Made by a program: the position numbers and the translations under genes. A DNA stretch of 64,000 nucleotides from an uncultured delta proteobacterium (lineage in GTDB: Bacteria; Desulfobacterota; WTBG01; CAIYCZ01; CAIRTM01), in assembly GCA_963804955.1 (NCBI GenBank), contig CAWDSQ010000030.1:292650-356649 (forward strand), in the 5' to 3' direction. Within the stretch, counting starts at the first letter, position 1; each line of letters opens with the position of its first letter. A model generated the notes under the pieces. The model searched no databases. It had not been told where the DNA came from and saw only the letters and a list, made by a program, of their open reading frames with translations. Below, piece by piece: positions 1 to 64,000 of the stretch.

Positions 1-164
1 AAACCTGGTGTTTCATCAAATACAATGAAGCTAAGTTGAAAAAAAATAGCATTGAAAAATACAAATCACAATAAGCACAACTACTCAATTTTAACTGAGT
101 ATTTGTACTCATGCCGTTTGGATAATTTTGAGTTTGCGACTGACTTTTTTGTTAAAATCTTGAG

Positions 165-290
165 GTGGGCAAGCAGGCAGGCTGTAGAGCGTACTCCCTC
201 AAACTGCCCACACAACCGGAGGTATAGAGGATTTGCATCTCCACGGGGAGAAACGGCGTCGGACCTCAACTCCTGCCATCTACGCCTCGT
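165..290 (-). ncRNA. Candidate structured RNA / orphan IS110-like non-coding end
   Basis: Three adjacent stems: GTGGGCA 165-171/TGCCCAC 205-211; a hairpin at 216-246; GGCGT 255-259/ACGCC 282-286. Shares CAGGCAGGCTG..CGTAC with 56114-56133. Strand and family are inferred. Confidence 0.35.
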
Positions 291-309
291 TTTATCGCTT
301 GTTTTGCAG

Positions 310-337
310 TTGACAAATCCCGTTCTGGCGTTATACT
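310..337 (+). promoter_or_regulatory. Sigma70-like promoter of the AbrB/VapC operon
   Basis: TTGACA 310-315, 16-nt spacer, TATACT 332-337. Confidence 0.55.
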
Positions 338-376
338 TTTAATGGAAAATGTATAACACAGCAAGGGAGCAGCGAC

Positions 377-610
377 ATGCATCTCACCGTTTCAAGCAAA
401 GGCTGGGTTGTCATACCGGCGGAATTCCGCAAAAAATACCGGCTGCAGCCGGGATCAAAAGTCAGAATGGTCGACTATGGCGGCGTGCTTGCCGTAGTTC
501 CCGAGCTGCAGGATGCCGTTGCGCAGGGCTATGGCATGCTGAAAGGCACGGGCTCACTGACACAAGCGCTTCTGCGGGAGCACCGCAAGGAATACCGGCG
601 TGGCAAATAA
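377..610 (+). CDS. AbrB/MazE/SpoVT-family antitoxin
   Basis: 77 aa, VSSKGWVVIPAEFRKKY swapped-hairpin signature, overlaps the PIN gene. Confidence 0.9.
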   Translation: MHLTVSSKGWVVIPAEFRKKYRLQPGSKVRMVDYGGVLAVVPELQDAVAQGYGMLKGTGSLTQALLREHRKEYRRGK

Positions 611-1043
611 GGAAAGCGCCTATGTGCTGGACAGCTTTGCCGCGCTGGCCTATCTGGAAGGCGAACTTTCCGCTGATCGGGTTCTCGTGATTTTGCAGGA
701 GGCTCGCGCGGGCCGGTGCCAGGTTTTCATGTCCCTTGTAAATCTGGGGGAAGTGCTCTATATCACGGAGCGGGAGCAGGGCCTCACCAAAGCGCAGGCG
801 GCGCTGGCAGCTGTCGAGCAACTGCCCATAAAAATTCTTCCAGCATCACAGCAAGCCGTTTTCGCAGCTGCCCATATCAAGGCGCAGAACCGCGTTTCCT
901 ATGCCGATGCTTTTGCCATTGCCGCGGCTCAGGCCCTTGGCGCGGCAGTGGTCACCGGCGACCCGGAATTCAAACAGGTGAAAGACAGCGTCAGGATTGA
1001 ATGGCTTGTCAAAAAATCCCGGTCAGTCAAATCCCCCAAATAA
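600..1043 (+). CDS. vapC: PIN-domain VapC-family toxin
   Basis: YVLDS, VNLGEV, SYADAF and VTGDPEF PIN motifs. Confidence 0.9.
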   Translation: MANKESAYVLDSFAALAYLEGELSADRVLVILQEARAGRCQVFMSLVNLGEVLYITEREQGLTKAQAALAAVEQLPIKILPASQQAVFAAAHIKAQNRVSYADAFAIAAAQALGAAVVTGDPEFKQVKDSVRIEWLVKKSRSVKSPK

Positions 1044-1063
1044 TATCGAAATACAAAATCCCA

Positions 1064-1330
1064 GCACCACCCGCTGCGCGCAAAATAAGTTTCAATCGTT
1101 TCAGTTGTTTGAACTGATCAAACCGATGAAACTGCTGAAACTGTTTGAACCGTTGGAACGATGAATATCGCCTCAGTGGTTCACCCTTCTTTACTTCCGC
1201 TTTCTGAATCCCGGCTTCTTTTTTATATTTGAATCTTGAATTTTAAATCTTTAATCTATCCTTCCTACCCTCTGTCTGTTCTGTAGTTTTGAATTTTGAA
1301 TCCGGAATTTGAATCTGGAATCATTACTCC
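1064..1330. repeat. Mosaic intergenic module, copy 1
   Basis: Begins GCACCACCCGCTGCGC; 1162-1226 is identical to 2777-2841. Confidence 0.85.
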
Positions 1331-1463
1331 CTAACTCCTAACTCCCTAACTCCTAACTCCTAACTCCGAACCCCGAACTCTGAACTCTGAACTCTGAACT
1401 CTGGAACTCCGAACTCTGAACTCCGAACCCTGAACCCCGAACTCCGAACTCATGACTCCGAAC
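1326..1463. repeat. Degenerate heptamer tandem repeat (CTAACTC/CCGAACT/CTGAACT)
   Basis: Directly visible 7-bp periodicity. Confidence 0.9.
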
Positions 1464-1547
1464 TAATGTCACATTAACCATTTGCCAATTAAAAACTGCT
1501 ATTGTATGAATAACACAGTGAAATTTTAAATCCGCACGGGAGAGCAT

Positions 1548-2549
1548 ATGAAAATTACGTTAAACGAATTGACGGAGCTTACCGACAAAGCGCTGAAAAA
1601 CTTCGGCTACACTGATGAGGAAATCCCCATCATTCGTCAGGCCCTTTTCTATGCCCAGCTCAGGGGCAACAATCAGGGCGTGGTGAAGCTCATCGGTGCG
1701 GGCATGCCCAAAAGTCCCGATGCCGGAGAGATCGCCATTGTGAAGGAAACGCCCGTTTCGGCGCGCATCGACGGCAGCGGCAATCAGGCCATGGTCGTGA
1801 TGAAAAAGGCCGTTACCGTGGCTCTTGCAAAAGCCAAACAGAGCGGCTTTGCCATTGTCGGTACATTCAATACGTCGACCTCCTCGGGCGCTGTTGGCAA
1901 TTATGCCATGCAGCTGGCGCAGGAGGGATTTATCGGCCTGGTGTTCGGCCGCTCAACCGAGCGTGTTGCCATGTACGGCTCCTTCGAGCCGGTATTCGGC
2001 ACAAATCCCATCGCCATTGCCATACCGTGCTCGCCCTCGCCGGTTGTGCTCGATATGTCGACGGCGGCAATTTCGTATTTCGGACTGGTTGAGGCAAAAA
2101 CCGCCGGCAGGAAAATACCTGCTGATATGGCCTATGATGCCCGGGGCCGCGCCACGGACGATCCGGCTGCAGCCATACAGGGCGCTATCCGCTCTTTTGA
2201 CCGAAGCTACAAAGGCTCGGGCCTTGCGCTCATGGCGGAAATTCTTGCCGGCCCGCTTGCGGGCGCGGCATTTGCGGGTATCGGCAACAGCAAGAAGAAC
2301 TGGGGGCATCTGCTGATCGCCATTGATCCTGATCTGCTTGGCGACCGCGACGAGTTCACGGGCAATGTGGCTGCCATGGCGGCAAAAATAAAATCGACCA
2401 AACGCCTGCCCGGTGTCGATGAGATTTTTGTGCCCGGCGAGCGGGAGGAGCAGCTTGCGCGGCAATGCCTTGAAAGCGGTGAAATCGATATTGAGGATAA
2501 TCTGCTGAAGGGATTGCGCCTTGCCGCACAGCAGCCAGGCGAATGCTGA
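1548..2549 (+). CDS. Ldh_2-family (malate/L-lactate/sulfolactate-type) oxidoreductase
   Basis: 333 aa with GTNPIA, VLDMST, YKGSGL and VPGE motifs. Confidence 0.9.
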   Translation: MKITLNELTELTDKALKNFGYTDEEIPIIRQALFYAQLRGNNQGVVKLIGAGMPKSPDAGEIAIVKETPVSARIDGSGNQAMVVMKKAVTVALAKAKQSGFAIVGTFNTSTSSGAVGNYAMQLAQEGFIGLVFGRSTERVAMYGSFEPVFGTNPIAIAIPCSPSPVVLDMSTAAISYFGLVEAKTAGRKIPADMAYDARGRATDDPAAAIQGAIRSFDRSYKGSGLALMAEILAGPLAGAAFAGIGNSKKNWGHLLIAIDPDLLGDRDEFTGNVAAMAAKIKSTKRLPGVDEIFVPGEREEQLARQCLESGEIDIEDNLLKGLRLAAQQPGEC

Positions 2550-2675
2550 TTATGCGTTTGCAGAATAAGCGAATGTTTCCGCTAATTAGGTCTCCAAAAA
2601 AAGGGTGCAAGTCTGCTCTTGGCTGATGCAAAGGTCAACGCGACGAGCCTCTTTCTGCCCCCGGATATATTTTTT

Positions 2676-2920
2676 GCACCACCCGCTGCGCGCAAAATAA
2701 GTTTTAATCGTTGTCAGTTGATGGAACTGATCAAACCGTATGAGACTGCGGAGACTGTTTGAACCGGTTGGAACGTTGAATATCGCCTCAGTGGTTCACC
2801 CTTCTTTACTTCCGCTTTCTGAATCCCGGCTTCTTTTTTATTATCTTGAATCTTGAACTATCCTTCCTCCCCTCTGTCCGCTTGTAGATTTGAATTTTGA
2901 ATCTGGAATCATTACCCCCG
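2676..2920. repeat. Mosaic intergenic module, copy 2
   Basis: Colinear with 1064-1330. Confidence 0.85.
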
Positions 2921-3090
2921 ATTCCGGAACCAGTATTCTGCTCTCCGCCTTCTTCAGTGAAACAAGCTTGCATGCTTGCTGGTTCCGTCTTGAATCTTGA
3001 ATCCGGAATCTTGAACGTTCTTGTATTTTTAACCCGAACCCAGCACTCCGCCCTCCATGCCGCTGCAATGAATTCTCCAGGGTCAAATTA

Positions 3091-3170
3091 GTCAGCATAT
3101 ATATTGACTAATTTAATTTTATGTAAATAAATATATTGACAAAATGAAAAAAATGTCTATATATATTGAC
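3091..3170. promoter_or_regulatory. Three operator-like boxes overlapping the mobile mystery A promoter
   Basis: ATATATTGAC at 3099, 3131 and 3161; 3155-3170 GTCTATATATATTGAC is a one-mismatch palindrome. Confidence 0.6.
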
Positions 3171-3182
3171 AGGAGGTGTTCA

Positions 3183-3644
3183 ATGAAAACAAATTGCAAA
3201 CTCATTAGACAGGCAGCTTGACAGCACCCTGAAAAAGTTTCAGCCTTTGCGGGCTGCACCGATTCCGGCAAAGGGCTGGATCAGGGCAATACGTGATGCT
3301 CTGGGCATAACCGGCCAACAACTTGGTCATCGTCTGGGGCTGAGTAAACAGCGTGCCGCCTTCATCGAAAAGCAGGAGCTGGATGGCGCCGCTACTCTTA
3401 AAACCATGCGCAGGGTTGCAGAGGCGCTTGATTGCGTTTTCGTCTACGGTTTTGTACCGCGGACCAGCCTTGAAAAAACTGTGCTCAGCCAGGCGGAATC
3501 CGTTGCCGCCGAGGCAGCTTGGCAGGGCCGCTCATACAATGCGTCTTGAAGATCAAAGCCGGGACATAGGGAGAATCAGGAGAGTCTCATTAACCTGACC
3601 CGAAAACTTGTCGACACACCCCCGAAGAATCTTGGGAGGAATAA
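3183..3644 (+). CDS. Mobile mystery protein A (HTH), frameshifted in this assembly
   Basis: AGGAGG-ATG at 3183; GWIRAIRDALG, HTM.LEDQ and W-E-E-stop segments lie in different frames. Confidence 0.8.
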
Positions 3645-4233
3645 TGCCTGATTTCAACTATCCTGAAGGAGCAACTCCCCTTAGCCCGGATGAAGCTGCA
3701 GGTCTGCTTCTTACGCATATAACAACTCGCGGTGAGCTGGATAGATGGGAGCAGGACACTATCATTGAAGCCCAGGTTTGGCTTGACGGAAAAAAACCGA
3801 AAGACTTACTGAATGAGCTGTTTCTGAAAAATCTTCACAAGAGGATGTTCTCCAGAGTCTGGAAATGGGCGGGGCAGTATCGTCAAGCAAATAAAAATCT
3901 CGGCATTGACTGCAGCAGATACCCGTGAGCATCAGAAATCTGTTCGATGATGCAAAGCTCTGGATTGAGGTTCGACACGACTCATCCGATGAAATTGCCG
4001 TTCGTTTTCACCACCGTCTCGTTGCAATTCACCCCTTTTCAAACGGCAATGGCCGCCACGCACGGCTTATGACGGATCTGCTGCTTGAAAACATTTTGGA
4101 CGTTAAACGGTTCACCTGGGGCAGCGGTCAGGAGCTTTCAAAGTCCGGCGAGACCAGAGGCACATACATTGCCGCACTTCGTGAAGCAGACACGGGGAAC
4201 TATAAACCCCTGCTAAAATTTGCCCGGTCATAA
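3644..4233 (+). CDS. Mobile mystery protein B (Fic domain), one frameshift near 3925
   Basis: PEGATPL, W.WAG.YR and Fic motif HPFSNGNGRHAR; TAATG coupling to gene A. Confidence 0.85.
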
Positions 4234-4256
4234 GCAGTAGAAAAATACACCGCCCG

Positions 4257-5972
4257 CTATTGCCCGTACTGGCTGCCCGGCTGCGCCCAGTCTTTTGCGG
4301 AATCGCACACACGGCTTTTTTCCGCAAAAATAGCCTTGATTTCATTGTCTCCTGCGGTCGAAAGCTGCTCTTCGGCCGTGCTTATTTCGGTTGATCTCTT
4401 CCCGCGCTTCCACCAGGGCCCTCCCCGGCGGATATAGGTCTGCGTATCGCCATAGAACATGCTTGCGCTCATCCCGTAGGTGTTCGGGTCCTCATAATTG
4501 GTCCACGGCTCAACCCCCTCTTCCTCCTCATAGCGGATCATATCGTGGTCCTGATCCGTGGCCACGACTTTCTCGACGAGGAATTTATGGCGCAGCTCAT
4601 GGGCGACAATGGCGGCCACGGCCTCTATTCCTTCCACGCGATCCCGGGTGAGCGTGAGCGAGTGCGTTCCGGTCTTGTCGGTCAGGGGCTGGTTCATGGG
4701 GCCGAAAGCATAGCTTGCTGCTGTTTTGCCGATGGTCAGGGTGTGGCTTGTCCAGTCGTAGTAGCCGCCCTTATCGGAGTCTTCATAGGTGAACTGGTCA
4801 AGCTTGGGCACCGGCCCCTGCTTCCAGTAATAATACCAGTTTGCGCTTTTCGTTCCGCCGGAGTCAGGGTGGTCCGTGCCGTCCCGCTCGAAGAATACCC
4901 GGAAATCCTTTGAGTTGCTCAGCTCCAGGTCGGGAATGCTGGCGGTGATTGTCTTTGATCCGAAATCGTCATTGCCCTCAGGAAGCTTCTTGTACGTGAC
5001 CACCACTTTCGACACACCCGTTACAGGGTTATTGGTGACTTTGATCTCCCTGTCCGACTCATTGCCGATTGCCGGGACATCCCAGTGCACCTGGTCTGCC
5101 ATGTTCGCGGGAGTTACTTTGGCCTTGGCGAAGAATACAAGCCTGCCGTTATGGAAAACAAGATCGGTCTCAGGGCCCGGCTTTATAACGAACTGCTGCT
5201 TCAGCTTTATAATCTCAAGAGTGGCGTCCTGTTTGTCGCCGGGCACCAGGGTCCAGTTGAAGGGGACTTGAAGGTTCTCTTGGCCGTAAAAAGATGCGTT
5301 AACATTGGTAATGCTGCCCTTGAGGGTCAGGCCTGATGCCGGGAGCGGCGTATAATAATCGGTTTCAAAAGGGCCGAAGCCGACGATGCTCGTGTCTGTT
5401 TCGCCTGAGCAGGTATCGTTTAAATTGGAGTCGAACGTGACATTCTGTGTCACAAAATGATAGGTGTTCAGCGTTTCCCCCTCGTAATAATTTATATCGA
5501 GAAAATAGTAATCAGCCACCGGCTCCATGGGTTGAAGCTCGGAGCTTTCTTCGGTTTCGGTCCATGAAATGCATCCGCCATCGCTGCGTTCGCATTCCAC
5601 ATTGATGGTGTCCTGGTATGAGCCCGTGAGCGTGCCTTCTCCTGACCAGGTGGCGACCATAGTATCGGGAGGGCTGATCGTATGATCCAGATTAAGGGTG
5701 CATTGTCCGTTAACCGTCCAGTTTCGCGTTTGCGTATAGGCGCAGTAATAATTGTCACCCGTAAACGAGTACTCTGAAACCGTGCTGGGCAGGCTCGCAT
5801 TGAACGTGCCCTTCCAGCTTTTTACCAGGGCAAAGCGCCTGGGGCCGGTGGACTGGGCGCTTGCCATTGAGCTGCCGCAGAGGAGAATAAGCGAGACGAT
5901 AATACATACTCTTACTCCGGCTTGATACGTCCGTGCGCTTTGTATTCTTTGTTTGAAGGTAAAGTAATTCAT
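4257..5972 (-). CDS. Hypothetical exported protein with C-terminal HExxH motif
   Basis: 571 aa, signal-peptide-like N-terminus, AHELRH followed by DQDHD. Confidence 0.75.
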   Translation of the reverse strand: MNYFTFKQRIQSARTYQAGVRVCIIVSLILLCGSSMASAQSTGPRRFALVKSWKGTFNASLPSTVSEYSFTGDNYYCAYTQTRNWTVNGQCTLNLDHTISPPDTMVATWSGEGTLTGSYQDTINVECERSDGGCISWTETEESSELQPMEPVADYYFLDINYYEGETLNTYHFVTQNVTFDSNLNDTCSGETDTSIVGFGPFETDYYTPLPASGLTLKGSITNVNASFYGQENLQVPFNWTLVPGDKQDATLEIIKLKQQFVIKPGPETDLVFHNGRLVFFAKAKVTPANMADQVHWDVPAIGNESDREIKVTNNPVTGVSKVVVTYKKLPEGNDDFGSKTITASIPDLELSNSKDFRVFFERDGTDHPDSGGTKSANWYYYWKQGPVPKLDQFTYEDSDKGGYYDWTSHTLTIGKTAASYAFGPMNQPLTDKTGTHSLTLTRDRVEGIEAVAAIVAHELRHKFLVEKVVATDQDHDMIRYEEEEGVEPWTNYEDPNTYGMSASMFYGDTQTYIRRGGPWWKRGKRSTEISTAEEQLSTAGDNEIKAIFAEKSRVCDSAKDWAQPGSQYGQ

Positions 5973-6131
5973 ACGCCCTTTTCTTTCTTGATAGTTATAC
6001 CAGCATGTTTAAAGTTTTTTCCCGGTTCATTATAAGACCTTTGGAAAAATAATCAACCTTTCTGATAGCTCCACAGGCGAGACTTTGCGCAAAGGTTTCC
6101 GTCCCGGCTTGCCTGCCACCTTATGTTTTTT

Positions 6132-6300
6132 GCACCACCCGCTGCGCTCGCATCTTAAACTCCGCACTCTGTCCGCTCTGTAGTTTTGAATCCTGAATTT
6201 TGAATCTGGAATCGATTACCCCCGAACTCTGAACTCATGATTCCGAACTAATGGCACATTAACCATTTGAATATTAAAAACAATCATTGTATAAAAATAA
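6132..6300. repeat. Mosaic intergenic module, copy 3 (internally deleted)
   Basis: Same start motif; matches about 1270-1330 and 1436-1512. Confidence 0.8.
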
Positions 6301-6480
6301 TGCTGTTGTTGAGTTTCATAAAAATACTGCTTCAAGGGGGTTCTTCGGCATGTCTTTTCATATTACATTACATCGATTTTATTGTGGTGGTGATAAGGTC
6401 GCAGGTTGCGCGACGCGCATGTATTCGCGTGCCGGCTTATTTGAGAAAAACAGTCGGAAAAAATTAAACTCATGAAAAAT

Positions 6481-6496
6481 ACATCAAAATTGATGT
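6481..6496. promoter_or_regulatory. Palindromic operator of the RelE/HTH pair
   Basis: ACATCAA-aa-TTGATGT just before the toxin start. Confidence 0.5.
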
Positions 6497-6505
6497 TGAA
6501 AAAGA

Positions 6506-6859
6506 ATGGAATTCATCGTAGAGTTTTATGATACGGCGGATGGATGCTGCCCGGTTCGGGAATTTCTGGACGGGCTGAAAGCCAGCGATCCGGGCGATTT
6601 TGCGGCGGTGCTGGCCGGGCTGGCAAAACTTCGCAACAGGCAGTATCATCGCGAACCGCTGTCAAAAGCTATTGGCGACGGGCTTTTTGAACTGCGCCAT
6701 GTGGGAAAACTCAACACCCGGGTGCTCTGGTTTTTTGTGAAAGATCAACGAATTATTGCCGTACATGGTATCCGGAATAAGAGGCAGGCCATACCGGCCC
6801 GAGACAGGCAAATCGCCCTCGATCGGATGCGCGACTGGCGGAAACGGATGAAAATATGA
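6506..6859 (+). CDS. RelE/ParE (Gp49/HigB-like) toxin
   Basis: CPVREFLD, GLFELR and RVLWFF..IIAVHG motifs; toxin-first order. Confidence 0.85.
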   Translation: MEFIVEFYDTADGCCPVREFLDGLKASDPGDFAAVLAGLAKLRNRQYHREPLSKAIGDGLFELRHVGKLNTRVLWFFVKDQRIIAVHGIRNKRQAIPARDRQIALDRMRDWRKRMKI

Positions 6860-7209
6860 AAAAAACAAACTTTGACCGCTATCTGCAGGAGCAGATGAAG
6901 GACGAGGCATTTGCCGCGCGCTTTGAGCAGGCAGGGCAGGCCTGGGATGTGGCGCTGCAGATTGCTTCTCTTCGCAGGCAGGCCGGGCTTTCGCAAAAAG
7001 AACTTGCCAAAGCTCTCAATACTTCTCAGCAGCAGGTAAGCCGCCTTGAGTCACCATCCTATGAAGGTCATTCGCTCAGCATGTTGCGCCGCGTCGCCGA
7101 TGTTCTGCATACCAGGGTGCGTATCGTGTTTGAGCCTGTAAAAAAGCGGCAGGCCGGAATCCATGCCGCCGAGGCAGCCGCGCCGTATCGCGCCCGGCGA
7201 AGCAAATAG
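6856..7209 (+). CDS. XRE-family HTH antitoxin (HigA-like)
   Basis: GLSQKELAKALNTSQQQVSRLE HTH; ATGA overlap with the toxin gene. Confidence 0.85.
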   Translation: MKKTNFDRYLQEQMKDEAFAARFEQAGQAWDVALQIASLRRQAGLSQKELAKALNTSQQQVSRLESPSYEGHSLSMLRRVADVLHTRVRIVFEPVKKRQAGIHAAEAAAPYRARRSK

Positions 7210-7270
7210 GAAGAAATAAGAAATAAAAAGCTGGAATGAAGAAACATGAATATGATTTGAGGGATAGCTC

Positions 7271-7291
7271 GTAGGGTGCGCCGTGCGCACC
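7271..7291. repeat. GTAG-type REP hairpin (relatives at 9360-9383, 17983-18007)
   Basis: GTAG followed by a short GC-rich palindrome. Confidence 0.6.
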
Positions 7292-7626
7292 GATATTCTC
7301 TGAATTCTGCCTTCTATTTTTCTGCCCACCGAACCCCGACCCCTGTACCCTGTTTTTCTGCGCTACGCCCTCTGAAAGAAAAGGGGTCAGGTCTACGTTT
7401 GACTTATGAACGCGGAGAGGTGTCGATGGACTAATCTATATTTTGATATTTCTGTATGCTGGAAAATAAAGGGGGCAGCAGCGCCCTTAACTAAAAAATT
7501 TATCTAGATGAGCTGACAAAACACGACAGCAAACCTTGATATCTTTTTGCTGTAAAGACGAAGCCCTTGAAGACAGCGCCAATCTCCCGGCCCCCGATAG
7601 AGCTGCAGAGTAACAGAGGTGGAAAA

Positions 7627-7932
7627 TTATTTACAACAAGGATTGAAGTTTTTATCTTTTAAATAGCGATAACCATCCGGGCATTTAATGCAGCGCTTGA
7701 GAGGCGACTTGGTGTAAAAATACCCTTGTGGGCATTTTACACATGTATTTCTCTCCGAAAGAGTATAGGTCGATGGGCAACTGCCGTCTGAACTAACTTT
7801 CATCTCACTTTCTATTGAAACCTCACTGAACCCCACACAGTCTTCTGCGCAATAGGTTTGCGGTGTTTGGGTTACTACAAAAAAAGTCACTGTTAACAAT
7901 ACAATTAAGAAAAAAAACACGTACTTTTTCAT
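7627..7932 (-). CDS. Small exported cysteine-rich protein
   Basis: 101 aa, signal peptide, two CxKCPxGY units, AT-rich. Confidence 0.7.
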   Translation of the reverse strand: MKKYVFFFLIVLLTVTFFVVTQTPQTYCAEDCVGFSEVSIESEMKVSSDGSCPSTYTLSERNTCVKCPQGYFYTKSPLKRCIKCPDGYRYLKDKNFNPCCK

Positions 7933-8233
7933 GATATATCCTCGTAAAAAGAAAAGTTAAATTTCTGCACCTGGAGCATTTATCTAAATCTTGTAACCGA
8001 AAATCAAAAAACAGATGAGAGCGTTAGCTGTATGACAGCATTTGTTGTCATTCCCGCATGACGGGAATCCCTTTTGGTGTGCTGAAAAATGATTCCGGAC
8101 AAGCCGATGACCAGGGTCTGTTTCGCTCGCCAACACATCAATAATGGTTATAGTAAAATGTTAAATGCTCTAAGGAAGAAATAGTTTATATATACTTCCC
8201 TGCTCATTTTTTGAATAAATAGGTACAGAATTT

Positions 8234-8320
8234 GGACGCGCCATCTTTGATGCCTGCCTCGTCAAACCCTTTTTTCTCAGGATGCCGCTGTCGAACTGGC
8301 TGCAGGGGCTGCCGTCGGGA
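8234..8320 (-). repeat. Degenerate duplicate of the queC 3' end
   Basis: ACGCGCCATC(T/C)TTGATGCCTGCCTCGTCAAACCCTTTTTT and the following bases match about 9430-9516. Confidence 0.8.
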
Positions 8321-8330
8321 GGCTTTGCCG

Positions 8331-8847
8331 CTATCCCTCCAGCGACGGTTTTTCATGCACAAAAAACCATTGCGCTGGATCTTCCAGATACAGCAGCGTT
8401 TCTCTGAGCGACCTGAAATGTTCAAGCTCCATGGCAGCCATGCGGGCGAAAAAAAATTTTTCTTCGGGAGATTCTCCCGCACGTACTCAGGTTTTCATAC
8501 AGGGTATACCCCTTTGTTTCAAAAGCAATGGCAACCTTGAGGGCATCGTGATCATCCGGATCAACCGGCGACTTGTCGGTGGTTGATCGCGCAATATCAA
8601 ACAGATGCTGCATGGCAACGGTATCGCTGCTGTCTGAGGTTATGTATTCAGGCCACGTTCCCCTGGCGGTAAGCTCTCCATGAATTCTCTGCAGGCGTTC
8701 AAAATGTTCCTGCTCATCGTCGGCAATGCGGGCAAACATTCCTTTAGCAACGGGGTTTTTCGCCTTGCTGCTGTGCAGCAGATAAAAATTCCGCTCATGA
8801 ATTTCGTTTTCAAGAGCGAGGTCAATCGACTTGAATTCGTTTTTCAT
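8331..8847 (-). CDS. Ferritin-like/rubrerythrin-family diiron protein (frameshift near 8480)
   Basis: ExxE and DEQEH motifs; C-terminus YLEDPAQWFFVHEKPSLEG in a shifted frame. Confidence 0.8.
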
Positions 8848-9077
8848 AGGCACCTCTTGGTAAAAAAAACAGTGTTAGCTCCTTCAGGGCAGGAAATCCT
8901 CATCATTGCACATGCCATTCCCGTTTGGTTAGTTTGTGAATTATGACAGGTATATAAAGATTTGATGTAGCATATTTTTCCAAGCATTCAACAGGTAATC
9001 GAACCAGGTTCTTCGGCCGGGTGATTTTACGAATGCATTCACTTCGGGTTCAGCCCCGCGGCTTACCATATATCCCT

Positions 9078-9142
9078 TCATTCCGGCGAAAGCCGGAATC
9101 CAGTAAAAAGCAGACTGGATGCCGGATCAAGTCCGGCATGAC
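9078..9142. repeat. Palindromic intergenic repeat (TCATT...ATGAC type; similar elements at 8046-8110, 25069-25145, 48139-48204, 49674-49756)
   Basis: TCATTCCGGCGAAAGCCGGAATCCAG...CTGGATGCCGG...CCGGCATGAC. Confidence 0.7.
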
Positions 9143-9418
9143 GAAACAACTTTAATACGCCGCTGCTTGCGGCAGGGGGGAGTAAAAACAGACAGGAGGC
9201 AGAAATAAGAAAGGCTGTAGGCTGTTAGGCTGTCGGCGGAAGGAACAGGAAAGGCTGCCAGGCGTAAAAACAGTAGTCAGTATCGCAGAAGTCAGAAAAG
9301 CGAGAAGCGTGGATCGAAAGGCAGGGAGCAAAAAGACGACAGTAGTGAGTAGGGATTTTGTAGGGGCGTTCGGCTGAACGCCCAGGGTCTGCGGATGAAT
9401 CAACCCCCGCAGGGAGCA

Positions 9419-10114
9419 TCAGACTTTATACGCGCCATCCTTGATGCCTGCCTCGTCAAACCCTTTTTTCCGAAGGATGCAGCTGTCGCACCGGCCGCAG
9501 GGGCTGCCGCCAGGCAGCGGGTCGTAGCAGCTGTGGGTCAGGCTGTAGTCGACGCCCAGGGCTGCGCCTGCTGTGATGATCTCGGCTTTGGTCATGTGCA
9601 GAAGGGGGGCATGAATCTGTATTTTTGTGGTTCCTTCCACGCCGGCTTTTGTTGCAAGGTTTGCCATGGCTTCAAAGGCAGCTATGTAGTCGGGCCTGCA
9701 GTCGGGGTAGCCCGAATAGTCCAGGGCATTGACGCCGATGAAGATATCGGCAGCGCCGAGAACCTCGGCCCAGGCAAGGGCATAGGACAAAAAGATGGTG
9801 TTGCGCGCAGGCACATAGGTGACGGGAATCTCTCCCTCCATGTCCTTTTGGGACCTGCCTTTGGGCACATCGATAGCGTCGGTGAGGGCGGAGCCGCCGA
9901 TTTTGTCCAGATCGAGGTTCAGCACGAGGTGCTGGGCAACATTGAAAAAACGCGAAACCCTTTCCGCTGCTGCAATTTCAATGTCGTGCCGCTGGCCGTA
10001 GCGGAAGCTGAGGCTGTAGATTTCGTAGCCCTGTTTTTTTGCCATGGCCATGACGGTTGTGGAATCAACGCCGCCGCTGCACAGCACAACGGCGCGGGTG
10101 GTTTGATGAGGCAT
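9419..10114 (-). CDS. queC: 7-cyano-7-deazaguanine synthase
   Basis: SGGVDS, TYVPARN, GYPDCR and CGRCDSC motifs. Confidence 0.95.
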
Positions 10115-10455
10115 GGCTGTCTCCTTTAACAAATGTTCACCGCCCGTAGCGTGCGCTTGAGACGCAGAGAACGCTGAGTGCTTATTTTTTCCCTTTCTGC
10201 TGAGAGGGCAGAAAGCGAAAAGCAATCTCCATGGCAAGGCGGGAAGACTTTTATGTTTCGCCCTGCTCTGCGAACCATAAAAAATCCCTACTCCTACTGC
10301 GTCTTTGTGCTCCTTGCCTTTCGATTCTGAATTCTGGGGTTCGCCAACGTTTCTCCGCCTACAGCCTAACAGTCTATAGATTACGCCTTTCGCTGTTCCT
10401 ACCGCCTACAGTCGAACAGCCTAATGCCTTTCTTGCATCTGACTTCTGCCCCGGC

Positions 10456-11830
10456 CTATTTCACCAGGGCAGTGTGAATGGCCAGCAGCGCCTTGTCGGC
10501 ATCCTCGTCATCGATGACGCAGGAGATATTGATCTCCGATGCGCCCTGGGAGATCATTTCGATATTGACGCCCTCGGCGGCCAGCACTGAAAACATTTTT
10601 CCCGCAAGCCCCACGCAGTGCTTCTGCCCGCGGCCCACAAGGCTGACAATAGCCATATCCTTGTTGACGGAAACGCGGCCCAGATGCTCCAGGTCCGCCA
10701 TGGCTGCGGCAAGGCGGTCGGTTTTTTCAACGGTGACCGACACATTGACCTCGGAGGTCGAGATCAGGTCGATGACGATGCCGTGCTTTTCGAAAACATT
10801 GAACACCTTGGCCATGAAGCCGTAGGCCATGAGCATGCGGTTGGAGTTGATGTTGACGACCGTGATGCCCCGCTTGGCTGTTATTGCCGTGGCAGGCTTG
10901 GCCGGAGACAGGCTGTCGGCGCTGGGGTCGACAATGGTGCCGGGCAGCTCGGGCTTGAAGGTGTTTTTAATGTGGATCGGTATGCCCACCCGCACGACCT
11001 GCTCCATGGTGAACGGGTGAATGACCTCGGAGCCGTAGTAGGTCAGCTCGGCTGCTTCTTCGGGCGTGATGGCCGGCAGTACCACGGCACCCGGCACCTT
11101 GCGCGGGTCGGCGGAGAAAACGCCATCGACTTCTTTCCATATCTGCAGCTCCCGCGCGCCGATGGCTGCCGCGGCAAGGGCTGCGGTCAGGTCGGTATAG
11201 CCCCGGCCGATGCTGTTGATGATGCCCCCGGGCACAAAGCCGAAATAGCCGGTGAGCACGGCCACCTTGTGGCCGCAGGCCTCGATGCGGCTGCGCAGAC
11301 GGGTCTGCGTGTAGGCGTAGAAATCCTGGCCCGCCTCCTTAAACTTTTTTTGGATGATCAGCGAGAGGTCCACAAATTCGGCATCGATGCCCATGCTGTT
11401 GAGAAGGCCCGCAAAGATACAGGCCGAGAGCTTCTCTCCCATGCCGATGACGACATCCTGCGACCGCGTGGACATTTCGCCGATAATGCTGATGGCTCCG
11501 AGAAACGATTTAAGCCCCCGCAGCTCTTCTTTGATTTGCTCGCTGACCTGCTCGCCGCAGCTCTCCGGTCATGAGCTCGTTGACAGCTTCCAGATGATGC
11601 TCTTCGATGGAATCGATGATGCCGTGAAAGTCTTTTTTTGCAAGGGCCGCATCGGCTGCCTCGATGAGCTTGCTTGTGGTGCCCTCGGCTTTCACATAGC
11701 TGCTCATGGCCGACAGGGCCAGCACAACCCGGTCGCTTTTCAGGCTGTTTTTAACAATATCGGCAACCCCGCGCATGCGGTCGGCCTTGCCAAGGCTCGT
11801 TCCGCCGAATTTCTGAACAATGTACTTCAT
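10456..11830 (-). CDS. lysC: Aspartate kinase (frameshift near 11560)
   Basis: VQKFGGTS, GRGYTD, DGVFSADPR and two ACT domains. Confidence 0.9.
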
Positions 11831-11991
11831 GGTGCTCCTTTCCGGACTGTTGAAAAATAGATTTAACTATATAAGTTTACGTGTGTTTTTTTGCAAGCTA
11901 AATTTTTGCCGGGAGAGCGGTTTTATGCTTTTTCATCACCTGCCGCGCGCGCGCAGGGGAAGGTTTAAATTGTTCACATTTAGTATTCTAA

Positions 11992-12823
<832 letters not shown>

Positions 12824-12985
12824 ATGTAAAGAGCCTGTAGGCGTTTAGGCCGCAGGCTGTAGCAGAGGGCAAAGGCGAAAGACAAGAAAGAAGCCGGTCC
12901 GCCGCAGCGTAGAGAATTTAGAATGTGAACCCTGATACAGGTGTTTTCAATGAATGATTTAATAACCAGCTAAGGAGGATCTGAA

Positions 12986-13799
12986 ATGAATCTCAAGGAT
13001 AAAGTCGCAATCATCACTGGAGCAAGCAAGGGCATCGGGAAGGCAATGGCATATATTCTTGCTGACGAGGGTTGCCATATTGTATGCGCTGCGCGCTCTG
13101 TTGATAAACTCGAGCAGGTGGTAGCCGCTATTCGGGCAAAGGGGCGCAGGGCCCTGGCCGTGGGCACGGATGTGAGCGACCGGAAGTCGGTACAGAGCAT
13201 GGTTGCCGCCGCCATGGCGGAGTTCGGCAGGATTGATATTCTCATCAACAATGCCGGCGGCCCTCTTGCCGGCATTCCCGGCATGGCGCGGCCCGTGAAC
13301 GACTCAAATGAATTTTTTGATGTGATGGAGAAAATGACGTTTATCAATATTGACGACGCAAGACTGGGACCTGATTTTTAATATAAACTTTTACGGCGCG
13401 GTCTATGCAACAAAGGCAGTGCTGCCTATTATGATAAAGCAGGGATCGGGGCATATTATCAATACAAGTTCAAAGGCGGGAAAGATAAAAGCCGATATCG
13501 TGCCCGGCATGATAGCCTATGCAACCGCCAAGGGCGCTCTGTCGCGCTTTACGGAAGCGCTTGCCTATGAGCTGATGTGCGAAGTCTCCCCGATACGGGT
13601 CAACGCCATAAGCCCCGGCAATGTTGCCGTTACGATGCATGAGAACCTGCCGCCTGAAGAGCTGGAGGGCTACCGCAAGCCGGAAGATATAAAGGATATT
13701 CTGCTGTTCGTGCTGGATGAGGAAAAGTCGGTCAGCGGCGAAATCTACGGCTCGGAGACCATGAAATCCTGGTATCAGGAGATACAGGAGGGGATATAG
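12986..13799 (+). CDS. SDR-family oxidoreductase (frameshift near 13360)
   Basis: TGASKGIG, NNAG and YATAK motifs. Confidence 0.85.
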
Positions 13800-13997
13800 C
13801 AGGAAAGATCAGCGCCTAAAATATTTAGGCCTCAGTCTGGCGCAGGGCTGTTTTAGATGTTATTAGATTAGAAATACCTATTAATGTGCCGGACTCCAGA
13901 GTTTTGAACCGGGTGCATGCACCCAGGGGCGGTCCGGTATGGGACCGCCCTTTTTTTAACGATACGGCTCATAAGCCGGATAGCGTAGCAAGAGCCC

Positions 13998-15533
13998 ATG
14001 AACCCATCGCCTGACAAGATTACCTCCATCGGTTACGGCCGGCGCAAGAAGGCCGACCCGTCAAGCGGCCGCAGCCATGCCTCGCAGCGCAATGAAAAAC
14101 GCCTTAGGGGGGTTGAGCAGGAGCAGGCCGGGCCTGCAGCCGCAGATGAACTGTCGCACACCGGCCATTCCGCAGTCAACGTCCTGCTGAATACGCCTTT
14201 TGATGCCGTGTGCGTGCTTGATGCCGAGGGTAGAGTCCTTGATCTCAATGAGGTCGCTGTCATGAGACTGGGAAAGCCGAGAACGGCTCTTGCAGATCAC
14301 GTAATCTGGGATTTTTTTCCTCCCCATGTTTCCCGTTTCAGAAAACAGCACATAGACGGGGTCTTTGCATCCGGCAATCCTGTGCGTTTTGAGGATGAAC
14401 GCGACGGGATATGGACTGACAGTATCGTATACCCGATTCACAATCCCGATGGCCTGGTGGCCGGCGTTGTTGTCGTAGCCCATGACATTACCGAGCTCAG
14501 GCTGGCAGAACGCGAGCTGCGCAGGAGCACACGAATGCTTGAAAACGCGCAGCGTATGGCACGGGTCGGCAACTGGGATGTTGATCTGATCGTCCGAACT
14601 ACGCGGTGGTCGGATGAGCTGTACCGGATACTCGGGTATGCTCCCGGTGAAGTTGAGCCGACGGTTGATTTTTTTGCAAAGCATATCCACCCCGATGATC
14701 TCGATCAATTTCTCAACCGCAGCAAAAAGCACGGCGTGGGAGATTATAACCTTCTTGGTACGCAGGCGGAATACCGGCTTGTCTCCCGCGACGGCTCACA
14801 GAAGTGGGTCATGGGCAACACCGAGGCTGAATATGATGATGAGGGGAACATCTGCCGCATCTCCGGCACGGTTCAGGATATAACCGACCGAAGGCAGATG
14901 GAAGAGGTGCTGCGGTGCAATGAGGAGAAATTCCGCAGCCTTTTTATGGGCTCCGGCGAAGGTATTGTTCTGTATGATAATTACTGGCGGATTATAGGAT
15001 GGAACAGGGCCATGGAGCGCATCACCGGCCGGGCTGAGCAGGATTTTATCAGCAAATATGCCTGGGATATGGCCTATGAGTTTCTTCCCGCAGACATGAA
15101 AAAGCCTGCCATGCTCGACATGCTCAAAGCCCAGCACGCCACATTTCTATCGCACCAGGATTTTGCCGTCGGCGAATTCAATATCTTTGTCGAGGACGGG
15201 GCATCCCGGACTATTTCCTATACGACATTTAAAATACCGGCAGGGGCTGAATTTATGTATGGCAGCATTTTGCGTGACATAACCGACCGTAAGATGGTAG
15301 AAGCTGAACGTGAGCATCTGATCGCAGAGCTTACCGATGCCCTTGCCCAGATAAAAACGCTGAAAGGCCTGCTGCCGATCTGCTCATCCTGCAAGAAAAT
15401 CAGGGATGACATGGGGTACTGGAATACGCTGGAATTATATATCATGGAGCATACCGATGCCGAATTTACGCATGGCATCTGCCCCGACTGCATCAGGAAG
15501 TTTTTTCCGGAAGCCTGTGAGGATGACGAGTAA
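13998..15533 (+). CDS. Triple-PAS sensor with C-terminal CxxC..HGICPxC domain
   Basis: Three DIT-terminated PAS/PAC units; LKGLLPICSSCKKIRDD..HGICPDC tail. Confidence 0.85.
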   Translation: MNPSPDKITSIGYGRRKKADPSSGRSHASQRNEKRLRGVEQEQAGPAAADELSHTGHSAVNVLLNTPFDAVCVLDAEGRVLDLNEVAVMRLGKPRTALADHVIWDFFPPHVSRFRKQHIDGVFASGNPVRFEDERDGIWTDSIVYPIHNPDGLVAGVVVVAHDITELRLAERELRRSTRMLENAQRMARVGNWDVDLIVRTTRWSDELYRILGYAPGEVEPTVDFFAKHIHPDDLDQFLNRSKKHGVGDYNLLGTQAEYRLVSRDGSQKWVMGNTEAEYDDEGNICRISGTVQDITDRRQMEEVLRCNEEKFRSLFMGSGEGIVLYDNYWRIIGWNRAMERITGRAEQDFISKYAWDMAYEFLPADMKKPAMLDMLKAQHATFLSHQDFAVGEFNIFVEDGASRTISYTTFKIPAGAEFMYGSILRDITDRKMVEAEREHLIAELTDALAQIKTLKGLLPICSSCKKIRDDMGYWNTLELYIMEHTDAEFTHGICPDCIRKFFPEACEDDE

Positions 15534-15610
15534 TGCAACGATGACGCGCGAGCTGTGTTAGAGTATACCGGAGAGGGGCAGTGAGCGCGCAGAGGGGAAG
15601 GATACAGACA

Positions 15611-16586
15611 ATGCGTACAGTTCTCGTATGGCTGGCTTGTGCAGCTTTTATTTTTTGCGGCCAGGCGTGTAAAAAGATTGCAGCTCCGCCGGGACAGGCC
15701 GATGCGGGCTATGGCTCAGGCCAGAACTACATAAGCGACAGCTATACCCGCCAGAGCGTCGGCAGTGACGCCGATGGAACCAGGGTATGGTACTATGTGC
15801 CCCATACGCTCAAAAACGGCATCAGCGCTCCCGGGGTCATTTTTCTGCATGGCTATACCGCAATCGATCCTGAAATTTATTACGGCCATATAGAGCATCT
15901 GGTGAAACAGGGCTATATCGTTATATATCCCGTATACCAGATATCCGGCGAGATGGGCTCCGCAGAGGATCTCGACCAGACGGTTATGCTTGAGCGTGCC
16001 GTTGACGCTGTCGATAAGGCCCTTGAAGCTTTAGGCGATACGGTCGAGACGGGCAGCCTTACCGCCTACGGACATTCCCTGGGCGGGCTGTTCGCTTTCT
16101 GCTGGCAGGGCGCAGGCGGCGCACCGGTTCGCCGGATTGTCATGTCGCATGCCAATATGGACCCGTCGACGGGCATACCTGCTTTTGCCATCGGCCGCGT
16201 GACGCTTATCGACTACACCGACCCTGCATACGGCCCGGAAGTCAGGGTCCCGGTCATTATGCTGTGGGGCAATGGCGACACTGATATCGCACCGTTTTCC
16301 CAGCAGCAGGAGGCCTACGATCTGCTGGCTCATGCGCCGTCAAAGGTGCTGTATTCCGCACGCTCGGACAATCATGGGCTTCCGCAGCTTGAGCGCCAGC
16401 CATGCAGCACCCATACAGATGCTCAATGAACGCACAGGGCGGGCACAGCAGGATGCCCTTGACTACAGGTTTTATTATGCCGCCCTTGATGCCGCCCTTG
16501 ACGGGCGGGACACGGTATCCTTTGCCATGGGCACCTGGAGCGACGGCACGCCGGTAAAAAAGGTGAAGCGGCTGCTGCCGGAGTAA
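15611..16586 (+). CDS. Exported alpha/beta hydrolase, possibly a lipoprotein (frameshift near 16390)
   Basis: FLHG and GHSLGG motifs, lipobox-like QAC. Confidence 0.8.
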
Positions 16587-16607
16587 CTGCACACCACATC
16601 AAATAAT

Positions 16608-16775
16608 CCCCTCAACGAACCCCCAGCACTATCGCTGGAAAATTTTCCAAGCGATCGGTTCTGTCTGTGTGCCTGATCATGTAGACAAATTTGCCCTGTA
16701 ACCAGATATCTCACTGCGGTCGAGCGACAGAATAAACCAACTGTCTTTAGAAAGACACTCTACGTCATTGAGGGG
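16608..16775 (-). ncRNA. Candidate multi-stem RNA / orphan IS110-like non-coding end
   Basis: Closing stem 16608-16618/16765-16775 with three inner arms; G-U pairs favour the minus strand. Confidence 0.5.
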
Positions 16776-16997
16776 TCAGGCTTGCTCCTGGACGCTCATA
16801 TTTTCAGAATGGCATCGGCCATATTCGCATAGTGCGTTCCCTTCCAGTGGGAACGACCAGAAATGAAGTCATACAGCTTTCGCACTCAACTGTTTTCTGA
16901 TGTTCGGTTACAAGAATTCAGTTACGTTCTCCAGTATAGCGTATCGGCGCTGCAGTTAACGATTCAAAAATTCGCCGCTAGGGGCCGACAGCGCAAT

Positions 16998-17032
16998 ATA
17001 AAAAGGACGGATGGGCTGCTGCTCATCCGTCC
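16998..17032 (-). terminator. Intrinsic terminator of the redox operon
   Basis: 12-bp stem followed by a T-run on the minus strand. Confidence 0.75.
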
Positions 17033-17053
17033 GGAGGTTCCGACTTTTTGAAG

Positions 17054-17164
17054 TTACTTTACTTCCTCAAATTTGTCCGCAGGCGCGCCGCAGATGGGGC
17101 AGGTGTCGGGAGGTGTCGGGCCTTCATGAACATAACCGCAGATTTTGCAACGCCATTTTTTCAT
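17054..17164 (-). CDS. Short rubredoxin-like protein (36 aa, below the ORF-track cutoff)
   Basis: MKKWRCKICGYVHEGPTPPDTCPICGAPADKFEEVK, with GGAG RBS upstream. Confidence 0.9.
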   Translation of the reverse strand: MKKWRCKICGYVHEGPTPPDTCPICGAPADKFEEVK

Positions 17165-17218
17165 TCCAGTTCTCCTTGTCGTAGTGTTTAGGGTCTGACC
17201 CGGGCAGCGCCGGGTGGC

Positions 17219-17962
17219 TCACGTTTGTACAGTGCCGACAGCGCCAAGGTAGACGGCTGTCTCGTTCTGTCCGTCGATGCCGATAATCTCATTGACCTCG
17301 GCGTCGAAAAAAGCGCCGATGGTGCAGCAGCCAAGGCCGAGGGCAGTTGCTGCAAGATACAGATTCTGGCCGATATGTCCCGCGTCAAGGTAGATGTAGC
17401 GGTACGCGCGCTCGTGGTATTTCCACTTGCTGCGGCCGGCAATGGCGGTCCAGATGAACGCAGCAGCGCTCTCGCTGACCATGTCCTGGCCAAGCGCTGC
17501 AATGGCAAGCGAGGCGCTGCAATCGCCGGGGCGGATGAGTTCCAGCGCCTGCCGGGCAATATTGAGGTGATACAGGCCGCAGTCAAGCCCGGTCACACGG
17601 TTTGCATGGATATATGTTTCAATCGGGTAGAGAGCTCCGGCCGAGGGTGCTGCCCGGAACAGGTTGTCATCCAGATCCTCGGTAATGCCCTGCGTGGCAA
17701 AGATGAGCAGGGCAAGCTCGTCCAGTGGCAGGGTATCTTTGGTGAAATCGCGCTGCGAGCGCCGGCTGGAAAGCGTGTCCCAAAAATCAGCCTTCTTTTC
17801 AGGCTGCACGGGCGGCAGAGGTATAATTTTTATCGCATCGGGGTAGTGCTTGTACTGCTCAGCCCGCTCAAACACGCCGGACGAGTAGACTTTCATGCCG
17901 TCGCGCAGGTATTTTGTTTCTTCCTGATATCTGTCGCCGATGCCTTTTTTTTCTTCGTTCAT
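17219..17962 (-). CDS. SagB/ThcOx-type nitroreductase
   Basis: RRSQRDF, RAAPSAGALYP, KY..RAYRY and DAGH motifs. Confidence 0.9.
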   Translation of the reverse strand: MNEEKKGIGDRYQEETKYLRDGMKVYSSGVFERAEQYKHYPDAIKIIPLPPVQPEKKADFWDTLSSRRSQRDFTKDTLPLDELALLIFATQGITEDLDDNLFRAAPSAGALYPIETYIHANRVTGLDCGLYHLNIARQALELIRPGDCSASLAIAALGQDMVSESAAAFIWTAIAGRSKWKYHERAYRYIYLDAGHIGQNLYLAATALGLGCCTIGAFFDAEVNEIIGIDGQNETAVYLGAVGTVQT

Positions 17963-18006
17963 AGTCGCCTCAGATGTGCGCCGCAGGGGCGTATTGCCAT
18001 ACGCCC

Positions 18007-19212
18007 TTACTTCAGCCGCGCGCAGTCGAAATCAGGCTTTGCAAGATCGGCTTTGAGCGCCGAAATATTTTTTTTGTTTTTGATGGCCGCAAGTATCTCA
18101 TCGGCGCCGTGATTGTCCCCGAGCAGTATGGCGCCGGCCAGAATATTGTCCTGTATGACGAATTTCCGGTAGGTCGCCTGCGCCGCATCCTGAACAACAA
18201 TAGATTCAAGCTTCGCGTCGGCATCGATATCGCCCCCGGCGGTCAGATTAATGCCGACGACCTTCAGTGAATTCGACATGACGCTGCCGCCGTAGTGCAC
18301 GCTGCCGCCGGCCATATTCGTGCCGGCAACGCGGCCCTGATCCATTGACGGCTGCCAGAGGCCATAGAACATGCCGCGATGCTCGATGAGGTCGCCTGCG
18401 GCATATATATCATCAATGCCGGTCTTCATGCAGTCGTCAACTTTTACGCCCTTATCGATCTCAAGGCCGATTGCTTTTGCAAGAGCCACTTCGGGCCTGA
18501 CGCCGGCAGAAATCATGACCATGTCGGCGGGCAGTTTCTCGCCGCCTTCAAGATTGACAAAGAGCTTGCCGCCCTGGCTGGTAATGTCCCTGGTTTTCGC
18601 TCCGAGATAAAAGCTGAAGCCCATTTTTTCCATTTCCTTCTGCAGGATGGCAGCCCCCGGAACATCCATCTGGCGGGGCAGCAGGCGCGGAAATACTTCA
18701 ACAACGGAGACCTTGAGGCCTGCTTTCCGAAGGCCGTTGCCGGCTTCAAGGCCAAGCACGCCGCCGCCGATGAGCACGAGCTCTTTTGCCGTCTCAGCTC
18801 TTTTCTTTATGGCCTGGGCATCTGCAGCCGTGCGCAGCGCAACCACGCCCTCATTTTTTGATCCCGGTATGGGCGGAATAAAAGAATATCCGCCGGTTGC
18901 AATCAGCAGTGTATCATAGGAAAAGCTTGTACCGCCTTTGGTTGTGACGGTTTTTGCCTTCGGGTCGATGGCAGTCACCTCGGTGTCCAGATGCAGCTCG
19001 ATGCCGTTGCCTGTATACCACTGCTCGTTATGAATGATGATGCCGCTTATGTCTTTCTCGCCCGCAAGAAATTCAGGCAGGGCCGGTACATAGTAGAAGG
19101 GCGCCTTCTCTTTTGAGAACATGATTATGGAGCCCTGTTTGTCCGTCGCGCGGATTTTTTCAGCAGCGGCATTCGCAGCCACACTGTTGCCGATGATGAT
19201 ATGCTTTGCCAT
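18007..19212 (-). CDS. FAD-dependent NAD(P)H oxidoreductase (NADH:rubredoxin reductase-like)
   Basis: IATG, GGGVLGLE and IYAAGD motifs. Confidence 0.85.
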   Translation of the reverse strand: MAKHIIIGNSVAANAAAEKIRATDKQGSIIMFSKEKAPFYYVPALPEFLAGEKDISGIIIHNEQWYTGNGIELHLDTEVTAIDPKAKTVTTKGGTSFSYDTLLIATGGYSFIPPIPGSKNEGVVALRTAADAQAIKKRAETAKELVLIGGGVLGLEAGNGLRKAGLKVSVVEVFPRLLPRQMDVPGAAILQKEMEKMGFSFYLGAKTRDITSQGGKLFVNLEGGEKLPADMVMISAGVRPEVALAKAIGLEIDKGVKVDDCMKTGIDDIYAAGDLIEHRGMFYGLWQPSMDQGRVAGTNMAGGSVHYGGSVMSNSLKVVGINLTAGGDIDADAKLESIVVQDAAQATYRKFVIQDNILAGAILLGDNHGADEILAAIKNKKNISALKADLAKPDFDCARLK

Positions 19213-19263
19213 GATGACCCCCTGTTGGAATATGTTGGTTGTTTGTCGCGAGCCCGGTTTGCC

Positions 19264-19839
19264 CTATGTGAGCACAATAGCTCTCCCGAGTTTTTTTGCT
19301 TCCTCGCATAGTTCGGGCTGCTCCAGAAGCGCGCCTTTTTTGTCGATGCCGCCATAGGTGAGATGATGCGAGAACGGCATGTCAAGGGCATCGAAAAAAT
19401 ATTTTGCCGTGAGCAGGATGCCGTCAAAATTTTTCTTTCCCTTTGCTCCTCCGACGCTGAGCAGAATGCCCCGGCCCTCTGCGGCCCGCTCCAGGCGCAG
19501 CCCCCGGCCAAGCAGATACTTGCGCGCCCAGAAGCATTGCGTGCGGTCAACCATTGCTTTAGCAAGGGCGTTCAGGCCGTAAAAGAAGACGGGCGCCGCC
19601 AGCACAATGACATCGGTTGCGATCAGGCGCGGATAGATGTCATCCATGCCGTCGCGCAGCACGCATATCCCTGTTGCTTCGCAGCCGCCGCAGTCAATGC
19701 AGGGTGAAAAGGTGACATCCCGAAGGAAAATTTCCTGCACCCCGGCGCCTGCCTCCCGTACGCCCCCGAGGAAAGCCTGCATGAGCAGATCTGTGTTGCC
19801 GTCTTTTCTCGGGCTGCCGTAGATCGCGGTTATTCGCAT
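19264..19839 (-). CDS. Iron-sulfur flavoprotein / NADPH-dependent FMN reductase family
   Basis: GSPRKDGNT, CIDCGGC..C and APVFF motifs. Confidence 0.85.
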   Translation of the reverse strand: MRITAIYGSPRKDGNTDLLMQAFLGGVREAGAGVQEIFLRDVTFSPCIDCGGCEATGICVLRDGMDDIYPRLIATDVIVLAAPVFFYGLNALAKAMVDRTQCFWARKYLLGRGLRLERAAEGRGILLSVGGAKGKKNFDGILLTAKYFFDALDMPFSHHLTYGGIDKKGALLEQPELCEEAKKLGRAIVLT

Positions 19840-19932
19840 GGTTGCTCGCGTGTGGATATTGTTTAATCGCAGGGGCGGGCTGTATGCCGGCCCTGGCAGG
19901 AGGAGATGCCCCCCTGCCTGCATCGGATAGTG

Positions 19933-21111
19933 TCAGGACTTGATTTTTTCAATAATTTTTTCAGCAAGCGCTATGATCTGTGCAGTATCTTCAGCATTGG
20001 GAAGATACTGGGCGCGCACGCCCGGCTCGATGACGTCAAGGCCGATGGCCTTCAGCTCGTCGCTCACCAGCTGCATGGATTCGCCGCTCCAGCCATAGGA
20101 GCCGAAAGCCGCGGCAATCTTTTTTTGCGGCTTCAGGCCTTTCATATAGCAGAGCAGGTCGGCCACAGTCGGGAAAAGATTGCGGTGCAGTGTCGGCGAG
20201 CCTATGCACACGGCCTTCGAATCCAGTATCTCGGCCATAATATCGCTGCGGTGCCATTGGCGAAGCTTCATGAGCTTTACTTCGATGCCTTTGCCCATAA
20301 AAAATTCCGTCATGGTTTTGGCCATTTTTTCCGTGCTCTGCCACATGGTATCATATACTACAGATACTTTGTTGCCCGCTTCGTAACGGCTCCACTGGTC
20401 ATAGGCTTTGATGATACGGCCCGGGTCCGTGCGCCAGATGATTCCGTGGCTCGGAGCTATCATGTCGATTTCAAGTTTCAGCTCGCCAACTTTTTTAAGC
20501 GTGTTCTGAATCAGGGGCGAGAGGTGTATGAGTAGATTGGCGTAATATTTACGGGCCTCATACATCACGTCGTGCATGTCCACTTCATCGTCAAAGCGTT
20601 CCGATGTTGCGATGTGCTGTCCGAAGCCGTCCATGGAAAACAGCAGCTTGTCCCCGGGCAGATAGGAGAACATGCTGTCGGGCCAGTGCACCATGGGGGT
20701 TTCGATAAATTGCAGGCTGCGGCTGCCCAGGTTGAGCGAGTCGCCGGTCTTAACGATTTCAAGGGGCAGATCGCCGAAATATTTCTGCAGGCCGGGCTTT
20801 GCCATCTGGGTGGCAAATATTTTCACGTTCGGGAACAGGCGGTGAAACTCGCCAAGGGAGCCCGAGTGGTCTTTCTCAATGTGGTTGCAGATGAGATAGT
20901 CGATTTTTGCAGGATCGATGATCTGCCGGATGCGATCAAGCATTTCACCTAAAAACGCCGCCTTGACCGTATCGATGAGCGTGATTTTTTCATCGATGAT
21001 AAGGTAGCTGTTGTAGGTTGCGCCGCGGCCGGTTATGTAGCCGTGAAAGTCGCGCAGATTCCAGTCGATGGCGCCGACCCAGTAGATGCTGTCTCTAAGC
21101 TGTACGGACAT
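19933..21111 (-). CDS. fprA: Flavodiiron protein (O2/NO reductase)
   Basis: HIEKDHSG, HWPD, PSHG and a flavodoxin domain. Confidence 0.95.
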   Translation of the reverse strand: MSVQLRDSIYWVGAIDWNLRDFHGYITGRGATYNSYLIIDEKITLIDTVKAAFLGEMLDRIRQIIDPAKIDYLICNHIEKDHSGSLGEFHRLFPNVKIFATQMAKPGLQKYFGDLPLEIVKTGDSLNLGSRSLQFIETPMVHWPDSMFSYLPGDKLLFSMDGFGQHIATSERFDDEVDMHDVMYEARKYYANLLIHLSPLIQNTLKKVGELKLEIDMIAPSHGIIWRTDPGRIIKAYDQWSRYEAGNKVSVVYDTMWQSTEKMAKTMTEFFMGKGIEVKLMKLRQWHRSDIMAEILDSKAVCIGSPTLHRNLFPTVADLLCYMKGLKPQKKIAAAFGSYGWSGESMQLVSDELKAIGLDVIEPGVRAQYLPNAEDTAQIIALAEKIIEKIKS

Positions 21112-21222
21112 TGATTTCTCCCTGTTGAAATTTTTTATGGCTAAAATTTAAGTCTATTAGGCTGTAGACTGTTAGGCTGAAGGCTATTGGTTAGAAGACC
21201 TGCAGCCTGAACTGCCTACAGT

Positions 21223-22608
21223 CTAAAGACCTATTTTCACACTCTTTTCGACCATATCGACAATCGGCAGTACGGGAGCGTCTTTCCCGAGCAGCAGGTT
21301 TGCCACTGACTGCGGGTAGGAGCGGTACCTCAGCACAACGCGCACGTCCAGCGGCAGTTTTGCATCCGGCGGCGTCAGGAACGAGAAGGTTTCTGTAGCC
21401 GAGCCCTTTGGCGGTATGGTTTTAACATATTCAAACCGCACGATCTCCCAGGGCTTTACCGTGTGCTTGCCGTCTTTGTCAACGGCATAGGCGCAAAAAA
21501 TGCGCGCATCTTCCCCAAGATCTCCCTTTTCGTCAAGCGCGCCGGAACGGAAAACCTGTTTTCCCGCGGCGTCTGTCACCTTCACATCGAGCCACATCTG
21601 GCGCACCTCGGTGAGGCTGGTTGGCAGGTTGTGGCCTGCGCCGACATTGGAAACTTTTATGCCCATGGTTACCATGCTGCCGGGCTTTGCAGCTTGCGGG
21701 GCTAAAATGTCAAGCTCGGCCGCGCTCTTGAGCCGCTTTTCAGCCATGTCGGCATGCCCCTTTGCGCCAAGCAGCGCAGGTACCGTAAAATTGGCGCCCA
21801 CGAATTCATGGGTGAACATATTGTCCCGCTTGGGTCCCATGGTGCAGGGCTGGCCCGGGTTCTGGGGCTTTTTCATGGTTTTTGCGACCTCTATCGATTT
21901 TTCTACCGGCATCATGTGGCAGTCCTGGCACTGGATGTCATTTTGCGCATAGACGGAATATTTCCACTCATCATAGGTGCGCTCGATGTGGAAGTTTGAA
22001 ACCGGGTGAAACACCTGGTGGCAGTTGGCGCAGAATTTTGATTTGGTGTGCAGCTCGGAATATTCAGACTTATGATAGGGCGACACCGAATCTTTATAGG
22101 GGCCGCGCTTGACATCGCCGGGAGCAACAATCAGGGAGGCATTGTTCGGCTCATAGGTCGGCGTTTCCAGGAATGAGCTGTCCTTGATGGTGTGGCACAC
22201 ATCGCACTGCACGCCATCCCGGGCGATTTCACTGGTGATGAACTGGTCGTCTTTGAATGTCAGATCACCGGAGACAACGCCGACGACGGTATGACAGCCG
22301 CCGCAGAGATTTTTAGTGAAACCCTTGGTTTCCTTTTCGCCCATCTTCCAGAGGGCCTGAAAAACCGGGTCGACAAACGCGTTGGAGTGCATGGAGCCTT
22401 TCCACTGTGCATATATTTCAGGGTGGCAGCCCATGCAGATTTTGGGCGATTCGAATTTGTCGGGAGTTACCGGCTTGCCCGTGTCGGTTGTGAGCATTGA
22501 GGGATAAAAAGGAAATTTTTTCGTGTCGACTTCGGCAGCAGCGGCAAGCGTGCAGCAGAAAGCCACGATGGCGATACAGGCTGTGCATGAAAAAAGTTTT
22601 TGTGCCAT
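21223..22608 (-). CDS. Periplasmic pentaheme cytochrome c (c554-like domain)
   Basis: Signal peptide; CMGCH, CGGCH, CDVCH, CANCH and CQDCH; GHNLPT. Confidence 0.9.
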   Translation of the reverse strand: MAQKLFSCTACIAIVAFCCTLAAAAEVDTKKFPFYPSMLTTDTGKPVTPDKFESPKICMGCHPEIYAQWKGSMHSNAFVDPVFQALWKMGEKETKGFTKNLCGGCHTVVGVVSGDLTFKDDQFITSEIARDGVQCDVCHTIKDSSFLETPTYEPNNASLIVAPGDVKRGPYKDSVSPYHKSEYSELHTKSKFCANCHQVFHPVSNFHIERTYDEWKYSVYAQNDIQCQDCHMMPVEKSIEVAKTMKKPQNPGQPCTMGPKRDNMFTHEFVGANFTVPALLGAKGHADMAEKRLKSAAELDILAPQAAKPGSMVTMGIKVSNVGAGHNLPTSLTEVRQMWLDVKVTDAAGKQVFRSGALDEKGDLGEDARIFCAYAVDKDGKHTVKPWEIVRFEYVKTIPPKGSATETFSFLTPPDAKLPLDVRVVLRYRSYPQSVANLLLGKDAPVLPIVDMVEKSVKIGL

Positions 22609-22688
22609 GGTTCCTCCGAAAAGAATATGAATATAGATTAATGAGATTGTTCTATTGATGCAGGAAAGGTCATGCTGTTGCTCGTGCA

Positions 22689-23087
22689 TTACGAGCCGCC
22701 GGACCGGCTGCAGGCCGGGCAGGTCCCCCAGAATTCAAGGCGGTGGCCCATGACGGTGTAGCCGCTCTTTTCCGAAAGATCGTGGTCGAGCGCTTCAACC
22801 GGGCTCATATCGACATCGTCGACTCTGCCGCAGCCTATACAGCGAATGTGATAGTGCAACTTTGCGGTGCCGTCAAATCTTTTCTGGCGGCCGCCGACCT
22901 CGATTTTCTGAACGACACCCCTCTGGCACAGCCATTCAAGGTTGCGGTATACGGTTGCGAGACTCACCCGTGGCAGGCGGCTGCGCACCTGTTCAAAAAG
23001 CTCATCAGCCGTGGGATGGGTCTTCACGGACCGCAGTTCATCCAGGATGATTTCACGCTGATGGGTAATGCGAAATTTGTCAACCAT
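22689..23087 (-). CDS. perR: Fur-family regulator, probably PerR
   Basis: HPTADE, SLATVYRNL, HYH..CxxC..CxxC; divergent from rubrerythrin. Confidence 0.8.
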   Translation of the reverse strand: MVDKFRITHQREIILDELRSVKTHPTADELFEQVRSRLPRVSLATVYRNLEWLCQRGVVQKIEVGGRQKRFDGTAKLHYHIRCIGCGRVDDVDMSPVEALDHDLSEKSGYTVMGHRLEFWGTCPACSRSGGS

Positions 23088-23098
23088 AGGACCTCTTA

Positions 23099-23115
23099 TT
23101 GATAATAATTATTAG
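23099..23115. promoter_or_regulatory. Fur/PerR-type box upstream of perR
   Basis: TTGATAATAATTATTAG. Confidence 0.65.
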
Positions 23116-23241
23116 CTGATAATGCCAATATGTCAAGCATGAATCAGCTGAAACAAAAATAAATCATTTATTTGAAATATATTGCATGCATGTGCTACAT
23201 CTTAAAAATATAATACAGCTTGACTTGAAAAAAATTATCAA

Positions 23242-23258
23242 GTAGTAATTATTATCAA
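23242..23258. promoter_or_regulatory. Fur/PerR-type box upstream of rbr
   Basis: GTAGTAATTATTATCAA, an inverted near-copy of 23099-23115. Confidence 0.65.
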
Positions 23259-23361
23259 AAGGCTGGCTGTTTCAGAACGTATACAAAATTTAAAAAAGCT
23301 ATTTTATGCATTCATTTTTATTATAGTTATTTTAGCCCTAACTTCAAGAAAGGAGAATTGC

Positions 23362-23943
23362 ATGGATTTCAAGAACAGCAGGACAAAGCAGAACCTCATG
23401 AATTCATTTGCCGGGGAGTCGCAGGCCCGCAACCGGTATACTTTTTTTGCCGGTGTGGCAAAAAAAGCCGGGTATGAGCAGATTGCAGCTATTTTTCTCG
23501 ACACGGCCGACAATGAAAAAGAGCATGCGAAAGTTTATTATAAGCACCTTGCCAAGTATATGGGCGAGGGAGCCGTAACGGTTAACGGCACCTATCCGGT
23601 TGTGTTCAGCGATACTCTGAAGCACCTGACAGAGGCTATTGCCGGCGAGAATGAAGAGTGGACCAAGCTGTATCCTGATGCTGCAAAAATAGCCGATGAG
23701 GAAGGTTTTCAGGATGTAGCGGAAAGCTTCAGGCAGATCGCCCAGGCCGAGGTTGAACATGAAAAACGCTATCAGGCTTTGAAGACTAATATCGAAACCG
23801 GCAGCGTGTTCAAGAAGAAGTCGACTGTCAGATGGCGCTGCCGCAATTGCGGCCGCGTGATCGAAGCGGCAGGCGCGCCTGAGAAATGCCCGACCTGCGA
23901 TCATCCGCAGGCGCATTTTGAAATAATGGCTGAAAATTATTAA
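23362..23943 (+). CDS. rbr: Rubrerythrin
   Basis: AGESQARNRY, EKEHA, WRCRNCG and CPTCDHP motifs. Confidence 0.95.
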   Translation: MDFKNSRTKQNLMNSFAGESQARNRYTFFAGVAKKAGYEQIAAIFLDTADNEKEHAKVYYKHLAKYMGEGAVTVNGTYPVVFSDTLKHLTEAIAGENEEWTKLYPDAAKIADEEGFQDVAESFRQIAQAEVEHEKRYQALKTNIETGSVFKKKSTVRWRCRNCGRVIEAAGAPEKCPTCDHPQAHFEIMAENY

Positions 23944-23964
23944 CCGGTGAAGAGGAGGATTCGT

Positions 23965-24345
23965 ATGACACAGCGAGATGAAGTGTATAAATGTGAGCAT
24001 TGCGGCAATATTGCAACCATTATGCATACCGGCGGCGGCAAGCTGATCTGCTGCGGCGAGGAGATGAAACTGCTGAAGGAAAACACGACTGATGCGGCAG
24101 TGGAGAAGCATGTGCCCGTTATCGAACGCAGCGGCAACACGGTAACGGTAAAAGTCGGCAGCGTGCCCCATCCCATGGAAGAAAAGCACTATATCGAAGT
24201 GATCGGTGTGCTGGTAGAAGGCGATAAGCTGTACCGGGCCTATTTGAAGCCGGGAGACAAGCCCGAGGCAACGTTTGAAATTCCGGGCAAAGTCATCTGC
24301 GCGCGTGAATACTGCAATATCCACGGGCTGTGGAAAAGCAACTAG
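23965..24345 (+). CDS. dfx: Desulfoferrodoxin (superoxide reductase)
   Basis: [19 protein letters not shown] and CNIHGLW motifs. Confidence 0.95.
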
Positions 24346-24456
24346 GAACTCATCTGCAAAATTTCAGCTCTTCGTGTTTTTTTATGCGCGTCTTTTGAGT
24401 GCGCACTAGAGCCGTCCGCTATGCCGGCGGCTGCTGCTTCAGAAAGGAGTGACGAC

Positions 24457-24975
24457 ATGATCAGCGACAAAATGCAGAAAGCAATCAATGATCAGATCAA
24501 TGCCGAAATGTATTCGGCCTATCTCTACCTTGCCATGGAGGCCTATTTTCAGTCAAAGGGCCTTGCCGGCTTTGCCAGCTGGATGCGCGTGCAGACGCAG
24601 GAGGAGATCGTGCATGCCATGAAGATGTATGACTTCATCAATGCGCGCAATGGCCGCGTTGAGCTGCAGGAGATTGCCAAACCGCCGCTTGCCTGGGACT
24701 CGCCGCTCAAGGCTTTCGAGGCCGCCTACAAGCACGAAACCGTTGTTACGGGCCGTATCAATAAGCTTGTGGACCTTGCCATCAGGGAAAGCGATCATGC
24801 ATCGAATAATTTTTTGCAGTGGTTTGTGGCAGAGCAGGTTGAGGAGGAGCAGTCGGCCGGCGCCGTGGTCGATAAGCTGAAACTGCTCGGCAAATCGACT
24901 GAAGGGCTCTTTCAGCTTGATAAAGAGCTGGGCGCCCGTGTCTTCACCCCGCCTGTACAGGGCGCTGCCGCGTAA
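24457..24975 (+). CDS. ftn: Non-heme ferritin
   Basis: [12 protein letters not shown] and [10 protein letters not shown] motifs. Confidence 0.95.
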
Positions 24976-24989
24976 CTTTGATGTTTGTA

Positions 24990-25023
24990 TAAAAAAGGCC
25001 GCACTCGCTGCGGCCTTTTTTAT
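24990..25023. terminator. Bidirectional intrinsic terminator
   Basis: AAAAAAGGCCGCA-ctcgc-TGCGGCCTTTTTT. Confidence 0.85.
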
Positions 25024-25181
25024 ATGCGGTTTTGGTTAGGGCTTGTAAAAAAGCAGCTGTTACAGAATCCGTTCGCTCCGGGCTTGTCGAAGGGCCTCCA
25101 TTCCTGGTGTGATCATTAGACAAGCTCATGATCACCACGAACGGCTGATTTTATTTACAAGCCCGTATGCCGTCTGCTGAT

Positions 25182-25439
25182 CTATTTCAGGCCAATTTCC
25201 TTTGCCGCTTCTTTTAAAGAGTTTGCATCCTTCTGAATCGACTTCATCATGGGGTTTTGCGTTTCCTGTGCCGCCTTGACGAAGCTTTCAGCTGTTTTGT
25301 GTTTCTCCAGCAGCTTTTCTTTGTTCGGAGCCATGGTGCCGTTGTGGCAGGCGACGCAGGTGTTCCATCCGGCCGAGGCGGTTGTGGCCAGGACAAAAAA
25401 AGCGCATACTGAGAGAGCCGTGAGCGAGAGTGTTTTCAT
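25182..25439 (-). CDS. Small monoheme cytochrome c
   Basis: Signal peptide, CVACH, distal Met (PMM). Confidence 0.85.
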   Translation of the reverse strand: MKTLSLTALSVCAFFVLATTASAGWNTCVACHNGTMAPNKEKLLEKHKTAESFVKAAQETQNPMMKSIQKDANSLKEAAKEIGLK

Positions 25440-25602
25440 GCCTGTATCTCCTTCTGGAATTAATGTGCACTATGAGCAATTATATACCATCACTTGCAGC
25501 TGCACGCAAGGCTGCCCGCGACGTATTGCCCGATTCAAAACAGCGCTGCGCCCTGTTTCTGTGCGCTGAAAATGCGTTGTGCACGCGGCTGGTAATTGCC
25601 GC

Positions 25603-25631
25603 TTGACATGACGGCTCTTATTCCCTAAACT
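25603..25631 (+). promoter_or_regulatory. Sigma70-like promoter of the murI operon
   Basis: TTGACA, 17-nt spacer, TAAACT. Confidence 0.55.
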
Positions 25632-25682
25632 TCTCAAACTTACGTTGCATGCATTGCCAGCACTTTATTATTGTATGGGGTT

Positions 25683-26507
25683 ATGGTGGAAACAGCTGCC
25701 AGGAAACCGATCGGTATTTTTGATTCCGGTGTCGGCGGGCTGACGGTCGTCAAAGAGGTTTGCAAAAAGCTCCCTCATGAAAATATTATTTATCTTGGCG
25801 ATACGGCGCGGGTACCCTATGGTACCCGTTCAGCGCAGACGGTACAGAAGTATGCGATTTCAAATACGGATTTTCTTTTAACGCAGGATATAAAGCTTCT
25901 GGTCATTGCCTGCAACACGGCATCGGCCGTAGCATACGAAAAGCTCAAGGACACGTACGGGCTTCCGATCATTGACGTCGTCGGCCCCGGAGCGCGGGCC
26001 GCTGTGGCTGCAAGCCGCACCAGGCGCATCGGCATTATCGGCACCGACGGCACAATCCTGAGCGGCGCCTATCAGAAAGAGATTGTGCGGCTTGAGCCTG
26101 CATGCAGGATTGTCACCCAGGCATGCCCACTGTTTGTGCCACTGGCAGAAGCCGGGTGGTGCGACAAGGACGATGAGGTTGTGCTGCTCACTGCGCGGCG
26201 CTATCTTGAACCGCTTATGAATTCCGGCATCGACACGCTGGTGCTGGGCTGTACGCATTATCCGATTTTGAAGGAGGCCATACGGGCGGTCATGGGGCCG
26301 GGTATCAGGCTTATCGATTCGGCGGAAGAAACGGCCTGTGACGTTCTGCAGATGCTTGACCGGCAGCACATCTTCAATGATGACGCAGCCCCCGGCACGA
26401 GCACGTTTTATGTAACTGATATCCCGCACCGGTTTGCAGAAACCGGCAGCCGTTTTCTGGGGCGGGATCTCTCGAATGTATCTGTTGTTGATATCGTGCA
26501 CCTATGA
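25683..26507 (+). CDS. murI: Glutamate racemase
   Basis: FDSGVGG, IACNTAS and LGCTHYP motifs. Confidence 0.95.
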   Translation: MVETAARKPIGIFDSGVGGLTVVKEVCKKLPHENIIYLGDTARVPYGTRSAQTVQKYAISNTDFLLTQDIKLLVIACNTASAVAYEKLKDTYGLPIIDVVGPGARAAVAASRTRRIGIIGTDGTILSGAYQKEIVRLEPACRIVTQACPLFVPLAEAGWCDKDDEVVLLTARRYLEPLMNSGIDTLVLGCTHYPILKEAIRAVMGPGIRLIDSAEETACDVLQMLDRQHIFNDDAAPGTSTFYVTDIPHRFAETGSRFLGRDLSNVSVVDIVHL

Positions 26508-27103
26508 AAAAAAACCGGCCTGCACAGCGTACAAGGAAAAAAGGCAATACGCTCAGGTATCTGACCTTTGCTATCGTTATCCTGGCCGTTTCAGGGCTGG
26601 GTGTCTTTTTTTATAATAATAAAACCTTTGACGTGAGCACACTGCTGCCGCTGCTGGGGAAAATAAAAGGCGAGGATTCTGTCGGGTCATTTACCGCCAC
26701 GCTCTGTTTCGGTGATGAAAGGGGTGAGTTTCTCATCAGGGAGCATCGTATCATCACCAGCGGCCATACTCCCGATAAAAAAGCCGAGGCCCTGCTGCAG
26801 GAGCTGCTCAAGGGGCCGCTGACCAGGGGCACGCGCACGGTTCCGCTGCAGACGCGGCTGCGTGGCGTTGCCTTTGACAATGGCCTTTTGACGGCAGACT
26901 TCAGCCCGGATCTGCAGCAGCATCACCCCGGGGGAAGCGCCTCTGAAATACTGACGGTATATTCTGTTGTGAATACCCTGACGCTGAATGTCCCCGAAAT
27001 CAAGCAGGTGGTTTTGCTGGTGGACGGAAAAAAAATAGACAGTATTGCCGGCCATATCGACTGCAGGCAGCCGATTTCACCCAGGCCGGATCTCACTCAC
27101 TGA
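26504..27103 (+). CDS. GerMN-domain membrane protein
   Basis: N-terminal TM; ELLKGP, GGSASE, SVVNTLT and LLVDG. Confidence 0.85.
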   Translation: MKKNRPAQRTRKKGNTLRYLTFAIVILAVSGLGVFFYNNKTFDVSTLLPLLGKIKGEDSVGSFTATLCFGDERGEFLIREHRIITSGHTPDKKAEALLQELLKGPLTRGTRTVPLQTRLRGVAFDNGLLTADFSPDLQQHHPGGSASEILTVYSVVNTLTLNVPEIKQVVLLVDGKKIDSIAGHIDCRQPISPRPDLTH

Positions 27104-27112
27104 CGGACGGAT

Positions 27113-29149
<2,037 letters not shown>

Positions 29150-29228
29150 TGGCCCGATTGCTTTTTTGGCAGCACAGGGCCGCAGCAGCTTGTATTTGTT
29201 ATTTAAGACACTTAAAAGGAGAACCAGC

Positions 29229-29447
29229 ATGAAAGAAAAAGTAGAAGCAGTTCTTGCAAAGATCAGACCGCGCCTTGAAGCAGACGGCGGCGGCATTGAA
29301 CTGGTGGACATTGTCGACGGTGTGGTGAAAGTGCGGCTTCAGGGCGCCTGCCAGGGCTGCATGGGCGCGCGCATGACCCTCAAGATGGGCGTTGAGCGCA
29401 TCATGAAGGAAGAAATTCCCGAGGTCAAATCCGTCGAAGCCGTGTGA
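29229..29447 (+). CDS. NifU/NfuA C-terminal-like Fe-S protein
   Basis: IRP.L..DGG and GACQGC motifs. Confidence 0.9.
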   Translation: MKEKVEAVLAKIRPRLEADGGGIELVDIVDGVVKVRLQGACQGCMGARMTLKMGVERIMKEEIPEVKSVEAV

Positions 29448-29451
29448 CGGC

Positions 29452-29646
29452 ATGGATTATTTTCTGTGCGTCCTGGGGCTTGTGCTCATTATCGAAGGCT
29501 TGCCGTATTTCGTTTTTCCGGATAAGATGAAGGAGGTGCTTGCAAAGATCCCGCAGGTGCCTGCAGCAACTCTCCGGGTTTTCGGAATTAGCGCTATCAT
29601 CGGGGGGATGCTGCTGGTTTTTATAGCGCAACGCCTGCTGCAGTAA
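29452..29646 (+). CDS. DUF2065-family membrane protein
   Basis: LGLVLIIEGLPYFVFP..LRVFG. Confidence 0.85.
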   Translation: MDYFLCVLGLVLIIEGLPYFVFPDKMKEVLAKIPQVPAATLRVFGISAIIGGMLLVFIAQRLLQ

Positions 29647-29746
29647 AACGGGCTTTCCGGCTCCTGCCTGCAGCCTGAAGTACACGGTGCTTGTATGAAA
29701 ACGCAGAGACAGGCTTCATTCATGTCTGTGCGTTTTTTTTGCCTGA

Positions 29747-29905
29747 CAGGCTGTTGAAAAACGCCCATCTGTCCCGCTGGAGCGGGATTGCACTCATCAT
29801 GCTTCACTGCGGCGTACAAAAAGTACGCCTCATTTCGCATGATTGCCTGCAAGCAGGTGTCAGAGACAGCGCACGCCTTGCATCTGAGCAATTTTGAACA
29901 GCCTG
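29747..29905. mobile_element. MITE-like element
   Basis: Terminal inverted repeats CAGGCTGTTGAAAA / TTTTGAACAGCCTG; no credible ORF. Confidence 0.6.
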
Positions 29906-30119
29906 CATACATAGACTTTTTCAACGCTCTGCTCAGCTGCTACCGACCGCTCATCACTGCTCGGGTATCTCCCCGCTACCGGGGTATGACGGGCAGAAGG
30001 ATATGACATGCACAGGGGTTGTTTGCGATAGCATCAGTAATGGTTCAAAAAATATCTTTCCGGATGCTGCGCATCGTTTTATCACGCTGAAGCCGGTGGC
30101 TCAGCACGGTGGAGTTATC

Positions 30120-31964
30120 TTACCGCGGCAGCGTTATGCAAAACGAGGTTCCCCTGCCAGGCTGGCTTTCCACGGTGATAAATCCATTGTATCGCATGAG
30201 TATGTTTTTTACAATGGGCAGCCCCAGCCCCGTTCCTTCCGGAGAAAACTTTTTTGCTTCCACGGTGCGGTGAAATTCATCAAAAATTTGATCAATTTCT
30301 TCCGGCTCAATACCAATGCCGCTATCCTTGACGGTGATGACGATGCCGGCCTCGTCGCGCTGTATGTCAACGCTTACGCTTCCTCCCGCAGGGGTATAGC
30401 GAAGGGCATTTTCAAGGAGGTTTGAAAAAACACGCTGCATATCCCCTTCGGATTCCCTGAAGGGCAACTCCTCTGAAGGAATAGTGCAGGTGAGGCTGAT
30501 GTGTTTTTCCTTGAAAAGCTCTTCAAGCAGCTGCAGCGCTTCCCGTGCGATGCCGCCGATATCTACCGTAGAAAAGTTTTTTGCCTGTGCCGGCGCTTTG
30601 CCTACTGTCAGATATAAAATATCCTGAATCAGAACATGCAGATTTTTGAGCCTTCGTATGCATCGGTCTATGGTTTCCTTCTGCTTGTCGGTGAGCGGGC
30701 CCATATAGCCCTCTGAAAGAACAGCAAGAAGGCTTTGCACCGCATTGGCCGGCGACCTCAGGTCATGGCACATTCTATTGGAGAAAGTCAGAATAACTTT
30801 ATTTTTTGTTTCAAGCTCCAGGCGCGCCCGGGCATTTTCGATAATGATGGCTGATCCGCCCGCCAGAATTTTCAGGAAAGAAATTTCATCGCTGCTGTAT
30901 GTGCGCGGATGGTCTGAATACAGGCACAGATCGCCCATGAGCATACCCTTGTGCGCCAGCGGGATAGAAATGATAGACCGGATGCCTTCATCAAGCATGT
31001 ATTGACAATGGGTAATGCGGTGGTCCGTCTCCACATTCGCAACCATTATAATTTCATCAATGCTTTTGGGGAAAACGCCCATGCGCTTGGCAATAAAAGG
31101 GCCTGCAACAAACTGCTCTGAAAGCCCGTGGCTGGCAAACTCCTCGAGGTTTTCCTCCCCCGGTTTTATAAGCCGTATGAGAGCCCCCTTTGCTTTCAGT
31201 ATTGCCGTGCTTTCCTGCACGATGATTTCGAGGATATGCTTCATGTCATAGCTCGATATCATTGCCTGCGTGGCATCCATCAGCATTTCGCGCCTTTGGA
31301 GGTTGTTCTGTAGTTTATGGCTGAGGCAGCGTACTTCCGCCTCCCGCTGACGGAAACGGGCCATGATTGATGTGGCAAGAAATGTCGCGGCAAAAAGGAT
31401 AAAAGCATAAATAGGAAAAGCAAGCAGCGCCGTGTTCAGGCTGACTTTGCCGGGCTGCAGTGCCGTCCAGGACATGAATGCCGGAACGGGGAAATAGTAT
31501 TCAGCGCAGAAAATGCATGCCAGGCTGATCATGGAAAAAGCGGTATACAGATAGCACTGCCGGGGGGGGAACATAATGGCATTAATGATGATATGGAGTA
31601 TGAAAAAAAATACAAAGGGGCTGAACAGGCCGCCGGTTACATAGATGATGACAATCAGTGCAAGCCAGTCGAGCGCAACCTGCATGTGCATGAAAAAAGG
31701 GGTCAACCTCCCGGCGTCATGTATCTGGCGCAGAATCAGGAAGCACTCAAGGTTGTAAAAAAAGATGACAAAGCAGGCTGCATACAGAAACTTTGCGGGG
31801 ATAATCTGCGGAGCAACTATGGAGAGAAAAACCGAGAGCATGAAAAAACCGGCAATTGCCGCCCAGCGCAGCCGGATAAACCATGATGCTACGGTTTTTA
31901 TCTCTCCTGCCTGGAATTCTCCCGGCAGGAAATAATGTGTCAGCACAGCCCTGATATCCGCCAT
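30120..31964 (-). CDS. Membrane GAF-domain sensor histidine kinase
   Basis: Multiple TMs, GAF, HDLRSP, NLLENA, DSGIG and GTGLGL. Confidence 0.9.
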   Translation of the reverse strand: MADIRAVLTHYFLPGEFQAGEIKTVASWFIRLRWAAIAGFFMLSVFLSIVAPQIIPAKFLYAACFVIFFYNLECFLILRQIHDAGRLTPFFMHMQVALDWLALIVIIYVTGGLFSPFVFFFILHIIINAIMFPPRQCYLYTAFSMISLACIFCAEYYFPVPAFMSWTALQPGKVSLNTALLAFPIYAFILFAATFLATSIMARFRQREAEVRCLSHKLQNNLQRREMLMDATQAMISSYDMKHILEIIVQESTAILKAKGALIRLIKPGEENLEEFASHGLSEQFVAGPFIAKRMGVFPKSIDEIIMVANVETDHRITHCQYMLDEGIRSIISIPLAHKGMLMGDLCLYSDHPRTYSSDEISFLKILAGGSAIIIENARARLELETKNKVILTFSNRMCHDLRSPANAVQSLLAVLSEGYMGPLTDKQKETIDRCIRRLKNLHVLIQDILYLTVGKAPAQAKNFSTVDIGGIAREALQLLEELFKEKHISLTCTIPSEELPFRESEGDMQRVFSNLLENALRYTPAGGSVSVDIQRDEAGIVITVKDSGIGIEPEEIDQIFDEFHRTVEAKKFSPEGTGLGLPIVKNILMRYNGFITVESQPGRGTSFCITLPR

Positions 31965-32193
31965 AATGCTCCAAGAGCCTTGCGTTTTTTTTCAGTGCAT
32001 CCCGTGCATAAGAAACATTGTTTATGCGGTCGCAGCCGGCATTCTTCAAAGAATGTGCAGGTAAAACATTTTGAAAAATTCTATTTATTAATAGCATACC
32101 GGGCAGGCATACGCATTATGTTTTATGGGGAGTTTTTTTGTAAAGAAGGATTGATGGAGGCTGCGCTTTCCAGAAAAGATGTTTTCGAAATAT

Positions 32194-32462
32194 AATCCCG
32201 CGCTGAGAAGGCTGCCCTCTCAGCATTGGATGTGCTGGATCAACTCCCGGCAGCTGCTCTTCGGCTGAAATTGTATCCATGTTTGAAGGACAAACCATGA
32301 TCCGATCCGGAAGGCCGTTGACAGCTCGTTTTTCGTTTGAGCCGTAACAGGCATTGTCTACCCCCGCCGTCTTTGGCGGTGGGGGTAGAGGCAACCTGGC
32401 GCTTCGTTCCATTGTTTTCCCCTTTCAGGGGAATCCAAGCCACCGTCTATGCGGGCGGGTTG
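32194..32462. ncRNA. Candidate large structured RNA (~270 nt) / IS1111-like non-coding end
   Basis: At least six hairpins nested in two long-range pairings; no credible ORF; strand ambiguous. Confidence 0.5.
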
Positions 32463-32572
32463 TTGTCTTTTCACTTCTTGTTTAACTGAATCGCAATTTC
32501 TTCAGCGTATTTCTCCGGCAGTGCGTTCAGCAAAAGCCGGTCGCTTGAGCCCTGCGCAATCAGGGCAAGCCT

Positions 32573-33091
32573 TTATTTTTTCAGTTTGACGCAGCAGGTT
32601 TCCCCCGGCGTAACTTCGATCTCGACGCCGATTTTGGCGGCAAAGCCCTTCCAAAGCGGGATGCACCATTTGCTGTGCACGTCCTCCCAGGTAAGATTCA
32701 TGGTGCCCAGCGAGCTGGTGATTTCCAGCATCTCTTTGTAGGGGCACTGGAACCGCCGCTCGCAATCCAGGACCTCGATTTTTTCAAAAAGCTGGTAGTT
32801 GCAGGAGTTGCCTTCATACATGCCGTAGAGGGCTCTGTCCAGGCCCTTCTCGGGTATCCATCCGCCGATCATTTCAAGAATCGGCTCAAGGGTGGCCACC
32901 TCATGGTCAACATGCTCCTGCCAGAGGTTGTTTTTGACAGCGAAATCAAGGTTTGTAATGTGGGCTTTCACCAGCGCGTCATTGAACTTGTGGGGATAGG
33001 GAATGTTGTCGGTATAGGTCTGCAGCAACATCTGCATCGCCGGTTGCATATCGGCGGCTTCGGTGTCAAAGGGGTAGCGTATGCCTGGCAT
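32573..33091 (-). CDS. Hypothetical protein, possibly V4R/ATC-hydrolase-like fold
   Basis: 172 aa, GGAG RBS, C-terminal CPY..WC..C pattern. Confidence 0.7.
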   Translation of the reverse strand: MPGIRYPFDTEAADMQPAMQMLLQTYTDNIPYPHKFNDALVKAHITNLDFAVKNNLWQEHVDHEVATLEPILEMIGGWIPEKGLDRALYGMYEGNSCNYQLFEKIEVLDCERRFQCPYKEMLEITSSLGTMNLTWEDVHSKWCIPLWKGFAAKIGVEIEVTPGETCCVKLKK

Positions 33092-33133
33092 GGGGATCTC
33101 CTTATGTTATGTGAGCGGTTTAAAAAAGTATAA

Positions 33134-33856
33134 TTAAAAAAGGGCCTTGATGCTGAGCTCTGCCAGCTCCTTGCCCACGGCTTTCTCCATCATGTAGCCG
33201 CCGGGATCTTTCTCCCGGAAGTTTTGCCGGATGGCCTCCTTGCGCTCGTTCAAGCGGCTCATGTAGGCTTCGTCCCGGGGTTCGTCCTTTTCCCACAGCT
33301 GGTGATATATCGAAAGATACTCGACCGCCAATCCCAACAGATGCTCCTGGGACTGCCTGGTGCTGGGCGCAATATCGGCATTTATATAATAGGGCGATTT
33401 CATGGCGCGAAACCAACTGGGGTCGCGGGTGGATATCTCATGGTAGTGCTCGATGCCCCGGCTGTAGGCGCTGTCCAGCGGATCCAGATAGCGCTCCAGA
33501 TACGGGATGTCGCAGATGCAGTCGGCGGTTGGGCACAGGTCAAGGATGAAATAGCTGCCCTTGGCGCTTTCTGCCCAGAAGCAGATATATATGGGCAGGG
33601 CGTGGCGGTTGTCGGGCAGGATGTTGAGGGCATAGGACATGAGCCGGTCGCGGAAGGACGACTCGGTAATAACAATTTTTTCAAGCCCCGGAGCGGCGTA
33701 CAGATATTTATAGCTTGCAACAAGCCCGCCTCCCTGCAGGTTCCACAATGGGGTTATGTCCTGGCCGTCGTAGGTCTCCATGCGCCGGCCGCCGAACTTT
33801 TCGATTACCTTGTTCATTTCCCGGCCGAACGGCGGAAAGCTATAGTTTTCTGACAT
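33134..33856 (-). CDS. Ferredoxin-dependent bilin reductase / RCC-reductase-like protein
   Basis: LPIY..FILDLCP..YLERY..WFRAMKSPY..EYL..Y..LW..DPG pattern recalls the PcyA/PebA/RCCR fold; start MSENY after GGAGG. Confidence 0.6.
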   Translation of the reverse strand: MSENYSFPPFGREMNKVIEKFGGRRMETYDGQDITPLWNLQGGGLVASYKYLYAAPGLEKIVITESSFRDRLMSYALNILPDNRHALPIYICFWAESAKGSYFILDLCPTADCICDIPYLERYLDPLDSAYSRGIEHYHEISTRDPSWFRAMKSPYYINADIAPSTRQSQEHLLGLAVEYLSIYHQLWEKDEPRDEAYMSRLNERKEAIRQNFREKDPGGYMMEKAVGKELAELSIKALF

Positions 33857-34014
33857 GGCATTGCCTCCGGTATGTTTAAAGAGCAAAAGTGAAACTCGGC
33901 AGCTCTCATCCCTGCACAGAAACGGCAGGAATATAAATATTCATTTTATGTATAACTGTAAACCTAAATAAAGTCCAGTTTTTTTCAGGCAGCGATAGAT
34001 CATTCCATATCGTG

Positions 34015-34162
34015 TGCCCGTACGCGGCTCAACTAGTCCGCGTTACGGCTCTTCATAGAGCCTGCGGACCGCTCCTTAAGTATTCTACATTATCAGAATA
34101 AGTCCTGTCTTTACCAATAGTATGTGGAACGCAACACCGTGCGTGCAGGATACACACGGGCA
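34015..34162. ncRNA. Candidate multi-stem RNA / IS110-like non-coding remnant
   Basis: TGCCCGT/ACGGGCA closing stem around four hairpins. Confidence 0.4.
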
Positions 34163-34313
34163 GCTGTATTTTTTATATTATAACCATGCCTGCACCGTAC
34201 GGGTCATCTTGAAACACATTTACAACATCAGGTGTTTTGTGTATATGTTTTACCGTATATGGTTTTGATAATGGCCTACAGAAGTTAACGTAAAGTGGAA
34301 AGGTGCGGAGAAT

Positions 34314-35372
34314 ATGTATAAGATTGCAGTTGTACCCGGCGATGGAACCGGCCCGGAAGTGGTACGCGAAGGCTTGAAGGCCCTTGCCGCGGTAGCCCAA
34401 AAGAAAGGTTTTACCTACGAGCTTATAGATTATGATCTCGGCGGAGAGCGCTATAAGAAAACGGGCGAACTGCTGCCCGAAAGCGTTCTCGGCGAGTTTC
34501 GGCAGTGCAGCGCCATTTATCTCGGGGCCATCGGGCATCCGGATGTGAAACCCGGCATCCTTGAAAAAGGCATACTGCTGACCATGCGTTTTGAGCTGGA
34601 TCAGTATATCAACCTGCGGCCGGTGAAGCTGTTGCACGGGGTTGAGACGCCCTTGAAGGACAAGGGGCCGGAGGATATCGATTTCGTCGTTGTGCGCGAA
34701 AATACCGAGGGCCTGTATACCGGCGCGGGCGGCTTTCTTAAAAAAGGCACGCCTGATGAGGTGGCCATACAGGAATCGATTAATACGCGCAAAGGCGTGG
34801 AGCGCTGCATCCGCTATGCCTTTGATTTTTGCCGCAAGCGCGGCAGAGAGAAGAAGCTGACCTTTTGCGGCAAGACCAATGTCCTGACCTATGCCCATGA
34901 CATGTGGCAGCGCGTGTTCAACGAGGTTGGCCGCGAGTATGCCGATATAACCCCTGATTATGCAAATGTGGACGCCATCTGCATGTGGATGGTGAAGAAT
35001 CCCGAGTGGTTCGACGTGATTGTGACCGACAATATGTTCGGCGATATCATCACCGACCTTGCGGCCATGATACAGGGCGGCGTTGGAGTTGCAGCCGGCG
35101 GCAATATCAACCCGGAAGGCGTCTCCATGTTCGAGCCCATGGGCGGGTCTGCACCGAAGTATACGGGACAGAATGTCATCAACCCCATTGCCGCCGTTGC
35201 CGCAGTGCAGATGATGCTGTCGGTTCTCGGGCAGGAAGCGGCGGCAAAACTTGTTGAGGATGCAATACAAAAGGTCGTCAGCCAGGACATGAAAAGCATG
35301 TCGGCGGGCAGGATGGGACTTTCGACCAGTCAAATCGGCGACAGGATAGCAGACTATATTGCACGGGCATAA
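34314..35372 (+). CDS. leuB: 3-isopropylmalate dehydrogenase family
   Basis: GDGTGPEV, NLRP, VRENTEG and NMFGDIITD motifs. Confidence 0.9.
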   Translation: MYKIAVVPGDGTGPEVVREGLKALAAVAQKKGFTYELIDYDLGGERYKKTGELLPESVLGEFRQCSAIYLGAIGHPDVKPGILEKGILLTMRFELDQYINLRPVKLLHGVETPLKDKGPEDIDFVVVRENTEGLYTGAGGFLKKGTPDEVAIQESINTRKGVERCIRYAFDFCRKRGREKKLTFCGKTNVLTYAHDMWQRVFNEVGREYADITPDYANVDAICMWMVKNPEWFDVIVTDNMFGDIITDLAAMIQGGVGVAAGGNINPEGVSMFEPMGGSAPKYTGQNVINPIAAVAAVQMMLSVLGQEAAAKLVEDAIQKVVSQDMKSMSAGRMGLSTSQIGDRIADYIARA

Positions 35373-35394
35373 CAGCCTGATTATCATGTTAAGC

Positions 35395-35430
35395 AGAAGG
35401 CGCACAGGGAAACCCCTTTGCGCCTTTTCT
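35395..35430 (+). terminator. Probable leuB terminator
   Basis: AAGGCGCA..TGCGCCTTTT hairpin. Confidence 0.55.
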
Positions 35431-35569
35431 GTCGGGGCACAGCATAGTCTGTTTTTTATGGGAGGTTACACCTGGCAAGACATGCCGGGTCGCGGGTACA
35501 AGCAAATGGCCTGAAGCAGCTGCTTGATTCCGGCCGAAAGGATTGCACATCCTTCGTATGGCCGTAATC

Positions 35570-37672
35570 TCACTTGAGCCCTTTTTCGCGCAAAGCCTGC
35601 TGGATGCGTGATAATAAACCTTTGTTGATCTGCGCGCCAAGGCTTTCCGCTTTGAGCAAATCGGCATGAGCCTTCACAGTATCCCCCAGCCGGTAATATG
35701 CAACTGCACGGTTATTGTATGCTTCGGCATACTCAGGCCGGATTTCGATTGCGGCATCGAAGTCTTCAATAGCCCGGGGATAGTCGCCTTTTTTTACAGA
35801 GGCAAGCCCCCGGACATTATATGCTTCGGCATAATCCGGGTTTTCAGCCAGTGCCCTGGTTGCGTAATCAGCAGCCAGGGCATACTCGTCTCTGAGATAG
35901 GAGAGCGCAGCGCTTTGATACAGGAGCTGTTGGTGCGCCGGGTTGATCCGCAGCCCCTCCATGAGATCGGCACGGGCCTCATCATAGGCAAGCAGCTTTA
36001 TATGAATTTTAGCGCGGTACAGATACCCCTCTTCGTCCAGTGCATCATATGCCAGGTAGGCGTTCATGTCATCAAGAGCCAATGCATACTGCCCCAGCAG
36101 GAAAAGGCTTTTCCCCCGGTTAAAATAAGCTGTTTTAAAAGCAGGGTTCATTTCCAGAAGTTTTGTATAATCTTCGATTGCCTCCCTGTGTTTGCCCAGC
36201 ATGCTGTATACCGCACCCCGGTTGTTCAGTGCAGGCATGTTTTTTGGATCTATCCGCAGCGCCGACTGGCAGTCTTCAAGGGCCGGGCCGAATGCGCGCG
36301 CCTGCATATGCACCCTGGCGCGGCAATAGTAGGGGCGTGCTTTCATGGGCGATTTCCGCACCGTGTCATTCCAGAGCGTCAGTTCATCCCGCCAGACAGC
36401 ATTGCGGGCATAGGTCAGCATGCCGAACATCATGCAGGAGGCTATGATACAGGCCGTTGCGGCGGTTCTGTAGCTGCCGTCCAGAAAATACAATGGCGCC
36501 GCAGCGGCTATAATACAGAAGCCTGCCAAAGGCAGATACAGGCGGTGTTCAAAAATGACATCCGCCAGAACCAGTATGCTTGACTCGGTTAAAAGCGTGA
36601 CAAACCACCAGAGTATACCAAGACTTATCAGCCGGTAGCGGCGATAGCAAGCAGCTGCGCAGGCTGCCAGGAATAGAATAAGGATAAGGCCGGCCCAGGC
36701 ATCATGCATGAACAGGTCAGACACGACAGGGTAGGCGTAGTCAAGATTCTGGTTGAAGGGAAAAAGCGCCAAACGCACATATGTGCCCATAACGCGCAGC
36801 TGCGTCAGCAGGTACTGCCATCTGGAAATTTCGAGGTACCCCCCCGGAATTTCATGCATGCCGTGCGAGGCCACATCCGGCTTGATACAGTAGAGAAGTC
36901 CGTAGAGGCAGACAGCGGTAAAGGCAAAGAATGCAAGCAGCTGTTTGCCGTTGATGTGAAACCGCCGGTGCAGGAGCGTGCTTTCGAGCAGTACCAGCAT
37001 GAGCGGCAGGGTTGCCACGGTTTCCTTGGTGAATAATCCGGCAGCGGTCACGAGCCCCCAGGCCGCGTAGAGCACCATAACGCGGCAGGTAAAGCCGGTG
37101 CGCAGTTGCAGCAGGCGGGATTGAAGATAGAGGAAAACCGAGGCGATATAAAAGAGCGCTGCCAGAGAGGCGAGCCGCTGGACAATATACGTCACAGCCT
37201 GTGTCTGTGCCGGATGGACGGCAAACAGAAGTCCGCTCAGCCAGGCAAAGGTATGCCGGCTTGCATATATGCGCGTTTCCCTGATTGCCGGTGTCGAGCA
37301 CAGAAGCAGCGCAAGACGCCACACGAGCAGGGCTGACGATATATGGATCAGCAGGTTTATGAGATGGTAGCCGGTGACATCAAGGCCGTGGAAATAATAG
37401 TTCAGGGCAAAGGTTGTATAGGTGACAAACCGCAATGGCGCAAAGCGCCAGAGGAGATCAAGGTTGCGTATGTTTTTAATGGCGCCGTTTTCAATAATTG
37501 ACGTCGTATCATCAAGATGGAATGATGCGTTAAATGTATTGCTGTACGCAAGCAGCGCTGCCGCAGTGATGGCGAGCATCGGCAGCAGCCTCACGCACAG
37601 GCTGGCTGCCGGGATGCGCTGAGGCAGAGATGCGGGCGGCTGCTTTTCAGGTTGTGTGTTGTGCTCTGTCAT
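35570..37672 (-). CDS. TMTC-like membrane glycosyltransferase with TPR repeats
   Basis: FHLDD, LFAVHP..AV.Y, KE and EHRLYLP motifs, then a TPR array. Confidence 0.85.
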   Translation of the reverse strand: MTEHNTQPEKQPPASLPQRIPAASLCVRLLPMLAITAAALLAYSNTFNASFHLDDTTSIIENGAIKNIRNLDLLWRFAPLRFVTYTTFALNYYFHGLDVTGYHLINLLIHISSALLVWRLALLLCSTPAIRETRIYASRHTFAWLSGLLFAVHPAQTQAVTYIVQRLASLAALFYIASVFLYLQSRLLQLRTGFTCRVMVLYAAWGLVTAAGLFTKETVATLPLMLVLLESTLLHRRFHINGKQLLAFFAFTAVCLYGLLYCIKPDVASHGMHEIPGGYLEISRWQYLLTQLRVMGTYVRLALFPFNQNLDYAYPVVSDLFMHDAWAGLILILFLAACAAACYRRYRLISLGILWWFVTLLTESSILVLADVIFEHRLYLPLAGFCIIAAAAPLYFLDGSYRTAATACIIASCMMFGMLTYARNAVWRDELTLWNDTVRKSPMKARPYYCRARVHMQARAFGPALEDCQSALRIDPKNMPALNNRGAVYSMLGKHREAIEDYTKLLEMNPAFKTAYFNRGKSLFLLGQYALALDDMNAYLAYDALDEEGYLYRAKIHIKLLAYDEARADLMEGLRINPAHQQLLYQSAALSYLRDEYALAADYATRALAENPDYAEAYNVRGLASVKKGDYPRAIEDFDAAIEIRPEYAEAYNNRAVAYYRLGDTVKAHADLLKAESLGAQINKGLLSRIQQALREKGLK

Positions 37673-37986
37673 GGTGTTGGAAGCCTGCCCGGTGTCTTTT
37701 TATTATGCCGGCACGTAACCAATACAGGTTTTGTTCAGCTTCGGCTGTTTGGGTCTGGTCCAGGATGGGTAATACCAAAAAAGCTTTTACGGTGTCCAGT
37801 ATATAATATTTTGCGCTATGAAGCGCATTTTGAAGCATTGAGCCTGATAGGGCAAGGTGGAGTTTTGCTGTCCTATGCGGGGCTCTATCGTGAAACAGGC
37901 ACCGCCGCGGCAGCAGTCATTTTGTATTGTGCCGAACAGGTGGAGTCGTGTAATAAAGAAGTAATGGATATTCTGGGACCATCATT

Positions 37987-38521
37987 ATGAGGGAAGAGGC
38001 GCTATGCAGAGGGTATGTTCAGGTGTATACCGGCGATGGAAAGGGTAAGACGACGGCGGCCCTTGGTCTTGCGCTGCGGGCGGCAGGCGCCGGGCTCAGG
38101 GTCTTTGTGGCGCAATTTGTCAAGTCCGGTGAGTACAGTGAAATGAAGGCGCTGCGCCGGTTTGATGATCTGATCACCGTGCGGCAGTTCGGAACGGGGC
38201 GCTTTATTTCCGGTGCTCCTGATGAGGAAGACATTCGCGCCGCGCGGCAGGGATGGCAGGAGCTGAAAAGCATTATTGCCGCCGGCGCCTATGATGTGGT
38301 GGTGCTCGATGAGATTAAATATTGCGGTTTTCTATAATCTTATTTCGCCGGATGAATTGATTGATATGATTGAAAGCAGGCCGGTGCATGTCGAGCTTAT
38401 CATTACCGGCAGAAATGCCCATGAAAAGATTCTTGCCCGTGCGGATCTCGTAACGGATATGCGTGAGGTCAAACACTATTATGCCGCCGGCGTTCAGGCC
38501 CGCGACGGCATTGAAAAATAG
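37987..38521 (+). CDS. cobO: Cob(I)alamin adenosyltransferase (frameshift near 38315)
   Basis: YTGDGKGKTTAA, LDE, ITGR and KHYY..G. Confidence 0.9.
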
Positions 38522-38526
38522 CGCGC

Positions 38527-39216
38527 TTATTTTTTGAGTTTTGCCAGGTCCTCTTCAAATCTTTGCTTGATGCGCTGCTGGGTCTCGAACATTTTTTCAT
38601 TATTTTCAATACGCTGATCCATGTCCTGCAGTTTTGCGTCAGCGTCTTTCAATTTAGCCTGCTCCAGCTCAATAATTCTTTGTCCTTCCAGCGAGGGTGC
38701 ATCCCTTTCGTCTTCCTTCTTTATCCTTTCAATGCGCTCTTCGATTTTTTGTTTCTGCTGCGCATACTGATCTTTTTGTGCCATGAAAACGTTTTTGTTT
38801 TTCGCCAGATTATCAAGGTTGGCATTGATGACGGCAAGCTGATCCATAATAGAGCCGATTTGCTCCTGGGCCGCTTCTTTTTCCGACTTTGGTGCAGATG
38901 CCCTCTGCTCCTCATCCTCTCCCTCGTACTCAACGCTTTCAGCCGGCGGCCTGTTCTGCTCCGGCTCTTCCATCTCCACAGTTACCGTGCCGTCATTTGA
39001 TTTTATGTTTTTAATTATGGATTTTGGTATGGCAACAGCCCCTTCGCTCGTAAAAAACCGTATAACTGAGTCGTTATCCACGGAGTAGTGATCGGTAATC
39101 AGCTCATTGCCGTTTTTCAACTCCATGGTGAAATAGATGCCATGTGACGTGCCTGCCGACGCAAGCATTCCCAGACATCCGGCACAGAATAAAACCAAAC
39201 ATTTTACTGGCTGCAT
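38527..39216 (-). CDS. Hypothetical exported coiled-coil protein
   Basis: Signal peptide, charged heptad-rich C-terminus. Confidence 0.7.
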   Translation of the reverse strand: MQPVKCLVLFCAGCLGMLASAGTSHGIYFTMELKNGNELITDHYSVDNDSVIRFFTSEGAVAIPKSIIKNIKSNDGTVTVEMEEPEQNRPPAESVEYEGEDEEQRASAPKSEKEAAQEQIGSIMDQLAVINANLDNLAKNKNVFMAQKDQYAQQKQKIEERIERIKKEDERDAPSLEGQRIIELEQAKLKDADAKLQDMDQRIENNEKMFETQQRIKQRFEEDLAKLKK

Positions 39217-39242
39217 AATGCCCCCTGTATGGTCAAAATTAA

Positions 39243-39602
39243 TTACTGTTTTCCCTGCTGTTGAACCATTTTTTTTCGCGAAGAAGCATCGGCCTTTTGA
39301 TCGATTTTTTTCCAGGGCTCAAGGCTTTCTGTAATATCCAGTGACGTTGCGCCCGGTTTGCCGTTTAACCGTGCGCGTTCTTTTTGCATCATTCTCCTTG
39401 CGTGGTGCTGCAGCTGGAGTATTGCGGTATATTTTTTTAACTCTATGTTCCGGTCAAGACATTTTTCAACTGTTTGAGGATCGTCGCTCTGCAGCGCTTC
39501 TGCAAGCATTTCCCTGTCTGTTTGACTGAACCACCCTGCTTGCGCCGGCGTCGCAATTATAAAATTAATTAAAATAAAACAATATAATATATTTATTTTC
39601 AA
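39243..39602 (-). CDS. Hypothetical exported protein
   Basis: 119 aa, AQA signal peptidase site. Confidence 0.6.
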   Translation of the reverse strand: MKINILYCFILINFIIATPAQAGWFSQTDREMLAEALQSDDPQTVEKCLDRNIELKKYTAILQLQHHARRMMQKERARLNGKPGATSLDITESLEPWKKIDQKADASSRKKMVQQQGKQ

Positions 39603-39963
39603 TTTATATCTAAAGAAAAAAATAGTCTTTTGATCATTACTACTCCCCGTTCTTTATCTATCGTTCGAAAGAGGGATTTCTTGAATTTTTGTTGTGTCCG
39701 CAGCTTTACCAGACTGTTTTTCCTTATACTTAAATTATTGTATGCAAATCCAGCCTGCTGTAAATGGTTATTTTGGCAGTAAACCGGCAAAAGATATAAG
39801 ACCTCTGCCAGTGTTTGCTTTCTGTGTCAACATCTGATACTGTTTTACGAGGGTATACCCCATCATGCTTCTGCCGGAACAGGCCACAGTCTGGCTTTTA
39901 TGCCGTTGGCTGATGCCGGCACGTATCTTGTGATTGCTAATCTTTTTCACTCACATATATAAC

Positions 39964-40920
39964 ATGGAACAGGTATATATTACAGTCAGCCCGTCAGATG
40001 CCGGCAGACGGCTCGATGCGCTGGTTCCGGAAAAATATCCGGATTTCAGCCGCTCACAGGTTCAGAAAGCCATCAGGCTGGGGCAGGTGCGCGTAAACGG
40101 CGGGAGCGCCAAGCCGTCGCTGCTGCTGGCCGAGGGAGACCGGATAGAGGTCGATATCCCGGAACCGGTGCGGCTTGAGGCAATTGCGCAGGACATACCC
40201 CTTGACATTCTGTATGAAGACGAATGGGTTGCCGTCATCAATAAGCCGGCCGGCATGGTTGTGCATCCTGCCTGCGGCAACTATACGGGCACTCTTGTCA
40301 ATGCACTGCTGCATCACTGCACCAACCTTTCCGGCATCGGCGGCGTCATCAGGCCCGGCATTGTTCATCGACTTGATAAAGGCACGTCAGGGGTTCTGGT
40401 GGCGGCAAAAAACGATAAAGCCCATCGCAGCCTCAGCATTCAGTTCCGGGAGCATACGGTTACGCGTAAATACAAGGCCCTTGCTTTTGGCTCCTGGCCG
40501 TCCGACAGCGGAACGGTTCAGAGCCTTATCGGGCGCCATGTCTCTGACCGAAAAAAAATGTCGACTCAAACCAGGCACGGCCGCGATGCGATAACGCACT
40601 GGCGCGTTCTGGAAACCTTTCAAGGGGTTTCACTTGTTGAAGCGATGCTTGAAACCGGCAGAACGCATCAGGTCCGGGTCCATTTTTCGAGCATCAACCA
40701 CCCGGTGGTGGGAGATGATATGTACGGCGCCGACAAAAAGATAAAGCAGATTGCATCAAAGCGCATACTTGACCTGCTGCGGGCTGTGAAGCGCCCTTTG
40801 CTGCATGCCTATCATTTGACATTTTGCCATCCCGACACAGGCGCGCCTTTGACTTTTGAGGTTCCCCTGCCCGCGGATTTTGCAGACATGCTCGCACAGC
40901 TGAGGCTCTGGCATGCTTAG
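39964..40920 (+). CDS. rluD: RluA-family pseudouridine synthase
   Basis: S4 domain, NKPAG, HRLDKGTSG and TGRTHQ. Confidence 0.9.
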   Translation: MEQVYITVSPSDAGRRLDALVPEKYPDFSRSQVQKAIRLGQVRVNGGSAKPSLLLAEGDRIEVDIPEPVRLEAIAQDIPLDILYEDEWVAVINKPAGMVVHPACGNYTGTLVNALLHHCTNLSGIGGVIRPGIVHRLDKGTSGVLVAAKNDKAHRSLSIQFREHTVTRKYKALAFGSWPSDSGTVQSLIGRHVSDRKKMSTQTRHGRDAITHWRVLETFQGVSLVEAMLETGRTHQVRVHFSSINHPVVGDDMYGADKKIKQIASKRILDLLRAVKRPLLHAYHLTFCHPDTGAPLTFEVPLPADFADMLAQLRLWHA

Positions 40921-41538
40921 CGTCGGTCTTACCGGAGGCATTGCAAGCGGTAAAAGCTCAGCTGCTCGGCTGTTTGTACACAAGGGCGCCTGCCTTATCG
41001 ATGCCGACCTTGTTGCCCGCGACATCGTTCGTCCCGGTGAAGCAGGGCTTTCAGCCTGTTGTCGATGCTTTCGGCAGCGACATTGTCACGCCGCTGGGCG
41101 AGCTTGACCGGGTGAAACTTGGCGCTGTTGTTTTTTTCGACCCGAAAAAAAGAAAGCTTCTGGATGCAATTCTGCATCCGTTTATTATAAGCAGAATTTT
41201 CAGCCGCATAGGGGCTCTGCGCGACAGGGGATATCAGCGGCATTGTGATTGCCGACATTCCGCTTCTTTTTGAATGCGGCCTGCATGAGCGATTTGACAA
41301 AACCGTTCTGGTATATGCCGACCCGGAGACGCAGCAGCAGCGGCTCATATGCCGAAACAGCATCTCCCCGGAGTCGGCCCTGCAGCGCTTGAGCTCCCAG
41401 ATGCCTATTGATGCCAAGCGGCAGTACGCTGATTATATTATCGAAAATACAGGCTCTCTGGACGCGCTTGAGGCTCAGGTGGCTGCTGTCTGGCCATTGC
41501 TTTGCGGAATTCTTCAGAAAACAGATAAAATATCTTGA
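40913..41538 (+). CDS. coaE: Dephospho-CoA kinase (frameshifted)
   Basis: GLTGGIASGKS, LDR..LG, ILHP and IPLLFE in three frames. Confidence 0.9.
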
Positions 41539-41901
41539 CAATAAGTGGTTTTTTGTACTAGATATTTAAATAATTAAACTCACCGCACTATCCTACAAGC
41601 CGGTACGTTCTCTCCTGGAAGGTTTTTTTCGGCCCTCTCACTATCGAGATCAGGAAACTTACCGACCCAAAAAAAGTAGAATACTGCCCGGAGATTTTTA
41701 TAAAAGCCTTCGCAAGCAAAGCAAACACTATAACCCAGCAGTTTCACACGACGTACCGACTGACACTTCCATTGTCGATGAACATAGCAAACAATCCCTA
41801 CTTTCAAATATAATGCACTGCCATGCAGGACGGAACATCTGCATGAGCTGTGCCGGTGTCGGCTGCAACAAGACATACTAATCTGAGGAGATGTAATTTT
41901 G

Positions 41902-43150
41902 ATGAACCTGAAAGAGCTGAAGACAAAAAAGATCAACGACCTGATGGATTTTGCCAAGCACATGAAAATCGAAGGCTATTCCAGCATGCGCAAGCAGGAT
42001 CTTATTTTTGCATTGCTGCAGACCGAAATTGAAAAAAACGGACTCATCTATGGCGAAGGCGTGCTTGAGATTCTGCCCGACGGTTTCGGTTTTCTCCGGG
42101 CGCCCGACTATAATTATCTCCCCGGCCCGGATGATATTTATGTGTCGCCGTCCCAGATCCGGCGCTTCAATCTCCGCACCGGCGATACCGTATCGGGACA
42201 GATCAGGCCCCCGAAGGATTCCGAGCGCTATTTTGCCCTTCTGAAGGTTGAATCGGTTAATTTCGAAGATCCCGACCAGACGCGTGACAAGATACTGTTT
42301 GACAATCTCACGCCGCTGTATCCCAACAACATGATCAAGCTCGAAACGGCTGCAAACAGCCTTTCCGGCCGCGTTATGGACTCTGCTGGCCCCCATCGGC
42401 ATGGGGCAGCGCGGCCTGATCGTATCTCCGCCGCGCACCGGTAAAACCATGCTGCTGCAGAATATCGCAAACGCAATCAGCATAAATCACCCCGACGTCA
42501 TCCTCATGGTGCTGCTTATCGATGAGCGTCCTGAAGAGGTGACCGACATGGAGCGCCTGGTCAAGGGCGAGGTCATCAGCTCAACCTTTGACGAGCCCGC
42601 AACCCGGCATGTGCAGGTGGCCGAAATGGTGATCGAAAAAGCAAAGCGCCTGGTCGAGCACAACAAGGATGTCGTGATACTGCTCGACAGCATCACGCGC
42701 CTGGCGCGCGCCTATAACACCGTCGTGCCTCCCAGCGGCAAGGTTCTGTCCGGCGGCGTCGATTCAAATGCCCTGCACAAGCCCAAGCGGTTTTTCGGCG
42801 CAGCCCGCAATATCGAGGATGGCGGCAGCCTCACCATCATTGCCACGGCCCTTATCGATACGGGCAGCCGCATGGACGAAGTCATTTTTGAAGAATTCAA
42901 GGGCACCGGCAATATGGAGCTGTACCTTGACCGCAAGCTGACCGAGCGCCGCTGCTTCCCCGCCATCGACATCAACAAGTCGGGTACCCGCAAGGAAGAG
43001 CTGCTGCTGCCTTCCGATACGCTCAGCCGCGTCTGGCTGCTGCGCAAGGTTCTGCAGCCCCTTAATACGGTTGATGCCATGGAATTTTTACTTGAAAAAA
43101 TGAGCGATACGGATAATAATGAAGAGTTCCTTAATTCGATGAACAAGTAA
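41902..43150 (+). CDS. rho: Transcription termination factor Rho (frameshift near 42385)
   Basis: [22 protein letters not shown] and FEEFKGTGN motifs. Confidence 0.95.
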
Positions 43151-43174
43151 ATTTTGTTACAAGGAGTACAGTAC

Positions 43175-43378
43175 ATGAAAAAAGGCATCCATCCGGCTTT
43201 AAACCAAACGACGGTGACCTGCGCCTGCGGCAATGTTTTTGACACGCGCTCCACCAAAAAAGAGATCAGGGTTGAAATCTGCTCCGCCTGCCACGGTTTT
43301 TTTACCGGCAAGCAGAAGCTGATTGACGCTGCCGGCCGCGTTGAGAAGTTTAATAAGCGCTACGGTACTCAGAAGTAA
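43175..43378 (+). CDS. rpmE: 50S ribosomal protein L31 (Zn-binding type)
   Basis: MKKGIHP..CACG..CSACH.FFTG. Confidence 0.95.
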
Positions 43379-43495
43379 GCAGCGGTTGTGCGCAGACACG
43401 GCACTAGAGACGGGCGCACAGCGCCCCGGTGTTTTATGGAAGCGGGATTGTCATAATCCCGTCTTTCTTTTTTTAGCACACGAGGAATGCCCTTC

Positions 43496-44584
43496 ATGTC
43501 CATGTTTGATAAACTCGAGGAAGTCGTTGTCCGCTACAGGGATATTGACGTTCAGTTGAGCGACCAGTCCGTGTTTAACGATATGAAGCGGTATCAGGGG
43601 CTGACCAGCGAACGGGCAAAACTTGCGCCCATTGTTGAAGGCTATGAGCGCTTCAAGGAAATTTCCCGGCAGCTTGATGATAATAAAAAGCTTCTGGGTG
43701 ACAGCGATGAGGAGCTCAGGGAGCTTGCCCGCGAGGAGATCGCCCCGCTCGCCGAGCAGAAAGAAAAGATAGAGCATGAGCTGCAGCTGCTTCTGCTGCC
43801 GAAAGACCCTCGCAATGACAGGAATGTCATTCTCGAAATACGCGCCGGCACAGGCGGGGATGAGGCGGCCCTGTTTGTGTATGACCTTTTTCGCATGTAT
43901 TCAAAATATGCCGAGTCCCGGGGCTGGCGGATTGAAATCATGAGCCAGAGCGTCACGGGGCTCAGGGGGTTCAAAGAAGTTATCGCCCTTATTGAAGGGC
44001 AGGGGGCCTACAGCCAGCTGCGCTATGAAAGCGGCGTGCACCGGGTGCAGCGCGTTCCTGATACGGAAACCCAGGGCCGGATTCACACGTCGGCGGTTAC
44101 TGTTGCCGTGCTGCCCGAGGCCGATGATGTTGAGCTGGACTGCAATCCCGCCGATTTTAAATACGATGTCTATCGCTCCTCAGGCCCCGGGGGCCAGAGC
44201 GTTAACACCACCGACTCTGCGGTGCGCGTGACCCATATTCCGACCGGGCTTATCGTTACCTGCCAGGACGAAAAATCTCAGCTCAAGAACAAGAACAAGG
44301 GCTTGAAGATTCTCAAGTCGCGCCTGCTTGACCTTGCAATTCAGAAGCAGCACGATGAGATTTCCAAAGAGCGCAAAAGCATGGTCGGCTCCGGCGATCG
44401 CAGCGAGCGTATCCGCACCTACAATTTCCCCCAGGGCCGCGTAAGCGACCACCGCATCAACCTGACGCTCTATAAAATAGAACAGATTATGCTCGGCGAC
44501 CTGCAGGAAATAATTGATTCACTTGCTGCCTATTATCAGTCCGAAGCGCTGCAGGCCTCTGCCGAAGCGGCTGCAGCCACCTAA
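43496..44584 (+). CDS. prfA: Peptide chain release factor 1
   Basis: PxT (VPDT), GGQ and RTYNFPQ motifs. Confidence 0.95.
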
Positions 44585-44768
44585 CACCGGCCTTTTTTTA
44601 CCGAATTGCAGTCCTGCATTCATCCTTCGACGTGAGCCTGGAATCATGCTGCCACTGCCTGCAGGTACTTTTTCCTGATGCCTTTTTTACCATCTTATGG
44701 TATATTCGTTTAATGCTTAATTAAAAATAATTATAAATTTATATATTTAACAGCAAAACGGAGTTGTC

Positions 44769-46211
44769 ATGGATTTTGAACCGGTTATCGGTCTTGAAGT
44801 GCATGCCCAGATGCTCACCGCTACAAAGATTTTCTGCAACTGCTCAACGCAGTTCGGCGGTGAGCCGAACACCCGAACCTGTCCGGTATGCCTCGGTATG
44901 CCGGGGGTTCTGCCGGTTGCAAACCGCAGGGTTGTCGAATTCGCTTTAAAAACCGCTCTTGCCACAGGCTGCACCATCCAAAAGTACAATCAATTTGCCC
45001 GGAAGAATTATTTTTATCCTGACCTTCCCAAAGGGTATCAGATTTCGCAGTTCGAGCTGCCCATAGCAACCGGCGGCCATATCGATCTTGAAATCGCTGG
45101 AGATGGGCAGAAAAAGCGCATCGGCATTACGCGCATTCATATGGAGGAAGACGCGGGCAAGCTCATGCACGAGATAAACGGCATTGCCGGCGACTCGAGC
45201 TTTGTTGATCTGAACCGCACGGGCGTGCCGCTGATGGAAATCGTGAGCGAGCCCGATATCCGCAGCCCGCGGGAGGCCGTTGAATATCTCAGAACCATGC
45301 GCTCCATTGTGCAGTATCTGGAAGTCTGCGACGGCAATATGGAGCAGGGCAGCTTCCGCTGCGACGCCAATATATCGCTGCGGCCGCGGGGCCGGGAGAA
45401 GTTCGGCACCAAGGTGGAGCTGAAGAACATGAACTCGTTCAGGCATGTTGAGAAGGCCATAGAGTTCGAGATAGAGCGGCAGCGCGATATGCTTGAGGAC
45501 GGGCTCGATATCGTGCAGGAGACGCGCCTGTGGGATGAAAAGCGCGAAGAGACATTTTCCATGCGCAGCAAGGAAGAGGCCCATGACTACCGCTATTTCC
45601 CCGACCCTGACCTGGTGCCTCTGGTCATCGATGAGCAGTGGATTGAGCAGATTCGCGCTGGATTACCGGAGCTGCCGCGGCAGCGGCGGCAGCGGTTTAT
45701 AGAGCAGTACGGGCTTCCGGAATATGATGCCGATGTGCTGACCGCGACAAGGCAGATGGCCGATTACTTCGAGGCCGCCGTGCAGCTGCACAATCAGCCC
45801 AAGTCGGTCAGCAACTGGATCATGGGCGATATCCTGCGCACTCTGGCGGATGCGCGCGATATTGCCGGCTTTATTGTAACGCCGGCCCACCTTGCCGCCA
45901 TGATAGCCCTTATCGACAAGGGGACGATCAGCGGCAAGATCGCCAAGAAAGTCTTCGAGCAGATGGCGGAAACGGGGAAAATGCCCGAGGCCCTCGTGCA
46001 GGAGCAGGGACTGGTGCAGGTGTCGGATACGGGCGAGCTTGAAAAGGCCGTACAGGCGGTGCTTGACGCCAATCCGCAGATGGTTGATGATTTCCGCTCC
46101 GGCAAGGACAAGGTATTCGGCTTTCTCATGGGCCAGGTTATGAAGTCAACCAAAGGCAAGGGGAATCCGCAAATTCTGAACGATATTTTGAGGAAAAAGC
46201 TTGAAGGCTGA
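44769..46211 (+). CDS. gatB: Asp/Glu-tRNA amidotransferase subunit B
   Basis: [17 protein letters not shown] and YRYFPDPDL motifs. Confidence 0.97.
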
Positions 46212-47254
46212 AAAAGTACAGGCGCTTTGCTGGCGTGATGATCACATCCGCATTCTTGATCAGACGCGGCTGCCCGCGGAGGAAATATATATCGAGTGCC
46301 GCGATCTTGAAACCATGGCCGACGCCATACGCCGCCTGGCTGTGCGCGGTGCGCCCGCTATCGGCATAGCAGCCGCCATGGGGCTTGCTTTTGAAGCCCG
46401 AAAAATTGAAGCCTCCTGCCGCGAAAATTTTCTCCGGCTGCTTAAACCGGTCTGCGACTGCCTCCGGGCAACGCGCCCCACGGCCGTGAACCTGCAGTGG
46501 GCCCTTGACCGCATGATGGCAAAAGCTCAAGCCGCCGGCGAGAAAGCCAGCATCGCCGAGCTCAAGAATCTGCTCATAGCCGAAGCTCATTCCATTCATA
46601 CCGAAGATATTGCCAACAACCGCGCCATGGGCGCATTCGGCCAGGAGGTTGTGCCGCAGAAGGCCACTATTATGACCATCTGCAATGCCGGAGCCCTTGC
46701 TACGGGTGGCCACGGCACCGCTCTGGGCGTTATTCGCACGGCAGCCGAAACCGGCAAGAATATCAATGTTGTGGCCTGCGAAACCGGCCCCTTCTGCAGG
46801 GCGCGCGCCTGACCGCCTGGGAGCTTAAGGCCTACGGCATACCCGTTCAAGCTGATAACCGACGGCATGGCGGCTTTTTATATGAAGAAAAAGGGCATCG
46901 ACCTTGTCATCACCGGCGCTGACCGGGTTGCCGCCAATGGCGATTCGGCAAACAAGATCGGAACCTACAGCCTTGCCGTACTGGCGAAATATCACAAGGT
47001 GCCGTTTTATATTGCCGCGCCCCGATCAACCGTGGATTCGGCCATTGCCTGCGGCGATGCTATTCCCATTGAGGAGCGCGGCATCCGATGAGGTGACTGG
47101 ATTCGGCGCCAGCCGGACAGCCCCTGCCGGTACGCCGGTATGGAATCCGTCTTTTGATGTTACTCCTGCTGAGCTGATTTCAGGCATTATTACCGATGCA
47201 GGCCTGGTGAGGCCGCCTTATGATAAAAATCTTCGAAAAATTTTCAAGAAATAA
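46201..47254 (+). CDS. mtnA: Methylthioribose-1-phosphate isomerase (frameshifted)
   Basis: [29 protein letters not shown] and NPSFDVTP motifs. Confidence 0.9.
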
Positions 47255-47336
47255 AAAGAGCGAAAGCGGCAACGTGAAAAAGCCGAAAAATCCGGCCGGG
47301 CGGCAAAAAGGGCAACTGTGCTAAAGCAGAGGATAT

Positions 47337-48098
47337 ATGCTTAAAGATCTTTCGGCAGACCAGATTCTAAGCCTTGCTTTCATAGGTTCGCATATCGGGG
47401 GCGTGGCGCATAATGTAACAACACCTCTTTCAGCCATTGCCGGCAGGATGGAGCTGCTGCAGATGCGTCTTTCAAAAATTCATCCGGCGGCGGACGATGA
47501 AGCGGCTCATGCAGCGCTTGAGAAGTGCCTTCATGATCTTGAGGTGATCGGCCAGTGCTGCTCGAGCATTGATGACATTCTCAAAAATTGCAGCAGAACC
47601 AGCCAGGCTGCTCTTAAAAATCAGACCGCCGAACTTCAGCTTGACGTGCTGCTGCAAAGCGTGCTTGCATTTTTAAATGCCGATATGGAATTCAAACATA
47701 ATACGCACAAGGTCTATGAGTTTCAGGAAAATATTCCTCTTTTCACAGCCGATCCGGTAGCTTTTTCCCTGTCCTTTCTCGAGCTTTTGTATAATTGCCG
47801 CAGTGCCATGCTCAAGGCCCCTGAAAAGCGGCTGACCGTCGCCATGTCGGCTGCCGACGGCTGCATTGATATCTGTTTCCGGGATACAGGCTGCGGCATT
47901 GCTCCTCACAGCAGGCAGGAGCTGCTGGCGCTGCTTCAGGAACCTCTTTCCGGCGGCACTGAGTTGTGCCCGGAAAGCGGGCTGCAGCGGGTCGGGCGGC
48001 TGATGCGGCCTTATGGAGCCTCTTTCGATATACAGAGCGCGCCCGGTGATACATTGTTCAAGATTCGTGTGCCGCTGGCTCAGCCTGCGTGCGCATGA
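47337..48098 (+). CDS. Sensor-less histidine-kinase-like protein
   Basis: AHNVTTPL H-box and DTGCGI; G2 box degenerate. Confidence 0.7.
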   Translation: MLKDLSADQILSLAFIGSHIGGVAHNVTTPLSAIAGRMELLQMRLSKIHPAADDEAAHAALEKCLHDLEVIGQCCSSIDDILKNCSRTSQAALKNQTAELQLDVLLQSVLAFLNADMEFKHNTHKVYEFQENIPLFTADPVAFSLSFLELLYNCRSAMLKAPEKRLTVAMSAADGCIDICFRDTGCGIAPHSRQELLALLQEPLSGGTELCPESGLQRVGRLMRPYGASFDIQSAPGDTLFKIRVPLAQPACA

Positions 48099-48399
48099 AG
48101 ATGCCGCTTTGATGGTTCCGTAACATCCCAAATGATCCGTCATTGCGAACGAAGTGAAGCAATCCGGCTCATTGACATTGCCACGGCCTGCGGCCTCGCA
48201 ATGACATTGCGTTACAGTGTCCGCAATGGCACAGTAAGATTTGTTTCTATTTGTCATTGATGGCTGCAGGATTTTTATGGCTTGATCAGTTTTCTATTTT
48301 CCTTTGCAGGTTTTGGGTTAACCGTATCAGAGAACCAGACAGAATTTTCAATAAAATAAAAAGCACATAGTTTACCTATCCCGAAGGGAGTACTGTTAC

Positions 48400-48861
48400 G
48401 TGGAACAGAGCAATGCATCCAATCCGGGCACCATCCTTGCCGTGTGCACAAGCCCTAAAACCGGCATGCGGAAGAAAAATGTGGGTCAGGCACAGTTTAT
48501 AGAGCAGTTCGGCATTGAAGGCGATGCCCATGGCAATTGCGCGACACACCGGCAGGTGAGCCTGCTTGCCATGGAGAGCATCAGGAAAATGCAGGATATG
48601 GGACTTGATGTGGGGCCCGGTGATTTTGCGGAAAATCTTACCACCGAAGGAGTGGATCTTTTGGCTCTGCCCATCGGCTCGAAAATCAGCATTGGCGACA
48701 GCGTTGAACTTGAAATTTCGCAGCACGGCAAGCAATGCCATACCCCCTGTGCCATTTATCATCAGGCCGGCACCTGCGTCATGCCCACGGAGGGCATATT
48801 CGGCAAAGTACTGTCCGGCGGCATGGTGAAAGTGGGCGACCGGATCAGCCGTATCGACTGA
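48400..48861 (+). CDS. MOSC-domain protein
   Basis: GIEGDAH, RQVSLL, GDFAENL and C.MPTEG motifs. Confidence 0.9.
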   Translation: MEQSNASNPGTILAVCTSPKTGMRKKNVGQAQFIEQFGIEGDAHGNCATHRQVSLLAMESIRKMQDMGLDVGPGDFAENLTTEGVDLLALPIGSKISIGDSVELEISQHGKQCHTPCAIYHQAGTCVMPTEGIFGKVLSGGMVKVGDRISRID

Positions 48862-48874
48862 AGGTCCGGCTGCC

Positions 48875-49609
48875 GTGGCAAGCACCATTCTCAGCAGCAT
48901 CGACATTGTACTGGTCGGCACGCTCAATTCGGGCAATATAGGCTCTGTAGCCCGGGCCATGGCCAATATGGGCCTTTCCAGCCTGAGCCTTGTCTCACCC
49001 CGCTGCACAATCGATCATCAATCATACGCAATGGCAACACACGGTGATGGCATTCTGCGCAGCGCCCGGACATTTCCATCCCTTCGCGCAGCACTTGCCG
49101 GCGCAGTCTATGTTTTCGGCACTACGGCGCGGGAAAGGCGCTGGCGTGATGCTCTTGTGCCAAGTGAGCTTGGGGGCAGGGCGGCGCACCATGCCCGTGG
49201 CGGCCGGGTGGCCATGGTGTTCGGGCCCGAAGATATGGGCCTGTCAAATGATGAGCTCGAGCTCTGCAATGAGGTTGTGAGCATTCCCACAGCGCAGGGA
49301 GCGTCTTCTCTGAACATTTCGCACGCCGTACTTCTTATCTGCTATGAGCTTTTCGGGGCATGCCGTGTAGACACGGCTTCAGACGGCGCGGCCATCGACC
49401 CTGCCCCTGTCGCCATGGTTGAAGCCATGTATGATCACATGCGCGAGTCGCTGCTTGAAATCGGGTTCTTGAATCCTCAAAATCCGGAGTACACGCTGGG
49501 AATGATCAGAAGGCTTTTGTCGCGCACGGGGCTTTCAGTTCCCGAGGTCAGGATGCTGCGAGGGCTTTTCAGGCAGCTTGTCTGGTATATCCGCAAAAAG
49601 AGCAGCTGA
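48875..49609 (+). CDS. trmJ: TrmJ/LasT-family SPOUT RNA methyltransferase
   Basis: GNIGSVARAM.N, VFGPE..GLSN and SLN.SHAV motifs. Confidence 0.85.
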   Translation: MASTILSSIDIVLVGTLNSGNIGSVARAMANMGLSSLSLVSPRCTIDHQSYAMATHGDGILRSARTFPSLRAALAGAVYVFGTTARERRWRDALVPSELGGRAAHHARGGRVAMVFGPEDMGLSNDELELCNEVVSIPTAQGASSLNISHAVLLICYELFGACRVDTASDGAAIDPAPVAMVEAMYDHMRESLLEIGFLNPQNPEYTLGMIRRLLSRTGLSVPEVRMLRGLFRQLVWYIRKKSS

Positions 49610-49806
49610 ATAAAATGGCAGACCAATAAAAAGCGAAAGCATATATAGGGGAAGCCTGTGGTGTGCGAAAGGGTCATCCTGAACGAAGTGAAGGACTCTG
49701 GTTTTCGGGATGAGAAAATTCAATATGATAGAGATTCTTCGCTGCGCCAGAATGACGTGGCGAGGTTGTTCAAAAGATGCAGTCTCGCTAACTATCCATA
49801 TTTGCC

Positions 49807-49835
49807 TTGACACTCGACCGGCATCCCTTTATATT
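49807..49835 (+). promoter_or_regulatory. Sigma70-like promoter of ilvE
   Basis: TTGACA, 17-nt spacer, TATATT. Confidence 0.6.
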
Positions 49836-49889
49836 TTATCGTCATCAAAACAGACCCGGTTCCTTATTAATCAATAGTACGAGAGATGT

Positions 49890-50927
49890 ATGAAGACTCA
49901 AAACACCCAAAAAGCCGACCTTGACTGGAAAAACCTTCCTTTCGGATTTGTCCCAACCGATTTCAATATCCGTTACCATTACAAGGATGGCGCCTGGTCG
50001 AAAGGCGAGCTGACAAGCGATACAACAGTAAAAATGCATATAGCCGATCCCTGCCTGCACTATGGACAGGAAGCCTTTGAAGGCATGAAGGCATTTGAAA
50101 CAAAAGACGGGCGCATTGTGGTGTTCAGGCCGATAGAAAACGCGAAACGGCTGCAGGTAAGCTCGGATCGCATTCTGGTGCCCCGGATACCAACGGAAAT
50201 ATTTTTGGACGGGGTCCATAGGGTTGTAGGGGCTAATGCGCGTTTTGTTCCGCCGTATGGTACGGGAGCCAGCCTGTACATACGGCCTGTTGTTTTCGGC
50301 GTTGGCCCCCAGATCGGCCTGGGTCCTGCAAAAGAATACGAGTTTATTATACTGGTTACGCCGGTCGGGCCCTATTACAAGGGCGGATTCAAGCCGGTAA
50401 AGGCCTTGATTGTCGACGAATATGACAGAGCAGCTCCGCTCGGGATGGGCGCCTATAAGGTAGGGGCAAATTATGCCGCCGGACTGCTGGGCTACGAGTA
50501 CGCGCATCAACAGGGGTATCCGATAGCTTTATATCTTGACCCGAAAGAAAAAAGATACGTAGACGAGTTCGGCACGTCGAATTTTATCGGCATTGCCGGC
50601 AATACATATATCACGCCTAAATCAAGCTCTATTCTGCCGAGCATAACAAACGACAGCCTGGCAATTATGGCCGCTGATATGGGCATGGCTGTCGAGAAGA
50701 GACCGATCGATGTGGAAGAGCTGCAAAATTTTGATGAGGTCGGGGCCGTAGGTACTGCCGCCGTCATTACTCCTATCGCCTCCATCCAGTACAAGGGCAG
50801 AGTGTTTTCCTACGGCGACGGAGAAAGCGCCGGTCCGGTTTCGACAAAACTGTATGAAAAGCTGACTAAAATCCAGACCGGAGAAATCGGCGACACCTTC
50901 GGATGGCTTGAAGAAATAAAAGTATGA
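49890..50927 (+). CDS. ilvE: Branched-chain amino acid aminotransferase
   Basis: LHYGQEAFEG, KVGANY, ILPSIT and GTAAVI motifs. Confidence 0.95.
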   Translation: MKTQNTQKADLDWKNLPFGFVPTDFNIRYHYKDGAWSKGELTSDTTVKMHIADPCLHYGQEAFEGMKAFETKDGRIVVFRPIENAKRLQVSSDRILVPRIPTEIFLDGVHRVVGANARFVPPYGTGASLYIRPVVFGVGPQIGLGPAKEYEFIILVTPVGPYYKGGFKPVKALIVDEYDRAAPLGMGAYKVGANYAAGLLGYEYAHQQGYPIALYLDPKEKRYVDEFGTSNFIGIAGNTYITPKSSSILPSITNDSLAIMAADMGMAVEKRPIDVEELQNFDEVGAVGTAAVITPIASIQYKGRVFSYGDGESAGPVSTKLYEKLTKIQTGEIGDTFGWLEEIKV

Positions 50928-51186
50928 TGAAGACACCGGCGCACTGCGCCGGGTTTTCTATCGTGTGGTTTGAAGATTGACAATACAAAACAGGGACATA
51001 TGTTCCTGTTTTTTTTGCGCATGAATCGCAGCAGGCGCCTCCACCCGGTATGGTCTATTTGAAGCAGGGGAGGGGGCGATATGAAGAAATCCGGGGGCAG
51101 GTTTCAGCAAATTTTTTTACCGTAGAGACGGGGTTTAACCCCGGCTGTTTCAAACCTGTGTCGCAACGCTGCAGCAACAATAAAAA

Positions 51187-51733
51187 ATGAAAAATAATTT
51201 CAAAATAATTTTTTTTACTTCTGAGCCTTTCCCTCATATGCGGATGCGCAACATCCGGGTACTGGGCTGATCGCGCCCGGGACGGGGCGGATATTTTTTC
51301 TTTTGCCGTCGGTCAGGGTCTGGGCCTGAAGGCGCGCATCGGCCCCGTTACCGCAGGCCTGCTTGAGGATTATACTGCGGCGGGGCTGCGCGGCGGTGAA
51401 TTCTGCAGTCAGGACCTTTCCGGCAGAGAAGCCGAAGATGAAACGCGTGGCGCCATAGACGGGCAGTTCATCGTTGATAATACCGAACGGTTCACGCTGA
51501 CGAAGCTGGGCCGCCGCAAAAATTTTGAGGCATCAAGCCTTGGCGGCGGCATGCACATACCTTTGTTAAGCCTGCTTCAATCGGATTCCAGCTTCGCCTA
51601 TTATACACACATAGAGGCGGTTTTAGGGCTGCAGGGATCTGTTCGAGTCGGTTTTAATGCAGGTGAGTTTTTTGATTTTATTATCGGGTGGACAACCATC
51701 GATATTCTGCATGATGATGTCGCAATGAAATAG
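51187..51733 (+). CDS. Hypothetical lipoprotein (homopolymer frameshift near 51215)
   Basis: MKNNFKIIF then, shifted, LLLSLSLICGCATSGYWADR.. open to 51733. Confidence 0.65.
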
Positions 51734-51824
51734 AGTGGCGCCGCCTTTAACGGCTGTATAACCGGCGGTATGGGAAACTGTAGAGACGGGTTTTAAACCC
51801 GTTTCCTTCCTTCGGCTTTTATCT

Positions 51825-52364
51825 ATGCATCAGGGTAAATTTCAAAACAAATACCGAATACATTCAACCCGTCTGCCGAACTGGGATTATTCCAGTGCAG
51901 GCGCGTATTTTGTTACAATATGTACTGAGGGCCGAAGATACCGCTTCGGTGATATCGTAAACGGCAGCCTTGCCGAAACCGTACCTGCCAAAATCTGCAT
52001 GAATTGCTGGTCGGAATTATCTCTGCACTACAGCAACTGTATGTCCGATGAATTCGTTATTATGCCCAATCATGTGCATGGTATACTCATGCTTCAAAAT
52101 AAACAGGATGAGACGGGTTTGAAACCCGTCTCTACGGAGGGCAAACAATATTCTTTGTTTGAAATTGTACGAGGGTTTAAAACCTTCACCGCCCGTGAGA
52201 TTAACAGGTATGAAAATTCAATCGGCAGGCAGTTCTGGCAATCGCGTTTTTACGATCGGGTTATCCGTGATAATGCTGAATATCTTCGTATCCGAGAGTA
52301 CATTATTGATAATCCGGCAAAATGGGAGGTAGACAACAACGATGTTGAAAATCTTTATATGTAA
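51825..52364 (+). mobile_element. REP-associated tyrosine transposase (RAYT)
   Basis: YFVTICT, HUH motif MPNHVHG, WQ..FYDRVIR and YI..NP; flanked by REPs. Confidence 0.9.
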
Positions 52365-52433
52365 TTCCCAGCGGATAGTTTTATGCGTTTTACGTAGAGA
52401 CGGGTTTTAAACCCGTCTCTTTTTTCATTCAAT

Positions 52434-53504
52434 CTACATCTTTTCCCGCAACCGCGCTGACAAATCCTGCGTCATTTTCAGAACCTTCACGGCCTGGTCA
52501 AGGGTGAGCGAGCCCGTGCCGCAGCTGGGGTTATGAGCGACTGGGCCATGATCTGTTTGCGGTCAAAGCCGAGCGCCTGCACCTGCTCAGCTTCGGTTTC
52601 CCATATTTTGAGTAGTGATTCAACGCTTTCCTTCTCAATATGTTCGGGATTGTCCGTGGGCACGATGCCCCACGCAAGTATGCCGCCTTGTACCTATAAA
52701 TTCTCTCACTTTATCGCTGTAAAGCATTAATTTATCGAAGAAATTATAGGCGTCAAAGCTGATGATGTCGGCGCCGGAATCAAGGGCAAGGGAGAAGTCG
52801 CCGTTGGCGCAGATATGAATCCCCGCCAGCCCGCCGGCGCCATGCACGCCTTCTATGACTTCGGCCATGGCAGCATTTACCTGCTCGCGGCTGATGCTGA
52901 TGAAGGCTGATGAGCCGAAGCTCACAATGCCGGGTTCGTCAAAAAATACGATTGCCCGCGCGGCATGTGCGGCAAGCTGCTCGGCCTGCCAGCGTGCCTT
53001 GAATGCGAGCAGCTTGATGAGCACGTCGCGCAGCGTGTCGTCATAGAAGACCGATTTGCCGTTCTGGTCTTTGACGCCGACGCCCATGGTTATGGGGCCG
53101 GTGATCTGCCCTTTGAGCGCTTTGGGTGCTGCCGGCAGCTCCGGTCCGGCGCTGAGCAGCTCAAAGAATCCTTGAGCTGTTTCAGGAGTAAGAGAAAAGC
53201 GGGATTTTGCCAGCAGAGAAAAGTCGGCGGTTATTGCCATGTACTCTTCATAAAAAGCAACGAGCTGGTCCTGAAAATCGGGCGCGTCGGTATTTATGAA
53301 AACCTTGTCGTCCCGGGATGTGAATCCGGGCATGCCGGGCAGAAACTGCTCGATCATGCCTTCGCCGGGATGGCGCGGCAACTGAACCCAGAGGGGGATT
53401 TCGGGAACATAGTTGAACATGAGGCGCGTTGCTTCGGCATGGCTGTCCATGGGCAGGCTTCCGATCAGAAGGGCGTTGCAGTCGGCATTAAATGATTGTG
53501 TCAT
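52434..53504 (-). CDS. Cobalamin-independent methionine synthase catalytic-domain family protein (frameshift near 52690)
   Basis: IGSLP, KGQITGP, DEP, GIHICAN and TPSCG motifs. Confidence 0.8.
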
Positions 53505-53665
53505 GGGTGTATCCTCTTAAAATAAATAGTGTTCCTTGAAAAATTGAACAGCCATACTGATAACACGGAAGGCATTGATAAATCAAGAAAACAGGAGCTT
53601 TCGATAAAACAGGGACTCATTCACTGCAATCCCTTTTCCTCTGGCGGTAAAACATATATGGCAGC

Positions 53666-53806
53666 ATATGGGGCTGTGGGAGACGCAGTATCTAACGAAC
53701 TTTATCAAGGAGTTTTGGTTATTGACTTATTAGCGGGTCAGCCATACTGTGGTCTACAGAATGGCGCTCTGAAAATTGCTTCACCCCGTCAGGGCTAAAG
53801 AACTCC
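53666..53806. ncRNA. Candidate four-way-junction RNA / IS110-like end remnant
   Basis: Closing stem 53709-53718/53795-53806 with three inner hairpins. Confidence 0.45.
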
Positions 53807-53894
53807 GGGGTAGGTTCAATGAGCTTTCCGGGAAATGGCAGTTCGGGTTGTTGTGGTTGTCAGCCGCTTCCCGTGATCGACTGAGCCTCTTTAC

Positions 53895-55887
53895 TCAGTT
53901 TTCTCTCAGCGCCTCCCGCACTTTGACAGCCAGATCCTTCATCGAGAATGGCTTCTGGATGAAGTTCACGCCCTCGTCCAGCACACCCCGGTGGGCGATC
54001 ACATCGGCTGTATAGCCGGACATGAACAGAATTTTCATGCCGGGGTAAAGGGATTGCATCCGTTCCGCCAGGTCCCGGCCGTTCATTTCCGGCATGACCA
54101 CGTCGGTGATGAGAAGTTGTATCTCGCCCGCGTGTTCCTCGGCCAGCCGGATGGCCTCGCCCGGCGTGCCTGCGGCCAGCACCCGGTACCCTAATTTTTC
54201 CAGCATCATTTTGCCCATCTTCAGGAGCGCAGGCTCGTCCTCCACCACCAGCACCGTCTCGCCGCGGCTCAGAGGGATTTCCGCAGCCTTTTCCCGCGGG
54301 GTATCGACGGCTTGACCCGCATACCGGGGCAGGTAGATTCTAAAGGTCGTTCCTTTTCCCGGTTCGCTGTAGACGTTGATGAATCCGTTGTTCTGCTTGA
54401 CGATGCCATACACCGTGGATAGCCCCAGACCGGTTCCCTGGCCCACCCCCTTGCTGGTGAAAAACGGTTCGAAAATCTGGTCGAGGGTCTCCTTGTCCAT
54501 GCCGCATCCATCGTCGCTGACGGCCAGCAGCACATACTCTCCTGCGACAAACCCAAAATGATCAGCGCAGTAGGTCTCGTCAAAGACGGCGTTTCCCGTT
54601 TCGATGGTGATCTTGCCGACATCGGCAATGGCGTCCCTGGCGTTGACACAGAGATTGGCCAGGATCTGATCGATCTGGACGGGGTCCATCTTGACCGGGC
54701 ACAGGCCCGCCTCGGGCAGCCAGGCCAGATCGATGTCCTCGCCGATGAGTCGCCGGAGCATCTTGAGCATGCTCTCCACGGTCTCGTTCAGGTCAAGCAC
54801 CACGGGAATGATTGTCTGCTTGCGGGCAAAGGCCAGCAATTGCCGGGTGATGTCCGCGGAACGTATTGCGGCCTTGATGATTTCCTCAAGGTCGGCATGC
54901 AGCGGCTGGGCCGGGTCCACCTTTGCCAGGGCCAGTTCCGCATAACCGAGGATCACGCTGAGCATATTGTTGTAATCGTGGGCCACGCCGCCCGCCAGCA
55001 GGCCCACCGCTTCCATCTTCTGGGCCTGCTGAAACTGGGCCGCCAGCCGGAGATGCTCGGTGATGTCCCGTTTGACGGCCACATAGTTGACGATCCGGCC
55101 CGAAGCGTCGCGAACCGGCGAAATCGTCGTCTCCTCGGTGTAGAGAGTCCCGTCCTTGCGCTTGTTGACCATGCGGCCCGCCCAGGTTCTGCCGCCGGAG
55201 ATGGTATCCCAAAGATTACGGTAAAACAGTTCGTCCTGTTTGCCGCTCTTGAGGATGCGCGGATTCTGGCCGATCGACCTCCTCTCGGCTGTAGCCCGTC
55301 GTCCGCTCGAAGGCCGGGTTGACAAACTGGATGATCCCCTGGGCATCGGTCATGACAATGACCTCTCCGGCCTGCTCGATGGCCGCCATCAACCGCTTGC
55401 GCTCGGCATCGGCCCGCTTGCGCGCGGTGATGTCACGGATGTTGCACTGGATCACCTTGCTATGGTCCACGAGGTAAACATTGCTGACAAACTCCACGGC
55501 GATGGGCTGCCCATCGAGGGTTTCCAGCGGCAAATCATCGTAACGGATGTATTCGTTATCCTGCAGGGTCTTGAAAGCGTCCTTGGATGCGGCAATGTCT
55601 TTGAATACACCGAGTTCCCAGATATATTGCCCGCATAATGCGTCGTAAGAATAACCGAGTAACTGCAACAGGAAAGGATTGACATCAACCACCTTGCCCG
55701 TATCGGCATCGAGAATCAGGATACCGTCCTTGGCTGATTCAAAGAGCCGCCGGTAGCGCTTCTCGGAATCTTGCAGCGCCTCCCCGCCTCGCTCCTTTTC
55801 CAGCAACGTTTCTTCCAGCAGCGCAATTCGCCTATTCAGTTCGGTGTTGGCGAGGCGAAGCTGGTTTTCGATATTCGTGTCTGACAT
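53895..55887 (-). CDS. PAS hybrid histidine kinase/response regulator (frameshift near 55280)
   Basis: Two PAS, AHDYNN, NARDA, GTGLGL and a C-terminal receiver. Confidence 0.9.
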
Positions 55888-55942
55888 AGTCACAACCTCG
55901 ATAAATTTGTCTTTGGGCTACTTGTGCGCTTTACTATTTGAT

Positions 55943-56270
55943 TATGCAGGCCCCCCTCACCCCATTCTTGCCATGGCGGGTCTTCTGATAGTTTTAAATC
56001 GATCATGTTATCGTTATCCGTTTTTCAGATGTCGTGCAACCCCCCGGCGATAGTGAGCCAACTCGCCTGCACTGAGGCCGAAAGCGCACAGGGAGATATC
56101 AACCTCGTTTTTACAGGCAGGCTGACCGTACCCGCCACACCCCGGTGTCGGGCCGCTCATAGAACCTATGCCGTCATATGGCCATTGCCGGCCGAATTGC
56201 GCATGGTTTACCGATGTGCTATCCATCATCCTCCGTCTGTCCGCTTTATCCGTCCGCCCTCTGATCCTCA
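55943..56270 (-). other. Non-coding structured segment, IS1111-like end remnant
   Basis: Several hairpins; motif shared with 174-198. Confidence 0.3.
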
Positions 56271-58858
56271 CTGTTTACGGTGTTTGCCTTTACAGACACA
56301 TGCCCTCGATCTATTTGTATTACATCCCCAAAGCGGGTTTTTATCCGTGACTTCACCAGGCAACTTTTTTTGCTCAGAAGCGCAGCGAACTCGTCGGGGG
56401 GCAGTGGTTTGCTGAAGAGAAATCCCTGCATCTCGTTGCAGCCGCAGGAGGCGAGGAAGTCATGCTGCTCCCAGGTTTCAACACCTTCGGCTATCGCCTT
56501 AAGGCCAAGACTGTGAGCGATGGTAACGATGCTCCTGCTCAGGGCGACGCCATTGGTGTTTTGGGCAGCCATGTCATTGATGAATGAGCGGTCGATCTTG
56601 ATGCTGTTGAGCGGGAAGTGCCGCAGGTAATTAAGGCTGGAGTAGCCGGTGCCGAAATCGTCAAGACTCAGTGAGATGCCCAGCTCCTTCAACCGGTTCA
56701 TGATCTTGGTGGCGTGGGGCGGGTCGTGAATGAGCACGCTTTCGGTCAGTTCCAGCTCCAGAGCTGTGGGCGCCAGGCCGGCATCCTGCAGGATCGTCTG
56801 AATCTGCTCGATCAGGGCAGTCTGGCGGAACTGCTTGGCAGAGAGATTGACGGCAATCTTGATTAGGGAAGTCCCGCTTCCTGCCACGCACTGGCCTGCG
56901 TGCAGGCCTCCTGCAGGACCCATTGTCCCAGGGGGATGATCATGCCGCTCTCTTCCGCCATGGGGGATAAAATCGCCCGGCATGATCAGGCCGCGTTTCG
57001 GGTGCTGCCAGCGGACCAGTGCCTCGCAGCCGACTATTCGGCCGGATTCAAGTTCAATCTGCGGCTGGTAGTGCAGGACAAACTCTCCCTGCTGAAGAGC
57101 CTGGTGCATCTCTTCCTCAAGCTCCAGTATGCCCTGTATCCGGGTGTTCATCTCCGTTGCGAAGAAACGGAATTTGTCGCCTCCCTCCTCTTTGGCGCGG
57201 TACATGGCAATGATCAGCGTTGCGGATCAGGGTTTCCACCAGTTCGCCATCCTTCGGGAACAGGCTAATTCCTATGCTGGCCGTGATCCGGAGCTGGTGA
57301 TCCGACAGGAAAAAAGGTTCGGCCAGCGTTTTGCGGATTCGCTTGGCCAGCAGCCCGATATGCATCAACTTCTACCAGTTCCGACAGGATGATCACAAAC
57401 TCGTCGCCGCCCATTCGGCACACTGTATCGCCGGCCCGTACGCAAAGAACCATCCGTTCGGCCACCTGCCGCAGCAGCTCATCACCGTAATTGTGGCCCA
57501 TAGTGTCGTTGACTATCTTGAAACGGTCGAGATCCAGCAGCATTATCCCGATGTTTTGCTGGGTGCGCTGGGCACGGATGATGTGCTGCAGCAGCCGGTC
57601 CGCCATCAGGTTGCGATTGGGAAGGCTGGTCAGCGTGTCGTGATCGGCCTGGTGCTTGAGCTCAAGTTCATATTGCTTGCGTTCAGTGACATCATGCATG
57701 AAGCCGTGCCAGGTGATGGTGCCGTCGGGCTCTTCCTGTGGCATGGAGTGCCCTTCGATCCATATTTCGCCCTTGCGGGGGTGGCAGCACACGAAATTCG
57801 TTTTGCCAGGGGTTCAGGGTGTAGGCCGAAATTCCGATAGTCTCCCGAAACTGGTTTATGTCGTCCGGGTGGAGCAGCAGAAAAGACTGGTGAGGCATCC
57901 TCGATAACGTCTTGCGGCGCGAGTCCGAAAATCTCGTCGATTGTCGGACTGGCATAGGGGATGCACATCACGCCGTCCGGCCGCAGTACGAAGGTGAAGA
58001 TCAGTCCCGGAACGGTGGCGGAAATTTTAGCCAGTTTGTCCTGAAGCTGGAGTCGTTCATGGATGGCCTGATCGCTCTGTTTGCGCTGCGTGATGTCCTC
58101 GCAGGTGGATACAATAGCCAGGCATTCTCCCCTGGCGTCCAGCACAACATCAGAGGTGATACGGACAGGGAAGACGCTGCCGTCCTTCCGTATATTGCTG
58201 CTTTCGCGAACCCAGCTTTTCATGGCGACGAAATCCTCGGTTGTGAGCTCGTTTCTTGAGGTTGCCGGGGGCAAAATCACGGACGTCCCGTACCGATCAG
58301 CTCATCTACCTCATAGCCGTGCATGCGGGCGTCGGCGAGATTGGTGTAAAGTATTTTTCGCAAAGGGTCTGCAATGGTTACCCCCAGCTGCATGATATCG
58401 AGCACTCTTTTTAGCGGGATCAACGCCTCTTCCGCTCGATCCAGATCGACGTGGGCCTTGTTCAACTCCAGATTCAGCTTTTCAATTTGACTTCCCGTAT
58501 CTTCCAGCTTTTTGATGAGATTGTTGAATGACTTCGAAATCTCAAGTAGTTCGAGGGTACCCTTGTGTTCATCCAGAATGACTTTTTCGCCGTCATCGAC
58601 CTTTTTTATAACGACCGATACCATGGCGAATTTTTTAAAGACGCGCCGGAGTAAGATATTTCCTGTTAAGGCCAGCAGGAGGATGAGCGCGAAGATGATC
58701 ATCTGGGGGAAGCTCAAATGCTCCAAAACCCCATTTTTGTAGAAGATATAGGCTGTTACCGTGAAAGGCAGAAGGAACAGCAGAGAAGAAATTATTCTTG
58801 ACTGGCTGTATAGGGATTCGCCTTCGATGCCCAGTTTTTTTAAAAGATGTTTTTTCAT
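56246..58858 (-). CDS. Membrane PAS-GGDEF-EAL protein (several frameshifts)
   Basis: Two TMs, PAS pieces, GGDEF, EAL and DDFGTGYSS in successive frames. Confidence 0.8.
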
Positions 58859-59801
58859 GGTCCCCTTTCCTAACGGTCATGAGGTTGAATCAAAAAGAAC
58901 GTACGTAGTAGACCTGATCCAGTCCCCTGCCAGACACCTCTGTGCAGCCTCTGCACGCGAGAATTTTTTCGAGCAGTATGAGATTGGTCTCTTCATCGAC
59001 AACGCTGAGAATTGCAGGATGGTGCACATTCATGGTTGCACCCCGACCCGGATAGAATATGCCTTACCAGCTTCGGGAACATCCGTGTCCATGAGTTGCA
59101 TTTTTACCAGGAAATCAAATTTCATAGGGTTGTTTTACTTCTTAGTTTGAATGAGGAAAAGGTTGCACCTCATAGTTCATTCATGACTTTTTCCTATTTT
59201 ATTATTTGCAAGAAGCAGGCCATTAAGGTATTTAAATATGGAAACTCTACTATATCAACTGGTTAGCAGCGTCGAAGAACAAAAAAGGAACTTGAAATTA
59301 GTGGGATTTGTCCAATGGAACGGGACTGAGTACCGTTAAACGGGATTTGTACCGCTTAACAGTACTCGTACGATCAGTATGACTGGTTTTGCAGGGTATA
59401 CTTCAACCCATGAGATTAGTGGATATCACATTTGAAATTAACTGTTTTAGTCACCCTTTTCTTAATGCCAATATATGAAAATCAGGGGGCTTACGTTAGT
59501 TACATAAGAAAATTCCAGCTTCATTCCGGCTTGTCTGGAATCCTTCCGCTGCAGTGGAAAAGTTTCCGGACAAGCAAGGATGACAGGGCAGGTGTTACGT
59601 ACGAGAGATTGCATCTCATCCAACAAAATCAAATGTCATGACCTGCTCGTTGTCCTTTCGTTTATTAAGCTGCGGTTTTGTTCACTGGCATATGCTCGGA
59701 ATATTTTTTACTGGCCATGTCAAGTCCAAGCACACAGCACGCTGAACGAGCAATCAAACGTTCTTCGTCCGAGCGCATGATGCGGACGATCATTTCCTGA
59801 T

Positions 59802-60983
59802 TCAATCGGCATCCCGTCGTATGTCATCAAAAAACGGGGTTCTTTTTTTTTCCACGCATTTTGCAGCATAGAGATACAGCGCCGCGGACCAGGTTTGCCA
59901 GTCCTGACCCATGGGTTTACCGTCCTGGGCTTTAAGCCATTCATTAAAACCAAAATCAAGGCTTTCGTCTGCGGCTGCTGCACGATCTCCGGTAAGTGCC
60001 AGCAGCTTCTTTTCGGCAAGCTGGAACTTTTCAGCGGCAACCAGGGCTGCAACATACAGCCCGCATATAAAAGGCCATATGCCGCCGTTATGGTAGTCTC
60101 CCGGCTTATTGAACTATTTCATAGCGTGGTCGCCAGTCGGGATCTCCAGGTTTGATAAATGGAAAAAAATTGGGCGGCAGATCAAGTGCCAAATCGCCTC
60201 TTTTTATCATGCCTGTCGCATTCCGCTTCGATCCAGGAAATCATTTCCTCGCGCCCGGGACGGCGACGCTATTCCTGAAAGAATGGCAAGGCTGTTGCCG
60301 AGCAGATCGAACCGTTCGCTGCTGTAAATTTTATACGACCAGAAGGCATAGTAAGGCTTATGTTTTACGACCAGACCTTCATGGACATGATGATGCATGC
60401 ATGCCGCCGGTAATGGTAAACCGGCTCATCTCTTGGCGCACGGTATTGGCTTTTTCATGTTGCCCAAAGAGCCGCAGATAACTATAGACAAGCGTGTTGA
60501 CATACAGGCCATACCCGATTACCCACTGTTCATCGCGCCAGTCGCTTGTGGGCTGCTGGGCAACCAGGGCGGTCTGATGGGCTCTGATATTCCATCCACA
60601 TCAGGGCTTTACGAGCGGCAGTTCTGAAGAAATTCATTTTCATCCGTGGCTTTTCTGAAAATGCCCAGCGCCAGCAGGAACAGCGGAGTCGTATCGCTTG
60701 CTCCGCGGTCATGGCTATCGTGGACAAGTGATGGAATATGGCCGTGCTCTGTCTGATTTTTCGCCAGCGTTTCCAATACCTTGCGCATGCCGGCAAGCAG
60801 GCTTCGGCATTTCCGGAGACCGCAATTCCAAGGATGAGACAACATGAGATCCCGTGTGTACGGCTCCGGATAGCCCCAGCCGGCAGTACGCGGAAGTCCA
60901 TGAAAAGGACCATGAGCATTATGAAGCAGTACTTCAAGACTGCAGCCTGTTTTGCCTGTTAATTTTTTCTCTGTCGGTTGCAT
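59802..60983 (-). CDS. (alpha/alpha)6 glycoside hydrolase, GH100/amylo-1,6-glucosidase-like (many frameshifts)
   Basis: YPEPYTRD, FDLLGNSLAIL and YHNGGIWP fragments. Confidence 0.7.
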
Positions 60984-61001
60984 TGCATTTTAGTGTTCAC
61001 T

Positions 61002-62147
61002 CTATTTTATCCCAACTTTATCATTCATTATCTGCACAAACCGTTTTGCAACGACACGATAATCAAAATTCTCTACAACACGCTTTCTGCCTGCTTTTCC
61101 CATTTTTTCACGCAGGGCCTCATCCGTCATAAGATCCATTAAATAGTTGGCAATATCATGAACATTAGCACGGTAATCTACTGTTCGCGGTACCTTAAAT
61201 ACCACTGTGTGCTTATCTTCAAATCCCGATTCCTCACCAAGTATTACTTCGTTTACAGCTATTTTCTTTGCGATACTTGCCAGTAATGCAGTTTCACCAT
61301 GAATCAATGTATCGAGCATCCCCATGGCCTTAATGCTGATTACCGGTTTTTCGCAGGCGCCTGCTTCGACCTGCGGCATGCCGAAACCCTCTAGCCGCGA
61401 AGGTGCGGCATATATATCACATGCACCAATCAGATAGGGCATGAAATTACGTGAAATGGTATTTGTTGCATACGTGACATTTTTTTCGATGCCAAGGTCT
61501 GTAGCCATTTCCAGATCGAGCAAGATTTTGAACGTTTGGTCCTCGGCTGAGGCCATACTTTACATACATATTTCCAGTCGGGTGCCTTGTTATCTATTAT
61601 GGCCAGCGCCTGCATTACCTCCTGTGCACCTTTTGATGCGGCATCGCCACCCACAGTCAGAATCATGAGCTGATCAGGTGAAATACCCAGTGCTTCTCGT
61701 ACGGCAAGGATTTTTGGATCATCCTTGTTATACGGAATGAAAGCATCCGTATCGCAGCCTACAGGTAACACTTCAATTTTATCGCCGTTGATTCCATCGC
61801 GGACATACATCTCTTTCACCCAGTTCGATGTGACCAGGATGAGTGGAAGAGCATTCAGAACTTCCTGGTAATTCGCAATATATCCATCGGCGACCAAGCC
61901 AGGGTACCGGCTGCACGCCATATCGTTGCGGATGAAGTACCAGATGTGGTGTATGTCCCCAATACCCGACACCTACAACGACATCCGGCTCGAACCAGCG
62001 GTAGTACCATTCTTTTTCCTGCGCCGATTCGAAATGAACCGCATGAGCATCGATGCCCATTTCAAGTAGTCCCCTATACAAAAGATCTCCCTGGGTGGCA
62101 AGCCCTCCCGGTGATGGCGGATAATCATATAATACCAGTACTTTCAA
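61002..62147 (-). CDS. GT4 glycosyltransferase (frameshifted)
   Basis: GGAGG-TTG start MKVLVLYDYPPSPGG; EGFGMPQVEAGAC. Confidence 0.8.
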
Positions 62148-62866
62148 AGTGTTGCTCCTCCATTGTTTAAGCCTCTGCCGGGCATCCGCCGGGTTGGTAA
62201 ATTGCCAGAATGCTTCAGCTTTCGGCGTTGTTTCTGCTTCAAAACTGTTTTCTGCAAATCCATACGTTTCAGTAATTATGTTGTATTTTTTCTGCCATAT
62301 TTCATCTGGCAGCATGTGGTACAGGGGAGCGTGTTCTTATCGCCTGTGGAAGACGGTTCTCAGGGCGCTCTTCATAGGCAAAAGTCCAAAGCTCGACGGC
62401 TGCTATCTTATCGGCATGCCACAGGTTAGATACAGCTTTGCCGGTCTCTTCATGCCTGAGATGCCTGGTATATTCCCCCGATGGATCATGGGAAATAATC
62501 ATGTCGAAATGTTTAGGAGGGAGAAGTTGCAGTATTGCATGTTCTGAATCTCATTTGCTCAGCCAGAGGTTCTGAGCTCAGGACCATCGTCCAGATCACC
62601 CATGATTCCCTCTGGCGCCGAGAATTTTCAGGGCCTGTAAAGAACCTTGGAGCCCGGTCTTTGTCGCTTCCCCGGCAAAGCGTCATAATAAAACAGTTCC
62701 ATGAGGGTTGCTCAAGAATGGTGCCTCCGGCCCATAATGTTTCATCATCAGGGTGGGCCACTATTACGGCTGCAGTTTTTGTTTTCTTTTGTTCATGCTG
62801 CATATCGTGAGCCAGGGGAGGGACTTTTTGCTGAGATGCGTTAAGATGCTTCTTCGGAATTTCCAT
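62144..62866 (-). CDS. PIG-L-family deacetylase (frameshifted)
   Basis: AHPDDE and H...GEY..H.RH motifs. Confidence 0.75.
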
Positions 62867-63557
62867 TCACGCCTTTTTTTGTATGCTGTTTTGTCTTGCT
62901 TTTGTTAATCAACCGTCCGCCGATAATCTTTACAGCCGGGACGCTGTCGGCATGTGGAGCGATAGAATCCGGACCGGCCGCGTGCGCAATTCGTACAATT
63001 TCCTGAGCGATATCCTCAGGTGAAAGAATAAAATCAATGCACCCGCTGGCGATTGCGCTCTCAGGCATATCCGGCTGACTGGCTGTGTCGAGCTTTTGCG
63101 CGATAGTAATGCCGCCCACATCTTTTATGCCACACAGCGCTGCCGCACCGTCACCATCATAGCCGGAGACTATGACAGCAATAAGTTTGCCGTCCCATTG
63201 CCGGGTTAAGGAACGCAGAAAAACCGTAATTACGTCGGGCCATCCCCTGGGCTTTGATATCGGCTTTAGACGAAACTCTCCATTAAGAACGTGCAAATCA
63301 TGCTGTGCCGGGATTATGAACACATGGTCGGGCTCGATGAGCAATCTATCGGTAATCAGTTCAACCGGCATATCTGTGTAGTTCGGGAGAATTTTATGGA
63401 GCCGGGTGGCGACGGTTCTCAGGTGATTAACGATGACGATTGCAACACCCATATCGGCCGGCAGATTCTGCAGTAAGCGGGTATAAGCGTCGAGGCCGCC
63501 GGCCGAACCGCCCACGCAAATAACAGGAAAGTCTTTTGCAGCATTTTTTGCTTTCAT
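62841..63557 (-). CDS. Stand-alone CheB methylesterase domain
   Basis: GGSAGG, NH, SG.DGDG and DMP.SAI; no receiver domain. Confidence 0.85.
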   Translation of the reverse strand: MKAKNAAKDFPVICVGGSAGGLDAYTRLLQNLPADMGVAIVIVNHLRTVATRLHKILPNYTDMPVELITDRLLIEPDHVFIIPAQHDLHVLNGEFRLKPISKPRGWPDVITVFLRSLTRQWDGKLIAVIVSGYDGDGAAALCGIKDVGGITIAQKLDTASQPDMPESAIASGCIDFILSPEDIAQEIVRIAHAAGPDSIAPHADSVPAVKIIGGRLINKSKTKQHTKKGVNGNSEEAS

Positions 63558-63637
63558 CAACAAGCACTCCGTTCTGGATTTTTATTCTCCTGCTTTATTA
63601 ATTATAGTTTGCACATTTCCGGCATTTGAATCATCCG

Positions 63638-64000
63638 TTAGCCGACCATATGCTGGATACCGGAGCTCGCGGTTGGATATGCATACAGCACCTGTTTGAT
63701 GTCAGCAGCAGTCAGGTTATGCTTCATTGCAAGGGCGAACAGATTAATCAGATCATCAGCATGGCTGTCAAGCAGATGAGCCCCTAAAATTCTGCCGGTG
63801 CTTTTTTCCAAAATAATTTTACATCCTGCAAAAGGTTCGTTGATTCGCTGATTATGCAGCCAGTCCGCTGTCTCTTGGAATTTTACATCATAGTGCAATC
63901 CCTGCTGCTTGCTTCTGCTTCCTGTAAGCCGACCGAAGCCAGCTTCGGCAGGGTAAAAACAACGCTTGGTACAACGCGATAATCAGCCCTTTTGCGTTTC
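63638..64000 (-). CDS. Pyridine nucleotide-disulfide oxidoreductase, C-terminal part (cut by window edge)
   Basis: VPSVVFTLP.LASVG, ILGAH and AYPT dimerisation-domain motifs. Confidence 0.8.

Follow-up and report, generated by a model that had tools for sequence, protein, structure and literature searches.

A structured stretch upstream of a histidine kinase gene as a probable composite of a gene-less IS200/IS605-type miniature element, a hydrolase gene relic and an orphan spacer

In the insertion sequence IS608, the Y1 HUH transposase TnpA binds hairpins situated subterminally on the top strand and cleaves on the outer side of each, 5' at the left one and 3' at the right one; the element is excised in the form of a single-stranded circle and integrates 3' of a short target sequence, which is not duplicated. 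Its two ends carry similar subterminal hairpins and no terminal inverted repeats, cleavage falls 3' of a flanking tetranucleotide with the right cut 10 nt past the right hairpin, and no bases are gained or lost (PMC3201880). Gene-less IS200/IS605 derivatives of the PATE kind have been described in Geobacillus stearothermophilus (PMC10055086), and high-copy intergenic palindromic repeats of the REP, BIME and REPIN types are related to IS200/IS605 ends (PMC3333891, PMC8266576). Here, we analysed a 64,000-nucleotide stretch of DNA from an uncultured delta proteobacterium (the window), where an earlier note had proposed an about 270-nt highly structured element upstream of a histidine kinase gene. 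We show that positions 32357-32470 are a decayed copy of a ~120-nt gene-less derivative of the tnpA-only IS200 group, PATE or MITE-like, and the region as a whole is, with a probability that we put at roughly 0.88, a composite containing this IS200/IS605 miniature element, a hydrolase relic and a spacer, not a single structured RNA.

The structured stretch lies in the 608-nt gap between the gene for a 614-aa histidine kinase with GAF, HisKA and HATPase_c domains (30120..31964, minus strand; ORF list and Pfam) and a 172-aa ORF (32573..33091, minus strand) to which no Pfam or NCBIfam family could be assigned, preceded in turn by a ferredoxin-dependent bilin reductase gene (33134-33886). From the kinase outward, the gap holds an upstream region conserved with the congener G004 and including a TTTACA-18-CATAAT site (31965..32156, minus strand; BLAST, promoter scan and the G004 sequence), a genome-specific 195-nt spacer with several local hairpins and no assigned strand (32157..32351; searches of the genome and its relatives, RNA fold), and an ATTG flank (32353..32356, plus strand) that stands directly 5' of the element and, judged by the family consensus TTATTG and by empty sites, presumably represents the target and left cleavage site. 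The gene-less IS200/IS605-type miniature element itself follows, 114 bases long and a subfamily B copy (32357..32470, plus strand; repeat family, ssDNA fold and right-end collinearity), and the gap closes with the relic 3' end of a PETase-like alpha/beta-hydrolase gene (32471..32572, minus strand; BLAST, BLASTP and Pfam), with its stop codon at 32471-32473 and its 33 start-less codons at 32474-32572 on the same strand. As an observation apart, the GAF-domain kinase sits near the ferredoxin-dependent bilin reductase and the conserved 172-aa ORF (32573-33886), an adjacency that is absent at the examined loci of the congeners G003 and G004, where each side has other neighbours; a bilin-sensing GAF kinase is a possibility that merits attention.

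Direct inspection recovered every local hairpin listed in the earlier note, including GCTGAGA/TCTCAGC (32205-32225), GTTGACAGCTC/GAGCCGTAAC (32319-32349), the long TCTACCCCC stem (32357-32389) and TTCCCC-TTTCA-GGGGAA (32417-32433). Folded as RNA, the 453 nt of 32120-32572 reach z -4.27 on the minus strand, a value equalled by 0/100 shuffles, and z -2.83 on the plus strand (1/100). The subregion 32351-32474 folded alone as ssDNA gives z -5.03 (0/200 shuffles as good), against weaker RNA folds of 32157-32351 with z -2.50 on the minus strand (4/200 shuffles) and z -0.49 on the plus strand (54/200), and the structure excess thus comes mostly from one sub-part. The proposal of one 270-nt structured unit is not borne out, as the hairpins are spread over a mobile repeat and a genome-specific spacer. 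The long-range pairs thought to frame such a unit, CCCGC/GCGGG and TTGGAT/ATCCAA, each link an arm in genome-specific DNA to an arm in the mobile repeat and find no conserved support: the GCGGG arm is part of the repeat's own right-end hairpin, and the ATCCAA arm coincides in part with its H3 stem and with the conserved CAAGCC linker. An Rfam search of the whole window returned no match at the gathering score, and permissive settings (E<=10) returned only chance-level snoRNA and RybB matches over the region, with E values of 2.4-4.9.

A BLAST search found window positions 32352-32469 repeated across the organism's own 4.26-Mb genome (G000), in which an nhmmer profile of the repeat has 46 matches at E<=0.01, 35 of them at E<1e-9. 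Most matches (38/46) fall outside any crude ORF of at least 90 aa, and the neighbours on the 3' side divide into 19 on the same strand, 25 on the opposite one and 2 undefined cases. Such a mixture of orientations toward neighbouring genes shows that no specific set of genes has the repeat as its leader. The consensus reads (TTATTG) TCTTCAG-AA-AACCATCGCC-TAT-GGCGATGGTT-CC-CTGAAGA-AGGCAAC in its 5' part and continues in its 3' part with a small hairpin, CGCCC-TTTCA-GGGCG and AAAT-CAAGCC-ACCCGC-TAT-GCGGGT-GG-TTGTTGACTT, a layout of left-end hairpin, two small hairpins, right-end hairpin and ..TTGACTT. The left hairpin, AACCATCGCC-TAT-GGCGATGGTT, and the right hairpin, AA(G)CCACCCGC-TAT-GCGGGTGGTT, are similar and subterminal; no terminal inverted repeats are present in the repeat, whose ends read TCTTCAG.. 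and ..TTGACTT, and its ssDNA folds give z -5.03 and -4.38. There are two subfamilies, and the window copy belongs to the rarer one, subfamily B; some copies carry internal deletions and retain both ends. In the window copy, the left-end hairpin (32357-32389) is followed by a decayed hairpin near 32397-32413, the TTCCCC-TTTCA-GGGGAA hairpin, the CAAGCC linker (32436-32441), a likewise decayed right-end hairpin (32440-32458) and the tail GTTGTTGTCTT (32459-32469).

Within the genome, RNAalifold on MAFFT alignments of the copies gave either no structure or a trivial one, and because these alignments are out of register between the subfamilies, pairing was counted on a hand-drawn six-helix structure. 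On this structure 80.1% is paired vs. 79.5% in column shuffles, a value reached by 61 of 500 shuffles, and 13 pairs show double changes vs. 8.0 in the shuffled sets (13/500). This is the picture expected of copies of a structured ancestor in nearly neutral decay, with weak selection on structure. We also observed that two of them (G000:C29:527-701 and G000:C30:165468-165642; L036 and L038) have flanks that are alike as well, which points to a segmental duplication or to two strain variants in the assembly and not to two insertions.

Mobility was assessed by comparing five G000 copies with the orthologous sites in four congeners. The copy on C8 is missing in all four, and in G003 its flanks abut at one base; the copy on C18 is missing in G001, and that on C32 in G001, G002 and G004, with no usable orthologous flanks for the copies C7 and C35b. 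For the three copies with filled and empty sites, the left boundary falls right after ..TT(A/T)TTG, the right one at ..GACTT(C), and no target duplication was seen at any of the three filled/empty junctions; the element ends are good to about 3 nt, as similar letters occur at both (..TCTT / ..ACTT). On sequence comparison, these filled and empty sites show that the repeat family was active after the divergence of these species. In the mechanism that we propose, the left hairpin (AACCATCGCC-TAT-GGCGATGGTT) and the right hairpin (AA(G)CCACCCGC-TAT-GCGGGTGGTT) would serve as two putative TnpA binding sites, ..TTATTG as the putative target together with the left cleavage site and ..TTGACTT(C) as the putative right end, and the gene-less element would be moved in trans by an IS200-type TnpA, as is presumed for PATEs. 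The element's top strand, which is the tnpA-sense strand in full-length relatives, is the plus strand of the window and lies opposite to the kinase. A further pair of loci in the same assembly, G000:C17:3400-4568 and G000:C18:3400-4720 (L158 and L153), has flanks that are 90-97% identical, and C17 is ~154 nt shorter than C18 between them and gives no match to the repeat profile; the difference may reflect a filled/empty polymorphism within the bin, or the loci may be paralogous.

The relationship to transposase-bearing elements is seen in the repeat's 3' half, which is collinear with the right ends of tnpA-carrying elements, the similarity of the left ends being limited to hairpin type. A pattern-independent Y1_Tnp search at E<=1e-15 through 17 genomes of the same bacterial family, G000 included, gave matches in 11 of them and a classical ~150-aa tnpA (over 80 bits) in 9, G000 not among the latter. 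Six of the eight inspected tnpA loci of the family, namely G004:C426 (same genus), two in G009 and one each in G007, G014 and G016, share with the repeat the right-end order of hairpin, CCGC-TTTGA-GCGG, CAAGCC, TCCGGC-TTT-GCCGGA and GG-N4-TGACT, and at their left ends ..TATTG or ..AATAG stands before a hairpin CCCCCGGC-TTT-GCCGGGGG; the remaining two have different ends. The collinearity comes from direct alignment, and nhmmer of the repeat profile against the tnpA loci gives weak matches (E 0.026-9.6). The same-genus locus G004:C426 carries an intact 143-aa TnpA that matches 768 plasmid records, the listed ones annotated as 'IS200/IS605 family transposase' and the best among these listed matches having 68.1% identity (E 8e-53), and an element on an Acidovorax plasmid with the same RefSeq annotation possesses the same left and right ends. 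The genus also harbours a second classical IS200 type (L181 and L184; G001:C243 and G003:C10), with end hairpins CCCCGCCGCTTGCGGCG.. unrelated to the 120-nt repeat. In full-length relatives (L126:1400-1435 and L130:1370-1390), the last tnpA codons (..DPFKG.. / ..DPFQ) are written by a CCCTTTCA-type sequence resembling the loop-stem of the right-end hairpins, and the right-end hairpin module may reach into, or derive from, the 3' end of tnpA.

When public genome contigs were scanned with a pattern taken from the repeat's 3' half, 53 loci were returned. Of these, 24 belong to MAGs with a Thermodesulfobacteriota, delta proteobacterium or similar label, 16 lie in a single Selenomonadales MAG as contig ends that carry the same sequence, 7 come from Clostridia-type MAGs, and 6 bear Nitrospinaceae, Planctomycetota, Bacteroidales, Bacteroidota, Mailhella and Heimdallarchaeota labels. 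The complete 120-nt form is found in 8 among the 23 loci listed (7 with Thermodesulfobacteriota/delta-type labels and 1 on a short Bacteroidota-labelled contig), and 4 of the 23 (L076, L082, L083 and L108) have neither the terminal hairpin nor the TGAC end and look truncated or like chance matches. The Selenomonadales MAG has 17 BLAST places, 15 of which span about 137-140 nt, and the recurrence of one sequence at 16 contig ends is the signature of a multi-copy insertion sequence; the body of this element is not in its bin, every copy sitting at a contig end. One such end reads as a left-end hairpin, CCACCTGC-TAA-GCAGGTGG, followed by the first 22 codons of a Y1 transposase, and scores 55.7 bits (E 1.1e-08; gathering score 56) against Rfam RF01405, STnc490, presumably an RNA derived from the left end of Salmonella IS200. 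STnc490 gave no match to the window copy or to the C8 copy of G000, and the Selenomonadales right end had no match when BLASTed against E. coli genomes.

At two of five distant loci, the shared motif is preceded by a Y1_Tnp ORF (Pfam 131.8 and 129.7 bits) whose end lies 66-111 nt away on the 5' side, and at the other three no Y1_Tnp ORF was found within 1.5 kb; PF07282 is next to none of the five, the two genomes with a match having it on other contigs. Across phyla, the two right-end hairpins show 94.0% of cells paired vs. 86.1% in shuffles and 18 double-change cells vs. 7.0 (0/500 shuffles reaching the observed value in either case), where the pairing columns are partly fixed by the pattern used for the scan; CCCTTTCAGGG and CAAGCCRCC are invariant in this set by construction, the scan pattern having been chosen by the analyst. 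The right-end module (hairpin, CCC-UUUCA-GGG hairpin, CAAGCC, GC hairpin, ..UGACU) is carried by TnpB-less IS200 elements under at least five bacterial phylum-level labels. That these three hairpins make up a transposon-encoded RNA, such as a regulator from the 3' UTR or a guide-like RNA with an unrecognised partner, beyond a TnpA binding site strikes us as a long shot; were it so, the ~46 gene-less copies would seed such RNAs genome-wide, one of them convergent to the bilin-reductase cluster near the kinase.

A related reading takes the 120-nt units themselves for small-RNA genes, specifying trans-acting or guide-like RNAs that stem from a transposon right end in the manner of omega-RNAs, with the window copy transcribed from the plus strand. 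In favour of it, the consensus has strong structure, the right-end module shows covariation across phyla, subfamily B carries a C(UUC)G-closed hairpin, the last hairpin and T-rich tail of the window copy were flagged as terminator-like on the plus strand, and PATE elements often encode omega-RNAs (PMC10055086). We nevertheless regard it as distinctly unlikely: the genome has no match to the TnpB-type family PF07282 (0 matches at 87% completeness), nothing promoter-like is conserved 5' of the copies apart from the TTATTG flank, the copies decay nearly neutrally, and Rfam gave no match, L131 included.

The transposase that would have moved the repeats is a separate matter. A classical IS200 tnpA, and with it a TnpA matching the repeat, was not found in G000 (PF01797; genome 87% complete), where only two RAYT-like Y1 genes were detected (scoring 79.9 and 60.1 bits with NF047646, whose cut-off is 80); a classical 143-aa TnpA is present in the congener G004. 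The better-scoring RAYT-like gene, outside the window, is intact and encodes 232 aa (L054:1383-2179 = G000:C30:145688-146484; 79.9 bits), and its borders are marked by a perfect 17-nt inverted repeat, along with a tandem 14-mer. Upstream of it, three tandem 161-nt units that are 63-100% identical (L054:481-943) produce a spurious repetitive ORF. The second RAYT-like gene (L055:1450-2428, G000:C20) is seemingly truncated at its N terminus, 113 aa in length, and the next ORF, of 206 aa, weakly matches the C-terminal region of DnaA. With two RAYT-like genes and no classical tnpA in the genome, the repeats could be of the REP/REPIN type and mobilised by a RAYT-like Y1 transposase of G000 rather than by a classical IS200 TnpA, but the inverted repeat around the intact gene differs from the 120-nt repeat and is unrelated to it, its core having only 5 occurrences in the genome, no copy of the 120-nt repeat flanks that gene, and the repeat's right end is collinear with classical tnpA elements, all of which makes such a mobiliser very unlikely.

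The DNA surrounding the miniature element bears the marks of rearrangement. On the kinase side, homology with G004 (L045) covers window positions 31148-32156 at 88.6% identity and stops at 32156, beyond which G004 has a different gene; on the other side, homology of the 172-aa ORF with G003 ends exactly at its stop codon, 32573, where a terminator and another gene follow in that congener. The intervening 416 nt (32157-32572) form a junction absent at the matching loci examined in these two congeners. Independent metagenome contigs bridge the junction boundaries (32092-32424, 32402-32550 and 32542-32692), although one run may be the source sample, and the junction is therefore not an assembly artefact. 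Within it, the 195-nt spacer (32157-32351) has no copy elsewhere in the genome and no match in 40 relatives, and it is an orphan spacer whose minus-strand, kinase-sense fold is somewhat above chance (z -2.50).

At the far end of the junction, the start-less 33-codon frame on the minus strand (32474-32572) is present with the sequence originally noted. The lack of terminal inverted repeats and a structured non-coding end recall the IS1111/IS110 family, and the frame had been read as a possible transposase tail next to an IS1111-type right end. BLASTP instead matches the peptide to a protein of 358 aa encoded on contig C36, over its 21 C-terminal residues (13/21 identical, E 2e-07), the DNA of the relic being 82% identical over 72 nt to C36:44899-44969. 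The C36 protein is weakly PETase-like (Pfam PF12740, 25.7 bits, below the cut-off of 28), and the hydrolase homology of the relic is clear for its last 21 codons. This match identifies the 33-codon stretch as a gene relic, the C terminus of a PETase-like hydrolase paralogue, and not as a transposase tail. An IS1111/IS110-type right end with such a tail is hence exceedingly improbable, the ends of the repeat matching IS200 elements and the adjacent 172-aa ORF containing no DEDD or Transposase_20 domain. What stands of the earlier suggestion is that a mobile piece is indeed there, with the IS200/IS605 family in place of IS1111/IS110, an extent of only 32357-32470 and an orientation on the plus strand.

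The consequences for the kinase follow from the position of its promoter-like site. The TTTACA..CATAAT site spotted from the letters was retrieved by a promoter scan at 32144-32115 on the minus strand, with a spacing of 18 nt, and no other promoter-like site precedes the start codon on the kinase strand. The site lies in DNA conserved with G004, and the element lies ~210 nt further upstream in the opposite orientation to the kinase, so that the element presumably does not supply the -35 hexamer, contrary to the earlier suggestion. The kinase most likely uses this predicted site in the conserved segment, and we infer from the arrangement of the sequence that the window copy would be a passive insertion with no designed role in kinase expression. 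A cis-acting 5' leader, riboswitch-like element or read-through attenuator of the kinase on the minus strand, made up of the 270-nt stretch or its 195-nt unique part, would accord with a location upstream of the kinase and with minus-strand folds that beat shuffles (z -4.27 for the whole and z -2.50 for the unique part). The stretch, however, lies upstream of the promoter-like site at 32144-32115 and hence outside the interval from promoter to start codon, the part of it with the most structure is the mobile repeat in antisense, and the DNA upstream of the G004 kinase orthologue diverges completely beyond 32156, with no conserved structure of the 270-nt unit there and no Rfam match, which renders such a leader highly improbable and leaves the 270-nt unit unsupported as a new ncRNA. 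The kinase should consequently not be annotated with a structured leader, the supposed new ncRNA being a transposon relic in rearranged DNA. More generally, the ~120-nt family, to which nhmmer finds ~46 matches here and BLAST many more in the four congeners, inflates 'structured intergenic element' calls in the lineage and can be masked with one model.

The repeat thus resembles IS200/IS605 elements, and IS608 in particular, in its subterminal hairpins, its lack of terminal inverted repeats and its duplication-free insertion 3' of a short sequence, and its right cut also lies ~10 nt 3' of the right hairpin. It differs in having no tnpA and a length of only ~120 nt, in a left cut ~9 nt from the inner hairpin vs. 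19 nt in IS608, and in a flank motif, TTATTG, that is longer than the TTAC of IS608. The guide/cleavage pairing of IS608 fits on paper at the left end (AGAA vs. TCTT) but not at the right, and the empty sites put the left cut before TCTT, against this paper fit. With PATEs it shares the nature of a minimal element retaining only left and right ends, whereas its hosts belong to another lineage, the public MAGs being labelled Thermodesulfobacteriota or 'delta proteobacterium', and the PF07282 search found no TnpB in G000, so that no omega-RNA role is evident. Like REP and REPIN sequences, it is a high-copy intergenic palindromic repeat in a genome with RAYT-like genes; unlike them, it has an asymmetric unit whose left and right ends are distinct and which includes two extra hairpins, and its copies do not cluster around the RAYT-like gene, which has different flanking repeats. 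The likeness of the Selenomonadales relative's left end to STnc490, at 55.7 bits, ties that relative to classical IS200, and the shared right-end architecture ties the repeat family to classical IS200 elements across phyla.
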